This document shows, piece by piece, positions 1 to 64,000 of a stretch of DNA of 64,000 bases; position 1 is the first letter of the stretch; each line of letters begins with the position of its first letter. The stretch comes from Eutreptiella sp. 'Long Island Sound 2002'. Taxonomy: Eukaryota > Protista > Euglenida. Position numbers and translations under genes: made by a program. Under the pieces are notes generated by a model. The model did no database searches, was not told the origin of the DNA, and saw only the letters and a program-made list of their open reading frames with translations. The stretch lies in NCBI GenBank assembly GCA_964036045.1, contig OZ038378.1:137144001-137208000 (forward strand). The letters run 5' to 3'.

Positions 1-745
1 TCACCCCAACAATGGTGAGGGAACGCATAAAGCCACCCTGTGGTACCCCCCGGCTATGCATCCGTTGCGTGTGCATGGGGCATATGCCCTACCACTGCCA
101 TGTGGGGCATTGGCAGGGGACCAAGCTGCAACTAGCACCACCGGCACTGCCCCACCATGCTTCTGGAACGTTACCCCGTTGCATTGTGGCGGTTGGGATG
201 CTTGGCGGCTTGATCACGGTGTGCCCTATGATGATATCTTCCCCAATTCCTCCATGATGGGCTCATGCAACAAAACAGGGAACAGGGCCCGTGGGAAGGG
301 ATCATAGGGCACCTAGCCTTTGGAGAAAGCTCACTAAGAACTGGTTGCAAGCTCACCGCAAACTCTAACGCCTCAATTGACCGTTGAGTGGGTGTTCATT
401 GAACGCTTAGTGAAGGCGCGAAGCTTTGCAATGAGCTTGCATTGACCTTGCAATGAGGTTGCAATGCACTTGCAGGTAGGATGCACCAAACTACAATAGA
501 TGGGCATCCAAAAGAGGCAACATTCCTGGTGCTAGAGCGCACCAATGTCAACATTGCGCCCCTAGACCCCCTTTGCAACAAAATGTGGCACGCGACATCT
601 GACATAGCCATCCAAATGTGGGTCAGGGTAGGTGGCATGGCACCTGTGATTGGGACACTCTACCGGCATATGGCACTTGCACACACACGCGCGCGCGCAC
701 ACACACACACCCCAAGGTGACAAAAGCAAGCCGTTAGACCATGGC
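1..745 (+). mobile_element. Partial copy of the YR-retroelement region, inverted relative to 9555-10360
   Basis: Near-identical to the reverse complement of ~9555-10360. Both encode MHQTTI.GHPKEATF.VLERTNV..APLD.LCNKIW and TTGTAPPCFWNVTPLHCGGW. Truncated after CCCAAGGTGACAAAAGCAAGCCGTT. Confidence 0.8.
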
Positions 746-749
746 ATGG

Positions 750-1030
750 AATTGCACCTGGAAGATAAGCCCAAGGGTTGGAGGGAAGCTTGGAGAGCGC
801 AATAGCAACATCAACGTCGGAAACAGTTGCGATTCTTGTAGATTTACGTGAATTCGTATGAAATTTGTACCAACTTTGTACCAATGTCATACGAATTTCA
901 TGGGAACGTTAGAATTAGGAAGGATGCGAACAACACTCATTGCTACGAAGTTCATACAAAATGATACCGACTTCGTAGGAAATTTGTATGAATCAATGCT
1001 AATTCATGCAAATGTGCACAGTTTCACGAC
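750..1030. repeat. Dispersed repeat rich in GTACGAA/TTCGTAC motifs (copy 1)
   Basis: 750-930 is a direct match to 10580-10775 (ATGGCATGGAATTGCACCTGGAAGATAAGCCCAAGGGTTGGAG...). Related motif-rich sequence occurs at 12010-12130. Confidence 0.7.
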
Positions 1031-2944
1031 GGGAATACCTTGCGGGCGTGCTTCACGTTGCGCCATGGTCGGGCGCACCCAACTACCAAGCGCAGTTGGA
1101 GGTGGGGGGGGGGTGCTCCTACGTCTTCTTCGTCGGCACCAAATGAGGGTTGTGAAAGATGGCACGGTGGATGAGGCGACGGCCATCAACTTCGCCATCA
1201 CCCGCACCCCCCCCCCCCCCGGCCGCCCAACAAACCTGTGGCACCTAGTGAACATGGCCCCAACCCGTGACATGAGGGTAAGGGGCCCGCCGAAGGCACC
1301 CCCTTCGCGTCTTCTAAGAGGGTCTAGGCAGCATTCCGTGACCGCAACCTTGGCCTCCCAAACCCCCCTTTCCACGGCCACATGACCCAGTCGACGCTAG
1401 GGGGATCCCAGCTCCGCAGCTGCCGAGTGAGGTGCAACACGTGTGGGGGGAGGGGAGGTGCGTCGAGGTAGGTGGTGTTGGGTTGGTGGTGGTAGTGCTT
1501 GAGGTCATGGGTCCAAAGGTTGAAAAGGGCCCCTTTCAGCGCATCCTTTGCCCCTTGGGGCGCAAGAAACTCATTGTGCCTGCTAGTGGCCACCATGGGC
1601 AGCATGCTCGCCCTTTGGAGCTCACATCCACCGGCGCCGCCAACGGCGCCACTAGCTGTGCGCGCCGGCCCGCCGCCGGGGTGGCCTTGCGAGGCGTCCT
1701 TCGCGACGGCGCTCCCGCGGTGGGCCAGCCAACTGAGGTGGCTACCAGGGCAAGGCCACGTGACGTACGCTTAGCTGGCCCTGGACTTCGAGGCCCACGC
1801 GGAGCGGGCACTCCCGGCCCCAAGCGACCACCGGCTGCGGGGGGTCACATTGCCACTACGCACCACAGGCCAAGTCCTGAAAATGGCCCTCGATGCGTTG
1901 CAGCCGCATCTGCAGGCAAGGGGACCTTCTGCAGGGCAAGGAGGTGTGGAGGGCCAAATCCCTCTTGCCGCTAGGGGGCTTCAGATGTGTGGGGAGGGCG
2001 GCGCGGCCATCGTTCGCGCGCCCGGACGCCCTCTTGTTCCAAATGCACCAGCTAGAGGCGCACTGCCGAGTGCTATGGACGCGGCGCCTGGCGCGGCCGG
2101 CAGCGGGGCAGCGGGATGTGTTCCTATTGGATTACCCGCCCCCGGCACGACCGCGGCTGTAGCCCCTGCAGCCCTTTCAGCGCTTGCCGCGCCGGCGGGT
2201 GCACCACGATCGGCAATGGGCAGGAGGCGGGGGCGCGGGCCGCATGGCACCGCCGCCCTGGGTGGCCCTGTGTGCGCGACACCAGGCCCTGCCCTGTGCC
2301 GCCTACGTGTAGCGGGGCGCCGAGCAATGCTGCTAGCAGGCTCACGAAGGGCACTGCATGGACGCGGCGCAAGCACACATGGTAGCGCAGGCGTTACGGG
2401 CGTGGTTGTAGCATGCGCAGCCGGCTGGGGACGGCTTCGTGGAAGCGTCCCACGCCGCGGGGCTCGCCAAATGCGCGCAAACTCCCCCGCTCGCGATCTC
2501 CATCACCAGCGCGCGTGACGCAACGAGCGCGCCCGATAGAGCACGAGTGCGCATGTCGCCCGAAGGAGCGCTTAGTCCCCCCCAATGCATCCACAAGGAG
2601 GGGGGGGGGGGCATAGGTTGAGCAGCTCCGGTATGACAAAAGAGCGGGGAGGGCTGAGGCAGCCCTTCCCGCCCTCCCTGCTCCCCCCAAGGTGAACCAC
2701 GAGGCAAGGGAGAGCACACGGGGAACGGTGGCAAGCGGCATGAGCGCCGGCAGGGCGCCCAGACAGACACACATGCGTCCCTCCCAAGGGCTGGCGGATA
2801 TTTTGGGGGACATCACCTGCCGGCTGACGGCGGGGCGGGCGAGATCATCGGCCACAGGGGAGGGAATTGACGCCCCCCCGCCCGCACGGAGTCGTGTGGG
2901 TTACGTGCTAGTGTGAGTCACAAGCAGACACGCAATCTCAAAAC

Positions 2945-2985
2945 AAAATCCTCATCAGTGGTAACAGAGGCGCCTTTCAGTCTGG
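2945..2985 (-). ncRNA. Candidate permuted hammerhead ribozyme at the 3' end of the Penelope-like element
   Basis: Minus strand reads ...AGACU-GAAA-GGCGCC-UC-UGUUACCA-CUGAUGA-GG. Both core blocks are present, with a palindromic stem III and a UC cleavage triplet. Stems I and II are weak. Confidence 0.4.
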
Positions 2986-3533
2986 GAACAGAAGCAGCGT
3001 GATGATGCAGGCTCCCAGGTACTGGGTTGCAGCCGTAAGCTTGGTCCTACAAAGAAACACCGTGTCCGTTGACACCGCGCTCCTTTCTCTATGATGGCCG
3101 CAGGGGCAGGCAGCAGGAACCGCTGACAAGTGTACAACCCTGTGTTAGTGCAGCGGGACTGCGGCCGCCAGGCAAAAAACAATATTGCACAGCGAACTAC
3201 AAAGGCGATGTAAAAAATGAAACTCAGACCCCCCTCCCCCGTCATTTGGCAGTCACGAACGATACTATAGCAACTGTAACAGATGGAGATCGTGGTGCCA
3301 TGTCGCACAATGCACAGAACAAGCTCCTGTGTGTGGGACATGCCAAGATGCGTATGCTGATCCGTCCCATACTGCTTCCCGGGACAACCACCGATGCAAT
3401 AGTGTAGATGCGGCCTTGGAGCTCGTCGGTAGACTGCGGTACTGAGTCACTGCCCACGCTATTGACGCTTCAACGCACCATGGCGACCAACTACAACATT
3501 TATGTATAGCGACTTTCATAGCCCGCAGGACTT

Positions 3534-4700
3534 TCAGCACTGGTGGTCACATATGCATGCAATGTGCATCCAGAGTGTGATGCTCAACAGAAAACATAAC
3601 CATGAAAAATGAAATGGCATACTATTGATCAAGGAACCTGTAAATATATTGGCTAAATGGCCAGCGGTAACGGCCCAGGGACTGTGCAGGCTGGGTCCCC
3701 ACTTCAGATCCCATTTGTCGTTTAAAGCAGACGGTGTGGAATAGCATAATACCTCGTGTTTTACACGTATAGTCAATCCCAAGATCCGTAGGGACGATGT
3801 CATGCAGGCTCCTGCGCACTGCATACCTTTGCTGAGTCAATCGCATAGCACTGGCAGACCCCAACATTCTGACAGCACTGTATAGACACGAGACATTTCC
3901 ATGGCCGCAAAAGGGCCTGCAGAAGCGACATTGACATTATCCCGAAATGGGGATAGTGACATGGTATTTCCTACCGGTGTCTTCCACAGAGGTACTGGCA
4001 CAGTTTGCACAAGGTCACCAAATTTTCTCATGCCAATGACGGTTTCTTTTAGGGCCCATATGCTGTGTAAATCCACGCCCTGCGCACTGAGGGATCCACC
4101 CATGGGAATCGCATCGGTACGTTGCCAGAGCTGACCAGCACACCAGACATAATTATCCTTAGTGAGGGAAAACTGCACTAGTTGTATGAGTTCATCATGC
4201 GACATATGCCAGAATGCAGACGAAGCTGCTTTGCCTGCTTTGTCTAGATGCTTACAGTCGCGATGCACGCTCCATACAATCTCAGATGCACCCCACCGAC
4301 GGCGCTGGTGTAAGTATTGGGATGCTGCACGCCATTCGTGTACTGTGGTGTCAGGACGAATGCGGTTAAGCTGCTCCTTGCAATAGGCTTCGCCGATGCA
4401 CGTTGCCACCCAGGCGCCGAGCTGTCATACCCAAGGGGCGATGTTTGTCACAGGCCGTACCAAAATGGCTGCAATGATTTCCTCTCACAGGCACCGTAAA
4501 AAGCACGTGAAGGCCCGCGCAGCGATCCGTAGAGTATGGCGACTCATGAAGGGACGGCTGACAGCGGCTATGGGCCGCCATAAAATACTAGGCAGCTGCA
4601 AACTTTTGGCTTTGCCAAGTAAGTACATGAGTGCCACACGGGGACGCACACCTGGTTTCCACGCAGACTGTGTAACTCGGTGCTTCAATCCCCGACCAAT
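3534..4700 (-). pseudogene. Penelope-like reverse transcriptase domain (disrupted)
   Basis: LMYLLGKAKSL...ILWRPIAA, GEAYCKEQLNRI (motif A, Asp apparently changed to Tyr), LWQRTDAIPMGGSLSAQGVDLHSIW (motif B), SPFRDNVNV (motif C position). Contains in-frame stops. Confidence 0.75.
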
Positions 4701-5411
4701 ATCCTATATCGGTGTGCTGACAGGATTGTACCCCTCTTGCACAGCAAATTGTACATGCTGGTCCCAAGCCCACTGTTTGCAGAATGCCCAGACGGCAGAG
4801 TTGTGCTTATCTACGATCCGTATATAAGCTACAGAACAAAGTTCACTTACTAAGGTGACAAATGAAAGAAGGCCAGAGCCTGATTCGGGGAACAGGACGC
4901 GGGGCAAAACGCGGTCCCAAAGGGGGTGTTCAGCGTGCAAACTCGCAGCCAATCGTTTCAAGTTATCAATGGCCATGCTGCGAGACTTCTGTCCATGCTG
5001 GGGGATGGGGACCCCTGAGCGTAAGATTGCTCCATGGTGGTGGAGTGTTACAGGCAATATAGCACAGTGTCCATCTATTTTGGTAATCGTGCCTGATGCG
5101 CTCCAAATATGTGAAAACTCTGTGGCGCAGCGACAGGGCGGCCGTGTGGTGGACCATGCTGCTGTGTTTTCCTGCTTTTCAACTAGTTTTCGCAAAGTAT
5201 GGGGCACGGTACGCACTACTCGTATCGATGCACGCACTGCCTGACGCTCCCAGCGTGGAATGGACAAACCTTGTACCATGCTACAAACAAATGTGTTAAT
5301 GCCTTGCTTCTGTGTACCAACGAGGTCTGGTACTTTGATCACAGGGGCTGGTAGGTGTGGTATGTGTAGTTCAGAACACAGCCAAGCAGCTTCAGTCTGT
5401 AGATAATGTAT

Positions 5412-6767
5412 CTATGCATAATCTAGCTCAATGCGGGCAGTGTGCAACCGTCTTAGGACGGTGCCCAATCTCTTGGTATGTTGTGGTGCTGGCGAGTGCT
5501 GGTCGTGTGGGCTTGGTATAGCAAGGGCACATGCATTGAGGGCCCACTTTTTCCATTTGAACCACCACGACCTCTCCAGGAAACATGCTGTCACACTGCA
5601 ATTTGTCCATTGTAAAGGTGCAATGGACCAATGGTGTATACCTGTGCGGCATAACATACTGTAGAAAGGACTGTCTTCAGCGCCGGATCTGGCTGTTGTC
5701 CAGTGTTTTCTGAGGCACTTCATTAGGGGATCTTCAGTTTTCCCGAAGTACAAGCAAAACAGGTGAGTATGGAATACTACATAAATAATATGACCATGTG
5801 CAGGCGCAGAGATAGACAATTCATGAAAATGCAAGCATGCGCGGATCGTCCAAAGCAGGGGATTTCGGTGGTACGGGAGGTGCTGCAGGCGGTATTCAAG
5901 CAATTCAGCCCAGCCGCCTAGATCACTATCAATGTCAGCTTTGTGAATGGCCTTGGTGTAAGTGTTGCACAGTAACTGTTGGTATTCCGAAGGTTTCCAC
6001 AGTGTGCCGTGTCCCTTATCCTGATGTTTAAAATGGGCATGGAGTCTCAGGCTCTGTAACAGCGAAGTCGCTTCAATGGCAGCGCATGAGGCATGAAGAT
6101 GCCAAACGGTACCTGCATAGCGTGCACATACTACAGGCTTGAAACTGACATCAGGGGTTTCGGGGTTCTCGGACCATATCCACTGCTGTGGGCCGTCGGG
6201 GGCAAAGCCTGCAACATCAGACGGGACATAATCAATAGCATTTGGGGAATCGCAGGAGGAAGTATCAGACCATTGGTTGTTGACAGCGATATGATGGGCG
6301 GAAACAAAGTGCCTAGGATGACTCCATACGCAAACACACCCGAGTTTGAGTATGACAAACCGACGGGCCCACATAGGCGGAACCCGGGGACCTTGTGGTG
6401 TGACGCGGTGGCTGATCCGCGGCCATAGAGGAGGCTTGGAGGATTGTGCAGACAAGAGGTGTTGTCGGACTGCTGACTGATCACCGAGCCAGTGTGTTCC
6501 CTCAGCTGGAGACTGAAACATGCACCATAACCGAAAGCCCGAGGAATCAAGACCGAATTCATGACGCAGGACGGAGTCATAAGAATGCGGAAGTGAAACC
6601 GGAATGTAATCATATTTTGCGGAAGGGGTGGGCACATGGGTGGATGCTTGTAACAATTGCTTAGCAAGGGACAAGTTTTGCACGGCTTGTTGAAGTCTAG
6701 CCTGCAGTACTTGTAGCTCTGTGTGAAAAGTGTCTAAGCTGCCATCAAGGGTCGCGAGGCGAAACAC
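5412..6767 (-). CDS. 451-aa ORF segment containing a GIY-YIG endonuclease motif
   Basis: GHIIYVVFHTHLFCLYFGKTEDPLMKCLRKH at ~5705-5795 fits the GIY-x-YIG...R/H pattern. Lies upstream of the RT on the same strand. Confidence 0.7.
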   Translation of the reverse strand: MFRLATLDGSLDTFHTELQVLQARLQQAVQNLSLAKQLLQASTHVPTPSAKYDYIPVSLPHSYDSVLRHEFGLDSSGFRLWCMFQSPAEGTHWLGDQSAVRQHLLSAQSSKPPLWPRISHRVTPQGPRVPPMWARRFVILKLGCVCVWSHPRHFVSAHHIAVNNQWSDTSSCDSPNAIDYVPSDVAGFAPDGPQQWIWSENPETPDVSFKPVVCARYAGTVWHLHASCAAIEATSLLQSLRLHAHFKHQDKGHGTLWKPSEYQQLLCNTYTKAIHKADIDSDLGGWAELLEYRLQHLPYHRNPLLWTIRACLHFHELSISAPAHGHIIYVVFHTHLFCLYFGKTEDPLMKCLRKHWTTARSGAEDSPFYSMLCRTGIHHWSIAPLQWTNCSVTACFLERSWWFKWKKWALNACALAIPSPHDQHSPAPQHTKRLGTVLRRLHTARIELDYA

Positions 6768-6840
6768 TTTGGGGGTATCCTACTGCCCTGTAAGACTGTT
6801 TTCAAACCCCGATTACCTGTGTTCCTGGACACCCGGTGTT

Positions 6841-7503
6841 TCAGTGACAGGAGGCTTTGAAGCATGACCCGGGACGCCTTTTTCGTGGTCGTGTATCAGG
6901 GGACACAGGCATAGCAGAACTCGATGCGCCATCCCGCTTGTTCTTTGAGGGCGAACTTTCTTGAGACATCAGGTCAACATCTGTGCCTACATTGTCCAAG
7001 GGGACAGAACGCGGCATTTCAAGGCGGGGGATGACCTTCGCTGTTAAGAGGGCTTTGTCGAAGGTTGTCAGCGCCGCATGGTGTTGCATAATATTGGTGT
7101 GCATTTTTTGTTGTGACAGAGTATGCTCCTGCAGGGCCACATCACGCTTGGTCATGCGTTCATCTTGCTTTGACAGTCGTTCCTCCGTGTCGGATTTCCA
7201 AGGGAGTATACGTTCCATTTGGCCTTCGAGAGTTGAAATGTCGGCTTCGAGTTCAGAGATTGAAGAAATTGCCTGCTCTGTGCGGTCGGCTCGCTTTTCT
7301 GACGCCTCTAGACGATCATTAGCATCCCAGGGTGCTGGGGGGGGGGGGGTCAACGGTGTCTGCCAGTTCTCGGGGGAGGGGCTACAGCAGCAATTGGGCA
7401 CTATGCCCTTCAAAGGGCCGGTGCGTGCGCCGGCTCCCTCGTCCGGGGGAGGGGGCGGGGGTTCGGCAGGGCCGGGAGCAGCAGTGCTGCCATGCGCGGG
7501 CAC
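6841..7503 (-). CDS. 5' ORF of the Penelope-like element: Pro-rich start plus coiled coil
   Basis: 220-aa ORF with heptad-like DRLEASEKRADRTEQAISSISELEADISTLEGQMERI, directly upstream of the GIY-YIG ORF. Confidence 0.5.
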   Translation of the reverse strand: MPAHGSTAAPGPAEPPPPPPDEGAGARTGPLKGIVPNCCCSPSPENWQTPLTPPPPAPWDANDRLEASEKRADRTEQAISSISELEADISTLEGQMERILPWKSDTEERLSKQDERMTKRDVALQEHTLSQQKMHTNIMQHHAALTTFDKALLTAKVIPRLEMPRSVPLDNVGTDVDLMSQESSPSKNKRDGASSSAMPVSPDTRPRKRRPGSCFKASCH

Positions 7504-7709
7504 TCAAGGGGTGTAGCGTGGCCATGGGAGGGCTTCACAGGAGGGCACATAACACGACACGGACGTCCTTCCGCTGCGCCGCGACACACCGGGGGGCCAG
7601 GGGTGGGATAGGGCAGGCCACAGGCAGGCTCTAGCCCGCTAACCCCTAACCCTCTGGTCGCAAGAGCGGCCAGGACATTAAAAAACTTCAACCTCTCAAA
7701 TAGTACAGA

Positions 7710-7742
7710 TCACACACACACGCACACACACACACTTGCACA
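7710..7742. repeat. Short (CA)n microsatellite beside the 5' end of the Penelope-like element
   Basis: CACACACACACGCACACACACACAC; a telomere-like CTAACCCCTAACCCT lies at ~7639-7653. Confidence 0.8.
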
Positions 7743-9575
7743 CACTGTATGTGGCAGTCCTGATTGCCCGCAAGTTGCATGATCAACAGTGCCTACGACC
7801 GTTTCCTGTGGTGCGTCATGCATGGCACTTTAAAGGGGTGAAAGTGCTTGAAACCTAACCCAGTGCAAAGTCACTAAGCCTTCCGTGAACTTGCAATACG
7901 CTTTCCGTGAGTGATGTAGTGCTCTCTACACAATCCCTTCCACCATAGCAGCCCTACCCCTCTTTTCGTGTGTAGCACGTGTCCAATCCCTACAACGCCT
8001 CTTATACCCTCTTTGTTTCGTCACCGGCTTACCCAAGTGATCCTACCCCTCCTTGCACAAGGTGGCATCCAATGGGTGGTTGTCTACCACAAATTTGGGC
8101 CGCAACTTGTCATGCAACAAGCTTACCCGGGCACTGGTCTAGGGCATCCTCTTGAGCCTTACATAGCTCCCCTGGTGAGTGAACCAAGCAAACCTTCCGA
8201 ATGTCGCCCACTTTGCCCCATAAGCATACATATGGTGAATCCACGTTTCCATCCACAATGGCTCCACCCTAGGGCAGTGTGCTTTGCCCCTACATTCGGC
8301 TGATTTCGGGACACCCCAAATTGTTCCTGCCCGCTCATGTAGTCCTCCTTCCATGCCGCGTTGCACATTTTTGCAAAAACCTCTCACTAATCATGGCACA
8401 CAACCGTCCTTTCAATTTCCCCCCCCCCTTGGTGTCGACCAATTATTCGTCCCACTTCTCGCAACAATGGGATCCATAGTCTTGCCTTCACAAAGTGCAA
8501 TGCCGCTCCTAACTCAAGGCGCACATGCCGTTTGGCATTCATCTTCTCCATCTTCCAGGGCGGACATTTTGGGTGGCTTCATGTGCCCCATTCACAAGCC
8601 GCTGCGCGGATTTGGCCGTGTAGGCTTTGTGCGATCACCATTGTGCTGTTAGCATACCCACGGTGCCCAACCAGGCGCAATTGCACACTTTCAAAGTGTT
8701 ATGGGGACCCTGGTCATGAATGTGTCGGTCGCCGGGGATGTCCCGGAGAACCCCATGAGACGCATCGACCCCTCGATTCTAGGGTTTGCAACCTCCACAC
8801 TGCCAAACCGTTGAAAGACGTTTTCATGGTTCTTGCCACAACAATAGCATACCATCGGCCAGGCTTTGCTTTGCAAAACTGTCACCCCCGGGAAGCAACA
8901 GTGAGCCCTTGCCATCTACCCAAAGCAAAAAGGGGGGAGCAGGTAGTCCTCCATCATTGTTTCGCAGCTGCACCATCGCCGCAAGTCGTAGGTGCCCATC
9001 AAAGTCACATTCGGTGTGCAATCCAAGCACTATCCTCCATGTCTCCAAACCTTGAAAACCCAGCAACTAGCCAAGCCAGTGCACAATGCACATAGCCAAG
9101 ATCCCACCGATTGGTGCCATCTGCACCATCAGTGACTCATGTGTGTTGCTGGGCCCCGGGTTACAATACATGGGTGCTAGCACGGGTTGCGCACCATACA
9201 ATAGGTTCGACACGCCGGTAGGTCGCACATGGCACCGTGCACGGTGGCCGTCATCCTCCATCACCGGAACACCCCGACTTGCAAGCTCACTAAGTTTGTT
9301 GAGCCATGGCACAACATCGGCCCATGATAGCGCATTCTCCAAGTCCGGGACAAGGTACGCCATGTCCCGGTAGGATACGCCAAATGTGACAGCATGCGCA
9401 CAAATGGCCTTCCATGCACCATAACAAAATTTTGGGCCATGGACCCCCCAACTCCCCACTACACGAAAAGATAACACCCTGCCCCCGCCACGGCACAGCC
9501 CCCATAACCGCCAAGTCAATGGACCAGTGTGTCCTCTTGTGCGGCATAGTCGAACGGCTTGCTTTTGTCACCTTG

Positions 9576-9577
<2 letters not shown>

Positions 9578-9670
<93 letters not shown>
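9578..9670. repeat. (TG)n microsatellite, ~46 units
   Basis: Pure TG run. Confidence 0.98.
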
Positions 9671-9671
<1 letters not shown>

Positions 9672-10579
9672 AAGTGCTATATGACGGTAGTGTGCCCCGA
9701 GTTGCAGGTGCTATGCCACCTACCCTAACCCACATTTGGGTGGCTATGTCAGATGTCTTGTGCCATATTTTGTTGCAAAGGTGGTCTAGGGGCGCAACGT
9801 CGACATTGGTGCGCTCTAGCACCACGAATGTTGCCTCTTTTGGATGCCCAGCTATTGTAGTTTGGTGCATCCTACCTGCAAGTGCATTGCAACCTCACTG
9901 GAAGGTCATTACAAGCTCATTGCAAAGCCTCGCGCCTTCACTAAGCGTTCAATGAACGCCGAATCAACGGTCAATTGAGGCGATAGAGTTTGCGGTGAGC
10001 TTGAATCCAATTCTTAGTGAGCTTTCTCTAAAGGCTAGGTGCCATATGGTCTTTTCCCACGGGCCGTGTTCCCTGTTCTCTTGCATGCGCCCATCATGGA
10101 GGAATTGGGGAAGATATCATCATAGGGCACACCGTGATCAAGCCGCCAACCTTCCCAACCGCCACAATGCAACGGGGTAACGTTCCAGAAGCATGGTGGG
10201 GCAGTGCCGGTGGTGCTAGTTGCAACTTGGTCCCCTGCCAATGCCCCAAATGGCGGTGGTAGGGAATATGTCCCATGCACATGCAACGAATGCATAGCCG
10301 GGGGGTACCACAGGGTACCCTCGCCTAACTTTATGCGTTCCCTCGCCATTGTTGGGGTGAACAGGCACGTCACCCTGCGGTGTTCGTGGATGTGGGTTAT
10401 GAAGCTAAGGGCGAGCACCGTGAGTCCACTGAAAGGTGGTAATGGTGCGTGTCGGTCTGTTGCGGGGCGGACACACATCCATTTTATGTGTTGCATTCAA
10501 ATAAGACATACTTGCCTCCCCCCCCCCCCCCGGCCGAGATAGACGAGGGGTTTGGGGAACACTTCATAGGGCGCTTCGC

Positions 10580-10780
10580 ATATGGCATGGAATTGCACCT
10601 GGAAGATAAGCCCAAGGGTTGGAGAGAAGGTTGGAGAGCGCAACACCAACATCAACTTCGGAAACGTTCGCAATTCCTATAGATTTACGTGAATTCGTAC
10701 CATCTTCGTAGCAACTCTGAACCAACGTCATACATTTTTCATGGGAACATTGGAATTAGGATGGATGCGAACCATGTTCA
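10580..10780. repeat. GTACGAA-family dispersed repeat (copy 2), within the YR retroelement
   Basis: Direct match to 750-930. Confidence 0.7.
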
Positions 10781-12339
10781 TTGTGGTGGCATCCCGAGAT
10801 GATCCCCTCAACCGGGCGGAGCACCTAGCGATGCGTGGTGACGTCGGCGTGGGGGATTTGGGGCTCCGCCTCGACGCTCGCCACACGGATGTTGCCCAGC
10901 CTCATGGGGTGGAAGTCCCCCACAAAGAAGACAATGTCCAAAGAGGGGGGTGGGGACTTCTTCCCAAGCCCCCCCCCCCCGTCCCAGCCCCCCCCCCCCT
11001 TGCTTTGCTAACGCCGGGGGAGGGCAAGGGCCTTCGTCTGCTCATCTAACAACCCGGCATTGAACAACACCGAAAAGTTCTTCGCCACCAGTCTCTCGTC
11101 CCCCTTCCCCAAGGCTTTCGTGACCTTCCTCCACCCCACTTCACAATCTTTCACCTCCACCAAGACCCAACGCATCGTGCAACCGTTGCCATTGACAAAG
11201 TTGATGCGGCGTTGGAAGCGGGCAAACCTGTTGACGTCCAAGGGTAGTCGCAGGTCAGCCCAAGGGCGAGGGTGGGGAAGGGGTTTGGTGCGGAGGGGGG
11301 GCTCACTCGAACTCAAAATGGGGGGAGCAAGAATATCCATGCCGCCACTGGAAGGCAGTGGCAGAGTACCACGTGCGGTCGGTGATGTTAGGGATATGAG
11401 TCTTGGGGTGGATGGTGGGATGGAAAGGGGCGATGCCCAAATCCTTCCACCAACGGCGGATGGCAACATGCGAGGACAAGGGGGAAAGGGAGAGGTTGGC
11501 TGGAAAGGGGATACCACTAAGATCCTCAAGAGGTACCATGCTGAAAAGGGGTGGGGTGGGGGGGGCAGGGTAAGTGGTGGGGTAGGAATGGACAGGGGTG
11601 TCCTTGGTCTTCCCCACCGAGTTAGAACCCGGCCCCTTCAACAACTGGTCCACAGCGGCGTGGGAGGGGAGGAGGCGCATGAAGCGCACAGTAGGAACCC
11701 GAAGAGGGGGCTTCCTCCACAACTCCGTCGACCAGGCCTTCCCTGGAAGTTATGAGTTGGGGGTGGGGCTACAAAATGTAATATGAATAACTTTGGGGGT
11801 GGGGTGACGCATGCCTCCCCCGTGCACCACTACCTCAACACTCAGGGCGTCCAGGTGATAGGTAAGGTCCCCCATGTCGTGGTGCGCCACGGGGAGGCCC
11901 TACTAACACACCGGCGTGTGCGCAGTGCAGTCCTGGCGAGTTTGAAGGGATGCAAGTTGGCTCAAGGTTTGAGACAATGTGACAAAAGAAGGCGGGTACA
12001 ATCATAGCTAACAACGATAAGGAAACAAAGCAAAATTAGCACAAATTGGTACGAAATGGTTCGAAATTCGTACGAAGTTCGTACAAATTGTGTACAAAAT
12101 TTACATGCGTAAATTAGGTGCGAATTCTACGAGTGCTTCGGATGATTTAGTGAGTTCGACAAAACAACATCGAATGATCGTGACCTAACAGCTAGTTAAT
12201 ACATCCAATTCCTCCAGGTTTACAGCAGCACCGGTTTGGCAAAGGTAGGACGGGAAACACACACGATGTTACCAAGATTCACGCAAAAAGTAGCGGGAAA
12301 TAGACAAATTTGCGCCTCCGCAACCGCTCATTCAAGCGA

Positions 12340-14180
12340 CCGGTTCACACATGGTACATGTGTGAACAACTTAATCGGGTCCGGTAATACGAGGGCCCAC
12401 ATCCCATGAACAAGCGTACTTGGGGTTCCAATGACCAATCATAATGGGTTTGCCGATGCTTTGCCATCACATGCAGCCTTGAATGCAAATCTGTAGCGCA
12501 CGCCATAGCGTTATCACTGGGTACTCTTGGAGCCGCTGTAGGATGGGGCGGAGCTTTCTCATAGGAAGCAGACTGCCTTCTAGGTTGCTCCACATCGGAG
12601 TCATCACTCTAGTCATGGGATTCCCGCATTGTGTTCCTCTCCTTCCCCTTTGCACGTGTTGTGGTTTGCTAGGGCTTGTTACATTGCGCCGGCGTTGCAA
12701 CAACTATTGGCCCTGCATCCAACACATCTTTGAGGGGCTCAAACTGCCATGCACCACACACACTACTTGATTGACCGCTAGTCGACAAGGCGCCAACCGT
12801 GTACACGGCGCCAAATGAAGAACTGCTACTAAAACTTGCCCTCAAACTGAAGCTAGAAATGTTGTCTGCCGTAGTCACGACTACCTCCATAGGGTTTTGG
12901 ACGGCAGGAATGGGCAAGGGGATTTCCTTGTTCATTGTATGTTGCTCTCGGCGTGGTGCCCCAAAACATGCAACCACCACTACTCGCTCCTCCTCCCCAA
13001 CAATGAAGTACGAAGGTGCCATGATGGGTGCAGGGCATACATGCATAACCACCTTGTAAATGACTCGACCAGACAAAATGTCGGTCTATTTGTGGAGGGC
13101 TCCATTCGGAGCCGTTCGTTGCTGTAGTCACATGCAACTTTGTGTATGCCACGCGACATATATTGTGCATTTTGCCACGATGTGTCAAAGGAGTGACCTG
13201 CAGAAAAGGCAAAAATTAGAGGCATCCATCCCTTGCCCCCCCCCCCCCCACCATCAATGTCCCAACCGGAAACATGCCGCCACATGTGCTCGCCCGCCGA
13301 CCAACTGCATACGCTGTTGGCGTCCCGCGAAAGAAAACACCACCATCACTTGCTAAACGACCCTTTTTAACTGCTCAATGCTACGGGCATAATCCAGGCC
13401 GTTGAACGGGGCTGTAGCAATGGCATCTAGCCATGGTGCGGCCAAGATATAATTTGACAATGTCTCCGGGTTATTCCATTTTGAAATGCCAAACATTGTT
13501 CAACGTAGGTTCGGGCTTCACAAAGTGACATTCTCACCTAGATATGGTTTGTACTCCACCATGCAGCCTCCCACACCAAAGTGCCACACTAGCAGCTTCT
13601 GGCACATCCCAAGGCTAATAGAAACATAACACAAAACAATGGGTGGTCGGATTCTCTACCTCCGTTTGCGAGAAACCAACTTCCGTGACATACTTCAACA
13701 AATTAGCCACCCTCCAAAACCCAATGGAAGCAGTGCCATTCCGAAAGTAGTTCGTGAGGGTTGAAAAAGCATCCCTCGGACCAACCAGATTCTCACCCTT
13801 CGGCTTGGACATATACTATCCCCAAAAGGGTGACTTGCATTTGCTACAGGCGGTCGCGACTATGCAAATAATCATCAGCCTTACCATTACTAAGATGTTC
13901 AAAACCTGTTGCAAATACAACTTCGTCCGTTTTCACAAATGCAAAAAGGGGAATGGTCCTCGTCCTACCCTATTCCCATTGACTACAAGAGGGAGGTGAA
14001 CCGGCCACGATCAGGCAACACAGGTGCCAGATCTGAATGACTAGTTGCCTCCTCTTCTACTTCATTGTCCTCCTCCTCTTCTTCCTCCTCTATGACCTCC
14101 AGCTTTGCCTTTGCCTTTGCTTCCTCAAAATCCTCGACGGCTCGAAGATCATTCTTTCAATGTGTGCACCTTTTGGATGT
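12340..14180 (-). pseudogene. Decayed protein-coding remnant of unknown family (probably TE-derived)
   Basis: Protein-like stretches joined across stops and frameshifts: AVEDFEEAKAKAKLEVIEEEEEE; RTIPLFAFVKTDEVVFATGF; ISKWNNPETLSNYILAAPWLDAIATAPFNGLDYARSIEQLKRVV. Confidence 0.35.
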
Positions 14181-14209
14181 GCCTATGGCCCACTTGTGTT
14201 GTTTAGTGT

Positions 14210-17200
14210 ATGTAGTTGTACATGGGAGTAGAACCCCTCCGGAATATGTAGTATCGTGTAGACCTTTGTACATATCACAACAGCAGGTCTACTCCCAAGT
14301 ACAAGTGCTGCGGTGATATGTACAAGGGTATGGACCCCTATGCATATGACTGCAGGGGGTTTATTCCCCTGTACAAGTGCCGCGGTGATATGCACAAGGG
14401 TGTAGACCCTTGTACACATCACGGGAGGGGTCAATTCCGCTACAAAAGTGCTGTGGTGATATGTACAACGGGAAGGACGAATGTACATACTGGCGCAGGC
14501 AGTTTACTCCCTTGAAAAATGGCTATGGTGATACATACAAGGGCAAAGACCCTAGTACATATCACCGCAGCGGATGTACTCCCCTGTACATGTGCTGCAG
14601 TCATACGTACAAGGTTGCCTACCCCCGTACGTATCACCGCAAGGGGTTTATTCCCATGAGCAAGTGCTGCCGTGATATGTACAACCGTGTGGAGCATTGT
14701 ACATATCACCGCAAGGGGCCGCTATCTTTCAAAACCTGGGGGGGAGGGGGGGGGGGGCTGGGGGGTGTCGCATAAAAGGACCGGCCCCAGCCGCCCGCCC
14801 GTGGGTGAGATGTACAAGGGTCTAGACCTTTTTGATATCACCGCAAGAGGTTTGTTCCCATGCAACAATGTTGCAATGATACGTATAAGGGTGTAGAACC
14901 TGGTGCATATCACCGCGGGGCGTCTACTCCCCTGGAAAACAATTGCACTGAGATGTACAATGGTGCAGACCCTTGTACACATCACCAAAAGGGCTCTACT
15001 CACCCATGCAAGTGCTACAGCGATATGTAAAAGGGTATAGACCCTTGCACATATCACCGCTAGGGGTATATTCCCACGTGAAGTGCAGCGATGATATGTA
15101 TAAGCGTGTACACCCTTGTACATATCACTAAACCGGGTCTATTCCCACGGACAAGTGTTGCACTGGTATGTACAAGGCTGCGGACCATTGTACATGTATC
15201 ACCGCAAAGGGTCTATTTCCATGCACAAGTGCTGTGGTGACATGTACCATAGTGTGCACCCTTGGACATACCACCACAACGGGTCTATTCTCTGTACTAT
15301 TGCTCGGGTGATATATACAAGGGTGTAGGCGGTCTAGCACCATAGAAGGTCTATTTCCATGCGCAAGTGTTGTGGTGATATGCACAAGGCTGCACACCCT
15401 TGTAAATATCACCGCAAGGGGTCGATTCCCACGCACAATTGCCGGGGTAACATGCATAAGGCTGTGCACCCTTGTGCATACCAGCACTGGGGGTCTATTC
15501 CCTTACAAAATGGCCGCGGTGTTCTCTACAAGGTTGCACACTCTTGTACATACCAGCGCAAGGGTCCTATTCCCATGCACAAGTTTTGCGGAAAGATGTA
15601 CAAGGGTGCACACTCTTGTACATACCACCGCAAGGGGTCTTATGCCATGCAAAAGCGCTGCGGCGATATGCAAAAGGGTGTAGACCTTTGTAAAGGTCAC
15701 CGCAAAGGGGTCTATTGCCGTGCACAAGTGTTGCCGTGATATGTGCAAGGGTAGGCCCCCTTGTGCATATCACCGCATGGGGTCTCCTCCCCTGTACCAG
15801 TGCTGTAGTGATATGTACAAGCCTGCGGACCCATGTACATATCATCCCCCGGGGTCTCCTCACCTGTACCAGTGCTGTAGTGATATGTACAAACCTGCGG
15901 ACCCATGTACATATCATCCCCCGGGGTCTGCTCCCCTCTACCAGGGCTCCGCTGATATGTAGAACGGCGTACACCTTTGTACAGATCACGGCAAGCGGTC
16001 TATTGCCATGCAAAAGTGTTGCGGTGTTATGTGCAAGAAAAAGACTTTTGTACATATCACCGCAAGGGGTCTACTTTTCTATACCAGTGCTGAAGTGATA
16101 TGTACAAGGGTGTGCACCGTTCTACATATCACCGAACGGGGTGTATTCCCCTGCACAAGTGCCAACGCAATACATACATACAGGGCGTAGATAGTTGTAT
16201 GCATCGCCACACGGGGGCTATTGCCCTATAAAAGTGATGCCGTGAGATGTACAAGGACCGGGACCCTTGTCCATAGCATCTCACGGGGTCTTTTCCCATG
16301 TACATATGCTGTGGTGATATGTACCAGGGTGTAGGCCACGGTACATATCACCGCAGGGTTTCTATTCCTATTTACAAGTGTTGTGTTCATATCTAAAAGA
16401 GTGTATACCCTTGTGCATCTTGCTACACGTGGCGCGGTCCCTTGTACAAATGCTGTGTGAGATGTGCAAGGGTGTAGACCATTGTAGATATCACGGCACA
16501 GGGTTTACTCCCTCGTACAAGTCCTGCGGTGATATGTACAAGGGTGTAGATGTATGGGGCAGTAACCCCCGGCAGTGATATGCCAAAGGATCTACACCCT
16601 TGTACAAAGCGCCGTAGTACTTGTGCACGGGAATATACCCCCTCTGGTGATATGTAACAAGGTCTACACCCTTGTAGATATCAACACCACTGGTAAGGGG
16701 GAGTAGACCCCCTTCCGTGATGTACACAATCGTCTATAGACTTGTACATCTCAGAGCAACATTTGTGCAAGGGACTACCCCCCTTGCGGTGATATGTTCG
16801 ATGGTTGTTACCCTTGTAAGTATCACCGCGGCACTTGTATACCAGAATAGACGCCGTGGGGTGATATGTACAAGGGTCTACATCCTTGTAAATATCATTA
16901 CAGCACGTGTACAAGGGAGTAGACCCCCTATGGCGAGATGTACAAGGCTCCACACACTTGTACATGTCACCGCAACACTTGTACATAGGAAATAGACCCC
17001 CGGAGTGATATGTACCAGGGTCTTTACCCTTGAACATATCACGGCAACTCTTGTACACGAGAATAGACCCCCTTCGCTGTAATGTACAAGGGTCTACATA
17101 CTTGTACATATCACGGCACCGCTTGTACAACGGAGTAAACCCCCTACGGCAATATGTACAATCGTCTTTCACCTTGTACATATCACCTGAGCATATGTGC

Positions 17201-18000
17201 AAGGGACCAGACCCCGTGCACCGACCAGACCCCGCAGCTAGACCCTTGTAGTTATCACCGCAAGGGGTCTACTCCCCTCTACAAGTGTTGTGGTGATATG
17301 TACCAAGGTGTAGAACCTTGTACATAGCAACGAGGGGGTCTATTCTCTTGTACGCCGGATGTGGCGAAATCCCCAATGGTGCAGACACTTGTACATTACA
17401 ACATAGGGGGTCTATTCTCATGTACAAGTGCTGCAGCGATATGTATACCTGCGACGGTGAGAAGTACAAGGGTATAGACCCTTGTACTTATGACCGCACG
17501 AGGTCAACTCCCCTGTACAAGTGTTGTGGTGATATGTACAAGGGTGTAGCCCCTTGTACATAACAACAGCGGGGGCCTATTCTGTGGTACACAAGGGTGT
17601 AGAACCTTGTACATTACAATGTATTCCCGTGTAGTGCTGCCGTGATATGTACACTTGTATGAGTGAGATGTACAAAGGTGTAGACCCTTGTACATATCAC
17701 TGCACGGCGTGAACTCCCCTTTACAAGTGCTGCGGTGATATGTACAAGGGTGTAGACCGTTGTACATTACAGCGGATTCCCGTGTAAGAGTGCTACGGCG
17801 ATGTGTACAAGGGGAAACACTCCGGTGAAATGTACAGGCGTGAGGACACTTGTACATAACACCGTACAGGATGCAATCCCCTATAGAACTGTTGCGGTAA
17901 TATAGACAAGGGCGTAGACCCTTGCACATACCAGCTGAGGCAGTGTACTCCCCTATACAAGCGGTAGGGTGATGTGTATAGGGGTGCAAACCCTTGTAGA
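14210..18000. repeat. Satellite of ~50 diverged 72-bp units made of nested palindromes; central block inverted
   Basis: Consensus TGTACATATCACCGCAAGGGGTCTACTCCCCTGTACAAGTGCTGCGGTGATATGTACAAGGGTGTAGACCCT. GTCTATT recurs at 15137, 15211 and 15283. About 16555-17225 is in the opposite orientation. G-rich interruption at ~14735-14800. Confidence 0.92.
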
Positions 18001-18039
18001 AATCAGAATGTGGAAATCTAGATCCTAAATAAACTCCTT

Positions 18040-18260
18040 ATCACCACGACGCCACCACCACACCACCACCACAACCACCACGACCAACACCACGACCACG
18101 GCAATTGCCCACCACCAGCACCACCACCGCACCATCACCACACCACCATCGCCATACCACCACCACCTCCTCCACTGCTGCACCACCACCACACCACCAC
18201 TTCCACACCACCACCACTGCACCGCCATGAGACCACCAACACCGGATACACCAACACCAA
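18040..18260. repeat. (CAC/ACC)n low-complexity tract
   Basis: Degenerate CACCAC triplet repeat. Confidence 0.9.
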
Positions 18261-18749
18261 GACTTACACTAGCAGGCAAGGTAACATACTTGGTACGGTG
18301 GCAAGCGGTAAGGAAAAAAGCAACCAATGCAAAAAAAAAACTTTTGGAACAAAAAACTCATCCCCTCCCAAAACACAGTGCACATACTTTCATTTGATCA
18401 TGAAATCTATAAAGAAGAGGGGGGAATACCCACCCAAAGCTGAATGCACATGGTGCAATCACGAGAAATCACGCCATATCTTATCACATCACCAGTGCAC
18501 CAATGACATCACATCATGTTACATCAACATTCACACCTAGGGCCGAAAAGTACCTTCGACCAAGTGAAGTATGAGGTCCCCCTATGGCCCTTGGTACACA
18601 TTGTGGCATGTCTTGTTTCAAGGACGCTGACCACCACCCAATGGCACCGACAAATTAGATCCATCCCTAGGAGAGGACTATGGCTTGAGGGGGGAGGGGG
18701 CTTTTCTTGGGCAAGCGGGGGTTGGGGGGGGGGGGCTACCGAGCATGCA

Positions 18750-19500
18750 TTGGGGCCCGAGGGTACGTTAGATGTAGTGGACAAAAAGGTTTGACTACTT
18801 CAACTCGGGGGGGGAGGGGTTGGTGTCTTGGAGCGCATTCCGATGTCTTGGGGCGACAAAACCGGTCACCTCTTGTGGTAGTGGATGCTTGGACAAAAGG
18901 TTCACTTCAATGTGCCCCATTGTCAATTGCACCGCAAGTCTTGTACACTGACGGCTATAGATGGCAAAACCCTGCGTCCCAATGCTGCTCACGCATGCTA
19001 TCCACAATACAGTGGCAATCAGTAGCCTCGCCAACAACGACAACCATGAAATTCCGCTGCTGCCGCAAACTGACCAAAGTATGCATCGTGGGATTGAAAC
19101 CATGGCAAGCTCAATGTAGACCACCACAAACAATATGCTAGCCGGTGCTGCCTGGGTAGTCGTGCCCATCTTTTGGGAGTACTAGCAACTTGCCAATAGA
19201 ATCCCGATCCAGCTGCAATGGGCCGCACATGGTTCCGTACTACAAAATTGCATGATGAACGGCCGACTACACTGGACACAAGAGGTTGTCAAGGCACCGG
19301 CGCAAGAAGACCTCAAATGGCTCCTCGGTGGCACCCGTGTGAACGTCCACGGTGAAGAAATTGTCTTGGGCGGTCGATATAGTCGGTGCCACCAATGACT
19401 TCGCCGGCCACTCCCGCAAGGCTTGGTAGCTTGCCATATTGGTGCACCGAGGACAGACTTTTATGGGGGACAAAGATCTTCTTCCGTCCAATGCCAGTTG
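18750..19500 (-). pseudogene. Possible pogo/Tc1-mariner DDE transposase remnant
   Basis: Degenerate PFEVFLRRCL...VVVVGEATDCH...P...AIDNGAH.SEPF loosely resembles the pogo DDE_1 pattern (LLxxDxH...QPLDxGxNxPF). Many stops. Confidence 0.25.
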
Positions 19501-21499
19501 TCAATTCTCAAGAACATGACACCTGAACAGGCCCCGAGACCGATTCAATTAATTAAGCCAAGTTGCGTGACCACTGTGTGGTGTACCTCGTAAATTGTGT
19601 TGTTCACATTACATTTGCCAACAAAGCAGCCGGGGCGAGCTACTCTTCCATCGAACTCGTCTTTACAAATGGTATTTTGACGTGGTGGCAACATGACGCC
19701 TTACTTGGCGCCAAGTGCTCGAGGTGAACACAGAAGTATGACTCCTTGTTGGGTGGCAAATATGTTAAGGCTACACACGATCGTGTGTCAACCCCCTTTT
19801 CCCCTCTTTCAACTCAGCGCCTTCAAATACAATGTAAGCCATGAACTTGCAGATGGTATTGTTTCGGGTGGGCACCGTCGTTCAAAACATCTTATTTGGT
19901 ACGGTTGTACTATGGCCCCGAGCCTCTAGCTATCGGAGCTGAGTGTGCAGCAGGGCGTGCACAAACACTATCCGGCAGAGCAACACGACCCATTGTTTTA
20001 GCATATTTGTCCGTAGATGATCACTGGCTGCTAATGAACAGCAGTAGTGAAGGGAGAAACACCAGGAATTCGAATGCCGCGGTAGAACGACGAATCAACA
20101 AGCAAAACGTAAGGAGACACCCACCAATGTGATGTCGTGTGCACCAAATCCACCATTCACCGATAACGTCGTCAAGTGATCTTTTGCGGTCCCCAACCCC
20201 GTGGGATCCCTCTCGTATGCCACGGAGTTTTGCCCAAACCTTTCATAGCTTCCGCGCGCCTGTGATGTCTTGTTTGCTTGATTGATGCCTCCAAGTGCTT
20301 CACAGATAGTCAGTTCCGTCTCACCTGCGGAGGATGGAGGACAGGGTAGGAACAAAGCCGGGGGTCGCGTAGATGTTCCTGACGATCAAGATGTTCACAG
20401 TGTCTTATATGGGTTGAAGATGTGTGAGACGAACGTTCTGTTGCGTGTTCAGCTACATTCGGCTCTTTGGGGAAGCTGCTTTTCGATGTTGATGACATGA
20501 ATGACAATGTAACCCCTATGAGTCTCTCGGAGGAGGAGCATGACTTCAGCCAGCATCCATCCGATGATGAACCGGCGCAGATTCTCATTCTTTGAACCCT
20601 CCTCCCCCGGCCCCCGCTCCTCAACCGCATTGCCATTCTGTTTTCGGGTATGATACCAGAGCAGCTAGCGTTTGCTGGGCCAGTTGGGGCTAGCCACGCA
20701 TGACCTTACCGTAGTGTCTGTTTTGTTTGTCATTTATTGGTCTTTACCAGTCGTACAACGTGTACACATTTGAATAATATTTTGAAGCCTTGAGGTTGGC
20801 GGTGAACTCCTAACAACGTCAAATATGGAAATCAATGTGCAGTTCCAATTAGAGTGATGTTGTCTCACCTTTATCAAACCGGTGTGGTGCATGGCTAGTG
20901 GTATGAAGCCTGTGGAGGAGAGGTCGATGTAAGCGACCAATTTGGTTCTCAACGCAGCATCCAGTTTCAAGTTTTGCAGCATTTCTATGTCTAGCCGTTG
21001 TGTAGTGCCTTTTTTTTGTTGAGTGGGCAACCCCAACGCGGTTGAGGACTACAAACTCTCTGTTGTTTGAGTGGGCCAACTCAATCTCAAGATGTTGCAG
21101 CAAGACGGGTATGTGATCCATCACAAACACCGGGTGGTAGGGGAGCAAACACGGACATTGCATTGAAGATCAAGCTGCTCATTGTGTGAAGAAAAAGGTT
21201 AGGATTACACTAGATAGATTATGACTTGCTGCGGACATAGAATTCGGGCACAACAGACAATTGAATATGGAAATAGTTTAGGACAAACTGAAGGACTTGA
21301 GAAAGTGTCCGCCAATTAGAGTGATCCGTATCGGATTTTGGGTAGATGGAAGTATGCTGCCTCCCTGTGTGCCTGCCAATAGGACATTCCTCAGGCTGTC
21401 ATTTCCGTCATCACTAGCTGGTGTCATCCGCTTATGGTCGAAGTAGTTGTTTGGACCGGTGGGGAACATGTGCTTTTCATTTTAGGCGGCATCTACTGC

Positions 21500-23700
21500 G
21501 TCTCCGTGATGTTTGATGTGGAGAAGCGAACTCATTTGCCCCCTTGCTAGTGTATTGTTTTTTTTAGCAAGTATTATTAAAGCAAAGAGAGAGGTTCCGC
21601 TGAGAGCAGGCGTCTATCTTGGGAAGTAAGGTTTGCTGCTTGGGCAATGGAACCTCTGAAGTCCAATTGATCAAAGTTTTCCCCAAGATCATCTAGAGCT
21701 AACCCGTCCGACAACAACAGGAGCATACTCTTGCGGAAGACCGTTTGTTGCATGGCTCATCCATGTTATTGGGGATGGGCTTGGAAAACTTGCAACCCTA
21801 AGGCAAGGGACCAACGAGGGTAGTGGTTTTGGCGGGTGTAAACGGAGCGGACAAACGTTCGGTGCCGGTGCAGCAAGCCCGAAACCGTCTACAAGGTGCC
21901 CGAAAAACGTCACACAAGCCCGGCTTGACCCGCAGACTTTTGGCTGTCATGCCGGTGTGAGGCAGCGTTGGTAAAAAATCCACTAGAGCAAGTAGCTGCA
22001 AGGGACTGGGATGGAACTGTATCAGGGCACACAAATGAGACAGTACAGGGTCACTTATCTCTTCAACAAACAGGCACCCAAGTGTCTTGCCCATCCATTG
22101 GTGCTAAACAACACTTGTACCACTCGGCCTACGCATGTCCTTTGCTTTTGCCTGCAAATGGTTAGTAAGAAACAGATGTAGTGAGAGGCTCTACTACAAG
22201 ATGGTATGAGTTGCTTCGCCCGTGCATTGGCTAGCGCCCAGACAAGGTGCGGTGGCGGACTCGTGTGCCCGATGCAAAAAATATAGCAAAAAAAATAAAC
22301 AGCGATGATTGAGACCCTGCAACCAACGGGTGGTTGTATTAGGTTGTTCCGGAGATAGGATAGTGGGCGCCAGCTGCGACCAGTCCAACCTGGCTGTGGA
22401 AGGGTCACGTATGCAGTCCTCTATTAGCATTAGCATTGTCATTACTTTCTCCATATGGGGCATTTTGCGGTGACGGTAGATATGAGCATCCACCTGCTAA
22501 CTAGAATGTTTTAGTGCAGCAAAAATGGGGAAGAAGGCCTTGTATACATCAAGGATAGCATGTTTATATGGGTGCTAGGCACCATACATACAACGTAACA
22601 AGGAGAGGCGCTCATGAAAATCATACTTCGCGTATGCCTAACCATAAAGAAACTGGACTAAATGATAGTGTACCTTCATGTTAAATATAAGGGGGAGGGG
22701 TTCACAGATATGCTCTTGTATCTACTGCATCTCCTCCAAAATGTGGAGCAAATGTAGAGTGCTACCGGTGGTCAAAAGAGTCAACAACAATGGTTGGAAC
22801 TAAACCGAATGAACATTGTCGCTGTAAACATCCAAGGGCACTCTGATGTACTCCGGCGTCAAAAGATATGCGTGTAACATCATTCAGGGACGTAACAACA
22901 ACAACACTATGGTGAACAATGGCATCAAGCTGGTGCAAAATTTGTCCCAAAGTCAGATGGCCAGGGAAGGGTTGTAGATGTGTGGTATGCAATACATCCA
23001 AGACAGTACGATTCATACTGGGCTTCGGGTCTTCTAGCTCTGCAGTAGACCTTTGTCACCACCATTTATCCCACCAAATCCCCATTTGGTGGTTGCGCGT
23101 TGACAACCGCAACTTTTGTGCACCAGAGGCGGCCTTAGTGCTTAGGGCCTTTGGTGTGTTAGTGACCATAGCACAAATTGCTAAAAAGCGAGGAACTCCT
23201 CGGATCACCCGTAAGGGTGTCTTTGCGATTTGTGAACAGGCCATGCCGACCGTTGAAGAACACACCATAGCATGTATAGCTGCTTACAAAACCTTATAAA
23301 CCATCTGGGCTTTACTTCGCCTACCCGCCTCAAGAATCCGAGGTATTGCCTTGGGTGTACCACGGCCAACCGCACTTGTGCCAACAAGTGCACCAACATT
23401 GTGACACTAGGCTCACAAGCTTGAAACTTGCGCAGTAGGGTGGCGCAAGTTGGGCAATGACAAGTACGTAGCAAATGACGAACCATAGAGCAGGACAATT
23501 TCATACGAAAAGGTCTAAAGAACCAGCAGAAAAGCCAATGAAGACGAACCAGGAAGGGTAACATGGTTGGTGTCGACATGATTGTCGCAACTACAGTATC
23601 TCGATCACTCGTATCATGAAAAACATTGCAATGTGTGTCGAATAACAGAAGTCGCACACATACTAGCTGGCAGGTTCTGCATCTCATAAAACATGATATG
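21500..23700 (-). pseudogene. Possible CACTA/CMC-type transposase remnant
   Basis: IYRHRKMPHMEKVMTML resembles the CACTA LRHNLDVMHIEKNV motif. Otherwise heavily decayed. Confidence 0.25.
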
Positions 23701-25723
23701 ACCCAATGATCACCGAAACATGTGAAAGCAGCTTGTGCCCGCAGCTTTGCGCTAACATAAGATAGTGGGCCATAGTGTCAATGTGAAGTTTGTAGTCCAA
23801 GCTGCAAGGCGTGGAAAATCCATGTGAAACGTCTAAATGGGTGAGAAGCAGCTAGGCTGAGCCGCAAAGAGGTAAAAAAAGAGTTTGAGGTAGTAAATGG
23901 ACGCAACATGTTCACATGTTTACAAAAAAAAAGAGGTATGACATTACAAATATTGCAAAGTTGGTAACGACCAAGAAATTGTAACGTGCACACTGCGAAA
24001 TCACTTTTGGACCTCAAAGCTACTCGACGCAACGGTTCATATAAGAAACATACCGTTGCACTACATTGTTTCACACAACCTTAAGCATGAATGTGGAATG
24101 CGGATTTTTGCATCTAAAACTTTAAGGGTGCAAAAATAATCGCTAACAAAAGAACAGTATTTCAGACCCACTTTTAAGGTGCTAGAAGACGAAAAAGTCT
24201 TCAAAAGGGGTGGGCAATTGGAGTGGCCTAAGGAAAGTGAGCTAGATATGATAATTAGGGTTTGTGGCTAGTCTCGGCAGCGATGGGCGGGATGGGCACC
24301 GGGGAGAGCTACTTTCAGAGCTCCCTGCTTATGCATATCGGAGGATGGTCTTTACAGCAATTTGAGATGTTTGAGTTTGATAGGGGTCAGCATTGGAGGC
24401 AGGTTCAACGCGTCCATGATAATTGTGGTGTTCGCGGTGTTTGGGTTTTGTTTTTGCAAGCAGCTAGCGGTGGGGACATTCACCCGGCAGCACAACGAAA
24501 CATTGTGGTTGCCCCTATGGGCAGGTGGCTGCGTAGCAAACGAACCTTATCCACAAATGTGCCCGGTGACGGTCACCGCTTGCGGTGGTCTCTGTATCTG
24601 CAAATAACGGATGTCAGCAAGGACGTTGGGTGAACTTGCATTGGTACAAGTGCTAGCATTAGCCGGATCTAAAATTGGTGACGTCCGGCAAGTGTCCCCA
24701 TAGCAGGGCACCCATCGGGCTTGGTCCACGAGCCCCCAGTCAACATGTGAAGTAGCAAGCATGGCGCGTTGGTTCGAATTCCTCGCCTCAAAACTAGAGG
24801 TTTTATTACTTGATTTCCTTATTTTCCCCCTGTTGAGGTAAAATTGAGCTTTTTGGACATGGTCGTAATAAGATGGGATGGAGAACCATCACGGGACGAA
24901 AAGATTAGGCAACAACAATGTCGTTGGGTGTTGATCGCCCATTGCACGTGCCTTTATGGGTTTTTCTTCTTTGCAAGAATGTCACACCCATCCGCCAGCG
25001 ATACGTCTCCCGATGCTAGTGCTTGGTGTCCACCACTGAATGAGCTTGACGGTTGGTGGACATTGATGTGCATGCCCAAAGTGGGGGCATGGAACCCCAA
25101 AACTTGCGCACGTGACGTACGGGCGACGAAGGCGCCAACAATGTTGATAAACAGGCCGTGGACGATGTACCGCAGGTGTTCCTTTTTCAAGCGCGTCGAC
25201 AAATGTGCGCGCATGGTGTCCACCACAGTTTAGCTCCGCGCTTGCTTGATCTCTCGCCATGAGTCGCCAGATGCAACAAGGAGTGCATGGAAAAAGGCCA
25301 TCTTACGGATTGCGCTGTTGAGGGTGAATCCCCGCCTTCATGTGCTAGGTCGGATTTGGGATCGGGAGGCCATCCAAGGGGTGTTGTTGTACGAGGTTGC
25401 AACCTTCCCACGGGTGGGGGGTTGAAGCAAGGGAGGGAGATGGCCCGTTCTAGCTCCACGTGCAGCACGTAGATACGGGACCACGTGACCATTAGTGACG
25501 AGATGAGACTTAGGTAGTGTTTGTTCCACGTTACAGCGGCCATAGGAAGCGCTTTCGATACTGCCATAGACCCGATTGTGGGGACGGATGGTGGCCTCTA
25601 GGGGATAGAGTTTGCGCTCTGCCATGCACTACCAAAGCAAGTTGTTGTGCACCCGCGGCGAGCTGAGATTTTGGGGACTGCGGGGTTCGTTTAAAACCAA
25701 GGTGCCCGTAGGCCCCTGTAAGT

Positions 25724-25905
25724 AGGCCCCATAGCCTGCGCACACCATCTGCCGAAAAGAACAAGTAACGGCGAACTGTTGGTAGTCCGCAAAAGCCTAT
25801 GCCGACCACCGCCGGAAAAGAGGAAGTAAGGGAGATCTCTACACAGCCCCAAAGGCCTGTACAAACCATCCGCCCAAACAGATAAGTAGGGGAGCTGTCT
25901 AAGTA
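25724..25905. repeat. Three diverged ~59-bp tandem units
   Basis: (A/G)GCCT...ACCA.C.GCC.AAA.AG..AAGTA.GG at ~25736, ~25796 and ~25854. Confidence 0.6.
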
Positions 25906-26345
25906 GGTTCCAGGTGTTTTGTTTGCAAAATCCTTCCACTGGGATGGGTGCTGTTTTTGATATGTCGCAATGTCTCCCCATTCTTCGGGATGAGGGCAGG
26001 GACAATGGATGGGAGGGCGGCTATGAGAATTAGCCGTAGCCGCTAGATTTTAGGGATCAATATGAGATGGACTCGGATTCGGATAATAAGAAAGTTTTAA
26101 ACATAATGCAATCGCCCTAGCCCCCTATTCAATCCCCCGCGCTCCACCACCAGCACAGCTGCAGCCAATGAAATTGTGGTGCCCAGTTCGCGGGCCACGC
26201 TTGTTGCGCCCCCCCCCCCCCCCCCCTGCGCCACTGGCTGTCACACTAGCACACCCCATAACCCGCCTGACATAGTACTATCACTGAAGGGACACAGTTG
26301 CCGAGTTCCCCTCGTGATCTCAAGTGCAACTCATTTGCACTGCAG

Positions 26346-26417
26346 CTTTGAGGGCTCCTGCTTCTGTGGGAAGAAGGAAATAGCGTCTGTCGGTCCTGGT
26401 TTGTCACGCGCAGTGAA
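26346..26417 (+). CDS. Candidate 72-bp host exon (FEGSCFCGKKEIASVGPGLSRAV)
   Basis: Acceptor TTTGCACTGCAG|, donor |GTACGT; only one frame is open; Cys motif SCFCG. Confidence 0.25.
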
Positions 26418-26954
26418 GTACGTGCTTGGCGCGTAATGCGGCGGGATTACTTCCTTTAGCACCAACCATCTCCATCCCAGACAAGCTACTCTTCACAGTC
26501 AAAAAACCGCACCCCGATTTCCAAGTGGGCCATCCCTCACGTAGCGTGCGGCACACCAGACGAAGCCTTTTCGCAACACTAATCCGCAACCCAAGAATTG
26601 CGATGTAGCCGAACCCCCCCGTGCACGGTCGCGGACACTCTGCCTCCCCCCCCCGCCGCAGGGAATATCGGACGCTCATGAATGTCGCCAGATGTAGAGC
26701 CAATGGCCAAAAAAAAAATCAGAACGCCCCCCTTGTGCCACGCGCCGTACCACGTATTTTGACGCATGTATTCCCCAAGGGGGTTGGCGGGGGTGCTGGA
26801 GCGACCGTGCATAGTCAGCCAGAAAGACTAAAGGCTAAGTGTGCGAGCGACACTGGGGGTGGCGGGGGTGACTATGCACCCTCTCCGGCGGTAAGGGTAG
26901 GTAGTGTGCCATGCATGTTTGCACCTTTTCTTGCACCCACCACTGGCCAAGAGG

Positions 26955-29110
26955 TTTAAAAAGCACCACGACGGAGCTCTGATTTTTGCCCATTTCGCGC
27001 GTGCTTGGTTGCTGCTGGCTGCTTGATTGTCAAACCTGTTAAGTCCACCGTAGACGCTAAAAAAAGTGATACAACCAAAACTGGTTCCACGAGCTTCGTG
27101 AACACAGACCATATCTTGGGCTACGTGTCTCAAAACGCGATTTCGATCACAACCTCATTCACCCGCAACCACCAACTTTTGCTGCTTTCGGCCCGTGAAA
27201 ATTGCGCTAACTGCTGCCTAGACCCCCGTACCTGGGCCCATTGGGCTGCGGCAAGCTGCAACTGGTAGTCCAAAGAGCGGGGTGCCAAAATGCGTCAACA
27301 AAATCCACCGGATGCAAAAAAATGACTTTTTTTCAAAAATAATACTGGACCACATGGAGTGCCAAAATAGGTGTGGTTGGCCCGTTTTGAGTTCGTGGTG
27401 GCCCGTGGTGGCCGGAAATTCCCAAAATGCCTTGAAAATGGGCTGTTGTGGGACAAAAAATGGGTAAAAATTGGTCAAACATGTGTTTTCCACATATTAT
27501 CCTGGACCATTTGGGTTGCACAAGCAAGTGAAATGAGCCCATTTTGAGCCCATTGTAAGCCAATTAGGCCCCTGTAAGGTAACAAGAATGCCTTGAAAAT
27601 GGGTTGTTTCGCGACCAAAAATGGTCAAAAATGGGTCAAAATCGGTTTTCCCAAAAACAATCCTAGACCATCGGGGGTGCAAACACAAGTGAAATGAGCG
27701 TTTTTGAGCCCATTGCAAGCCATTTTTGCCACTCCAAAATCACAAAATACCTTGATAATGGGCTCTTTTAGGACCAAAACTCACGCAGATATGGGTCCAA
27801 AATGTGTTTTTCCAAAGATACTTTTGAATTATTTGGGGTGCAAAAACATGTGAAAAGAGCCCATTTCGAGGCCATTTTGAGGAATTTAGGCCCTCTCAAG
27901 GGCGAAGGGGCCTTGAAAATAGGTCAATTTGGGACCACAAATGGCTCAAAACCGGGTCAAAACCATGGTTTTCGGAATGATCCTAGTCAATTTGTGATGC
28001 CCAAAGAGATGAATACATTTCTTTTTGAGCCCCTTCTGAGCCGCTCTCGTCCACTGACTGGTGCTTATCTCACTTGTCGTTAAAGTTTCCTAGACCATGT
28101 TCCTTCACCCACCAGCTCAGTCCCAAAATGCAATCCTGGCTAGAGTTAGGGTTAGTGCTAGGGTTAGGGTCACCGAGCTGGTGGAACTGGTCTTGGTTTT
28201 ATAACCCTTTTTAGTGTCTAGGCTGGACCTACCAGGTTTAGCAAGCAGCAAGCAAGCAAGCAGCATGCGCGAAATGGGGAAAAATCAGCACTCCGTCGTC
28301 GTGCTTCAGATTCGGGTGAAATTTTGGTGGATGCTACCTATGGGTGTGAAGTACACGGTGGCGGCCGGGAACAGCTATCGCAGGTGGCGGACCTCGTTTT
28401 CAAAAACTGCAGTTTAGGGCCAAAAACACCCATTTTGGGGGCAAAAAAGCCCTGGAACACATTCAAAACGGCCAAACGAAGGGAAACTGTGGGTACACTC
28501 CACGTGCGGCTTGATTTCACCGTGTCAACGAACTCTTTGCGGCCCTCTGACTCCATGATATGTCCCGGAAACGGCCCGAAAAGGCCCCAAAAATACCAAA
28601 TGACGACAGCCACAAACCAAGAATAAGCCATATCTTTGGCTACATGGCTCAAAATGCGATTCCAAGGGCACCTACTCCACCCGCAACCCCCCACTTTTTG
28701 TGGTTTCCACCCCTCAGAATTGCCCAAACGGACACCTAGACCCCAATACCTAGGCCCACTAGGCTGCGGCAAGCTGCAAGCTCAAGCGTAAACAGGTGGG
28801 TGCCCAAATGCGTCAACAACGTCCAGTAGGGGCAAAAAGATGACTTTTCTCAAAAATGATCCTAGACCATGTGCAACGCTAAAACAACTGTTTTTGGACC
28901 GTTTGGAGCTTGTGGTGACCATTTTGGTCCTCCAAAAATCTCGAAATGCCTTGAAAGTGGGCTGTTTTGGGACCAAAAATGGGTCAAAAATGGGTCAAAA
29001 ACGCATTTGTCCAAACCTCATCCTAGACCATTTGGGGTGCACGAACGGGCAAAATGAGCCCATTTTGAGCCCATTTTGGGGCATTTTGGCCCCTCAGAAG
29101 TCCAAAAAAG
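26955..29110. repeat. Composite dispersed repeat with ~158-bp A/T-tract tandem units
   Basis: CCT(A/G)GACCAT...GGTGCA units start near 27345, 27501, 27661, 27825, 27981 and 28860, 29021. 27100-27330 is repeated directly at 28625-28860. 26955-27050 is inverted at ~28215-28310. Confidence 0.8.
28109..28184. repeat. Mini inverted-repeat unit enclosing TTAGGG-like repeats
   Basis: CCACCAGCTCAGT...TAGAGTTAGGGTTAGTGCTAGGGTTAGGGTC...ACCGAGCTGGTGG. The same left end recurs at ~29238, followed by degenerate GGGTAG/GGGTTG repeats. Confidence 0.7.
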
Positions 29111-29899
29111 CCTTGAAAGTGGGCCTCGTGGTGCGGGGGTTCACTTGCAAGCTGATTTCACTCTGTCAAGAGCAATCAATGTGTGACTCATTCTCGATGT
29201 CCCTCAGCAGTCATAGATAATGCCCCCCCCCCCCCCCCCACCAGCTCGGTCCCAGTATTCGGTCTTGATGAGGGGCACGTTCAGGGCTATGGGTAGGGGT
29301 AGGTGTAGGACTAGGCTGAGGGTTGGGGTGGGTGTTTTTGTGCGGGTTGGGTTTCAAGAGAGTGCGCAAATGGACAAATTTTTGTGAAGGCACCTTTGGT
29401 GCCAATGGACTGTCAGGCGTCTTCGGTGCCCAGTGAGTCCTAACGGCGGCACCTTTGGTAACTAACACTTGGCCGTAGGCCACTTGTGGGTGGCATGGGG
29501 TGGGGTGGTGGTGCGGGGGGGGGGGGGGGCAGGGGTGGTTGGCGTCCTAGGACCCACGGAGTCGTCTCCCCCGTGACTTGCCTGTTGGTATGGTGTGTTT
29601 CATGGGCTGCCTCATTCGCAATATGGAGAAACCTAATGTGTTTTACATGGTTTATCTTTTTGCTATTCATACATACCGGCCTCCTACCAATTGTCCTACC
29701 TTGGTGAATTGGACCCTTTATCATGGTCGCGCTATAAATCACGTTTGTGCCCGGCAACATCCTCATGACAAGAAGTGGTGTTCTATGTGGAAAAATAGTG
29801 TCACAACTAAAGCATTTCAGATGTGTCCGTTGTACGCTTGTGACTATAAGTAGCAGAGCAGGTTACATATCCCACGTCTGGAGGAATTGGTTGCTCTGT

Positions 29900-32000
29900 G
29901 GTCCTAATAGGCACAACAAAGCTAGCATGCATTACTTATCTTTGAGACACTACTCACGACATGGTGAGAATACGCCGTGCTTCCCATCTTGTTATCACAT
30001 TTCAGGCTGTAGCCTTCCGTGGCCTGAAGGCCCTTGGGGAGCATGACCGTGACATTCACGAGTACTGCTGTAACAATATATTGCCGTTGGCGGAAGGGCT
30101 AAGGGAGGCCACCTCCGTGCCGCACGTATGCGTTAATGCATACCACGATGCGCACGCGGCCTTCATGGCGCTGTACACCCATGTGTACCATCGGCAGCAA
30201 AAATACCCCGACATTAGGTGTGCCCGTGGACACAACAAGGCTGGAGGCTACGAGTAACGGACACCCCTCCACACCCACTTTGCCTTGTTCTGTTGTAGGC
30301 TAACAGCCATCTCACTTGTTGCAAAGGCCCGTGGTGCCATCCAACTGAGGAGTGTGTATTCAAATGCACCGCGGCTCAACGAGACATGTTTAAGACGGGT
30401 ACACACGGTGATGACATCAAAAACAAACAAACCGAGCCGTTGATGCAGATTGAGAAGCAAAAAAAAATGAGTGGCCCACCACATCATCGCCCACAAAGGA
30501 AGAGCGCATAAACCGGGCGCATAACACAAAAAAGCCGATGGAAAAAGCAAAAAAGTGGCCCTTGACCACAACTGGCTGCCATGGAGAAAGAAGACTCGGA
30601 GTCAAACGACCACGCGGCCCCGCCGTGCAAGCACCCACACAACATAAAAGACAAAGCCGTTACAAAGACAAAAGACACACAGAAGCCACATAAGACGGGC
30701 AAAGAGACAGAAATGGTGCAAGGGTTGAAAGGCAACGTACAAAGCCCAAAAGAAAAGCGAGGGGAGGATGACGACCACCCAAAAGATGATGCTACCAAAT
30801 ATGTCAACATCACGGAGTAGTAGCAAGCCCTAAAAGTAATGTAACCGACAGGCATTGATGCAGCAATCCGAAGACAAATGCCCAATCCATTAACCACAGG
30901 TTTGCCTTCCACATCGTCATGTTGCTAGGCATCTGCGTTTTGTGGGATGGCACGAGGGACAGACCATCATTATCAACCACTGCTATCGGGACAAGGCTAG
31001 CTTCAAGGTGTGCATGCGGGGACACACATTAAGAGAAGTAGCCCTCAAAGGAGTGGCCATGTCCATGGAGGTGGAAGAACGCCGATGGCCCACATCACGT
31101 GCCCCATCGCTAAGGAAGAAGCCACACCACAAGCACCTACAACACCCAATTAAAGAGCCACCTGTGTTGTCAAAAATACTGCAACAAGTCTCAATGGGGC
31201 CCCGGACCGACCTGTTAATCTCAGCGGGAGAATGCCCACGCCTACTAAAAATTGTTTCTCTTTGTGGAAGATGGGCACGCAGGAACGCACAAGGGGCCTA
31301 GTCACATTTGCCATGCAAGCAAGTGAGCACATACTACAACTTTGATACAAGCGAATGCGGGCACAAGTGGGGGCAACCACACATTACCAAGGGTGCAAGC
31401 CAAAAGCGCAAATCCGTTTGGCACGTGTTTGAACGCAAAGGTGATTCCAGGAAGCATACTTTGGATGGTACGAATTGTGGCCCGGAACATTTCCTATGGG
31501 AACACCGCCGGAACAAGTTGCAAGTACTAGATAGCTAGGGTTTGTTGTTCACTGTGTCAAGGGCTCGTCTTTGTTATGAGGGCCCCGCTCGCATGTTGTG
31601 TGGGAGTAGAGCCAAATTGCACTAGGCGTATGTGTTTCGAGGTTTTGTCACCCGCGTTCACCAATGCTTGGTTTTCTAAATTCAGCTCAATGTTTCCATG
31701 TCTTTTCCATGCCAGCCATGGTTTGTTCCATGATTGCATGTTGTTGCGGTGCACGGTGTTGCTCTTTGCTATTGCATCCATTTGCACATAATCCTATGCC
31801 GTTTGTGTACGGACCGGCATGGATACCTGGAATGATCTACTATACGCCCAATTAGATCATACAAGTCAACTAGACGCGCCCATACCTTGTAGAGAGCGGG
31901 CACAAAAGGATATGAGCAAAATATAGCACATGTGTTGCATATATGCCCCATTTTGTACAGAAAAGCTTCGGTGGTGCCCTTAGGGACTCCATATTACGCT
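29900..32000 (+). mobile_element. LINE-like remnant copy A (ORF1 end, start of ORF2)
   Basis: 30400-30830 is a close inverted match to 34160-34600. Upstream parts are homologous at the protein level (HDAHAAFMAL vs HDALLAALAL). KYVNITG... resembles the start of an APE endonuclease. Confidence 0.45.
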
Positions 32001-32699
32001 AAACGAAAGTTGGCCTAGCATTTTGTATTGAAAACCTTGTCTCGTGTTGCTTGGGCAGCCCAAGCGACGCTATGGTCCTGATCAATTGACGCCTCGTCCC
32101 TTTGTTCCCTCATTGGAGACATGTACAACAAAGAGTTTTGGCACTATTATTGGCATATCTCCTTCAAATTACCCTCAATGCCCTCAAACGCAAGTATATT
32201 CGTAAGGCAGGCATCAAGGCCGATACAATAGAGCCCTTGATGTCCACTCAACTCGCCATGGATCGCGAGGTCAACTGTCGCCAAGTTCCGGAGGGAGCTT
32301 AAAATTTCGAGGCTGCTGGAACTTGGCGCTTTAAGCACCAAAATGAACGCCTTGATTCAGAGGACACCATTTTGGACCTCATATGCTGAAAACGCGAGGA
32401 GTCAACTGGCCAAGTCATCTAACTTGTCAACCGATCGCGGCGGCGGCGACTGCGGCGGCGGCGACAGGCGGGTGAAAAACAAAGATCATCTCGGTGTGCA
32501 AAGCGAGATTTAATGTAATGAAAGCACGAATCGATAGGCAATTGAATTCGTAATCGAGTCCGGCGAGTGGAAAAAAATTGCGCGCCTGCAAGCTGTTAGG
32601 TACGGCATGACAGTAGATATTCCATAATTCGGTAGGAACGATGGGTGTTCCCAAGGGTTCCAAAGAGTGTGAGGGTCCTGGGTACTACTTCACTGGCTG

Positions 32700-33400
32700 A
32701 GCCATCAGGGCACAAAGGCTGCAATGGTGGGGGCAGTCACCTTTCTTGTATTCCTCCACGAGACCGGCGTCAATGCAGTCCTACATCTCATGCTCTATCT
32801 CATCAATCTGTGCTTGGGGCGCAACATATAGGCGACGTCTCACCCGCACAACCTCGAATTTAGGCTTGACGTCCGGGTCCATCTAGACAATTTTCTTGCA
32901 AGAGAGGGGGGCGGCACGGCACCAAACACCTCCTCCTAGGTAGTTAGCAACTTCTTTAGGAGGGGGTTGAGACTCTCAACTTTTGGTTTAAGATACTCCC
33001 CAGCATGAAGGTTGCTCTTTCCTAGTTCTTGTTTCTTCATTCGGCTGGCGGTGGTTGCCGGCATCTCATCTTCCCATGACTATTGTCGCCTCTTGGGGAT
33101 AGTTCAGTGCCCGTGGGTGTTCAGGAGAGTATACCAGAAGGACATGAGGGTCAGGGGACAGGTCATACCCTCCACTAGGTTGGCTGGTTTCGATCTTTTC
33201 TTACTGGCGCCCAATACTGCCTTTTATTCCTTGTTCATATCAACCGGCTTTATGCACACTACATCGCACAAAATAACGTCAAAGAAAGGTTGTTATATCA
33301 ACCGCAAGCGGGAACGTCGTGCACCCCCCCCCCTTTTGGGCGGCATTCACATAGCATACCCCAAGGCATGATATTGGATGTCCAACCCCATGAGTGTGGC
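32700..33400 (-). pseudogene. Ty3/gypsy LTR-retrotransposon pol fragment (pre-RT and RT N-terminus)
   Basis: LLKKLLTT*EEVFGAVPPP then VKPKFEVVRVRRRLYVAPQAQIDEIEHEM*DCIDAGLVEEY...CSLC, matching the gypsy RT N-terminal pattern (PY...EI..QI..L...G.IE...SP). Confidence 0.75.
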
Positions 33401-33586
33401 GAACAAAATAATCCATTGGTGGATTTTTTTTTATTTTGAGGCAGCTATCCCCTTGGAATTGGATTCCATTTTTTTGGGGGGGGGTGCGGGGTGGAGGTCA
33501 AAAGCTTGTGGTTGGTAAGATTTCAACGAAGGTCGAATAAAAGAGGGCTTAGGGGCTGATCGGGTGGGGCAGCGATCGGCCGATCC

Positions 33587-33654
33587 TGCCGCCCGGGATT
33601 TGAACCACCGCCAGGGGTGTTTGTTGGCCTAGTGGTCGACCACTGGACCACTCA
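33587..33654 (-). other. tRNA-like head (SINE-like or pseudo-tRNA) with Pol III A and B boxes
   Basis: Minus strand TGGTCCAGTGG (A box) ... GGTTCAAATCCC (B box / T arm). No convincing anticodon arm or acceptor stem. Confidence 0.45.
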
Positions 33655-33899
33655 GTGTTCTTGCACACCTTGGGTTTGCTAGCGTTTGTATACGTAGTTC
33701 ACAACTGATAAAAGAAAGCCCAAACTGTGTGTTTCAAGTTGCCTCTGTGCCTGCCTACTTGCTCAACCGACTGCCTAACCGAATGCTTGCCTGCCTGACG
33801 AAGCGAATGCTTGCCTGCCTGACGAAGCGAGTGGCGGACTTTCGGCCCCTCTTCGAGCTGCCTTGCCGAAGGTAATAGAATTTTGCCGTGGAAATGTGC

Positions 33900-36170
33900 C
33901 CGCTGCCAGTCATTGTTGTTTGGTGCTTATGTGCGTGTCGTTAGAGGGCCTAGGTAGCGCTAAATAGGCACATGCGTTTGGTTTTTGGTCAAATGTGTTC
34001 AAATTGGGCCGTTGTTCTTTGGTTGACATCAACACGCTGTATGATCCTCCCAAATCAGTTAAACAACTTTTGAATATTACACGTCTTTGCAATCCCCTTG
34101 TTCTTCCAACTTGCTTTTCTCCCTTCGCTTTCGGCTGATCTGGTGTCTTGGGTACCATTCAGTTATACTACTTTTAGGGCTTGCTACTACCCCGTTATGT
34201 TGACATATTTGGCACTATCATCTTGTGAGTCGTTGTCATTCTCTGCTCGCTTTCCTTTTGGGCTTTGTACGTTGCCTTTCAACGAGTGCACCATTTCTTC
34301 CTCTTGGCCCATCTTATGTGGCTTCTGTGTGTCTTCTGTCTTCGGCTTTGTCTTTTATGTTTTGTGGGTGCTTGCACGGCGGAGCCGCGTGGCCGTTTGA
34401 CTTTGAGTCTTCTTTCTCCATGGCAGCGAACTGTGGCCAAGGACCACTTTTTTGCTTTTTCCGCGGGCCTTTTTGTCCTACGCACCCGGTTTATCGGGTC
34501 TTCCTTTGTGGGTGATGATGTGGTGGGCCACTCATTTTTTTTTGCATCTCAATCTGCATCAATGGCTCCTTTTTTTTCATGGAACAACTTTTGAATGTTA
34601 CATTTTTATGCCGTCTCTTTGTTCTTGCAGGTTGGTCTCTACATTTCCCTTTCGGCTCACCGGGTGTCTTTTTACAATGTGTTGTGTCCATCCTAGATGC
34701 ATGAAGTTGTCTTCTTGTAGCTTCTCCGACCACCCATTATCCTGCTCCTTTGACCACCAACCTCTTGTGCGATTGCTCGTTGGTGAGGCTGTATCCCATC
34801 GAAGGTTTTCATGTCCATCCCCACACACTTCATGGGTCTTTGGAGCTCTGTGATTTGTCCGTTGTTTAGCACCACTAGCGCCGCTGTGTATGGACGTAGG
34901 CACACTTGTTCATGGTTGAGCGCCAGGGCTGCTAGTAACGCGTCATGGAGTACATCATGGGGAATGGTGTATTTGCTATCATTGTGACAACTTGTCAATC
35001 TTTGCCGTCCACTGAGCATTAACAAATAGATTCTTTCCTTTGTTGTGTTACTATGTCGCCTCATTGTGCGAACGACACCACTGTTACGACTTTGGCAACT
35101 TGCCTAGAAAGCCGGTACCGATGGCATGGGAATCTATGGTTGCAGCTGTGGCATGGAGTGCATGTTGTGGGCGTCATGCACTGCACACTCACATTGTAGC
35201 TGCCATGTGTGGTGTCACCATGCACCCTTGTTGCCCCCCTCTTCTTGCACCGAACATTTGCCACCCGCTTGGTCCCAAGACAAACCCGTTAGTAAGGATA
35301 CCTATACTGTGCTACAACCCGGTACACGCACACACGGGGCAACATGCACTACGCTATCCTCAAGATGCCACAAGCGGGGCCCGTTTTCAAACTCATGCCG
35401 TGTGACATTGCAGGGTAGGACCATTCGCCCCCCTTGACAACAAATCCCTTTGACCAAGGGGAGGGGGGAAGGGGTCAGTAGACCCTTCGGTATATACCAA
35501 TACAAAGAAAAATTTGTGCTCTCGAAGGGTTGAGGCTTTGGGTTGGGGCGCCATGTTTTGTCTCTGGCGTTGATTGCCATCCCCATTATTTTGCCCACAC
35601 TGCTATCATAGATTCTTGAGTCCACTCATGGCTGGCTGTCATGGCGGTCTCTAACCGCTTGGCGGGTATTAGGGCACCATCTCCTTCTCATCTTGTCTTG
35701 TCGGCGCATTTCCCGGTGTTGCCATCGCGCCACTTTCACTCATCTCAGCATTGCACGCCCACGTTGAGGTGACAACGTTCTCGTCACTGGATCGCCATCA
35801 TCCGCTTCGGCGTCCGGAGTAACTTGAGGCGACTGTTGCAAGTTTGTTGCTTGGTGGATGGGTGCACATATGCATGTGTGTTTGAGTGGTTTGCACCTCG
35901 GGTATGGGGCAGGTCTTAGGGGTTGCTTCATGAGGCAGGTCTTGCTTGCTGTGTTGCCGGGCTCATGTCTCTGATCTTTGTGGACGGCGGCACTGCTAGA
36001 TGTGGTGCTAGGTTTATTGCCCCAACCTTGCATGGTATATTTTTTTGTTTGCCTTTGAGTTGTTATGCGCATTGTGTGTGTGCTGGTGGTTTGGTCATTT
36101 CTTTTCTTCACTTCTTGAGTGCCATGTGAATCTTGCGTATCGGATGAGGCCCCCAAAGATCCCTTGCAGA
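33900..36170 (-). mobile_element. LINE-like remnant copy B, inverted relative to copy A
   Basis: Shares the 34160-34600 block with 30400-30830 and the ORF1-like similarity upstream of it. Confidence 0.45.
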
Positions 36171-36174
36171 GAAA

Positions 36175-37280
<1,106 letters not shown>

Positions 37281-37555
37281 ACAATTAGCACACCAAACAA
37301 CAGCAATCTACAACAACCACACTATTGGGCACCCATGTGATAGCCCATGTACCCAAATTGCAACCCCAACGTGTGTGCCCGCAGTCCCGACTTATGGGTG
37401 CTTTAGGTTTGGACCCCGGGGGGGGGGGGGGGTCTTCCTGTAAAAAAAGGTCTTTTCCAAAGCATATCTGCCCTGCAGGCACCGCAAAAAATGATACGCC
37501 CTTAAGCTTGGAAGCCAGCAGAACGTGCATCAGCTGAAGCACTTGCATTACTATT

Positions 37556-37717
37556 TCAGGCATCATGGTACTCTACAAAGCGGATGGGCCGCTCTTTGCG
37601 AGTCTCTGTGTTGTATTGAATCATACGCTCGAAGTCAAACTCATAGTCACGGCCACACATCTGAAGCGTTGCACGCGGCTTGCCCTCCCGCACCACCGCC
37701 ATAACCTCCTCTTGAAA
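37556..37717 (-). CDS. Terminal exon of a host gene encoding a C-terminal WWE domain
   Basis: Acceptor TTCTTGCTTCTGCAG| followed by FQEEVMAVVREGKPRATLQMCGRDYEFDFERMIQYNTETRKERPIRFVEYHDA*. Matches the WWE consensus G..Y.IDF..M.Q.N..T...R.IR. Confidence 0.8.
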   Translation of the reverse strand, partial: FQEEVMAVVREGKPRATLQMCGRDYEFDFERMIQYNTETRKERPIRFVEYHDA

Positions 37718-39444
37718 CTGCAGAAGCAAGAAGGGTGGTTGCGTTGCACGTTGAGGACATGCAGGTGGAATAGGTATAAGAAAAGCATAAGGGCAACAGA
37801 ACCGAGTGGGGCTGAATCGTCCCCAGAAGAGAAGACACTGGGGATGGCACACCCCATCAAAAGCAAAAAAAAAAACAGGTTTTCACAATGGCTGCTGTTT
37901 TAGGCACAGAACCAGTAGATGTCATGCCATGTTTGTGGTTTTGTCTATCTTTCCTCTGTTTATCTTTTGCACTTTGCCCATGGCTTGTTTCCGGTTTCCT
38001 GCGGCATGCTCTTGTCCAAAATAAGTGCCAGTGCCTTAGACTAGTACAAGAGGACTGGCGCTTCTCCTGGCATGTGAGAAAACCAGAGGATAAATTGTCT
38101 CAGGGGTTGTCCGCCTGCATTGAGAAACAAGAAGCTTGTGCTGGCAGGGGTGAAAATTGAAAATGTGAGGAATTTCGAATCATCGCCGTTCTTGTTTCCC
38201 ATGCAACAACGTGCCTTCACTACTTTATACAACGGTTGTTGGGACATAAACGACAAATACACAGGAGCATGTGCAGGATGTTGAAAGCAGGAGGCCAGGA
38301 TGCCATGATGCATATTGGCAATGTTCGCTGACGTATCACTTACATTTTCTTTGTAAGCATGCTCTGACTGCCCATGCTCTGGCCCCAATACAGGTGCATA
38401 AGACTGGGGAGCTGGAGGCAATTTTGACTTGGGAAAGCGGCAGCTAAGCCCACCACACGCACCAGCGCCACCAGATCCCAACTGGTATTTTCCTCCCCCT
38501 CTTTTCTACTCGACCCCTTCAACCTTGATATCCTCCAACTGGCCCTCCGATTTCCAGGGGAGGCACAACACAAGGTGCAGACCAACCACAACTGCTCATG
38601 AGGATGGGCAGAGCAAGAGATTAAGCGAGAAGAGATTACAGAAAAGCGCCCGTAGCCACTATCCTCTGCCTCCTCCTAAACATAGGTACTTCCTTCTAGT
38701 GGAGGCACCATCAGACAGATAGAAGTATATAGGGTTGCATTGGCCTGGATATTCCCAGCAATGGGTACCATAGGCCTCAGGGTGAGGGCTTGTGAGGTCG
38801 ACTTAGGGTTCGGGATACAGCCTGGGTCCATGGGGCCAGAGGCACACCCTCCTCACGATTAGACCATCTTTCTGTAGTATAATTGGGCAGCTCAAAAAAA
38901 GAATAAAAGAATATTCCACCAGGCTGCATACCCAACCCTCAGCCATAGCCAGTCCCCAAGCCGTATGCCGCTTCTGGGGGGGGCAGTATGATCCAGCCTT
39001 GAGGGGGCATTTAGTGAAACCTAGTATGCGCCGTAGTAAAACCTAGTAAAATGTAGTAAAACCTAGTAAAATGTAGTAAAACCCGGTAAAAATTTTTTTT
39101 AAATTTTGTTGAAAAAGCTTTTTTTTTTACTAGGTAGAAAAAGCAAAAATTTTAAAAAATTTTCCTCACTTGGTTACTAGGTAGTGACAAATTTGGACTG
39201 AATTTGAACAAAAAACACAAAGTTTATGGGGGGGGGGGGGTCAACGGTAGGTGGTATTTGTGTTTAAGGGCATGGTGCCCCCTGGTCTATTCCAGGCCAC
39301 TTGTGTAAGTGGCGCCCCACCCGGGCCAAACCGTGTATTGCAAGGTCAGCAGAAACAAAATGAGGCTCAAGAAAAGAAGGAGCTTTTATATCATATATGT
39401 ATATATATATACATATACATATATGAGGTGCACACACGTGTGCT

Positions 39445-39760
39445 TTATATGAAATCGCAAAACACGCGCTTGTAGATGAGGTCCGCCTTCTTATCTTTGT
39501 ATGTGGGCTGCGCAGAGGGAGGGTTGTGCTTGCACATGTTGCGAAGCACGCCCGTGTTCTTTGTATCCAACTCTTCAATTAGATTTTTGTCATACTCCAA
39601 CTTCCCAAAGGCATCTTTTGTGTAATGTTCTCGAACAAAAAATTCCTTCCCACGGATCACCACCTTTGGACGGACCTCCTCTACAGAAGGCGGCTTGTCA
39701 ACCACAAGCCGGTCACCCAAGGTGAATGCCAACACAATGCATGCCAGTGTGGCAGTAAAT
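39445..39760 (-). CDS. Short protein-like ORF inside the TIR element, possible SAP-like helical motif
   Basis: DRLVVDKPPSVEEVRPKVVIRGKEFFVREHYTKDAFGKLEYDKNLIEELDTKNTGVLRNMCKHNPPSAQPTYKDKKADLIYKRVFCDFI. The L..L....L...CK......K..LI.R spacing resembles SAP/Rho-N. Confidence 0.35.
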
Positions 39761-39838
39761 TGCATTCTCCAATTGCGCAATGCCACACACATCTCCGAGG
39801 GACACAAACCGGAAGCATGCAGGGCACACTGATAAACT

Positions 39839-40245
39839 CCCCTGCCGCCTGGGGGTTCCCCACCGCTTCAAAGCGGGGGGCAGAATCAGAAGTGGCCCAC
39901 AAGTGGGCAAGATGGCTACATAACCCCTGCCGCCTGGGGGGTCCCCACCGCTTCAGAGCCGGGGGGCAGAATCAGAGGTGGCCCACAAGTGGGCAAGGTG
40001 GCTACATAACCCCTTCCGCCTGGGGGGTCACCACCGCTTTAGAGCGGGGGGCAGAATCAGAAGTGGCCCACAAGTGGGCAAGGTGGCTACATTACCCCTG
40101 CCGCCTGGGGGGTCCCACCGCTTCAGAGCGGGGGGCAGAATCACAGGTGGCCCACAAGTGGGCAAGGTGGCTGCATAACCCCTGCCGCCTGGGGGGTCCC
40201 CACCGCTTCAGAGCGGGGGGCAGAATCACAGGTGGCCCACAAATA
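39839..40245. repeat. ~4.8 tandem copies of an ~85-bp unit
   Basis: CCCCTGCCGCCTGGGGG...CCGCTTCAGAGCGGGGGGCAGAATCA.A.GTGGCCCACAAGTGGGCAAGGTGGCTACATAA starting at ~39839, 39924, 40010, 40095 and 40179. Confidence 0.95.
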
Positions 40246-42679
40246 GCCTAGTAAAAAAAATTTGTTTTTACTGGGTTCTGAAACCTAGTAAAAACAAAAA
40301 CTTTTTTTACTAGGTTCTAAAACCTAGTAAAAAAAAAGGGGGTTTTTTTACTAGGTTCTGAAACCTAGTAAAAAAAATTTTTTTTACTAGGTTCCCAATA
40401 CCTAGCAAAAACTAGTGAACCTAGTAAACTGTTACCTAATAAAAAAAATTCGAAAATTTTTTACTAGGTTTTACTACAGACCCCCTTGAGGGTCCCTGTG
40501 TGTTAACGAGTCATTTCCCTGCACAGGGGGCTGTGATCTGCTGTACATGTGACACACTAGCCTGTGGGTCTCCCACTCACACAAGTCCAGCCAACAGTGT
40601 CTAACAGGCCAGAATCCAAAACTGATGTTTTGTAATGATTTACGGTGTTCTGATGATTCGGGGCAACATTTCAACCAATTTGGAAGGCTACTATTTGCAC
40701 CTGAAGAAAGCACTGGGCTACTGGCCTCTGTGTTTGGCATAGCTGCACTCCAAGGGGCCCTGTGGCTCCAAAATAGCCCTACAGGCCGTCTCTGCAGGGA
40801 GCTCTGATTGGGGAGGCGGGGGGGAAGCTTGCATGTACCGGAGCAAGAGACACTGGATCGGTGTAGATGAATCGACATGAATGGGATGGTGCATGAAATT
40901 TTTTTGTGCCCCATCTCATTCTGGTTAGCATCATTGAGGCTGGTCAGGCTGTATGGTTTGAAAGCTCGTCACCCCCCAACAGCACTTTGACATGGTGATA
41001 ATCGACAGCGAAAAGGGGCAGAGTTTAATTGGATTTTGTATTAAAAACAATGTCTTCCAGTGACTTGAGTTTTGGCTTTGTGTCCGTTTGCATAGCTCAG
41101 CCTTTCACACCGCTCCTCCTCTGAGTTTGTCATCTCCCTCCAAATCTTGCTTTCTCCCAGTCACCATCTGCTAGGGAGTGCCCCCCAATTGTCCACACAA
41201 TTCCACCCATTTCTTTTTGATGTTGCCGCATTTATTCTCCCCCTCTCACACCCCATGTTTCAATATGCAAGAGCACTTGCAAACCCAGGGACACTGGGTG
41301 GCTGATTTGACTTGAAACGGCGGATCGTTGATGCCACGAATTGCACGGCGAATGAGCAGCAGTCTGTTTCATATAATGAAACCTGGCCCAGTGTTTATTG
41401 TGGCCTCAAGCAAGTCAAAAGCAGGCCCCGACCGCCCAGCCTTACAAGCCAGGTGATCCATTCAAGTTTTGTTCACCTTCTGTGGCATACTGGTGCGGTG
41501 CAGTAGAGGAACTTGCAATAAACCGCTAAACCTTCCTTGTTGAGGCCCTGCCGTGCCCCTGCGGTCAGCCGTGTGCAGCTGCAGCCATGGCCCTAGGGCC
41601 GTTGATTTCAAGGGTGGGGGGGTCTGCCTTCCAAGGCCGTCCCCGAGCTCTGCCTGCACCGGCTGTACCATGGCTGCCAAGGTCATGCGCCCCTCTTGTC
41701 GCCTGTGCTCTGTGATGTCCCCGTGCTGGAGGTGGCCGGTTGCGGCCCCTGGTGGCTATTGGTGGGCCCCGCAAAGGCTTGCCTGCTGCTGGCAAGGCTC
41801 ACAATACTCCTAGGCGTTTGACCCTCAGTGGGTGAGGGCCGCACCAAACGTCTTCCACATGCGACTTTGTGTTGAACGCTGTGTCTCATTTGAGAATAGG
41901 GTTAGGGTTGCCAACTAATTCAACCGTGGAAGTGTGGAAGTGCCAGATACAAAGAGGGCTAGCCGGGGAGAGCTTGCTCGCTCGGCTCTCCCCGGCTACC
42001 CCTCTTTGAATCTGGCACCTCCATGGGCTTCAGGGAACATGTTTTCGTGCCCCCATGTGGGTCCCATGTGGGAGGGAGCCCAAAGGGCCTGCAACAGGGC
42101 CGGGGGGGGGGGGAGGCTTGCATTAACCATTGTTCCTGGCTGTTTGAGGGTACAAAAAAAATTGAGTTGTGTGATGTTAAATGTCTGGGTGTGCCAAACG
42201 CTGCCCGCAATTGGATGCCATTTGAATGGCACAATTCTAAGGAAGTCAGCCACACAAATTTGGGCTACATTCGTGATGCATGATACTTCTGAACACGCGG
42301 CACTCAAGCACATCATTCTGTGCTCCCACCACAAAAAAGCAAGGCGCTATGTTTACCAAGTTGCAAAAATGGTTTACTCTGTTCCGCAGGCGGGGCTCAT
42401 ACGTCAAGGAGTGGGAAATGTGGCACATCGGGGTGTTGCGAAAATTGAACACGCATTTTGTTGCGGTGTCTCAGGGAAAACTGACTTCATTGGTTGCAAC
42501 ACTGAACAAAAGTTTCCCCGAAGCCAAAGAGAAGGACAAATAGCTCGGATGGGGATGATTAGAGCGCCTGTTGAGGAGCCTTTGAGCAGTGGCTCTCGGC
42601 CATTCATTACTTGGGAAAGCGGGCGAGGGGCAGCCGCGGTGGATACTTTTCCGACATACTGGGAAGTGGGTAAAAGGCT

Positions 42680-44900
42680 CAGCAATCAAAAACGGCAACT
42701 CTACAACCTAAGCCCCTTCCCGCTCTGCACAGCAGCACAGCAAACAATACCCCTGCAGCATAACAGTGCCACTTTTCATCGTCCAGCTGTACTTGTAATA
42801 CAGGCGCCTGTTTCTCTTTTTCTTGCTTCTCGACAACACGCATTTCGTCCAGCTTGTAGGTGTCCCCCGTTGTTACACTGAAATGGGTCATGGCATCCAG
42901 ATCAATGATGTGATGTGTTACCAGACCCACCACAATCTGGGAAGAGCATATGGGGAAATTCTACGTCTATGGCTGAGGGAGCCACTGAGCGAGAGAGGGT
43001 AGGGTAGTGTGGTAGGGAAGACGGAAGGGGTGGATGGAGAAGGGAGCCTGGAGGGAAGGCGGGTGAGCAAACGAGGAAGGCAGGAGAGCAAAGGAGGGTG
43101 GGAATCGATATCATGGAAGTCAATGCCCCCTTCATGAACAGGCATAAACATTTCCACACAATTGACATTGGTATGTGCCGGTATTATCAGTACTATATTT
43201 TACTCTGGCAGCACGGCAACCGCACTGATTTTTAGCAGTTATCACCTTGAGCCTTTGATCAGGAAACAGCATTCGTTCGCAGTCCGCAGTGCGCGTGCAG
43301 TGCAACCCCAGGGACGCAGCATGCCGTATGCCAAGAATGCCCTGCATACCTTCACCAAATTGTGCCCTAGCTTCAGAGCCTCTCGAATTGCCTCCAGCGT
43401 GTCGGGGTCATATCTGAGACAGCGTGGAAGACTGGGGAGTACAACATTGAGACTAGACCAGATCCAGATGAATCCGGTCCATGCAAGCCCGATACACAGT
43501 TGCACCATCCCCCCCATATCACCTGCCTGAACCATCTCGATGATCAATTCGATGGCAACATCAATACACCCAATTTTGTGTGCCAACATGGGCCATTCTG
43601 CATAGTTCCTGGGCAAATTATGACCCGTAACTCCCTCCAGCCCATTCCCAGAAGTTGCTTCTCAATACCCCAGCTTTATTGGCTCTGCATCATCAAATTG
43701 ACATCTGTGACAAACCTTTTCCATAAAGCAGTATCACTGATGTGCTTCTGCTCTTGTTTGTGTGCTAGGTCATGCAAAAAAGAGGCACTTTGTTCTATAT
43801 GATTGTGTCCTTCCCATCGAAAAGAAATGTTGCACAAACAGTTGCATTTGGCGCTGACTGGTTCCATCCCCTGCAAAAGGGACGTTAAAGGGACGCCACT
43901 GCCAAGCCACAGTAAACCAGGTGCAAAGCCCCAGATGACAGGGTATGGGTATTCTTGTCTTTGATGAGGGCATTGTAGTGGTGTCGGGTGTAAGTGCCTT
44001 TGGTGCGAAACACTGGGGGCAACTGCGTTATTCTAAGAATATTGCAATTCTTCATACCAGTAGGTGCCTCGGTCTCCTACCTGGCACCCCCGAGGACTTG
44101 GGCGGCTCTGTTGCACACGTAGCACTAGTGAAATAGGCCATAATTGGCTTATTTCACGCAGTTGCCCAAACCCCCAGAATTTAGGGGGTGATGGAAAAAG
44201 AGGCATCTCGGTGGCCAAACAGCGGACTTACAACCCTAGAAAAGCCCATTCAGGGGCTTTGAGGGTGTAGTGCTGGCAAGACACCATTTCTCATGAGGAC
44301 CAAAACGCAAGTGTTAACAGTCACAAATATCATGTTGCACACATGGGCCCTTTCTGCAAACACAAGCTATCACTCACGTCAGTGATGGAGTGGCACCACC
44401 GTGTTGCCCCACATGGAGCATACACCTGCAACAAGGAGCGTACGCCGAAGGCAGGCAAAGGGCTACACATAGCATAGGCCTGTTCGGACCCATTTTGTAC
44501 TGCAAGCTTTACTATGATGTAGTTAGCAATACGGTGCATAGAGGTGGGCTTAAGGACATTTGTCTAGCCATGCAAGGGAAACCTCTCGCCAATGTCCGTG
44601 ATGGCAACTCGCCGTGGCCAAAACCGCAATACCACCGGTTTGCTAGATATGATGGAGGGTTTGGGCATACCGTGGTATGCGATGGTCTAAGCAAGGCTTG
44701 CTGTGTAGCACAAAGAGAGGGCTACACACTGCATCAAGATTGCACGAGCCATTGCGCACACCGCACTACATTGGTGAGCTCCTTTTCAATTTTCCCCTAT
44801 CACTAACTTCAATGATACCACAGTTGCTTTCCCTAAAAATGACCAAACAAGAGGGTAGATGGATATCAATTTCTCTCGTTGACGTCAGCAACTTGCAACG
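42680..44900 (-). mobile_element. Decayed non-LTR retrotransposon: RT, RNase H, possible restriction-like endonuclease
   Basis: RT-like QMSLSPPLCTVLL and SAYAP near 44400-44570. RNase H-like FVTD...AIELI...DTLEAIREALKLGHNLVKV at 43250-43720. HHIIDL...EK...WH at 42680-42930. Confidence 0.45.
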
Positions 44901-46049
44901 TAATGGGATGCACATGCAAGCACATGCAAGCAGACAAGGACAGCCAAGAAGGCCTGAACAATTTCTACCAAGGACATCAATCAGAACGTCATCAGCTAAT
45001 AAGTATGCATTGGTACTATAAGCACACGGTCCATCAAAAACAAAAAAAAATGAAAAGATGCCATAACCATATACTAGGTAGTTGACTGCGGGATATCATC
45101 CAGCGATCCAAGACAAAGCAGCCAACTGTTGACCAACATTGTCAACACTAGCCTCTCCCTTCCTCTTCCGCACCCCCCCCAGCCTCTTATGTTGGCCCAC
45201 TGAGGATGGCGTAGCAATAGCAAAGGGGGGGGGGCTTACCAAATGAGGCAAAGGGAGTAGCGGTAGTGGTGTGCTTGAGGTAGCGGCCTTTGCCCTACCC
45301 TTTGCCTTGCTTGGTGTGACCGTGGCAACCAAGTGTACAAACTTCTGTGCGGAGGATGTGGCTATGAGGGCCTTGATTGTGTGAGCCCTCTCCTTCATCT
45401 TTGCGTGCTTGCAGGCCAAAGACTTTGTTTTTGCTTGCTCTTGCTACCTCCAATGCAGCTGCATCTTCCTGTGCGAGTCAGTGCTGAACACGAGCACTAC
45501 AAATGGTGGGGCTAGACTTAGTTTTCGGAACCTTGGATTTAGGTTCGTAATCACTACCAAAATCAACATCGGGCGCAGCATCCCGCAGGGCCTCTTTGCG
45601 TTGGCGCATGATCCTCTTCTCCTCCTGAGGGATAGAGATTTCCATTGTCAAAACAATACTCTCCAACGGTGTCTTTGTGATTGGGGCCCACTCATTGTCC
45701 TCAATCGCTTGTGTGGGTTGAACAAAACGCACAATTGCTTTTTTGCTCTTTGCTTGCAAGCTTTGTCAGATAGCAAAATACCTAGCCAAAAAGATGGATA
45801 CCCAACCAATAGACCAGCAATATTCAACCGCACGGGTCAACTCCATCTGCGGGAGAGCACAACAAAAGTATTCCTCGCGGTAGAATAGGTAGGGTTTGCT
45901 CCACATGCAAACTAAAACACAAAGCCGGAAGAAAGCGGAGAGGCAACAAACAAGGGACCATGAAAGACAAACAGGGTCACATTGGCAATGAATGACCTGG
46001 TGTTGCTTTCTCAGAGTCCATTTATTTTTCGATGTTCAGCTGTAAAATG

Positions 46050-46830
46050 CTGTCATCGGGATTGATAAACGGCAATCGTCCATTCCAATCCATCAATTTG
46101 GGCGTGCAATCTACAACGTTGTCGATTCCCTACCTCCAATGACATTTCAGCCATCAAAAGTCCAAGTGTGCCCTGAGTGTTGTCATATACTACCGTCCTA
46201 AGTCCCTGACCTGAAGCTCGTGGGCCATGTATCATCTTTTCAATTGGCCTTCAACTACCGCCACCAGCTCCGAGCTTGCCCGGACTGTCCACGGTCAACA
46301 AGGCAAAAGTGTGTTTACCAAGTACAAGTACAAATCTTGCCGGAAACAAATGGGAAGCTGAGTTTGACTACTACGTTCTCACTATACAACGACCAAAACC
46401 GGGTTGCCAATCTTTGTCAATTTCGCCCAACCGTGGCTACACGAAAAATCCTTTCTGGCCAATTTAAATTGACCTTGGACCTCAATGCTACCAATTTTTT
46501 CAACACTTTCACCATCTTGGATGCCACTGATTCACTCGTTGCCTGCACCCACTCAACACTGGGGCACAACACAGGAAGCCAGACTATGCTGTCCATCTTT
46601 GCCGAAAAAAGTTGAGTGTGGACCAGGCCTCAAAATGCGGCGATCACCGGCAGCAGGACCTCGATGTACACCCGGGTGCTGTTCGAAAATGGGATCTCAT
46701 TGATCCATCCGGAAGGTGTCCACCTCCGCCACCACCCGGTCCAACATCTCTAAGGGGATGGCCTTGTTGAAGAAGCATTACCCATACTTGTCCAACTTGG
46801 AGAGATCCGTGTTGGGTACGAAACGTGCTG
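46050..46830 (-). pseudogene. Possible 2OG-Fe(II) dioxygenase (PhyH-like) remnant
   Basis: LDKYG*CFFNKAIPLEMLDRVV...DPIFEQ...GDRR; frameshifted QLP/H (HxD position); FALLTVDSPGKL; C-terminal GNRQRCRLHAQID. Confidence 0.35.
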
Positions 46831-47989
46831 CGGGCTGCCAAATTGCCACGGGGTCCCCATCGCCAAGCCAAGGAAGGGGACATTGCAATGGGGTGGTCAC
46901 AACTGTCCCGGAAGCATGCGCTGGTGTTGTGACCCCTTCAACGGAATCTTGGAAGGCAATAGGACTCCATGTTGGTAGTGACAGCACCGGGTATAATTTC
47001 TTGCGCTTGGCAGGCAGTACGCGTTCTTGAAAACTAGTTGTGCCTTGGTGAATCCGCGAGCTTGCGTCTCCACGGCGACAGCTTTCCACTTGCGAGAAGC
47101 AACATCTCACCATTCCCTTAGCCAACGTAGTACCCAGTGTCCGATTTGCGGTGCTTCCCCTTGGGTACGTACGGGTCAACCCCGGCACGGACCTTCTCAA
47201 TGTCGGCATTGTTCAATCTCAGGACCACTGTCTTCTGGCATTGGTATGGAACATGGAGAGCAAGAAGTCGGATACTATCCCCGATTGCAAATCGATCAAC
47301 ACCGAACGTTTGGCGAAGATGCGACCCACGGTGGTGCCAAGTTGAAATGTGACACACGTGGGAAGCGTGACAAATTCAGCGGTACCCTCCTTGTCTCCCT
47401 GCCCCGGGGAGATAGTGCGCGTACTAGCGCACTCCGTGGCGGACACGAGCCAATGGCTGATGGTAGGCGGAATGGACATAAGATGGAGGGCTTTGAGAGT
47501 TCAATTGTACCAATTGCAGTGTTGTTTGCGTGTATTTGTGTGCAAATGGGAGCAATGTTTGGATGGAGTCCAATGTCTGCAGGTGCTTGTTTGACGGTTG
47601 AAGTAATGAGCCGCAAAAGTGCGCACGGCGAAGGAAAAACTCAAGTAGCAAGTACATCAGGAAGTGCAATAAGGAAGTGGTTTGTGATCAAGAAGTATGG
47701 TCAGCATCCCCATTCTGCAACACCTTTATGATCTACCAAGTAGTTAGGAAGTGGTCAGCAAGTAGTAAGTATGTGGTCATGAACCCAAGACCAACTTTTG
47801 TTACATGGTAATTTGCCAGAAACCCCGACACGGCCGTGCAATGTTCTTGTTGTCCAGGTGGCATGTGTTGCTTGTTTTGCCATTTCAAGGGGGGGAGGGG
47901 GGTTGGTAGACTCAACTTTTTTTGGGGGGGGTTCCTGCTACCCCCTTCCCGAGGACACCACATTGTAGCAAGTAAAGCATCGTAGATCG

Positions 47990-50900
47990 CAAAACAAGAC
48001 ACCACATCACATGACAAGCATAAAACTCAGCCAATTTGTTGTACCTTCACTTGGAATTCTCTTTATAACTTTAGCGACGGACAATTATACTGTTGTGGTC
48101 TTACATCTGATGCAAATATTTGTCAACACGTGTGGTCCATAATAGCACAGGATATGGCGAAAACCGCCGTTGGCTTTTGTGTCCCCTTTCAAATTGCATA
48201 CCATTGGGTTGGCAGTAGCTATGTAGGTGCGATATGTGTGAGTTCAACTGCAAGCGTTCAACGTGGAACTCCCTTTGCAAGTGCAATAGGTGTAGTGGAA
48301 GGTGCGCACGTATGTATCCTGTACATGCGGTTGTGCTACGGAAAGACCTTGTGTAACAACCAAGCGCAATGCCGTGAACCTTGAACACACGATGGTTGAC
48401 ACTATTTTCTAACATGCCCTACTTGTCATACACTCCTCATGATACAATGATGTTACCCAAATGTTCCAAAGCTAGACGTGAAGGAAGTGCGACACAGCAT
48501 TGCACACAAAAGACATACAACTGCACGAAAAGGAACGAGCTTACTAGAGACATCCAGCACCTTGACCAAGAGCACAAAGAACCACAGGAATCGGTTGCGT
48601 GCCATGCGCACGAGTGCGTCACAACTATGGGCGTTGACAACTCCAACGACACCCCTTACGGTCCCAAGACAAATGTAGCAGTTGACTCCTCCTTCACACC
48701 ATGGTGATAGAATGGTGCCAATGCCGCCATGCTTGCATCATCCATGGAGCCTCACAACTGCAGTTGACAGTCTTGCCACAAAATTGGTGACGCTTCATGA
48801 TACCGTGTGTGGTGACACCAAAGAGTTCACCACAATGCGGCCGAGCCATCGTAATTAGCAGGTGCCATGATATCATGAGCGCCCTAAGGCAAGGCCCATG
48901 GGACATGGTTTTGGCATCCATTGGCAAACTCTGCGCATTGCAATTGGTTTGTAAGAGGATCACTAACTTGTTGCGAAAAACAAAACCGCCAAATCGCACC
49001 AATGGCAAGTGATGTTAACCGGTTTGGTCGTCTCTCCCCCTTGGCGCATTCAATGGACGATGTGCGCATGGCCGTGTGTCCTCTCATGCACGGCGCACCC
49101 TTTCAAGTTGCGGTGTGGCATGGGGACGGAATTCTTGTCACACAGGTTTGGCGAAAACTCTTGCCCTTCTTCATTCCTGAATCCGGTGGTGAAACACTCT
49201 CTCCTAAAGTTGCTAGACAAAGGAATAATGCATCCCACTCTTCAGCCAATACCATTACATTAAATTGTGATGAGTTTATTTATGACAAAGCCTACACAAG
49301 TACGGTAATCAATCACGCGGTTGAGCAAGCATAGGCACAAGCTAAGGCTCGAGTTGCAAAGAGGTACTATAGATTTGACATCGTGCGGAAGCCTTGCGCG
49401 TGTGACACCGTTATCGTTGCTAGTAGCGAAGTAAGCTTCCTTCATTGTTGAACCGGACACCTCATCGCATGACACACATGAAAATCAGAAAACTTGCTGT
49501 AGCTTCACTTGGAATTCTGGCGCTAGCTTTACCGAGAGACAATTGTACTATTGTGCTGGTACATTTGCTCCAACCCATTCTTAATAGGTGTGGTCTATAA
49601 TTGTAGATCATATTGCGAATGCCGCCGGTAGTTTTCTTGTCCGATTTCGAATAGCACACCATTGTGTTGATGGTTGACATGTGGCTTTGGTGACATCTTT
49701 GCATTATGAGAAGTGCATGAGAAGTATGGGATGTTACAAAATAGTGTCAACCACCGTGCATGAGTGCACGGTTCACGCCTTTGCGCTTCATGGTTACACA
49801 AGTCTTTCCCGTCGTACAACCTCACGTACGCGATCCATGAGTGCATCTTCAACTACAACCGCTGAACTTGGAAAAGGGAGTTCCAAGTCGAACCTTCACA
49901 TTTGAACCGAGACATGCCACAGCTACAGCGCACCTGTATGTGAATAGGAAGAGCGTGGCATCGGTGCACATAAACGATATACAACTGCATGAAAAACAAG
50001 TCCTCGGTAGAACCAAGCAGCGCCTTGACCGGGACCACAAAGAGCCACAAGAAGCGGTTGTCGGCCATGTGCACGAGTGCATCACATCTATGGGCGTTCA
50101 AAACTACAACGACACCTATGACGGTCCCAGTACAACAATTGGAATTGGATACACTTTCGACACGATGGTGATAGTAGGCTGCCAACGCCTCCACGGTAGC
50201 ATCGTCCATGGAACTCATTACCGGTGTGGATGCACTCGCCACAAAATTAGTGACGTTTCATGATACCATGCGTGATAGCAGCAACGACTTCACCGCCATG
50301 CGGGTCGGCTATCGTGGCTTGTGGGTACCAGGCTACATCATGAGCGCTGTTCCGCGGTTACCATTGGAAGTGGCCGCGGCAGACATTGGCAAAATGCGCA
50401 CATTGGAGTCAATTTGTAAGAAACTTACTACCATGTTGTGAAGTCCATAGTGGCAAATCACACCAAATCTATGTGGTTTCAATCGGGTTGGTCGCCTTTG
50501 GCCCTTGCGGTATTCAATCCAAGATGTGCGCATGGTTGTCTGTTCTCCGATACACGACACACCCTTTCTCGTTCGGCTATGGCATGGGGCGTGTGATCTG
50601 GGTTTGACTAAATATCTTCCCCTTCATCACTACATTGACGGAACACTGTCTCATGATTAGTGGCGGAACACACTCTGTTGATCAATCTGGAGAAAAACAC
50701 ACGGAATACCGGCCTTCACTCGATCGCAATATCGTGAATGGTGATGGATCAATTTGTGGTTGAGGCCTACACAAGTAAGGTAATCAATCAAGCGGTTGAG
50801 CAAGCAAAGGCACATGCTAAGGTTGGAGTTGGAAGGAGGCACTATTGATGGCACATGTTGCACATCCCCTGCCCACGCAACACATGCTTTGTGTAGTACT
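47990..50900 (+). repeat. Two diverged tandem copies (~1.47-kb period) of an unknown decayed coding unit
   Basis: 48000-48120 matches 49460-49580, and 49290-49380 matches 50765-50850. Shared peptides: HKEPQE.V..H.HEC.T.MGV.N.NDT..GP and AYTS.VIN.AVEQA.A.AK. Confidence 0.75.
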
Positions 50901-51049
50901 CACAGCACGGGAGATCTGTGAGTAAACTTGGCATCGCTTTGCTGTCCACAAAGTCTTTGTGGCATATAGCTAGCATGTTGTGCGTGTACTGGTTGTCCCC
51001 AGCCCCGTTATGGCTAAGCACGGGGAAACATCATCGTGAATCATTGTGA

Positions 51050-51560
51050 ATGCCACCATATTGGCCCTAGCTACGTCTACGACCCCCCCCCCGGCCCCGC
51101 TTGTCTTTTGGGAGGGGGGGGGGGGAGATGGGGGTGAGGGTCGTGCTCGCGCGTGCTGTGTTTTGTTGTGCTGTGTTTTTTGGTGTCGTTGGTCCTTGTT
51201 TTGGTTGGTCCCGTGCGGTTTAGCGTTGTTGTGTGCTGTGTTGCTATGTTTGGTGTTGTGTGGTGCCCCGCCCCCCCCGCACCTCGTCCCTTTTTGCTCC
51301 TTCCCGTCGCTTGTTGCCCCTTTGCTTTGCCCTGCACCTCACCGCTCCTTCTCTTTTTTTTTGGAGGGGGGCGCGGCGGTGTGTGCTTTGTTGTGTTGTG
51401 TCGTGCCCCGTTTTTTAGTGTCGTTGCTTCTTCTGTTGGTTTGTCCCGTGCTGTCGGGTGCTGTTGTGTGCTGTGCTGCTGTGTTTGGCGTTGTGTGGTG
51501 CTTCGTGGCCCCGGGCAGGCCCCAGGGTCCCTATCCCGTTGGGCTAGACACCCGCCCCCC
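51050..51560. repeat. Low-complexity TGTG(C/T)TG pentamer-like repeat with poly-C/G
   Basis: Recurrent GTGCTGTGTT / TGTGCTGTG motifs. Confidence 0.8.
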
Positions 51561-52599
51561 TCCTCCTATGAGAGAGTCCGACACATGTCACCGTGGTGGA
51601 AGTCCTTCATCCTATAAATGTGGGTACACAAAAACCAACAAAATTACCTACAGCATTTTGAATTTTACCTATGAAAGAGGCATGCCGTTTTCCTTGGAGA
51701 CTTCCTTGGGGTGGTGCATGCTTCAAGGGTAGCAAAAGTGTACCCGGCCTATACGAAGTGCATGTAAATTTACGGGCCCTTATGACGGGTCGTCTTGAAG
51801 GCAACAACTACATGAAACGCGGCTGCAGAGAAAATTATGTAGGAGAAAACCGTCTTGTAAAAACAATGAACAATGATGAAAAAAGAGTGTCGGGCACCTC
51901 CAAACAGCTCGGTATGCAGCCCGAGTGTTATCCGACAACTCTCACCACCCCTGATTGTCAGTGTGTGTGGCCATGGGTACCACACACAGCAAGGGGAGGG
52001 TCCTTACGGCGGCCCTGCTTCCACACAGCACAAAAAAAGCAAAAATATGAAATTGTTGCCCATTAGTCTTTGAATTGGAACTCCTCCTTTGTGACAACAT
52101 GTACATAGCCGGAGACATATTAGACCAACCTACCTCATCCAAATGAATTACAGATGCACCTTCTTCACCATCACTGGTGGTCACTGACTGCTCCTTGCAC
52201 TGCTACTTGTACTAGTGCTGCCGCTGCTACTACTGCTACTACTGCTGCTACTGGAACTGGAACTGGTAGTAACTCCAGTGGTGGGCCTCGTCCTTTGTGT
52301 AGGCATTGACGGCAGGTCCTCACCGCCGTTTTGGTCAAACTCGCTACCACTCCCCTGCTCCCTAAGTGCCGTGCCCTTTAGGGCTACCCAGCATTCGCGC
52401 ACAGGGTTTCTGCGTTGGCACAGAGGGTTTGCTTCTCATGCGGGCTGGGTTAATTCGGTGTCTGAGGCGACCGGTTTCTTACTGCCTGTGGGGTTGATGT
52501 CCACTACTCCCTTCTGTCGCAGCTTACTGGACCGAAAGACCCGATTTGGTGTGCAAATGACCATGTGCCAACCCTAAAAGGTGTTAAAATCCATTGGCT

Positions 52600-53300
52600 C
52601 CCAATGACGTGTGGAGCTAAGTACCTGCGCACAGTGCCCGCACACACAACATATGTCACTAAGTCGTTGTATTCTTGGCAAGCCCGATTTCAAACTATGG
52701 GCAATCTTATCCACGCACAATGTGGCATCTAGAATGGCCTTCCACAGCGTCAACACATGCACCATGCCCTCCCGCCATGCTTTAGCAGCTCCAAAAATAC
52801 ATGGCTCAAGGATGATGGGCCTCCGTTTGTTCGCTGTAAATGACCTTGACGGTGCGTTGCCCCAGTGTGCACTAACGTCATATACAATTCGTGCGTCAAA
52901 CACTCACGATTGATGTCATCGGGGAGTGTGGAGGTCACCCGAGCGAAGCACTTGTTGAGACGGAGGTTGCCCTCACCGGCCTCGTCCGTGATGCAGACTG
53001 AGAGTCTTGGCAAGCCCCAGGTGTGCAACAGCAAATGGCAACACAACCTATATGCACATCCGCCCTCTGCAAGCTCCATAACTAGCACTGCAAGAAAGCT
53101 GTGAATTGCACCCGCTGCTCTCCATTCAATAGTAGGCATTTGGAAATCAAATGCAGATAACGACTTTGCAACATGGTGAAGCGCCAAAGCAGCAAAGTGG
53201 AAGGGTAAAGGTAGATGCATGCCACGAAACACCCTGGCTAATAGCTCACGCAAGTGGCGTCCCGCCAGGCTGAATCGGAACATAGCAATAGTGCCTCTAT
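52600..53300 (-). pseudogene. Possible protein-kinase remnant
   Basis: FLAVLVMELAEGG is a typical kinase hinge, followed by frameshifted GLAKTLSLHH.RG. No intact HRD or DFG motif. Confidence 0.35.
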
Positions 53301-53499
53301 TGTGCAAACCGTCCGGCCACTGGGCGGAATTAATCTCTCATTGATAAGAGGACGCAACTCCCAAATAACAACAGTGCCTCCACCGTGCAGACTATCCGAC
53401 CACTCCGCGCATCTGGTGTTTCATTGATACTCGAGCCCACATCCCACATAGCAAGAGTGCCTGTACTGTGCGAACCATGCGGCCACTCGTCGCGATGGG

Positions 53500-54700
53500 T
53501 GTTTCATAGATAAGAGAACCCAAATCCACCATGCGGCCACTCGGTTACTCTTCTCTCAACCAAATGCTTTGTAGTGTGATATGTCTAAGCATCACACACT
53601 ATACGTCGATAACTTCGCGTACCAAGTCCGGGCCCCGCACAATCGAGAGAGGGCCTTCTTTGCCATTGTGTACCGCCATGATCCTGAGAAACATACCCTG
53701 TGCTCTTCGTTGTCCCATGAGAAATTTGGGCGACCCATGCGTCATCCGAGACTAACATTCAGCTCCTGCAGCCGGAAGCGGTACCACATTACTATGCTAA
53801 AGGCACCATGCTAGGGGCAGAGGAAAAACCACAAGCCCGGCGGAGTTGCATTGAAAGTGCGGCATGGTTTGGTGCTATCCCGTACTCAGATGCAACTTCT
53901 GCACCTACTATGCATAAGCCTAAAATGTTGTGCCGAAGACCTTTTGAATGAAGAAAAAGCTGCACTTCCCTCGTTTAACAGAGAATTCACCAATTCACGG
54001 CTTCTTGTGGATGTTTTTTTTCCGTGATCTGGATGGCAGCAAAAACATGCAACCATGCATAGAGGCAATAACCCTGTCTGTTGTTGTTCAAGTTCGCGGA
54101 TGGTGTTGCACCGCGGGGGCACGGAAATGTGAATTTGCAAGTAGCCATCATAGATTGTTCAAGCAGTCTCATCCCCGCCATAGTACCAACATATCTGATA
54201 GCACCATGCTATTTACGTGGCAGGAAACGTCAAAAAAGGAGTTCCATGCGTGACGCATGTAGGGACACATTGAGGAGCTAAACATAGTGCAAACAATGAA
54301 AGTTCCAATCACACAAACCACCGCGGTCATGACCCCGGACTTCATGGCTGGGGATCACCATTTTTTCTGGTCCTAGACCCGCACCTATTGTTGTTCACTA
54401 TATACTTGGTCACCCGGGGACAACATTCAGAAGCTTTTTTGGGTACACGGCTTGGTGCCGTACAGAACATAGGGAACATGCAGCTTGTGCTGCCCATCAT
54501 ACACAATCTAAAGTGGATTGTGTCCCTTTTTTTTTGAATATGTGGGCGAGCCAAGCACCATTCCCAGCAAGTTGCATGGCTGTGCTTTCAATGGTGGCAA
54601 AGCGGTATGCCGCATCTAACAATGCAAAACAGGCACGTGCAAAGGCCCGGCAACGATTTGCATCAGGGATTCGGGATCTCTCTCCAATCAAACACCAAAT
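53500..54700 (-). pseudogene. Possible second non-LTR RT remnant
   Basis: RSRIPDANRCRAFARA (RP..I.N...R..A) and IRELEQQQTGLLPL (GIRQG.PLSP) positions are loosely preserved. Many stops. Confidence 0.3.
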
Positions 54701-55205
54701 GCGGCGAACGGCTGGATGGTGTGCACAATATAGGCACTATTGCTATGTGGGATAGGGGTTCTCTTATCAATGACACACCTAATGAGCCGAACGGCCGGAT
54801 GGTGTGCACAGTACACTCACTATCGCTATGTGGGATTTGGGCTCTATTGTCAATGAAATACCAATTGTGCCGAGTGGCTAGACAGTCGGTACAGTAGAGG
54901 CAGTATTGCTATCTGGCACTTCGGTTCTCTTATAAGGGATCCCAATATATCAGTTTAGGAGCGTTGCATGAAGGCAAAGCGCACCCTCACCCTGACCATC
55001 CTTCAGGGGTGTTGGGCTTGGAAATTGGGAAGCTATGTTGGCCGTGTAGGCCCGAAGGCAGACATGTAGTGTCAATAGACACTCAGTCCGCCCCAGCGGA
55101 GGTCACGCCTCGGCCCGACCCTTCGCATAAGCGACAAGTGCCAAGATTGGAAACGGAGAAACGTGTCGGCTTGAAGGCAAACCTGTTCTACAAATGTAAA
55201 CTCAC

Positions 55206-55377
55206 TAGGAACCAGCCCATTTCATCGCCCCGCTGGCGTGCTTGGCTCCCTTGGAATCGGGCACAGCGGAGTTTTGCGGGCGAGCTTGCCCTTGGCGGTG
55301 GAAGGGGCGAAGCTGCTGCTGGTGCGACTGCGCGCTCTCGGCCCAGCTGGGCGGTCTCCAGCCGACGCGCGAGCACC
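55206..55377 (-). CDS. Candidate 172-bp host exon (VLARRLETAQLGRERAVAP...RGDEMGWFL)
   Basis: GC-rich island bounded by acceptor CTCTCTGGTTCACTTTTCAG| and donor |GTGAGT. Two of the three frames are open. Confidence 0.45.
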
Positions 55378-56397
55378 CTGAAAAGTGAACCAGAGAGTGC
55401 AGGGCTGCGAAAAGTAAGCAGTGGGTGGGCACAACACCATCGCAACCTTACCAACAGAAACGAGCCAGGACCTCGGAAGGCGGGAGTGCAATAGCACGTA
55501 CTTGGGAATGGGCCTGCCTTCAACGACCCTCACAAAAGGGTTGTTGGAAGTGGCCACATGAGCAGCCCCCTTACAAGTCCAACGTGCCTGTACGAAAACA
55601 AGTGCCTCCCCCTCCCCCTTGCATAAATGTGCAAAAACTGGAAAGGTTGTGGCTGCCGCCAGGGGCACATACCCCTTGTCTTTCAGAGCAATTGCCTCCG
55701 AAAGGCGGCTAACCGCGTCCCTGTGCCAACAGCCGTTGCGCTTAGGCGCTGCAAATGCCAGAAGCGTTGTGGAGGAACCTTGAACGAAACACCAAGCTGA
55801 GTCAAGACCCTATCCCGGGCTTGGACTCGCGGGTCCCAAAAAAAAAACAAAGGGCAGTTCCTGCCACATACGTGCCGTTATATGTGAATGCGGCATCCGG
55901 GTTTGCAACCCGATGGGCCGTCCAGCCTTTTGGCTGCACAGCATCACAAAAGTTGAAGAGGCAGGATGCGCAATCATATCAACAACAAACACATCTACCT
56001 CCAAAGGGGGTTGTTTGCGGTTGTGTCCACCCCGCATGCTTAGACGGCCCAAAGTGCCCACCCCCCCCCTAAATGGACCCCCGACAAAAATGTCACCAAA
56101 TGACGGTCATCAAAAACGCGTTCTATAGGGGTGAAACTTCAGCAACAAGCAGCGCACTTAGGTTTCCCCTCGTTTTTGACTACCCCCATATACGTTTTTG
56201 GCACTTTGCGCACAACACCAACTTGAGGCTGGGCCCTGTGAAATATGGGGAAAATAGTCGAAATTCTGAGGAGGAACCCCACGGGACGCATGTGTGTCTA
56301 TGCACGCTGCAATATCACTACACCACCGGAGGCACTACTCATCGACGCGTACCATGTTACTCAAATTTTGTTTTGCAGACAGTGAAATACTGAGGTT

Positions 56398-58906
56398 TGT
56401 CTGGAAACAGACAGATCTTACCAAAACCTGCAGCACGGGGAGTAATGACAAAAAGTTGTCTGGTTCCGGACACAAGACGAGTAACCTGGTGAAAAGTTAC
56501 TGTATTCCACAAAAGGAAATGTGGTCCGCAACAAAATGTCATAAAAGAGTGACAAAGGCTTGTCAGTCGCGTGTTGTTGAAGGGAAAATCGTCGAAATTG
56601 ACCACTGGGACCCAGAGAGCAGACTGGCACGCCCACAGGGTGCCACAGTGATTACATGCTATGAATAGATATTGTGGTCACTGAGCAGGCTTACAACAAC
56701 ATTGTGCAACCAATAGCAACTGCAACAATGCAGTTTTAGTTCTTCTTCGAGCCATTGAATCGGTCCTTCCATGCCTAAAACCGAATCTTGGCCCTCTTGT
56801 AAGCTGACGACTGCGAATCGGATCCCGCAGCTGCACGCTCATCAGGAGGGGATGCCTTGGCTTTTTTGTTGCCTTTGCCTTTGTTCTAGGATGAGGAGGC
56901 TTTGTTCTCGTCTCCTTTGCGTATGCGACCACCTTTTTTGCCAGGGCCTCGTGCCTGCTTCGGTGTACAATACACAGCATTGTCTGGGGTGGTGCCCACG
57001 TCTTCCACTTTATCTTCAGACTTCTGCTCTCCCTCTGCCTTCTCAGGCACACAGCTTCTGTCCACAAGGCAACCCTCCGCAAAATTTTCAAACACTGCAT
57101 TCCACAGAGTTGGGCTCAGCCCATCAGCGATGCGTAAATTGCTGCATACAAGGGCACCAATGTCTGCAATAGACGCCTGCTCCGTGGACAAACCCAACAC
57201 CACACTGATGGGTACCGGCATGCACACTGCCGAACTGCAAGCCAGCTATACAGAACCACTGATAACCAAGAACCACAAGGTAGTTGCTTCTGAGGGTACT
57301 GTATCTGCCAGCTGTTGCATGACAAACCCAACAACCTCCGTACACAGCTGGTTCACCACGAGACCACGAGAAAAGGCAAAGTAGCTAGGCACTTGTAGAA
57401 GGGAACACTGAGTCTGACACCCCTACTGGTGTAGCTGGACTGGCCGATGTGGTTTGGTTCTAGACACTTTCCCACAATTCACCCTTTTCAGGGTGCATTC
57501 TGCCTCGTAAGTGTCTGGTTCCAGACAAACTTTAGGATTTAACGGTGCCCACAACGTAACTCTGGTAGCAAGCAGCAGGTAGCAAGAGCTGACAGTAATA
57601 CCTTCTTGGGTAGCGGATTTTTGGAAATTACCCAAAGCTCAGTGAATCCCATCGAGTACTGCCGTGTGAGAGATCCCAGAATAAAGCAAGCCACGCGAAC
57701 TGTTGTCCAACCCTCATTGTCGTGCAACTTTCGGAGACCATCCAGCACTCCCAAGACGTCACAAGCCTCGCCAAAAATGAGAACAAGCGTCCCAGACACC
57801 AAATTGCGACTGACAACGGAATGGATGCCTTCCATATGTCATTTTGAAACTTCAACGATGATCAGGCAATACGGCATGTTGGCCACCGTAGAGTGCAGCG
57901 GAGTACCAGGTGCCATCCCAGTGATATGCATGACCCCATCCAGGGACTTGCTGTCAGTCACCTCTGCCTCTGGGGCCTCACACCCAATGTTGACGGTGAT
58001 GAAGCTCACATCAGCGGCAATCTTCATCTCAGGGTACACAAGAGGACGTTTAAGGGCAACACGGAGGGGGGCATACGTGGGGTCATTCCAGATTTGCAGC
58101 AGTTACGACATACTTCTAGGGGGGCCAGCAGTTTTCCTCAGACCACTTCCAAGTGTACGTCTTGAATGTGACATGGCTCTTTGACAACACACACTGCTCA
58201 AAACGGGCCCGTTGTGCAAGCGTTTTGCGACTGGGGTCAACCAAGTCGTTGTCCGGGTGGCAGAGATGATGTTCCCACAGACGTGCAGCCTTCAGTTGCT
58301 TTGCCTTCTTTTTAATCATTGGCAGTGACACATTGCTGAAGCACATGTACTGCGTAACCTCCTCAAGGTTTGGTGGGATGAGGCCTTCCAGGCGCTTCCA
58401 AAAGTGCAGCTTTGCTGACTGTCCACGCCTCTCGAGTCCATGGACAACAACCACAGCCTTATCCCCCATCAATTGCACCCAGGCGGCAATCGGAAACCGG
58501 GCTTTTCTGACAGTGTCCTGCACAGCGAACATTGCACATGCGTCCCTAGCCAGGAAAGTTGCCCAATGCAACAACGAAGGCTATCACAGCTGTCTTGAAC
58601 CAGACACCTGATGTATTTCTACCATCACCGGACTTCACTTATGTTCTATTGCGTCTAGTACCAGACATTTGGCGCAATTCGATCATTCGCACACCAAACC
58701 GTGTCCCGTTTGCGTCTGGAACCAGACGCAACTTTTTTTAGCCTCGTCAAAGTGTGTGCCTGGACCTCCATGTCTGGAACCACACAACAACTCCCCGATG
58801 CGGCCAGTCAAAGCACAAATCCTCCTGCTGTGTTGGTACCAGGCAACACCTAATTACTGACACCCATGGAACGGAGATCAGGTCCTCTTTTGTCTCGAAC
58901 CAGACA
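56398..58906. repeat. Ten copies of a 16-bp palindrome TGTCTGGWWCCAGACA in three clusters with a ~60-bp period
   Basis: Copies at 56398, 56457; 57451, 57512; and 58591, 58652, 58713, 58771, 58831, 58891. Intervening 42-45-bp segments are not recognisably alike. Confidence 0.85.
56900..58060 (-). pseudogene. Putative beta-class DNA N6-adenine/N4-cytosine methyltransferase remnant
   Basis: Motif order fits PF01555: TVANMPY (DPPY-like motif IV), RNLVSGTLVLIF...GWTTVRV...TELWVISK, VVNQLCTEVV (QKP region), TLWFLVISGSV*LAC (degenerate motif I, VLDPFxGSGST..A). Confidence 0.4.
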
Positions 58907-59118
58907 ACAGTCTGCTAAACAGCCTTGTATGTCGAAAATTGGCTACCACCACACAGTTCGCGTAATGGCACCCTGTGCAGGCCCAGGCATACTAGTGTCC
59001 CGTCGTTCAGTGTATAGCCACCCTTCACGTATAGCACTCCCAGGTGTTCTCGTATGGATTTCTCCTCCGGTTCATCGCGGTCCAGCTCAACACGCAGGAG
59101 TTCCATCCGTGTAGACAA
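58116..59118 (-). pseudogene. ParB/Srx-like N-terminal segment, interrupted by the palindrome array
   Basis: KSIREHLGVLYVKGGYTLNDGTLVCLGLHRVPLREL resembles the ParB-like V..L...I...GY....G.I.V...DGxHR..A..L pattern. A protein-like ORF continues at 58116-58574 after the array. Confidence 0.35.
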
Positions 59119-59599
59119 CTTTGGCGAGGTCGTGGCAGACTGCAGAGCCCGCGATACGACGGGTGGTCACAGCAGTTAACCCCCCCCCCCCCGACAAACG
59201 AAGGGGCCAGTCACACAGGACAATGGGCAGGTGATGATGGACGTCACAGGCGTGGGATATTTCCCCGGTGTGGGACGGTAGCATGCAGTGTCCAAGTGCA
59301 CTGTCACAGTCGATATACCTGTGACATGCCAGGGATTGACTCCCGTATGTGCAGAGTGACATCCATGCGAACCACTTGAGCAAGAAATTGCATCGACCAT
59401 GTTGACGGTTCCAAATGGGCATTCATATACTCCCTTGCGATTCGTCGATAGGCCGCGGCGATATGCTACCCCGATAAGATGCAACACTGCCCCACTGCGT
59501 CCTGATGCGACATACCCCCCAGCTATCTATCGTCACACCACACTATGATTCGGATTTTTGATGCACTTGGTGCATTCCCGCGTAGCTTTATCATCTTGT

Positions 59600-60950
59600 C
59601 CTGGACAAGATCTTCATCCAGCACTCTGATTTGGCCATGCTCCCCTTTTTTGTCCCATTGCAGTCTGCAGATGGGCAGCAGGACCCCCTAGCCTTCAGTA
59701 TGGTCACCAATTTTCAGTTGACCATCTTTTCCCTTCGGTGTGTCACCACATTTCCGCTTGGACTTGGATGGGGCATCGTCGACGACACTGAATTGGGATG
59801 CGAGACCAACTGAGAGGTCTGCAGATGGGTTCACTGCTACCTTGCGTAAGGTCAGACGTGTTGGAACCAACGGGGCGCAAGACGCAAAATTGGTGCATCC
59901 CGCACCCGCTAAGCCTGTGCATCTCGGCCTGCATGATCGCGGAGGAGTCTGCCTGGAACAATGGTTCTCAACAACCATAAGACTTCATTTGTGGGCAAAC
60001 GCGCTGCACTTGTCAATGTGGAGAGGGATCTAGTCAACAGCCTGTGGTACAGGGCCTCACTGCCGTTGTCCACTGGTTGCGCTAGGAATTTCAAGTCCTC
60101 AGGGACAGCGGTAATTGCTGCCTTCTTTCCACTTTTCCACGGAACATGGACCATGCGGTTCGTTAATGGCCTACACGAACCTGCGTAGTTGTGACGACAT
60201 AATCGCAACCAGTCCACTGCGAATCTGCCCCCGCGTCTGCTTTTCCCCTCGCTTTGGTGGTGCCATGCTGAAAAATAGGTCCAATGTGTGGTCAAAAGTC
60301 TTCATCTGGGGGTATGCGCGGCACCTAGATCCGAGACGACTCAACATGGCCTCCAAGGGGTCCTCAGCATAACAACAGCCCGGGACGGCGTCATTCCAGG
60401 GTAACCACAAGAGAAGGGCAACACATAGGGTGCGTACGTTGGGGACGTTGCAGGCAGTGTCCATTGCCAAGGCTACAATCAATACCAAACTCCACCCCAA
60501 TACTTTGCGGGCTGTACGGCTTGTCCCTGCTAGTCCATCCCAGTTGCAGGCACGAACTAAGTTTCCAAGGAGGCACGCAGCCGGAATGTAGAAGTGCAGG
60601 AGGTTCTTCAGTCCACTCAACCATACGAGTGGTAGCTTGTGTGCTGCCTCTAGAAATTGCAGAAATGTAGTCTCCTGTGTACGATGCGGTCCTCAACGTT
60701 GTGTGTGGCTAACAGTAGGGCACAAAATTGTTTCTCAATGTGCAACAGCTTCGGGTGGCACATGATCTCGTCACCTACCGCGGGCACTTGCTGCCCAAGG
60801 TACCCCAATATGGGGAAGAACTTACGGTGGATCATGGTAGACGCATACCTATCAGGGTGCCGGCAGCCGTAGAGCATTGGGAGAGTGGCAGAGTGCTCGG
60901 CCAACTTAAAGGGGTTGTATGTCCGACTGTACATGAACTTGGCGAGTCGG
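59600..60950 (-). pseudogene. Putative DDE transposase remnant (family uncertain)
   Basis: Long protein-like segments [18 protein letters not shown]...HPKLLHIEKQFCALLLA and LWLPWNDAVPGCCYAEDPLEAMLSRLG. The latter resembles the terminal-Glu region of Transib/Chapaev/P-like transposases. Confidence 0.35.
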
Positions 60951-60952
60951 TA

Positions 60953-61252
<300 letters not shown>

Positions 61253-61479
61253 TAGTCTATTTTTTTTCCATGTCTTGCAGATTTTTGTGATGGATCCCCC
61301 CCGGCGACCAGGCGCCGCGGGGGGTACAGTGAAACCCTGGCCGGGGGGCAGCCGGGGCCTACCAGGGCCGCGCCCCCCGCGGCATATGGAGTGGCTGCCC
61401 GCGGCGGCGGCTCCTGCGGGGGCTGCGGCGGCGGCGGGTGGTCACAGCGTGGAGCCAGCCAGCCCGACGACCCCGCCGA

Positions 61480-62760
61480 TAGGGGCCAGGTGCGTGCCTG
61501 CGACATGCGTGCGACATGCCTACACAGTGTCCTGCGAAGTGTCCTGCGTAGTGTAGAGAGGGGAAAGGGCAGGGCAGGGAGGGAGGGGCCGGGTGCGTGC
61601 CTGCGACATGCGTGCGACTTGCCTACAAAGTGTCCTGCCTAGTGTCCTGCGAAGTGTAGAGAGGGAAAAGGGCAGGGGAGGGAGGGGGAGGTAGGGCGGG
61701 AGTAGAATGCCGAAGGCTGCGGGCCGGTGCGGACGGAACCAGGGCACCTGGGAGCGGCAAGGTGAAGGGGGAGTGGGAGGGGTGCCTCGCGTATTGCTCC
61801 GCGAAGTGTATGCCGGGAGGGTAAAGGGAGGACGGGGACAGAGACACCGAGGGCCACGGACCAAGGGACCTGGGAAGGGGGGCACGTGAGGACGAGGGAG
61901 GGCGAGCAGACAGGGGGCAGGACAGGGCCAGGGGGCCAGGGCAGAGAGAGGGGGCAAAGAGGGAGTGCTGCCACGCGAATTGCTCCGCATCGTGCTCGCG
62001 CTGGCCGGATGGCAGAGGGGCAGAGAAGGCAGGGCAGGGACGAGGGCGTGCCACGGCGGCATGAAGGAGCGAGCGTGAGGCAGAAGCACAAAGGTGCCCC
62101 ACAACCGAGCGAGCCGCCCGCAGTGCGCGGGGGCACTGGACAAGGCGGAGCGCCGCGGCGCGCTGCCGCAAAGCGGTCCACCCACAGAGGTGCAGTGTCC
62201 TGCGTAGCGTCATACAACGAGGGCCAGGTGCGTGCCTGCGACATGCGTGCGACTTGCCTACACAGTGTCCTGCGAAGTGTCCAGCAAGGGGTAGAGGGGT
62301 GACAGGGCAGGGGAGGGAGGGGGAGGCAGGGCGGGCATAGAGAGACAAAAGCCGCAGGAGGGTGCAGTGCGACATGCGTGCCACAAGCCTAGAGACCAGG
62401 GCGCCAGGGGGAGGCAAGGTGAAGAGGGAATGGGAGAGGTGCCACGAATTGCTCCGCGATGTGTATGCAGGGAGGGTACAGCGAGGACGGGGACAAGGAG
62501 ACAGAGGGCCAAGGACCCAGGGGCCTGGGAAAGGGGGCAAGGGAGGACGAGGGAGAACGAACACACGAGGGGCAGGGCTAGGCCAGGGAACGGGAGTAGA
62601 GGGGGGCAGCAAGGAGGGAGGGTTGCCTCGCGAAATGCTTCGCACCGTGCTAGCCAGAGCGGAGAGAGGGAGCGACGAGGGAGACAGGGGCATGCTCAGC
62701 GCTAGGCGAGCACAGAGGGCGAGGGAGGGAGCAGCGGGGGCAGGGTAGGGGATAGTTGCC
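61480..62760. repeat. GC-rich purine-skewed tandem repeat (~740-bp unit with shorter subrepeats)
   Basis: GGGCCAGGTGCGTGCCTGCGACATGCGTGCGAC...CAGTGTCCTGCGAAGTGT at 61481, ~61588 and 62221. 61740-62000 resembles 62400-62680. Confidence 0.85.
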
Positions 62761-62859
62761 ATGCGTCGTGCCGTGCGCCATGCGCGTCCAGAAACCGACT
62801 CTAACCTCAATCATGCGTCATGTCACGTCAGTCAAGCCTAGGGCAGGAGGCAGGAAGCG

Positions 62860-63035
62860 ACACGGGGGGACGGGCACCTGCGGCGCCATCCGTAGGGCCT
62901 CCCGTGCGATGACCCAACCAGTGGCGCAGAGGGGACACGCGCCAGTGGCGCCATCCACTGGACCCCCTGCGCCTGTTGCAGTAAGTGTGACGCAGAGGGG
63001 ACGGGCACCAGCGGCGCCAACCGGTGGGCCCCCTG
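62860..63035. repeat. Three ~65-bp hairpin-forming tandem units
   Basis: GCAGAGGGGAC..GC.CC.G.GGCGCCA.CC...GG.CCCCCTGCG at ~62864, ~62925 and ~62990. Confidence 0.7.
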
Positions 63036-64000
63036 CGGCGTAGATTGTGCTGATCTGATTAACTAGGTGGCCAGGGGATGCCACAAATGAATCCCCCGCC
63101 CGTCTCCCCGCGTCTCTGCCATAGGACCTCAGGGGCCTCCATCGCGCTCAGGGGTGGCAGAGGCCCGGGGGACGAGAGCGCCCGGCCGCTTTGTAGCCGC
63201 CACTTCCAGCGGACTGATACCACGGCACCGGTATCAGGCCGCTCGGAAGTGGATACACGGGCACCAGGGAGAGGATGGGCAGTCGGCCCCCCCCGGGCTG
63301 TTGGGTGCCGAAACAGGGGCCCTCCCCTCGACCACGGCGGCGGATGGTGCAAGAAGCCTTCGAGGCGTACGGTAAGTCCTCCCCGCTGCCCGCACTTCCT
63401 CATCTTCCGTTTCCACCCGGATACGTACCTCCTCCAGTAAGTATGGGCACAGGAGGGAGCAGGCACGGGACACTGAGCACCATGCGGAGACGTGGCGACT
63501 ACCGCCGAGGGGCAACAGCGGCTGGTGATCCTGGGGTGCGGGGCCTATACCATGGAGAAGGGCGGGAATGCCCAAAGGGAACCCCCCCCCCCACCGCAGC
63601 AGCCAAGTGCCTCACCCCGTGCTTGTGTCGTGGCTGCGCCATGCCAGCGACGTGCGTGCAACGAAGGGGAGACGACAAGGGCGCCCCTCCCCCCCCCACC
63701 CACCCCCGCCCCCCCGAGGGCGGGGAATGCGGGTAGGGGGGGGGCGAAAAGCGACCCCCCCCCCGAGGACAACGCGGCAGGGTGGGGAGGCAGCGGTAGG
63801 AGGGTGCGGGACGAACCACACGGCCGTGCCCGAAGAGGGCACGCGCCGTGCAAGCCCCGGCGGGGGGACCACCGGGGGTGCGAGCGCAGGGTAGAAAGGG
63901 CGACGACGGGAGCCGCGAGGCATGCCCCCCCCCCCCCCCCCCCTGCAGAGGGACGGGTGCCGCGCCTCGTGCCTGCGCCGTGCTTGCGTCGAGCCTGCGA

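What the first reader, a model, noticed from the sequence alone, without database searches (positions are those of the whole stretch)
58591..58906. CRISPR-like / parS-like array: six 16-bp palindromes with unique 42-45-bp spacers inside a ParB-like ORF
Seen: TGTCTGG(AA/TA)CCAGACA recurs at 58591, 58652, 58713, 58771, 58831 (one base shorter) and 58891. The spacers are 45, 45, 42, 44 and 45 bp and are not alike, so only the palindrome is conserved. The third copy extends to a 22-bp palindrome (TTGCGTCTGGAACCAGACGCAA). The array sits between two minus-strand protein-like ORF segments (58915-59118 and 58116-58574). Established: bacterial parS sites are 16-bp palindromes of TGT...ACA form bound by ParB, and CRISPR arrays have constant repeats with unique spacers. 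Inference: selection is acting on the palindrome and its spacing, e.g. as protein-binding sites for the neighbouring ParB-like/MTase product, a structured spliced insert (euglenid non-canonical introns pair CAG with CTG), or a spacer-acquiring array.
Basis: partly seen in the sequence, partly recalled or inferred. Interest (0 to 1): 0.85.

Follow-up and report, generated by a model that had tools for sequence, protein, structure and literature searches.

The report
Phased palindrome sites in transposon intron
The six short palindromes are real, but they are one of five clusters of a family-specific docking-type site in the non-coding parts of a worn-out jumping gene that also encodes a ParB-like protein; they are not a CRISPR-like array, and similar pairings were recently described in other algae.

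Summary
The motif is real and non-random: 8 hits with at most 2 mismatches in the window against 0.13 expected. No copy is perfect, and spacing is 58-62 bp.

The array lies in a canonical phase-0 GT-AG intron (58518-58971, minus strand). The gene is the accessory gene of a truncated, frameshifted copy (56039-60960) of a ~7.2-kb cut-and-paste transposon with CTTAG inverted ends and 5-bp target duplications.

Eleven paralogous copies from the same assembly show five clusters of the same 16-mer, all ~60 bp phased and all in non-coding DNA: both subterminal regions, the intergenic spacer and two introns.

- Spacers are colinear between copies, so there is no spacer acquisition.
- Arrays change by duplication of 120-bp double units, by deletion between cores, and by one inversion inside the intron that separates two subfamilies.
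- Within a copy, cores stay 83-88% alike while spacers are at shuffled level.
- A lineage 30% diverged keeps the cores and the spacing.
- Between dead copies, cores decay like their flanks.

Exon 1 of intact paralogs folds as a ParB/Srx domain. The methyltransferase claim is unsupported.

Most likely the 16-mers are binding sites for an element-encoded dimeric protein. Binding is not shown.

This scan reported the same family earlier on other DNA (s1-199728, s1-210120, s1-216453).

The parts
56039..60960 (-). Truncated, frameshifted copy of a ~7.2-kb DNA transposon. It covers element positions 1468-7185 of 7190 and lacks 2550-3484.
   Evidence: Colinear at 82-90% identity with full copies L001-L003. 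Full copies have CTTAG... inverted ends and 5-bp target duplications.
56039..56060 (+). The only surviving terminal inverted repeat (CTTAGACGGCCCAAAGTGCCCA).
   Evidence: single match in the window, 0 expected.
56398..56472 (.). Cluster E: a pair of cores (56398-56413, 56457-56472), 59 bp apart, in the 3' non-coding subterminal region.
   Evidence: The same pair is present in L001-L004 and L012.
57393..57601 (-). Intron 3 of the accessory gene. It holds cluster D (cores 57451-57466 and 57512-57527, 61 bp apart). The acceptor is mutated (AA) in this copy.
   Evidence: GT donor and AG acceptor conserved in phase 0 across copies. Cores.
57602..58517 (-). Exon 3 remnant (305 codons in intact paralogs). 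The fold is unknown and the window copy is frameshifted.
   Evidence: Mismatches at codon positions 1/2/3 are 52/42/105 between lineages, p = 3e-8. P0114 is an intact ORF.
58518..58971 (-). Intron 2 (454 nt, GT...AG, phase 0/0). It holds the whole array.
   Evidence: Five of five differences in the 10 codons just after the acceptor are synonymous in L008 against L003.
58535..58949 (.). Segment that is inverted between the two subfamilies. The window is of the 'TT' orientation.
   Evidence: Reverse-strand alignments to L002 and L003 (72% over 327 bp, E = 9e-41) inside forward-strand flanks. Orientation follows the tree.
58591..58906 (.). Cluster C, the finding: six cores at 58591, 58652, 58713, 58771, 58829 (decayed) and 58891.
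58972..59139 (-). Exon 2 (56 codons).
59140..59318 (-). Intron 1. It has a homopolymer tract and no cores.
59341..59715 (-). Remnant of the ParB/Srx-like domain coding region (exon 1). It is frameshifted here.
   Evidence: Mapped from the intact paralog L005:5953-6534. AF2 pLDDT is above 90 for residues 70-192. All Foldseek top hits are ParB, Noc, Srx, KorB or PadC. The profile hits sulfiredoxin.
59888..59890 (.). Junction of a ~935-bp deletion. It removed the end of the transposase gene and the whole intergenic cluster B (6-7 cores in full copies).
59891..60960 (-). Remnant of the transposase gene (about its last two thirds).
   Evidence: The nearest Atlas clusters carry DUF6589. There is no Pfam hit.
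60955..61250 (.). (AT)148 microsatellite at the point where the copy is truncated.

Best explanation
Shown. The array is cluster C of five clusters of one 16-bp dyad site: two 7-bp arms, TGTCTGG / CCAGACA, around a 2-bp A/T centre. The clusters populate the non-coding DNA of a ~7.2-kb cut-and-paste transposon family: both subterminal regions, the spacer between the transposase gene and the accessory gene, and introns 2 and 3 of the accessory gene. Neighbouring sites are almost always 58-62 bp apart. The window holds an old, truncated, frameshifted copy whose sites are decaying neutrally.

Inferred. In active elements the 16-mers are cis-acting binding sites for a dimer of an element-encoded protein. 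The best candidate is the accessory protein, whose first exon has the ParB/Srx fold. Several phased sites per cluster would let the protein coat or bridge the element's own non-coding DNA. That would be self-recognition, used to regulate or modify the element, in the way F-plasmid SopB assembles on sopC or VANC proteins act on VANDAL repeats. The arrays arise and change by tandem duplication, unequal recombination between cores and rearrangement, not by acquiring spacers.
For: Site statistics:
- 8 hits against 0.13 expected in the window.
- 115 hits in 8 copies. 57 of 78 neighbour distances are 58-62 bp, and most of the rest are near 2x, 3x or 4x that.
- Information content drops sharply outside the 16 bp.

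Placement:
- The same five clusters sit at the same places in L001-L004 and L012.
- All clusters lie outside the coding blocks, which were defined by conserved GT/AG sites and third-position excess.

Constraint at family level:
- Within one copy, cores are 83-88% alike pairwise. Spacers are at shuffled level (0.54-0.56) apart from about 5% of pairs that are recent duplicates.
- Lineages L008 and L009, at about 70% nucleotide identity, keep the same 16-mer and the 60/61-bp spacing.
- In L009 cluster A, three of four cores are kept with 3/48 changes, against 38% change outside the cores. Fisher p = 0.004 with the lost core included.
- The block was inverted inside its intron in one subfamily and still keeps its cores. 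Apart from its 2-bp centre, the core is the only part of the block that reads the same on both strands.

Candidate binder:
- The ParB/Srx fold is seen in the profile search (sulfiredoxin, E = 0.01), in the AF2 model (pLDDT 83) and in Foldseek, where the top 50 hits are all ParB, Noc, Srx, KorB, PadC and other ParB/Srx-type chains, best E = 1.6e-4.

Precedent:
- Tandem inverted-repeat arrays next to ParB-like accessory genes in red-algal Plavaka elements (10.1101/2025.02.11.637652).
- A ParB-like plus methyltransferase accessory gene in Ectocarpus Sola1 (PMC12477816).
- sopC is 12 x 43 bp, each unit with a 16-bp inverted repeat bound by SopB (PMC3177203).
- VANC targets form tandem repeats in non-coding transposon DNA (PMC5735166).
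Against: - No binding data of any kind.
- Only the ParB N-terminal (Srx-like) fold was found. In bacterial ParB the sequence-specific contacts come from an adjacent helix-turn-helix, which was not detected here.
- The exon-3 model failed (pLDDT 36).
- The transposase is an equally available binder, and two clusters are subterminal, where transposase sites usually lie.
- Between genomic copies, cores diverge as fast as spacers and flanks (13% against 11% and 14%). The window's own array is therefore under no constraint.
- The family-level test rests on one diverged locus (p = 0.004).
- Spacing could be a legacy of duplication rather than selected.
- No RNA evidence that the element is expressed.
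Confidence: 0.55

Rival explanations
1. The 16-mers are transposase-binding sites. These would be subterminal and internal 'enhancer' sites that assemble the transposition complex, as with the reiterated TnpA motifs of En/Spm or the subterminal motifs of Ac. The ParB-like protein would play no part in reading them.
For: Clusters A and E are subterminal, about 270-500 bp from the left end and 380-440 bp from the right end, and have opposite centre orientation. The deletion derivative L012 has lost the ParB exons but keeps clusters A, C, D and E. Dyad symmetry fits any dimeric binder.
Against: Most cores are internal, in the intergenic spacer and two introns of the accessory gene. That is unusual for transposase sites. 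Published parallels link inverted-repeat arrays to the ParB-like gene rather than to one transposase superfamily.
Confidence: 0.2
2. A functionless internal minisatellite. A ~60/120-bp unit with a palindromic core spread inside the element by tandem and dispersed duplication. The likeness of the cores would reflect recency or recombination between cores, not selection.
For: The AA subfamily shows a plain 120-bp higher-order repeat. Cluster B is a ~240-bp duplication. Deletion breakpoints lie at cores. Dead copies decay neutrally.
Against: Spacers within a copy are at shuffled level while cores stay 83-88% alike. Cores and spacing persist in lineages about 30% diverged. Conservation stops exactly at the 16-bp edges. 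Five separate non-coding places all carry the site.
Confidence: 0.15
3. An RNA-level role. Palindromes in the pre-mRNA would pair with each other to fold introns 2 and 3 and aid splicing, or would feed small-RNA production.
For: Clusters C and D are intronic. Any two cores are complementary to each other. An inversion leaves the cores themselves essentially unchanged.
Against: Three of the five clusters lie outside the two genes' coding blocks and introns, though it is not shown that they go untranscribed. The introns have ordinary GT-AG ends 25-75 nt from the nearest core. Folding is barely better than shuffles (z = -2.4 and -1.7). Intron 1 has no cores. No Rfam match.
Confidence: 0.07
4. A CRISPR-like array that acquires spacers.
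For: Only the look of it: a constant short repeat with dissimilar spacers of constant length in this one copy.
Against: The same spacers occur in the same order in paralogous copies. Other copies carry duplicated spacers. The repeat is 16 bp. The host is eukaryotic, and no Pfam family matched any ORF of the element that was scanned, in the window or in the fetched copies. No phage match. The array words are multi-copy in the genome.
Confidence: 0.01

Closest known systems
Plavaka transposons of red algae: PAG3 (ParB-like N-domain) with adjacent tandem arrays of inverted repeats (Petroll et al. 2025, 10.1101/2025.02.11.637652)
   Same: A DNA transposon carries an accessory gene with a ParB-like N-terminal domain and arrays of inverted repeats in its own non-coding DNA. 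The authors propose that the protein binds its own element. As here, that rests on weak homology and has not been tested.
   Different: Different host lineage and element: ~7.2 kb against 17-19 kb, CTTAG ends with a 5-bp duplication, and a transposase whose nearest Atlas clusters carry DUF6589. Here the sites sit in five dispersed clusters with strict ~60-bp phasing, two of them inside introns of the accessory gene. No 2OG-oxygenase or other enzymatic domain could be shown.
ParB-like + DNA methyltransferase accessory protein of Ectocarpus Sola1-1 and related algal transposons (PMC12477816)
   Same: A long accessory protein (~770-800 aa here, 1104 aa there) begins with a ParB-like domain and is carried by a cut-and-paste element.
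   Different: The methyltransferase domain could not be confirmed here: no Pfam, NCBIfam or PDB match, and the model failed. No site arrays are described for the Ectocarpus element in the passage read.
F-plasmid sopC / SopB, and ParB-parS centromeres in general (PMC3177203)
   Same: An array of direct repeats, each carrying a 16-bp inverted-repeat site read by a ParB-family dimer. The protein is encoded next to its sites.
   Different: The period is ~60 bp against 43 bp. The spacers have diverged to shuffled level, whereas F's repeats are, from memory, near-identical. There are five clusters instead of one. No ParA partner and no helix-turn-helix were found. The host is a eukaryote and the replicon is a transposon. 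The core shares only its TGT...ACA ends with chromosomal parS (consensus recalled from memory).
VANDAL transposons: VANC anti-silencing proteins and their tandem-repeat target motifs (PMC5735166)
   Same: An element-encoded accessory protein is matched with family-specific short motifs that accumulate as tandem repeats in the element's non-coding regions. This is the best functional model for 'works like'.
   Different: The protein family is unrelated, and the motifs there are not 16-bp palindromes. An effect on silencing is shown there and is unknown here.
Reiterated subterminal motifs bound by TnpA in En/Spm (CACTA) elements (from general knowledge)
   Same: Many copies of a short motif, partly as inverted dimers, lie within a few hundred bp of both ends.
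   Different: Most sites here are internal (intergenic and intronic), and the spacing is regular.
CRISPR arrays
   Same: A constant repeat with spacers of constant length.
   Different: The repeat is too short. There are no cas genes. Spacers are inherited colinearly or duplicated. The context is a eukaryotic transposon intron.

Membership tests
CRISPR array | Direct repeats of about 23-55 bp, near-identical along the array | tested here: not met
   The conserved unit is 16 bp and information drops to about 0.1-0.25 bit outside it. The window's copies carry 1-2 mismatches each.
CRISPR array | Spacers acquired independently, so arrays differ in spacer content and spacers match foreign DNA | tested here: not met
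   The same spacers occur in the same order in WIN, L001, L006 and L007. L002-L004 carry duplicated spacers. No phage match.
CRISPR array | Linked cas genes | tested here: not met
   No Pfam family matched any ORF of the element that was scanned, in the window or in the fetched copies. The genes have GT-AG introns.
ParB-parS / SopB-sopC type partition site | Palindromic site of about 16 bp, often reiterated | tested here: met
   A 7+2+7 dyad, 115 copies in 8 element copies, phased.
ParB-parS / SopB-sopC type partition site | A linked ParB protein with an N-terminal ParB/Srx domain | tested here: met
   AF2 plus Foldseek and the profile hit to sulfiredoxin. This holds for intact paralogs. The window's own copy is frameshifted.
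ParB-parS / SopB-sopC type partition site | A helix-turn-helix DNA-binding domain next to the N-domain | tested here: inconclusive
   The confident model ends at residue 192 of exon 1. Exon 3 is predicted helical at its start but with pLDDT 36.
ParB-parS / SopB-sopC type partition site | A ParA ATPase partner and a role in segregating a replicon | tested here: not met
   The element holds only a transposase-like gene and the accessory gene, and no P-loop family was found on any ORF. It is an integrated transposon with target-site duplications.
ParB-parS / SopB-sopC type partition site | Specific binding of the protein to the site | not testable with these tools
   Needs EMSA, DAP-seq or ChIP.
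Algal transposons with a ParB-like accessory gene and inverted-repeat arrays | A cut-and-paste element with terminal inverted repeats and target-site duplication | tested here: met
   CTTAGACGGCCCAAGTTGCCCA... at both ends and 5-bp duplications (ATAAT, AACAA, ACAAT) in L001-L003.
Algal transposons with a ParB-like accessory gene and inverted-repeat arrays | An accessory gene with a ParB-like N-domain, separate from the transposase | tested here: met
   Coding status confirmed by third-position excess.
Algal transposons with a ParB-like accessory gene and inverted-repeat arrays | Arrays of inverted repeats in the element, next to the accessory gene | tested here: met
   Clusters B (upstream), C and D (introns) and E (downstream) of the accessory gene.
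Algal transposons with a ParB-like accessory gene and inverted-repeat arrays | A DNA- or chromatin-modifying domain (methyltransferase or 2OG oxygenase) fused to the ParB-like domain | tested here: inconclusive
   No Pfam, NCBIfam or PDB sequence match. The AF2 model is unusable. Only a DPTY tetrapeptide after a hydrophobic strand recalls motif IV. A supposed motif I turned out to lie in intron 3.
DUF6589-type (Academ/KDZ-like) transposase | A match to the family profile | tested here: inconclusive
   No Pfam hit even at E = 5. By language-model features, 47 of 60 nearest Atlas clusters carry PF20231, score 0.94.
Minisatellite / tandem repeat | Head-to-tail units that are alike over their whole length | tested here: not met
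   Not met in the window: TRF finds none and spacers are at shuffled level. Met in part in the AA subfamily, which has a 120-bp double unit.
Non-canonical (euglenid-type) intron | No GT-AG ends; intron ends brought together by base pairing | tested here: not met
   Conserved GT donor and AG acceptor in phase 0, both outside the repeat block. Splicing itself was not observed because no RNA runs were available.

The most novel reading that the evidence does not exclude
A eukaryotic cut-and-paste transposon runs a ParB/parS-like self-recognition module. Its ParB-fold accessory protein would load as dimers on the phased 16-bp dyads in every non-coding segment of the element, spread or bridge between clusters, and so mark 'self' DNA for protection from silencing, for modification or for transposition control. 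This would be a bacterial centromere-type module reused by a protist transposon, with sites tolerated even inside the protein's own introns and in either orientation.
Probability: 0.3. Interest if true: 0.65.

Novelty: new member of a known kind. Interest (0 to 1): 0.35.

Why it matters
The pairing of a ParB-like accessory protein with arrays of inverted repeats has been proposed, but never tested, for transposons of red, brown and green algae. This family shows the same pairing in another protist, with a very clean anatomy:

- one 16-bp dyad;
- about 60-bp phasing;
- five non-coding clusters;
- a natural inversion and natural deletion derivatives.

That gives a compact, well-defined substrate for a direct binding test, and for asking whether such proteins protect or regulate their own element.

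For genome annotation, the lesson is that CRISPR-looking repeat-and-spacer patterns in eukaryotic DNA can be transposon-internal site arrays.

The copy in this window is itself a dead relic with no likely present function.

Tried and rejected
- **RNA evidence.** The laid contigs show no splice joints over the array. Splicing and small RNAs therefore remain untested.
- **Family libraries.** Pfam and NCBIfam scans of every exon and ORF, in the window and in intact paralogs, gave nothing.
- **Methyltransferase test.** The profile search against PDB gave only chance-level hits. AF2 on exon 3 with 16 paralogs gave pLDDT 36. The Atlas had no usable hit.
- **A supposed motif I.** I first read 'FPYTGAS' as methyltransferase motif I. 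It lies in intron 3 in another frame and was dropped.
- **Non-canonical intron.** I first thought intron 2 had to be non-canonical, because no in-frame GT-AG exists at the inversion breakpoints. A conserved GT donor lies 25 nt upstream of the breakpoint and solves it.
- **An invertible switch.** Rejected. Orientation follows the copy tree, so one inversion suffices (support 87/90).
- **Palindrome derived from the terminal repeat.** No similarity between the two.
- **Structured RNA.** Weak z-scores and no Rfam family.
- **The two-core pattern elsewhere.** No hit in JGI metagenomes or IMG/VR, and no phage match.
- **Distant ParB-like homologs.** They sit on metagenome contigs of 1.3-1.6 kb, too short to look for site arrays. 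Co-variation of protein and site across families was therefore not tested here.
Full report
**Observation**

Reading 57900-59400 and a mismatch-tolerant search confirm copies of TGTCTGGWWCCAGACA at 58591, 58652, 58713, 58771 and 58891. A decayed copy lies at 58829-58845. Start-to-start distances are 58-62 bp.

- None matches the consensus exactly. Each has 1-2 mismatches.
- Further copies lie at 56398/56457 (59 bp apart) and 57451/57512 (61 bp apart).
- With up to 2 mismatches the window has 8 hits against 0.13 expected, and 0 of 100 shuffles reach that.
- TRF sees no tandem repeat.
- The window's five spacers are no more alike than shuffled sequence.

**What surrounds it**

The minus-strand ORF next to the array has 29 paralogs of 70-90% identity on long contigs of one ENA assembly. 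A second exon finds about 70 ORF clusters. I fetched ten loci that hold copies or relatives of the element (L001-L009 and L012).

Window 56039-60960 is colinear with them at 82-90% identity. Full copies are about 7,190 bp. They end in inverted CTTAGACGGCCCAAGTTGCCCA... repeats and are flanked by 5-bp target duplications: ATAAT, AACAA and ACAAT.

The window copy is damaged in several ways:
- It keeps only one end, at 56039.
- It lacks the first 1,467 bp, where an (AT)148 tract now stands.
- It has a ~935-bp internal deletion at 59888/59890.
- It is frameshifted.

It is a dead copy. K-mer depths of the laid contigs are tens of times higher on the element than on the unique flank. Together with the roughly 70 ORF clusters found with exon 3, this fits a multi-copy family.

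**Genes**

Gene 1 is a ~720-aa transposase-like ORF. It has no Pfam hit. By language-model features, 47 of its 60 nearest Atlas clusters carry DUF6589.

Gene 2 has four exons. Three introns have GT donors and AG acceptors that are conserved across copies and all in phase 0.
- The ten codons just after the intron-2 acceptor differ between L003 and the diverged L008 at five places, all synonymous.
- Mismatches between lineages fall 52/42/105 on codon positions 1/2/3 in exon 3 (p = 3e-8).
- In exon 1 they fall 33/31/60 (p = 0.002).

In window coordinates (minus strand):

| Part | Coordinates |
|---|---|
| intron 1 | 59140-59318 |
| exon 2 | 58972-59139 |
| intron 2 | 58518-58971 |
| exon 3 | 57602-58517 |
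| intron 3 | 57393-57601 |

The array of the finding lies wholly inside intron 2. The pair at 57451/57512 lies inside intron 3.

**The ParB claim**

Exon 1 of an intact paralog finds 84 representatives in the 1.8-billion-protein library, many at about 30% identity.
- None has a Pfam family.
- A profile of 45 of them hits sulfiredoxin in the PDB (E = 0.01).
- AF2 gives pLDDT above 90 for residues 70-192.
- The Foldseek top 50 are all ParB, Noc, sulfiredoxin, KorB, PadC and other ParB/Srx-type chains, with best E = 1.6e-4.

The ParB/Srx N-domain fold is therefore supported. In the window its remnant lies at about 59341-59715, which is 370-1,120 bp from the array and not around it.

**The methyltransferase claim**

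This is not supported. There was no Pfam, NCBIfam or PDB match, no Atlas hit and an unusable model. Only a DPTY tetrapeptide recalls motif IV.

**The site family**

In full copies the same 16-mer forms five clusters:

| Cluster | Place | Cores |
|---|---|---|
| A | upstream of gene 1, 270-500 bp from the left end | 3-4 |
| B | between the gene 1 stop and the gene 2 start | 6-7 |
| C | intron 2 | 4-6 in most copies; only about two remain in L005 |
| D | intron 3 | 2 |
| E | downstream of gene 2, 380-440 bp from the right end | 2 |

All clusters are non-coding, and only intron 1 lacks cores. Over the seven full or nearly full fetched copies and the window copy, 57 of 78 neighbour distances are 58-62 bp, and most of the rest are near two, three or four times that. 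Aligned on the core, information content falls from 1.2-1.9 bits to about 0.1-0.25 bit exactly at the edges of the 16-mer.

**Not spacer acquisition**

WIN, L001, L006 and L007 carry the same five spacers in the same order. In L002-L004 the array is a plain tandem repeat of a 120-bp double unit, made of two spacer types that share a GTCAAAG centre. Unit number there varies from 4 to 6. Cluster B is a ~240-bp duplication. L012 is a deletion derivative whose breakpoints are a core of cluster B and a core of cluster C. The arrays therefore evolve by duplication and by recombination between cores.

**An inversion**

A 415-bp block (58535-58949 in the window) holds all the cores of intron 2. In L002-L005 and L012 it lies in the opposite orientation from WIN, L001, L006, L007 and L008. 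The evidence is reverse-strand alignments (E = 9e-41) inside forward-strand flanks, and the AA or TT centre of the cores. Both splice sites lie outside the block. On a tree of the 2.5 kb downstream, orientation separates the two groups (support 87/90). One inversion is enough, and this is not a switch.

**Constraint**

Between dead copies, cores diverge like everything else: 13% against 11% for spacers and 14% for flanks. The window's array itself is under no selection.

At the level of the family the picture differs:
- Within one copy, cores are 83-88% alike. Spacers are at shuffled level, apart from about 5% of pairs that are recent duplicates.
- Lineages at about 70% nucleotide identity (L008, L009) keep the same 16-mer at the same places with 60/61-bp spacing.
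- In L009 cluster A, three of four cores show 3/48 changes against 38% outside the cores. Fisher p = 0.004 with the lost core included.

**Mechanism**

These steps are shown: a family-specific, dyad-symmetric, phased non-coding site, and an element-encoded ParB/Srx-fold protein.

These steps are inferred: the 16-mer is bound by a dimer of an element protein. The accessory protein is the best candidate. The transposase is the main rival, since clusters A and E are subterminal. The reiterated phased sites would let that protein assemble over the element's own DNA.

Published parallels:
- sopC/SopB: 12 x 43 bp, each unit with a 16-bp inverted repeat (PMC3177203).
- VANC proteins and their tandem-repeat targets in VANDAL non-coding DNA (PMC5735166).
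- The closest parallel: ParB-like accessory genes with adjacent inverted-repeat arrays in red-algal Plavaka elements, and a ParB-like plus methyltransferase gene in Ectocarpus Sola1.

An RNA-level role is weakly supported. The introns are ordinary GT-AG, folding gives z = -2.4 and -1.7, there is no Rfam match, and three clusters lie outside the two genes' coding blocks and introns.

**Limits**

No RNA data were available. There are no binding data, and no helix-turn-helix was found. Co-variation between protein and site across families was not tested, because the distant homologs sit on very short contigs. The two-core pattern is absent from JGI metagenomes and IMG/VR.

**Verdict**

This is a real pattern with an ordinary origin: a relic copy of a transposon family whose non-coding DNA carries phased palindromic sites.
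- The CRISPR-like reading is refuted.
- The parS-like reading is plausible, matches a recently published proposal and is untested.
- The same family and idea were already reported by this scan at other places in the genome (s1-199728, s1-210120, s1-216453).

Noticed in passing
window 58535-58949, against L002:6616-7055 and L003:6737-7055: The repeat-bearing block of intron 2 is inverted between two subfamilies of the element, while both splice sites stay outside it. Orientation follows the copy tree, so this was one old inversion. The AA-orientation copies also lack about 28 bp next to one breakpoint.
   Followed up: yes
L012:7293 (joins element positions ~2787 and 4433): A young deletion derivative lost 1.65 kb, including the ParB-like exons. 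Its breakpoints are a core of cluster B and a core of cluster C, which indicates recombination between the 16-mers.
   Followed up: partly
window 60955-61250: A perfect (AT)148 microsatellite stands exactly where the transposon copy is truncated. It seems to have grown from an ATATAT stretch in the transposase coding sequence. The DNA beyond it (61251 onward) is unrelated and GC-rich.
   Followed up: no
window 61480-62810: GC-rich repetitive DNA with a 103-bp tandem duplication and long proline-rich pseudo-ORFs on the minus strand. Its nature was not examined.
   Followed up: no
window 59170-59185, and next to the terminal repeat at 56061-56072: Homopolymer C/G runs of variable length (8-20 nt between copies) lie in intron 1 and just inside the terminal inverted repeat of every copy.
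   Followed up: no
window 14260-17186: A large 72-bp-period satellite built of nested palindromes (TRF, 32 and 8.5 copies). It is unrelated in sequence to the 16-mer studied here and was already noted by the scan (s1-206756).
   Followed up: no
window 39839-40242 and 53359-54916: Further tandem repeats of 85 bp (93% matches) and 83 bp. They are not connected with the element.
   Followed up: no
window 56250-60770 (table 3): Contigs of the DNA runs laid at 95% or more carry recurrent single-base differences at very high depth. This is the signature of many near-identical paralogous copies collapsing on this one, not of editing.
   Followed up: no
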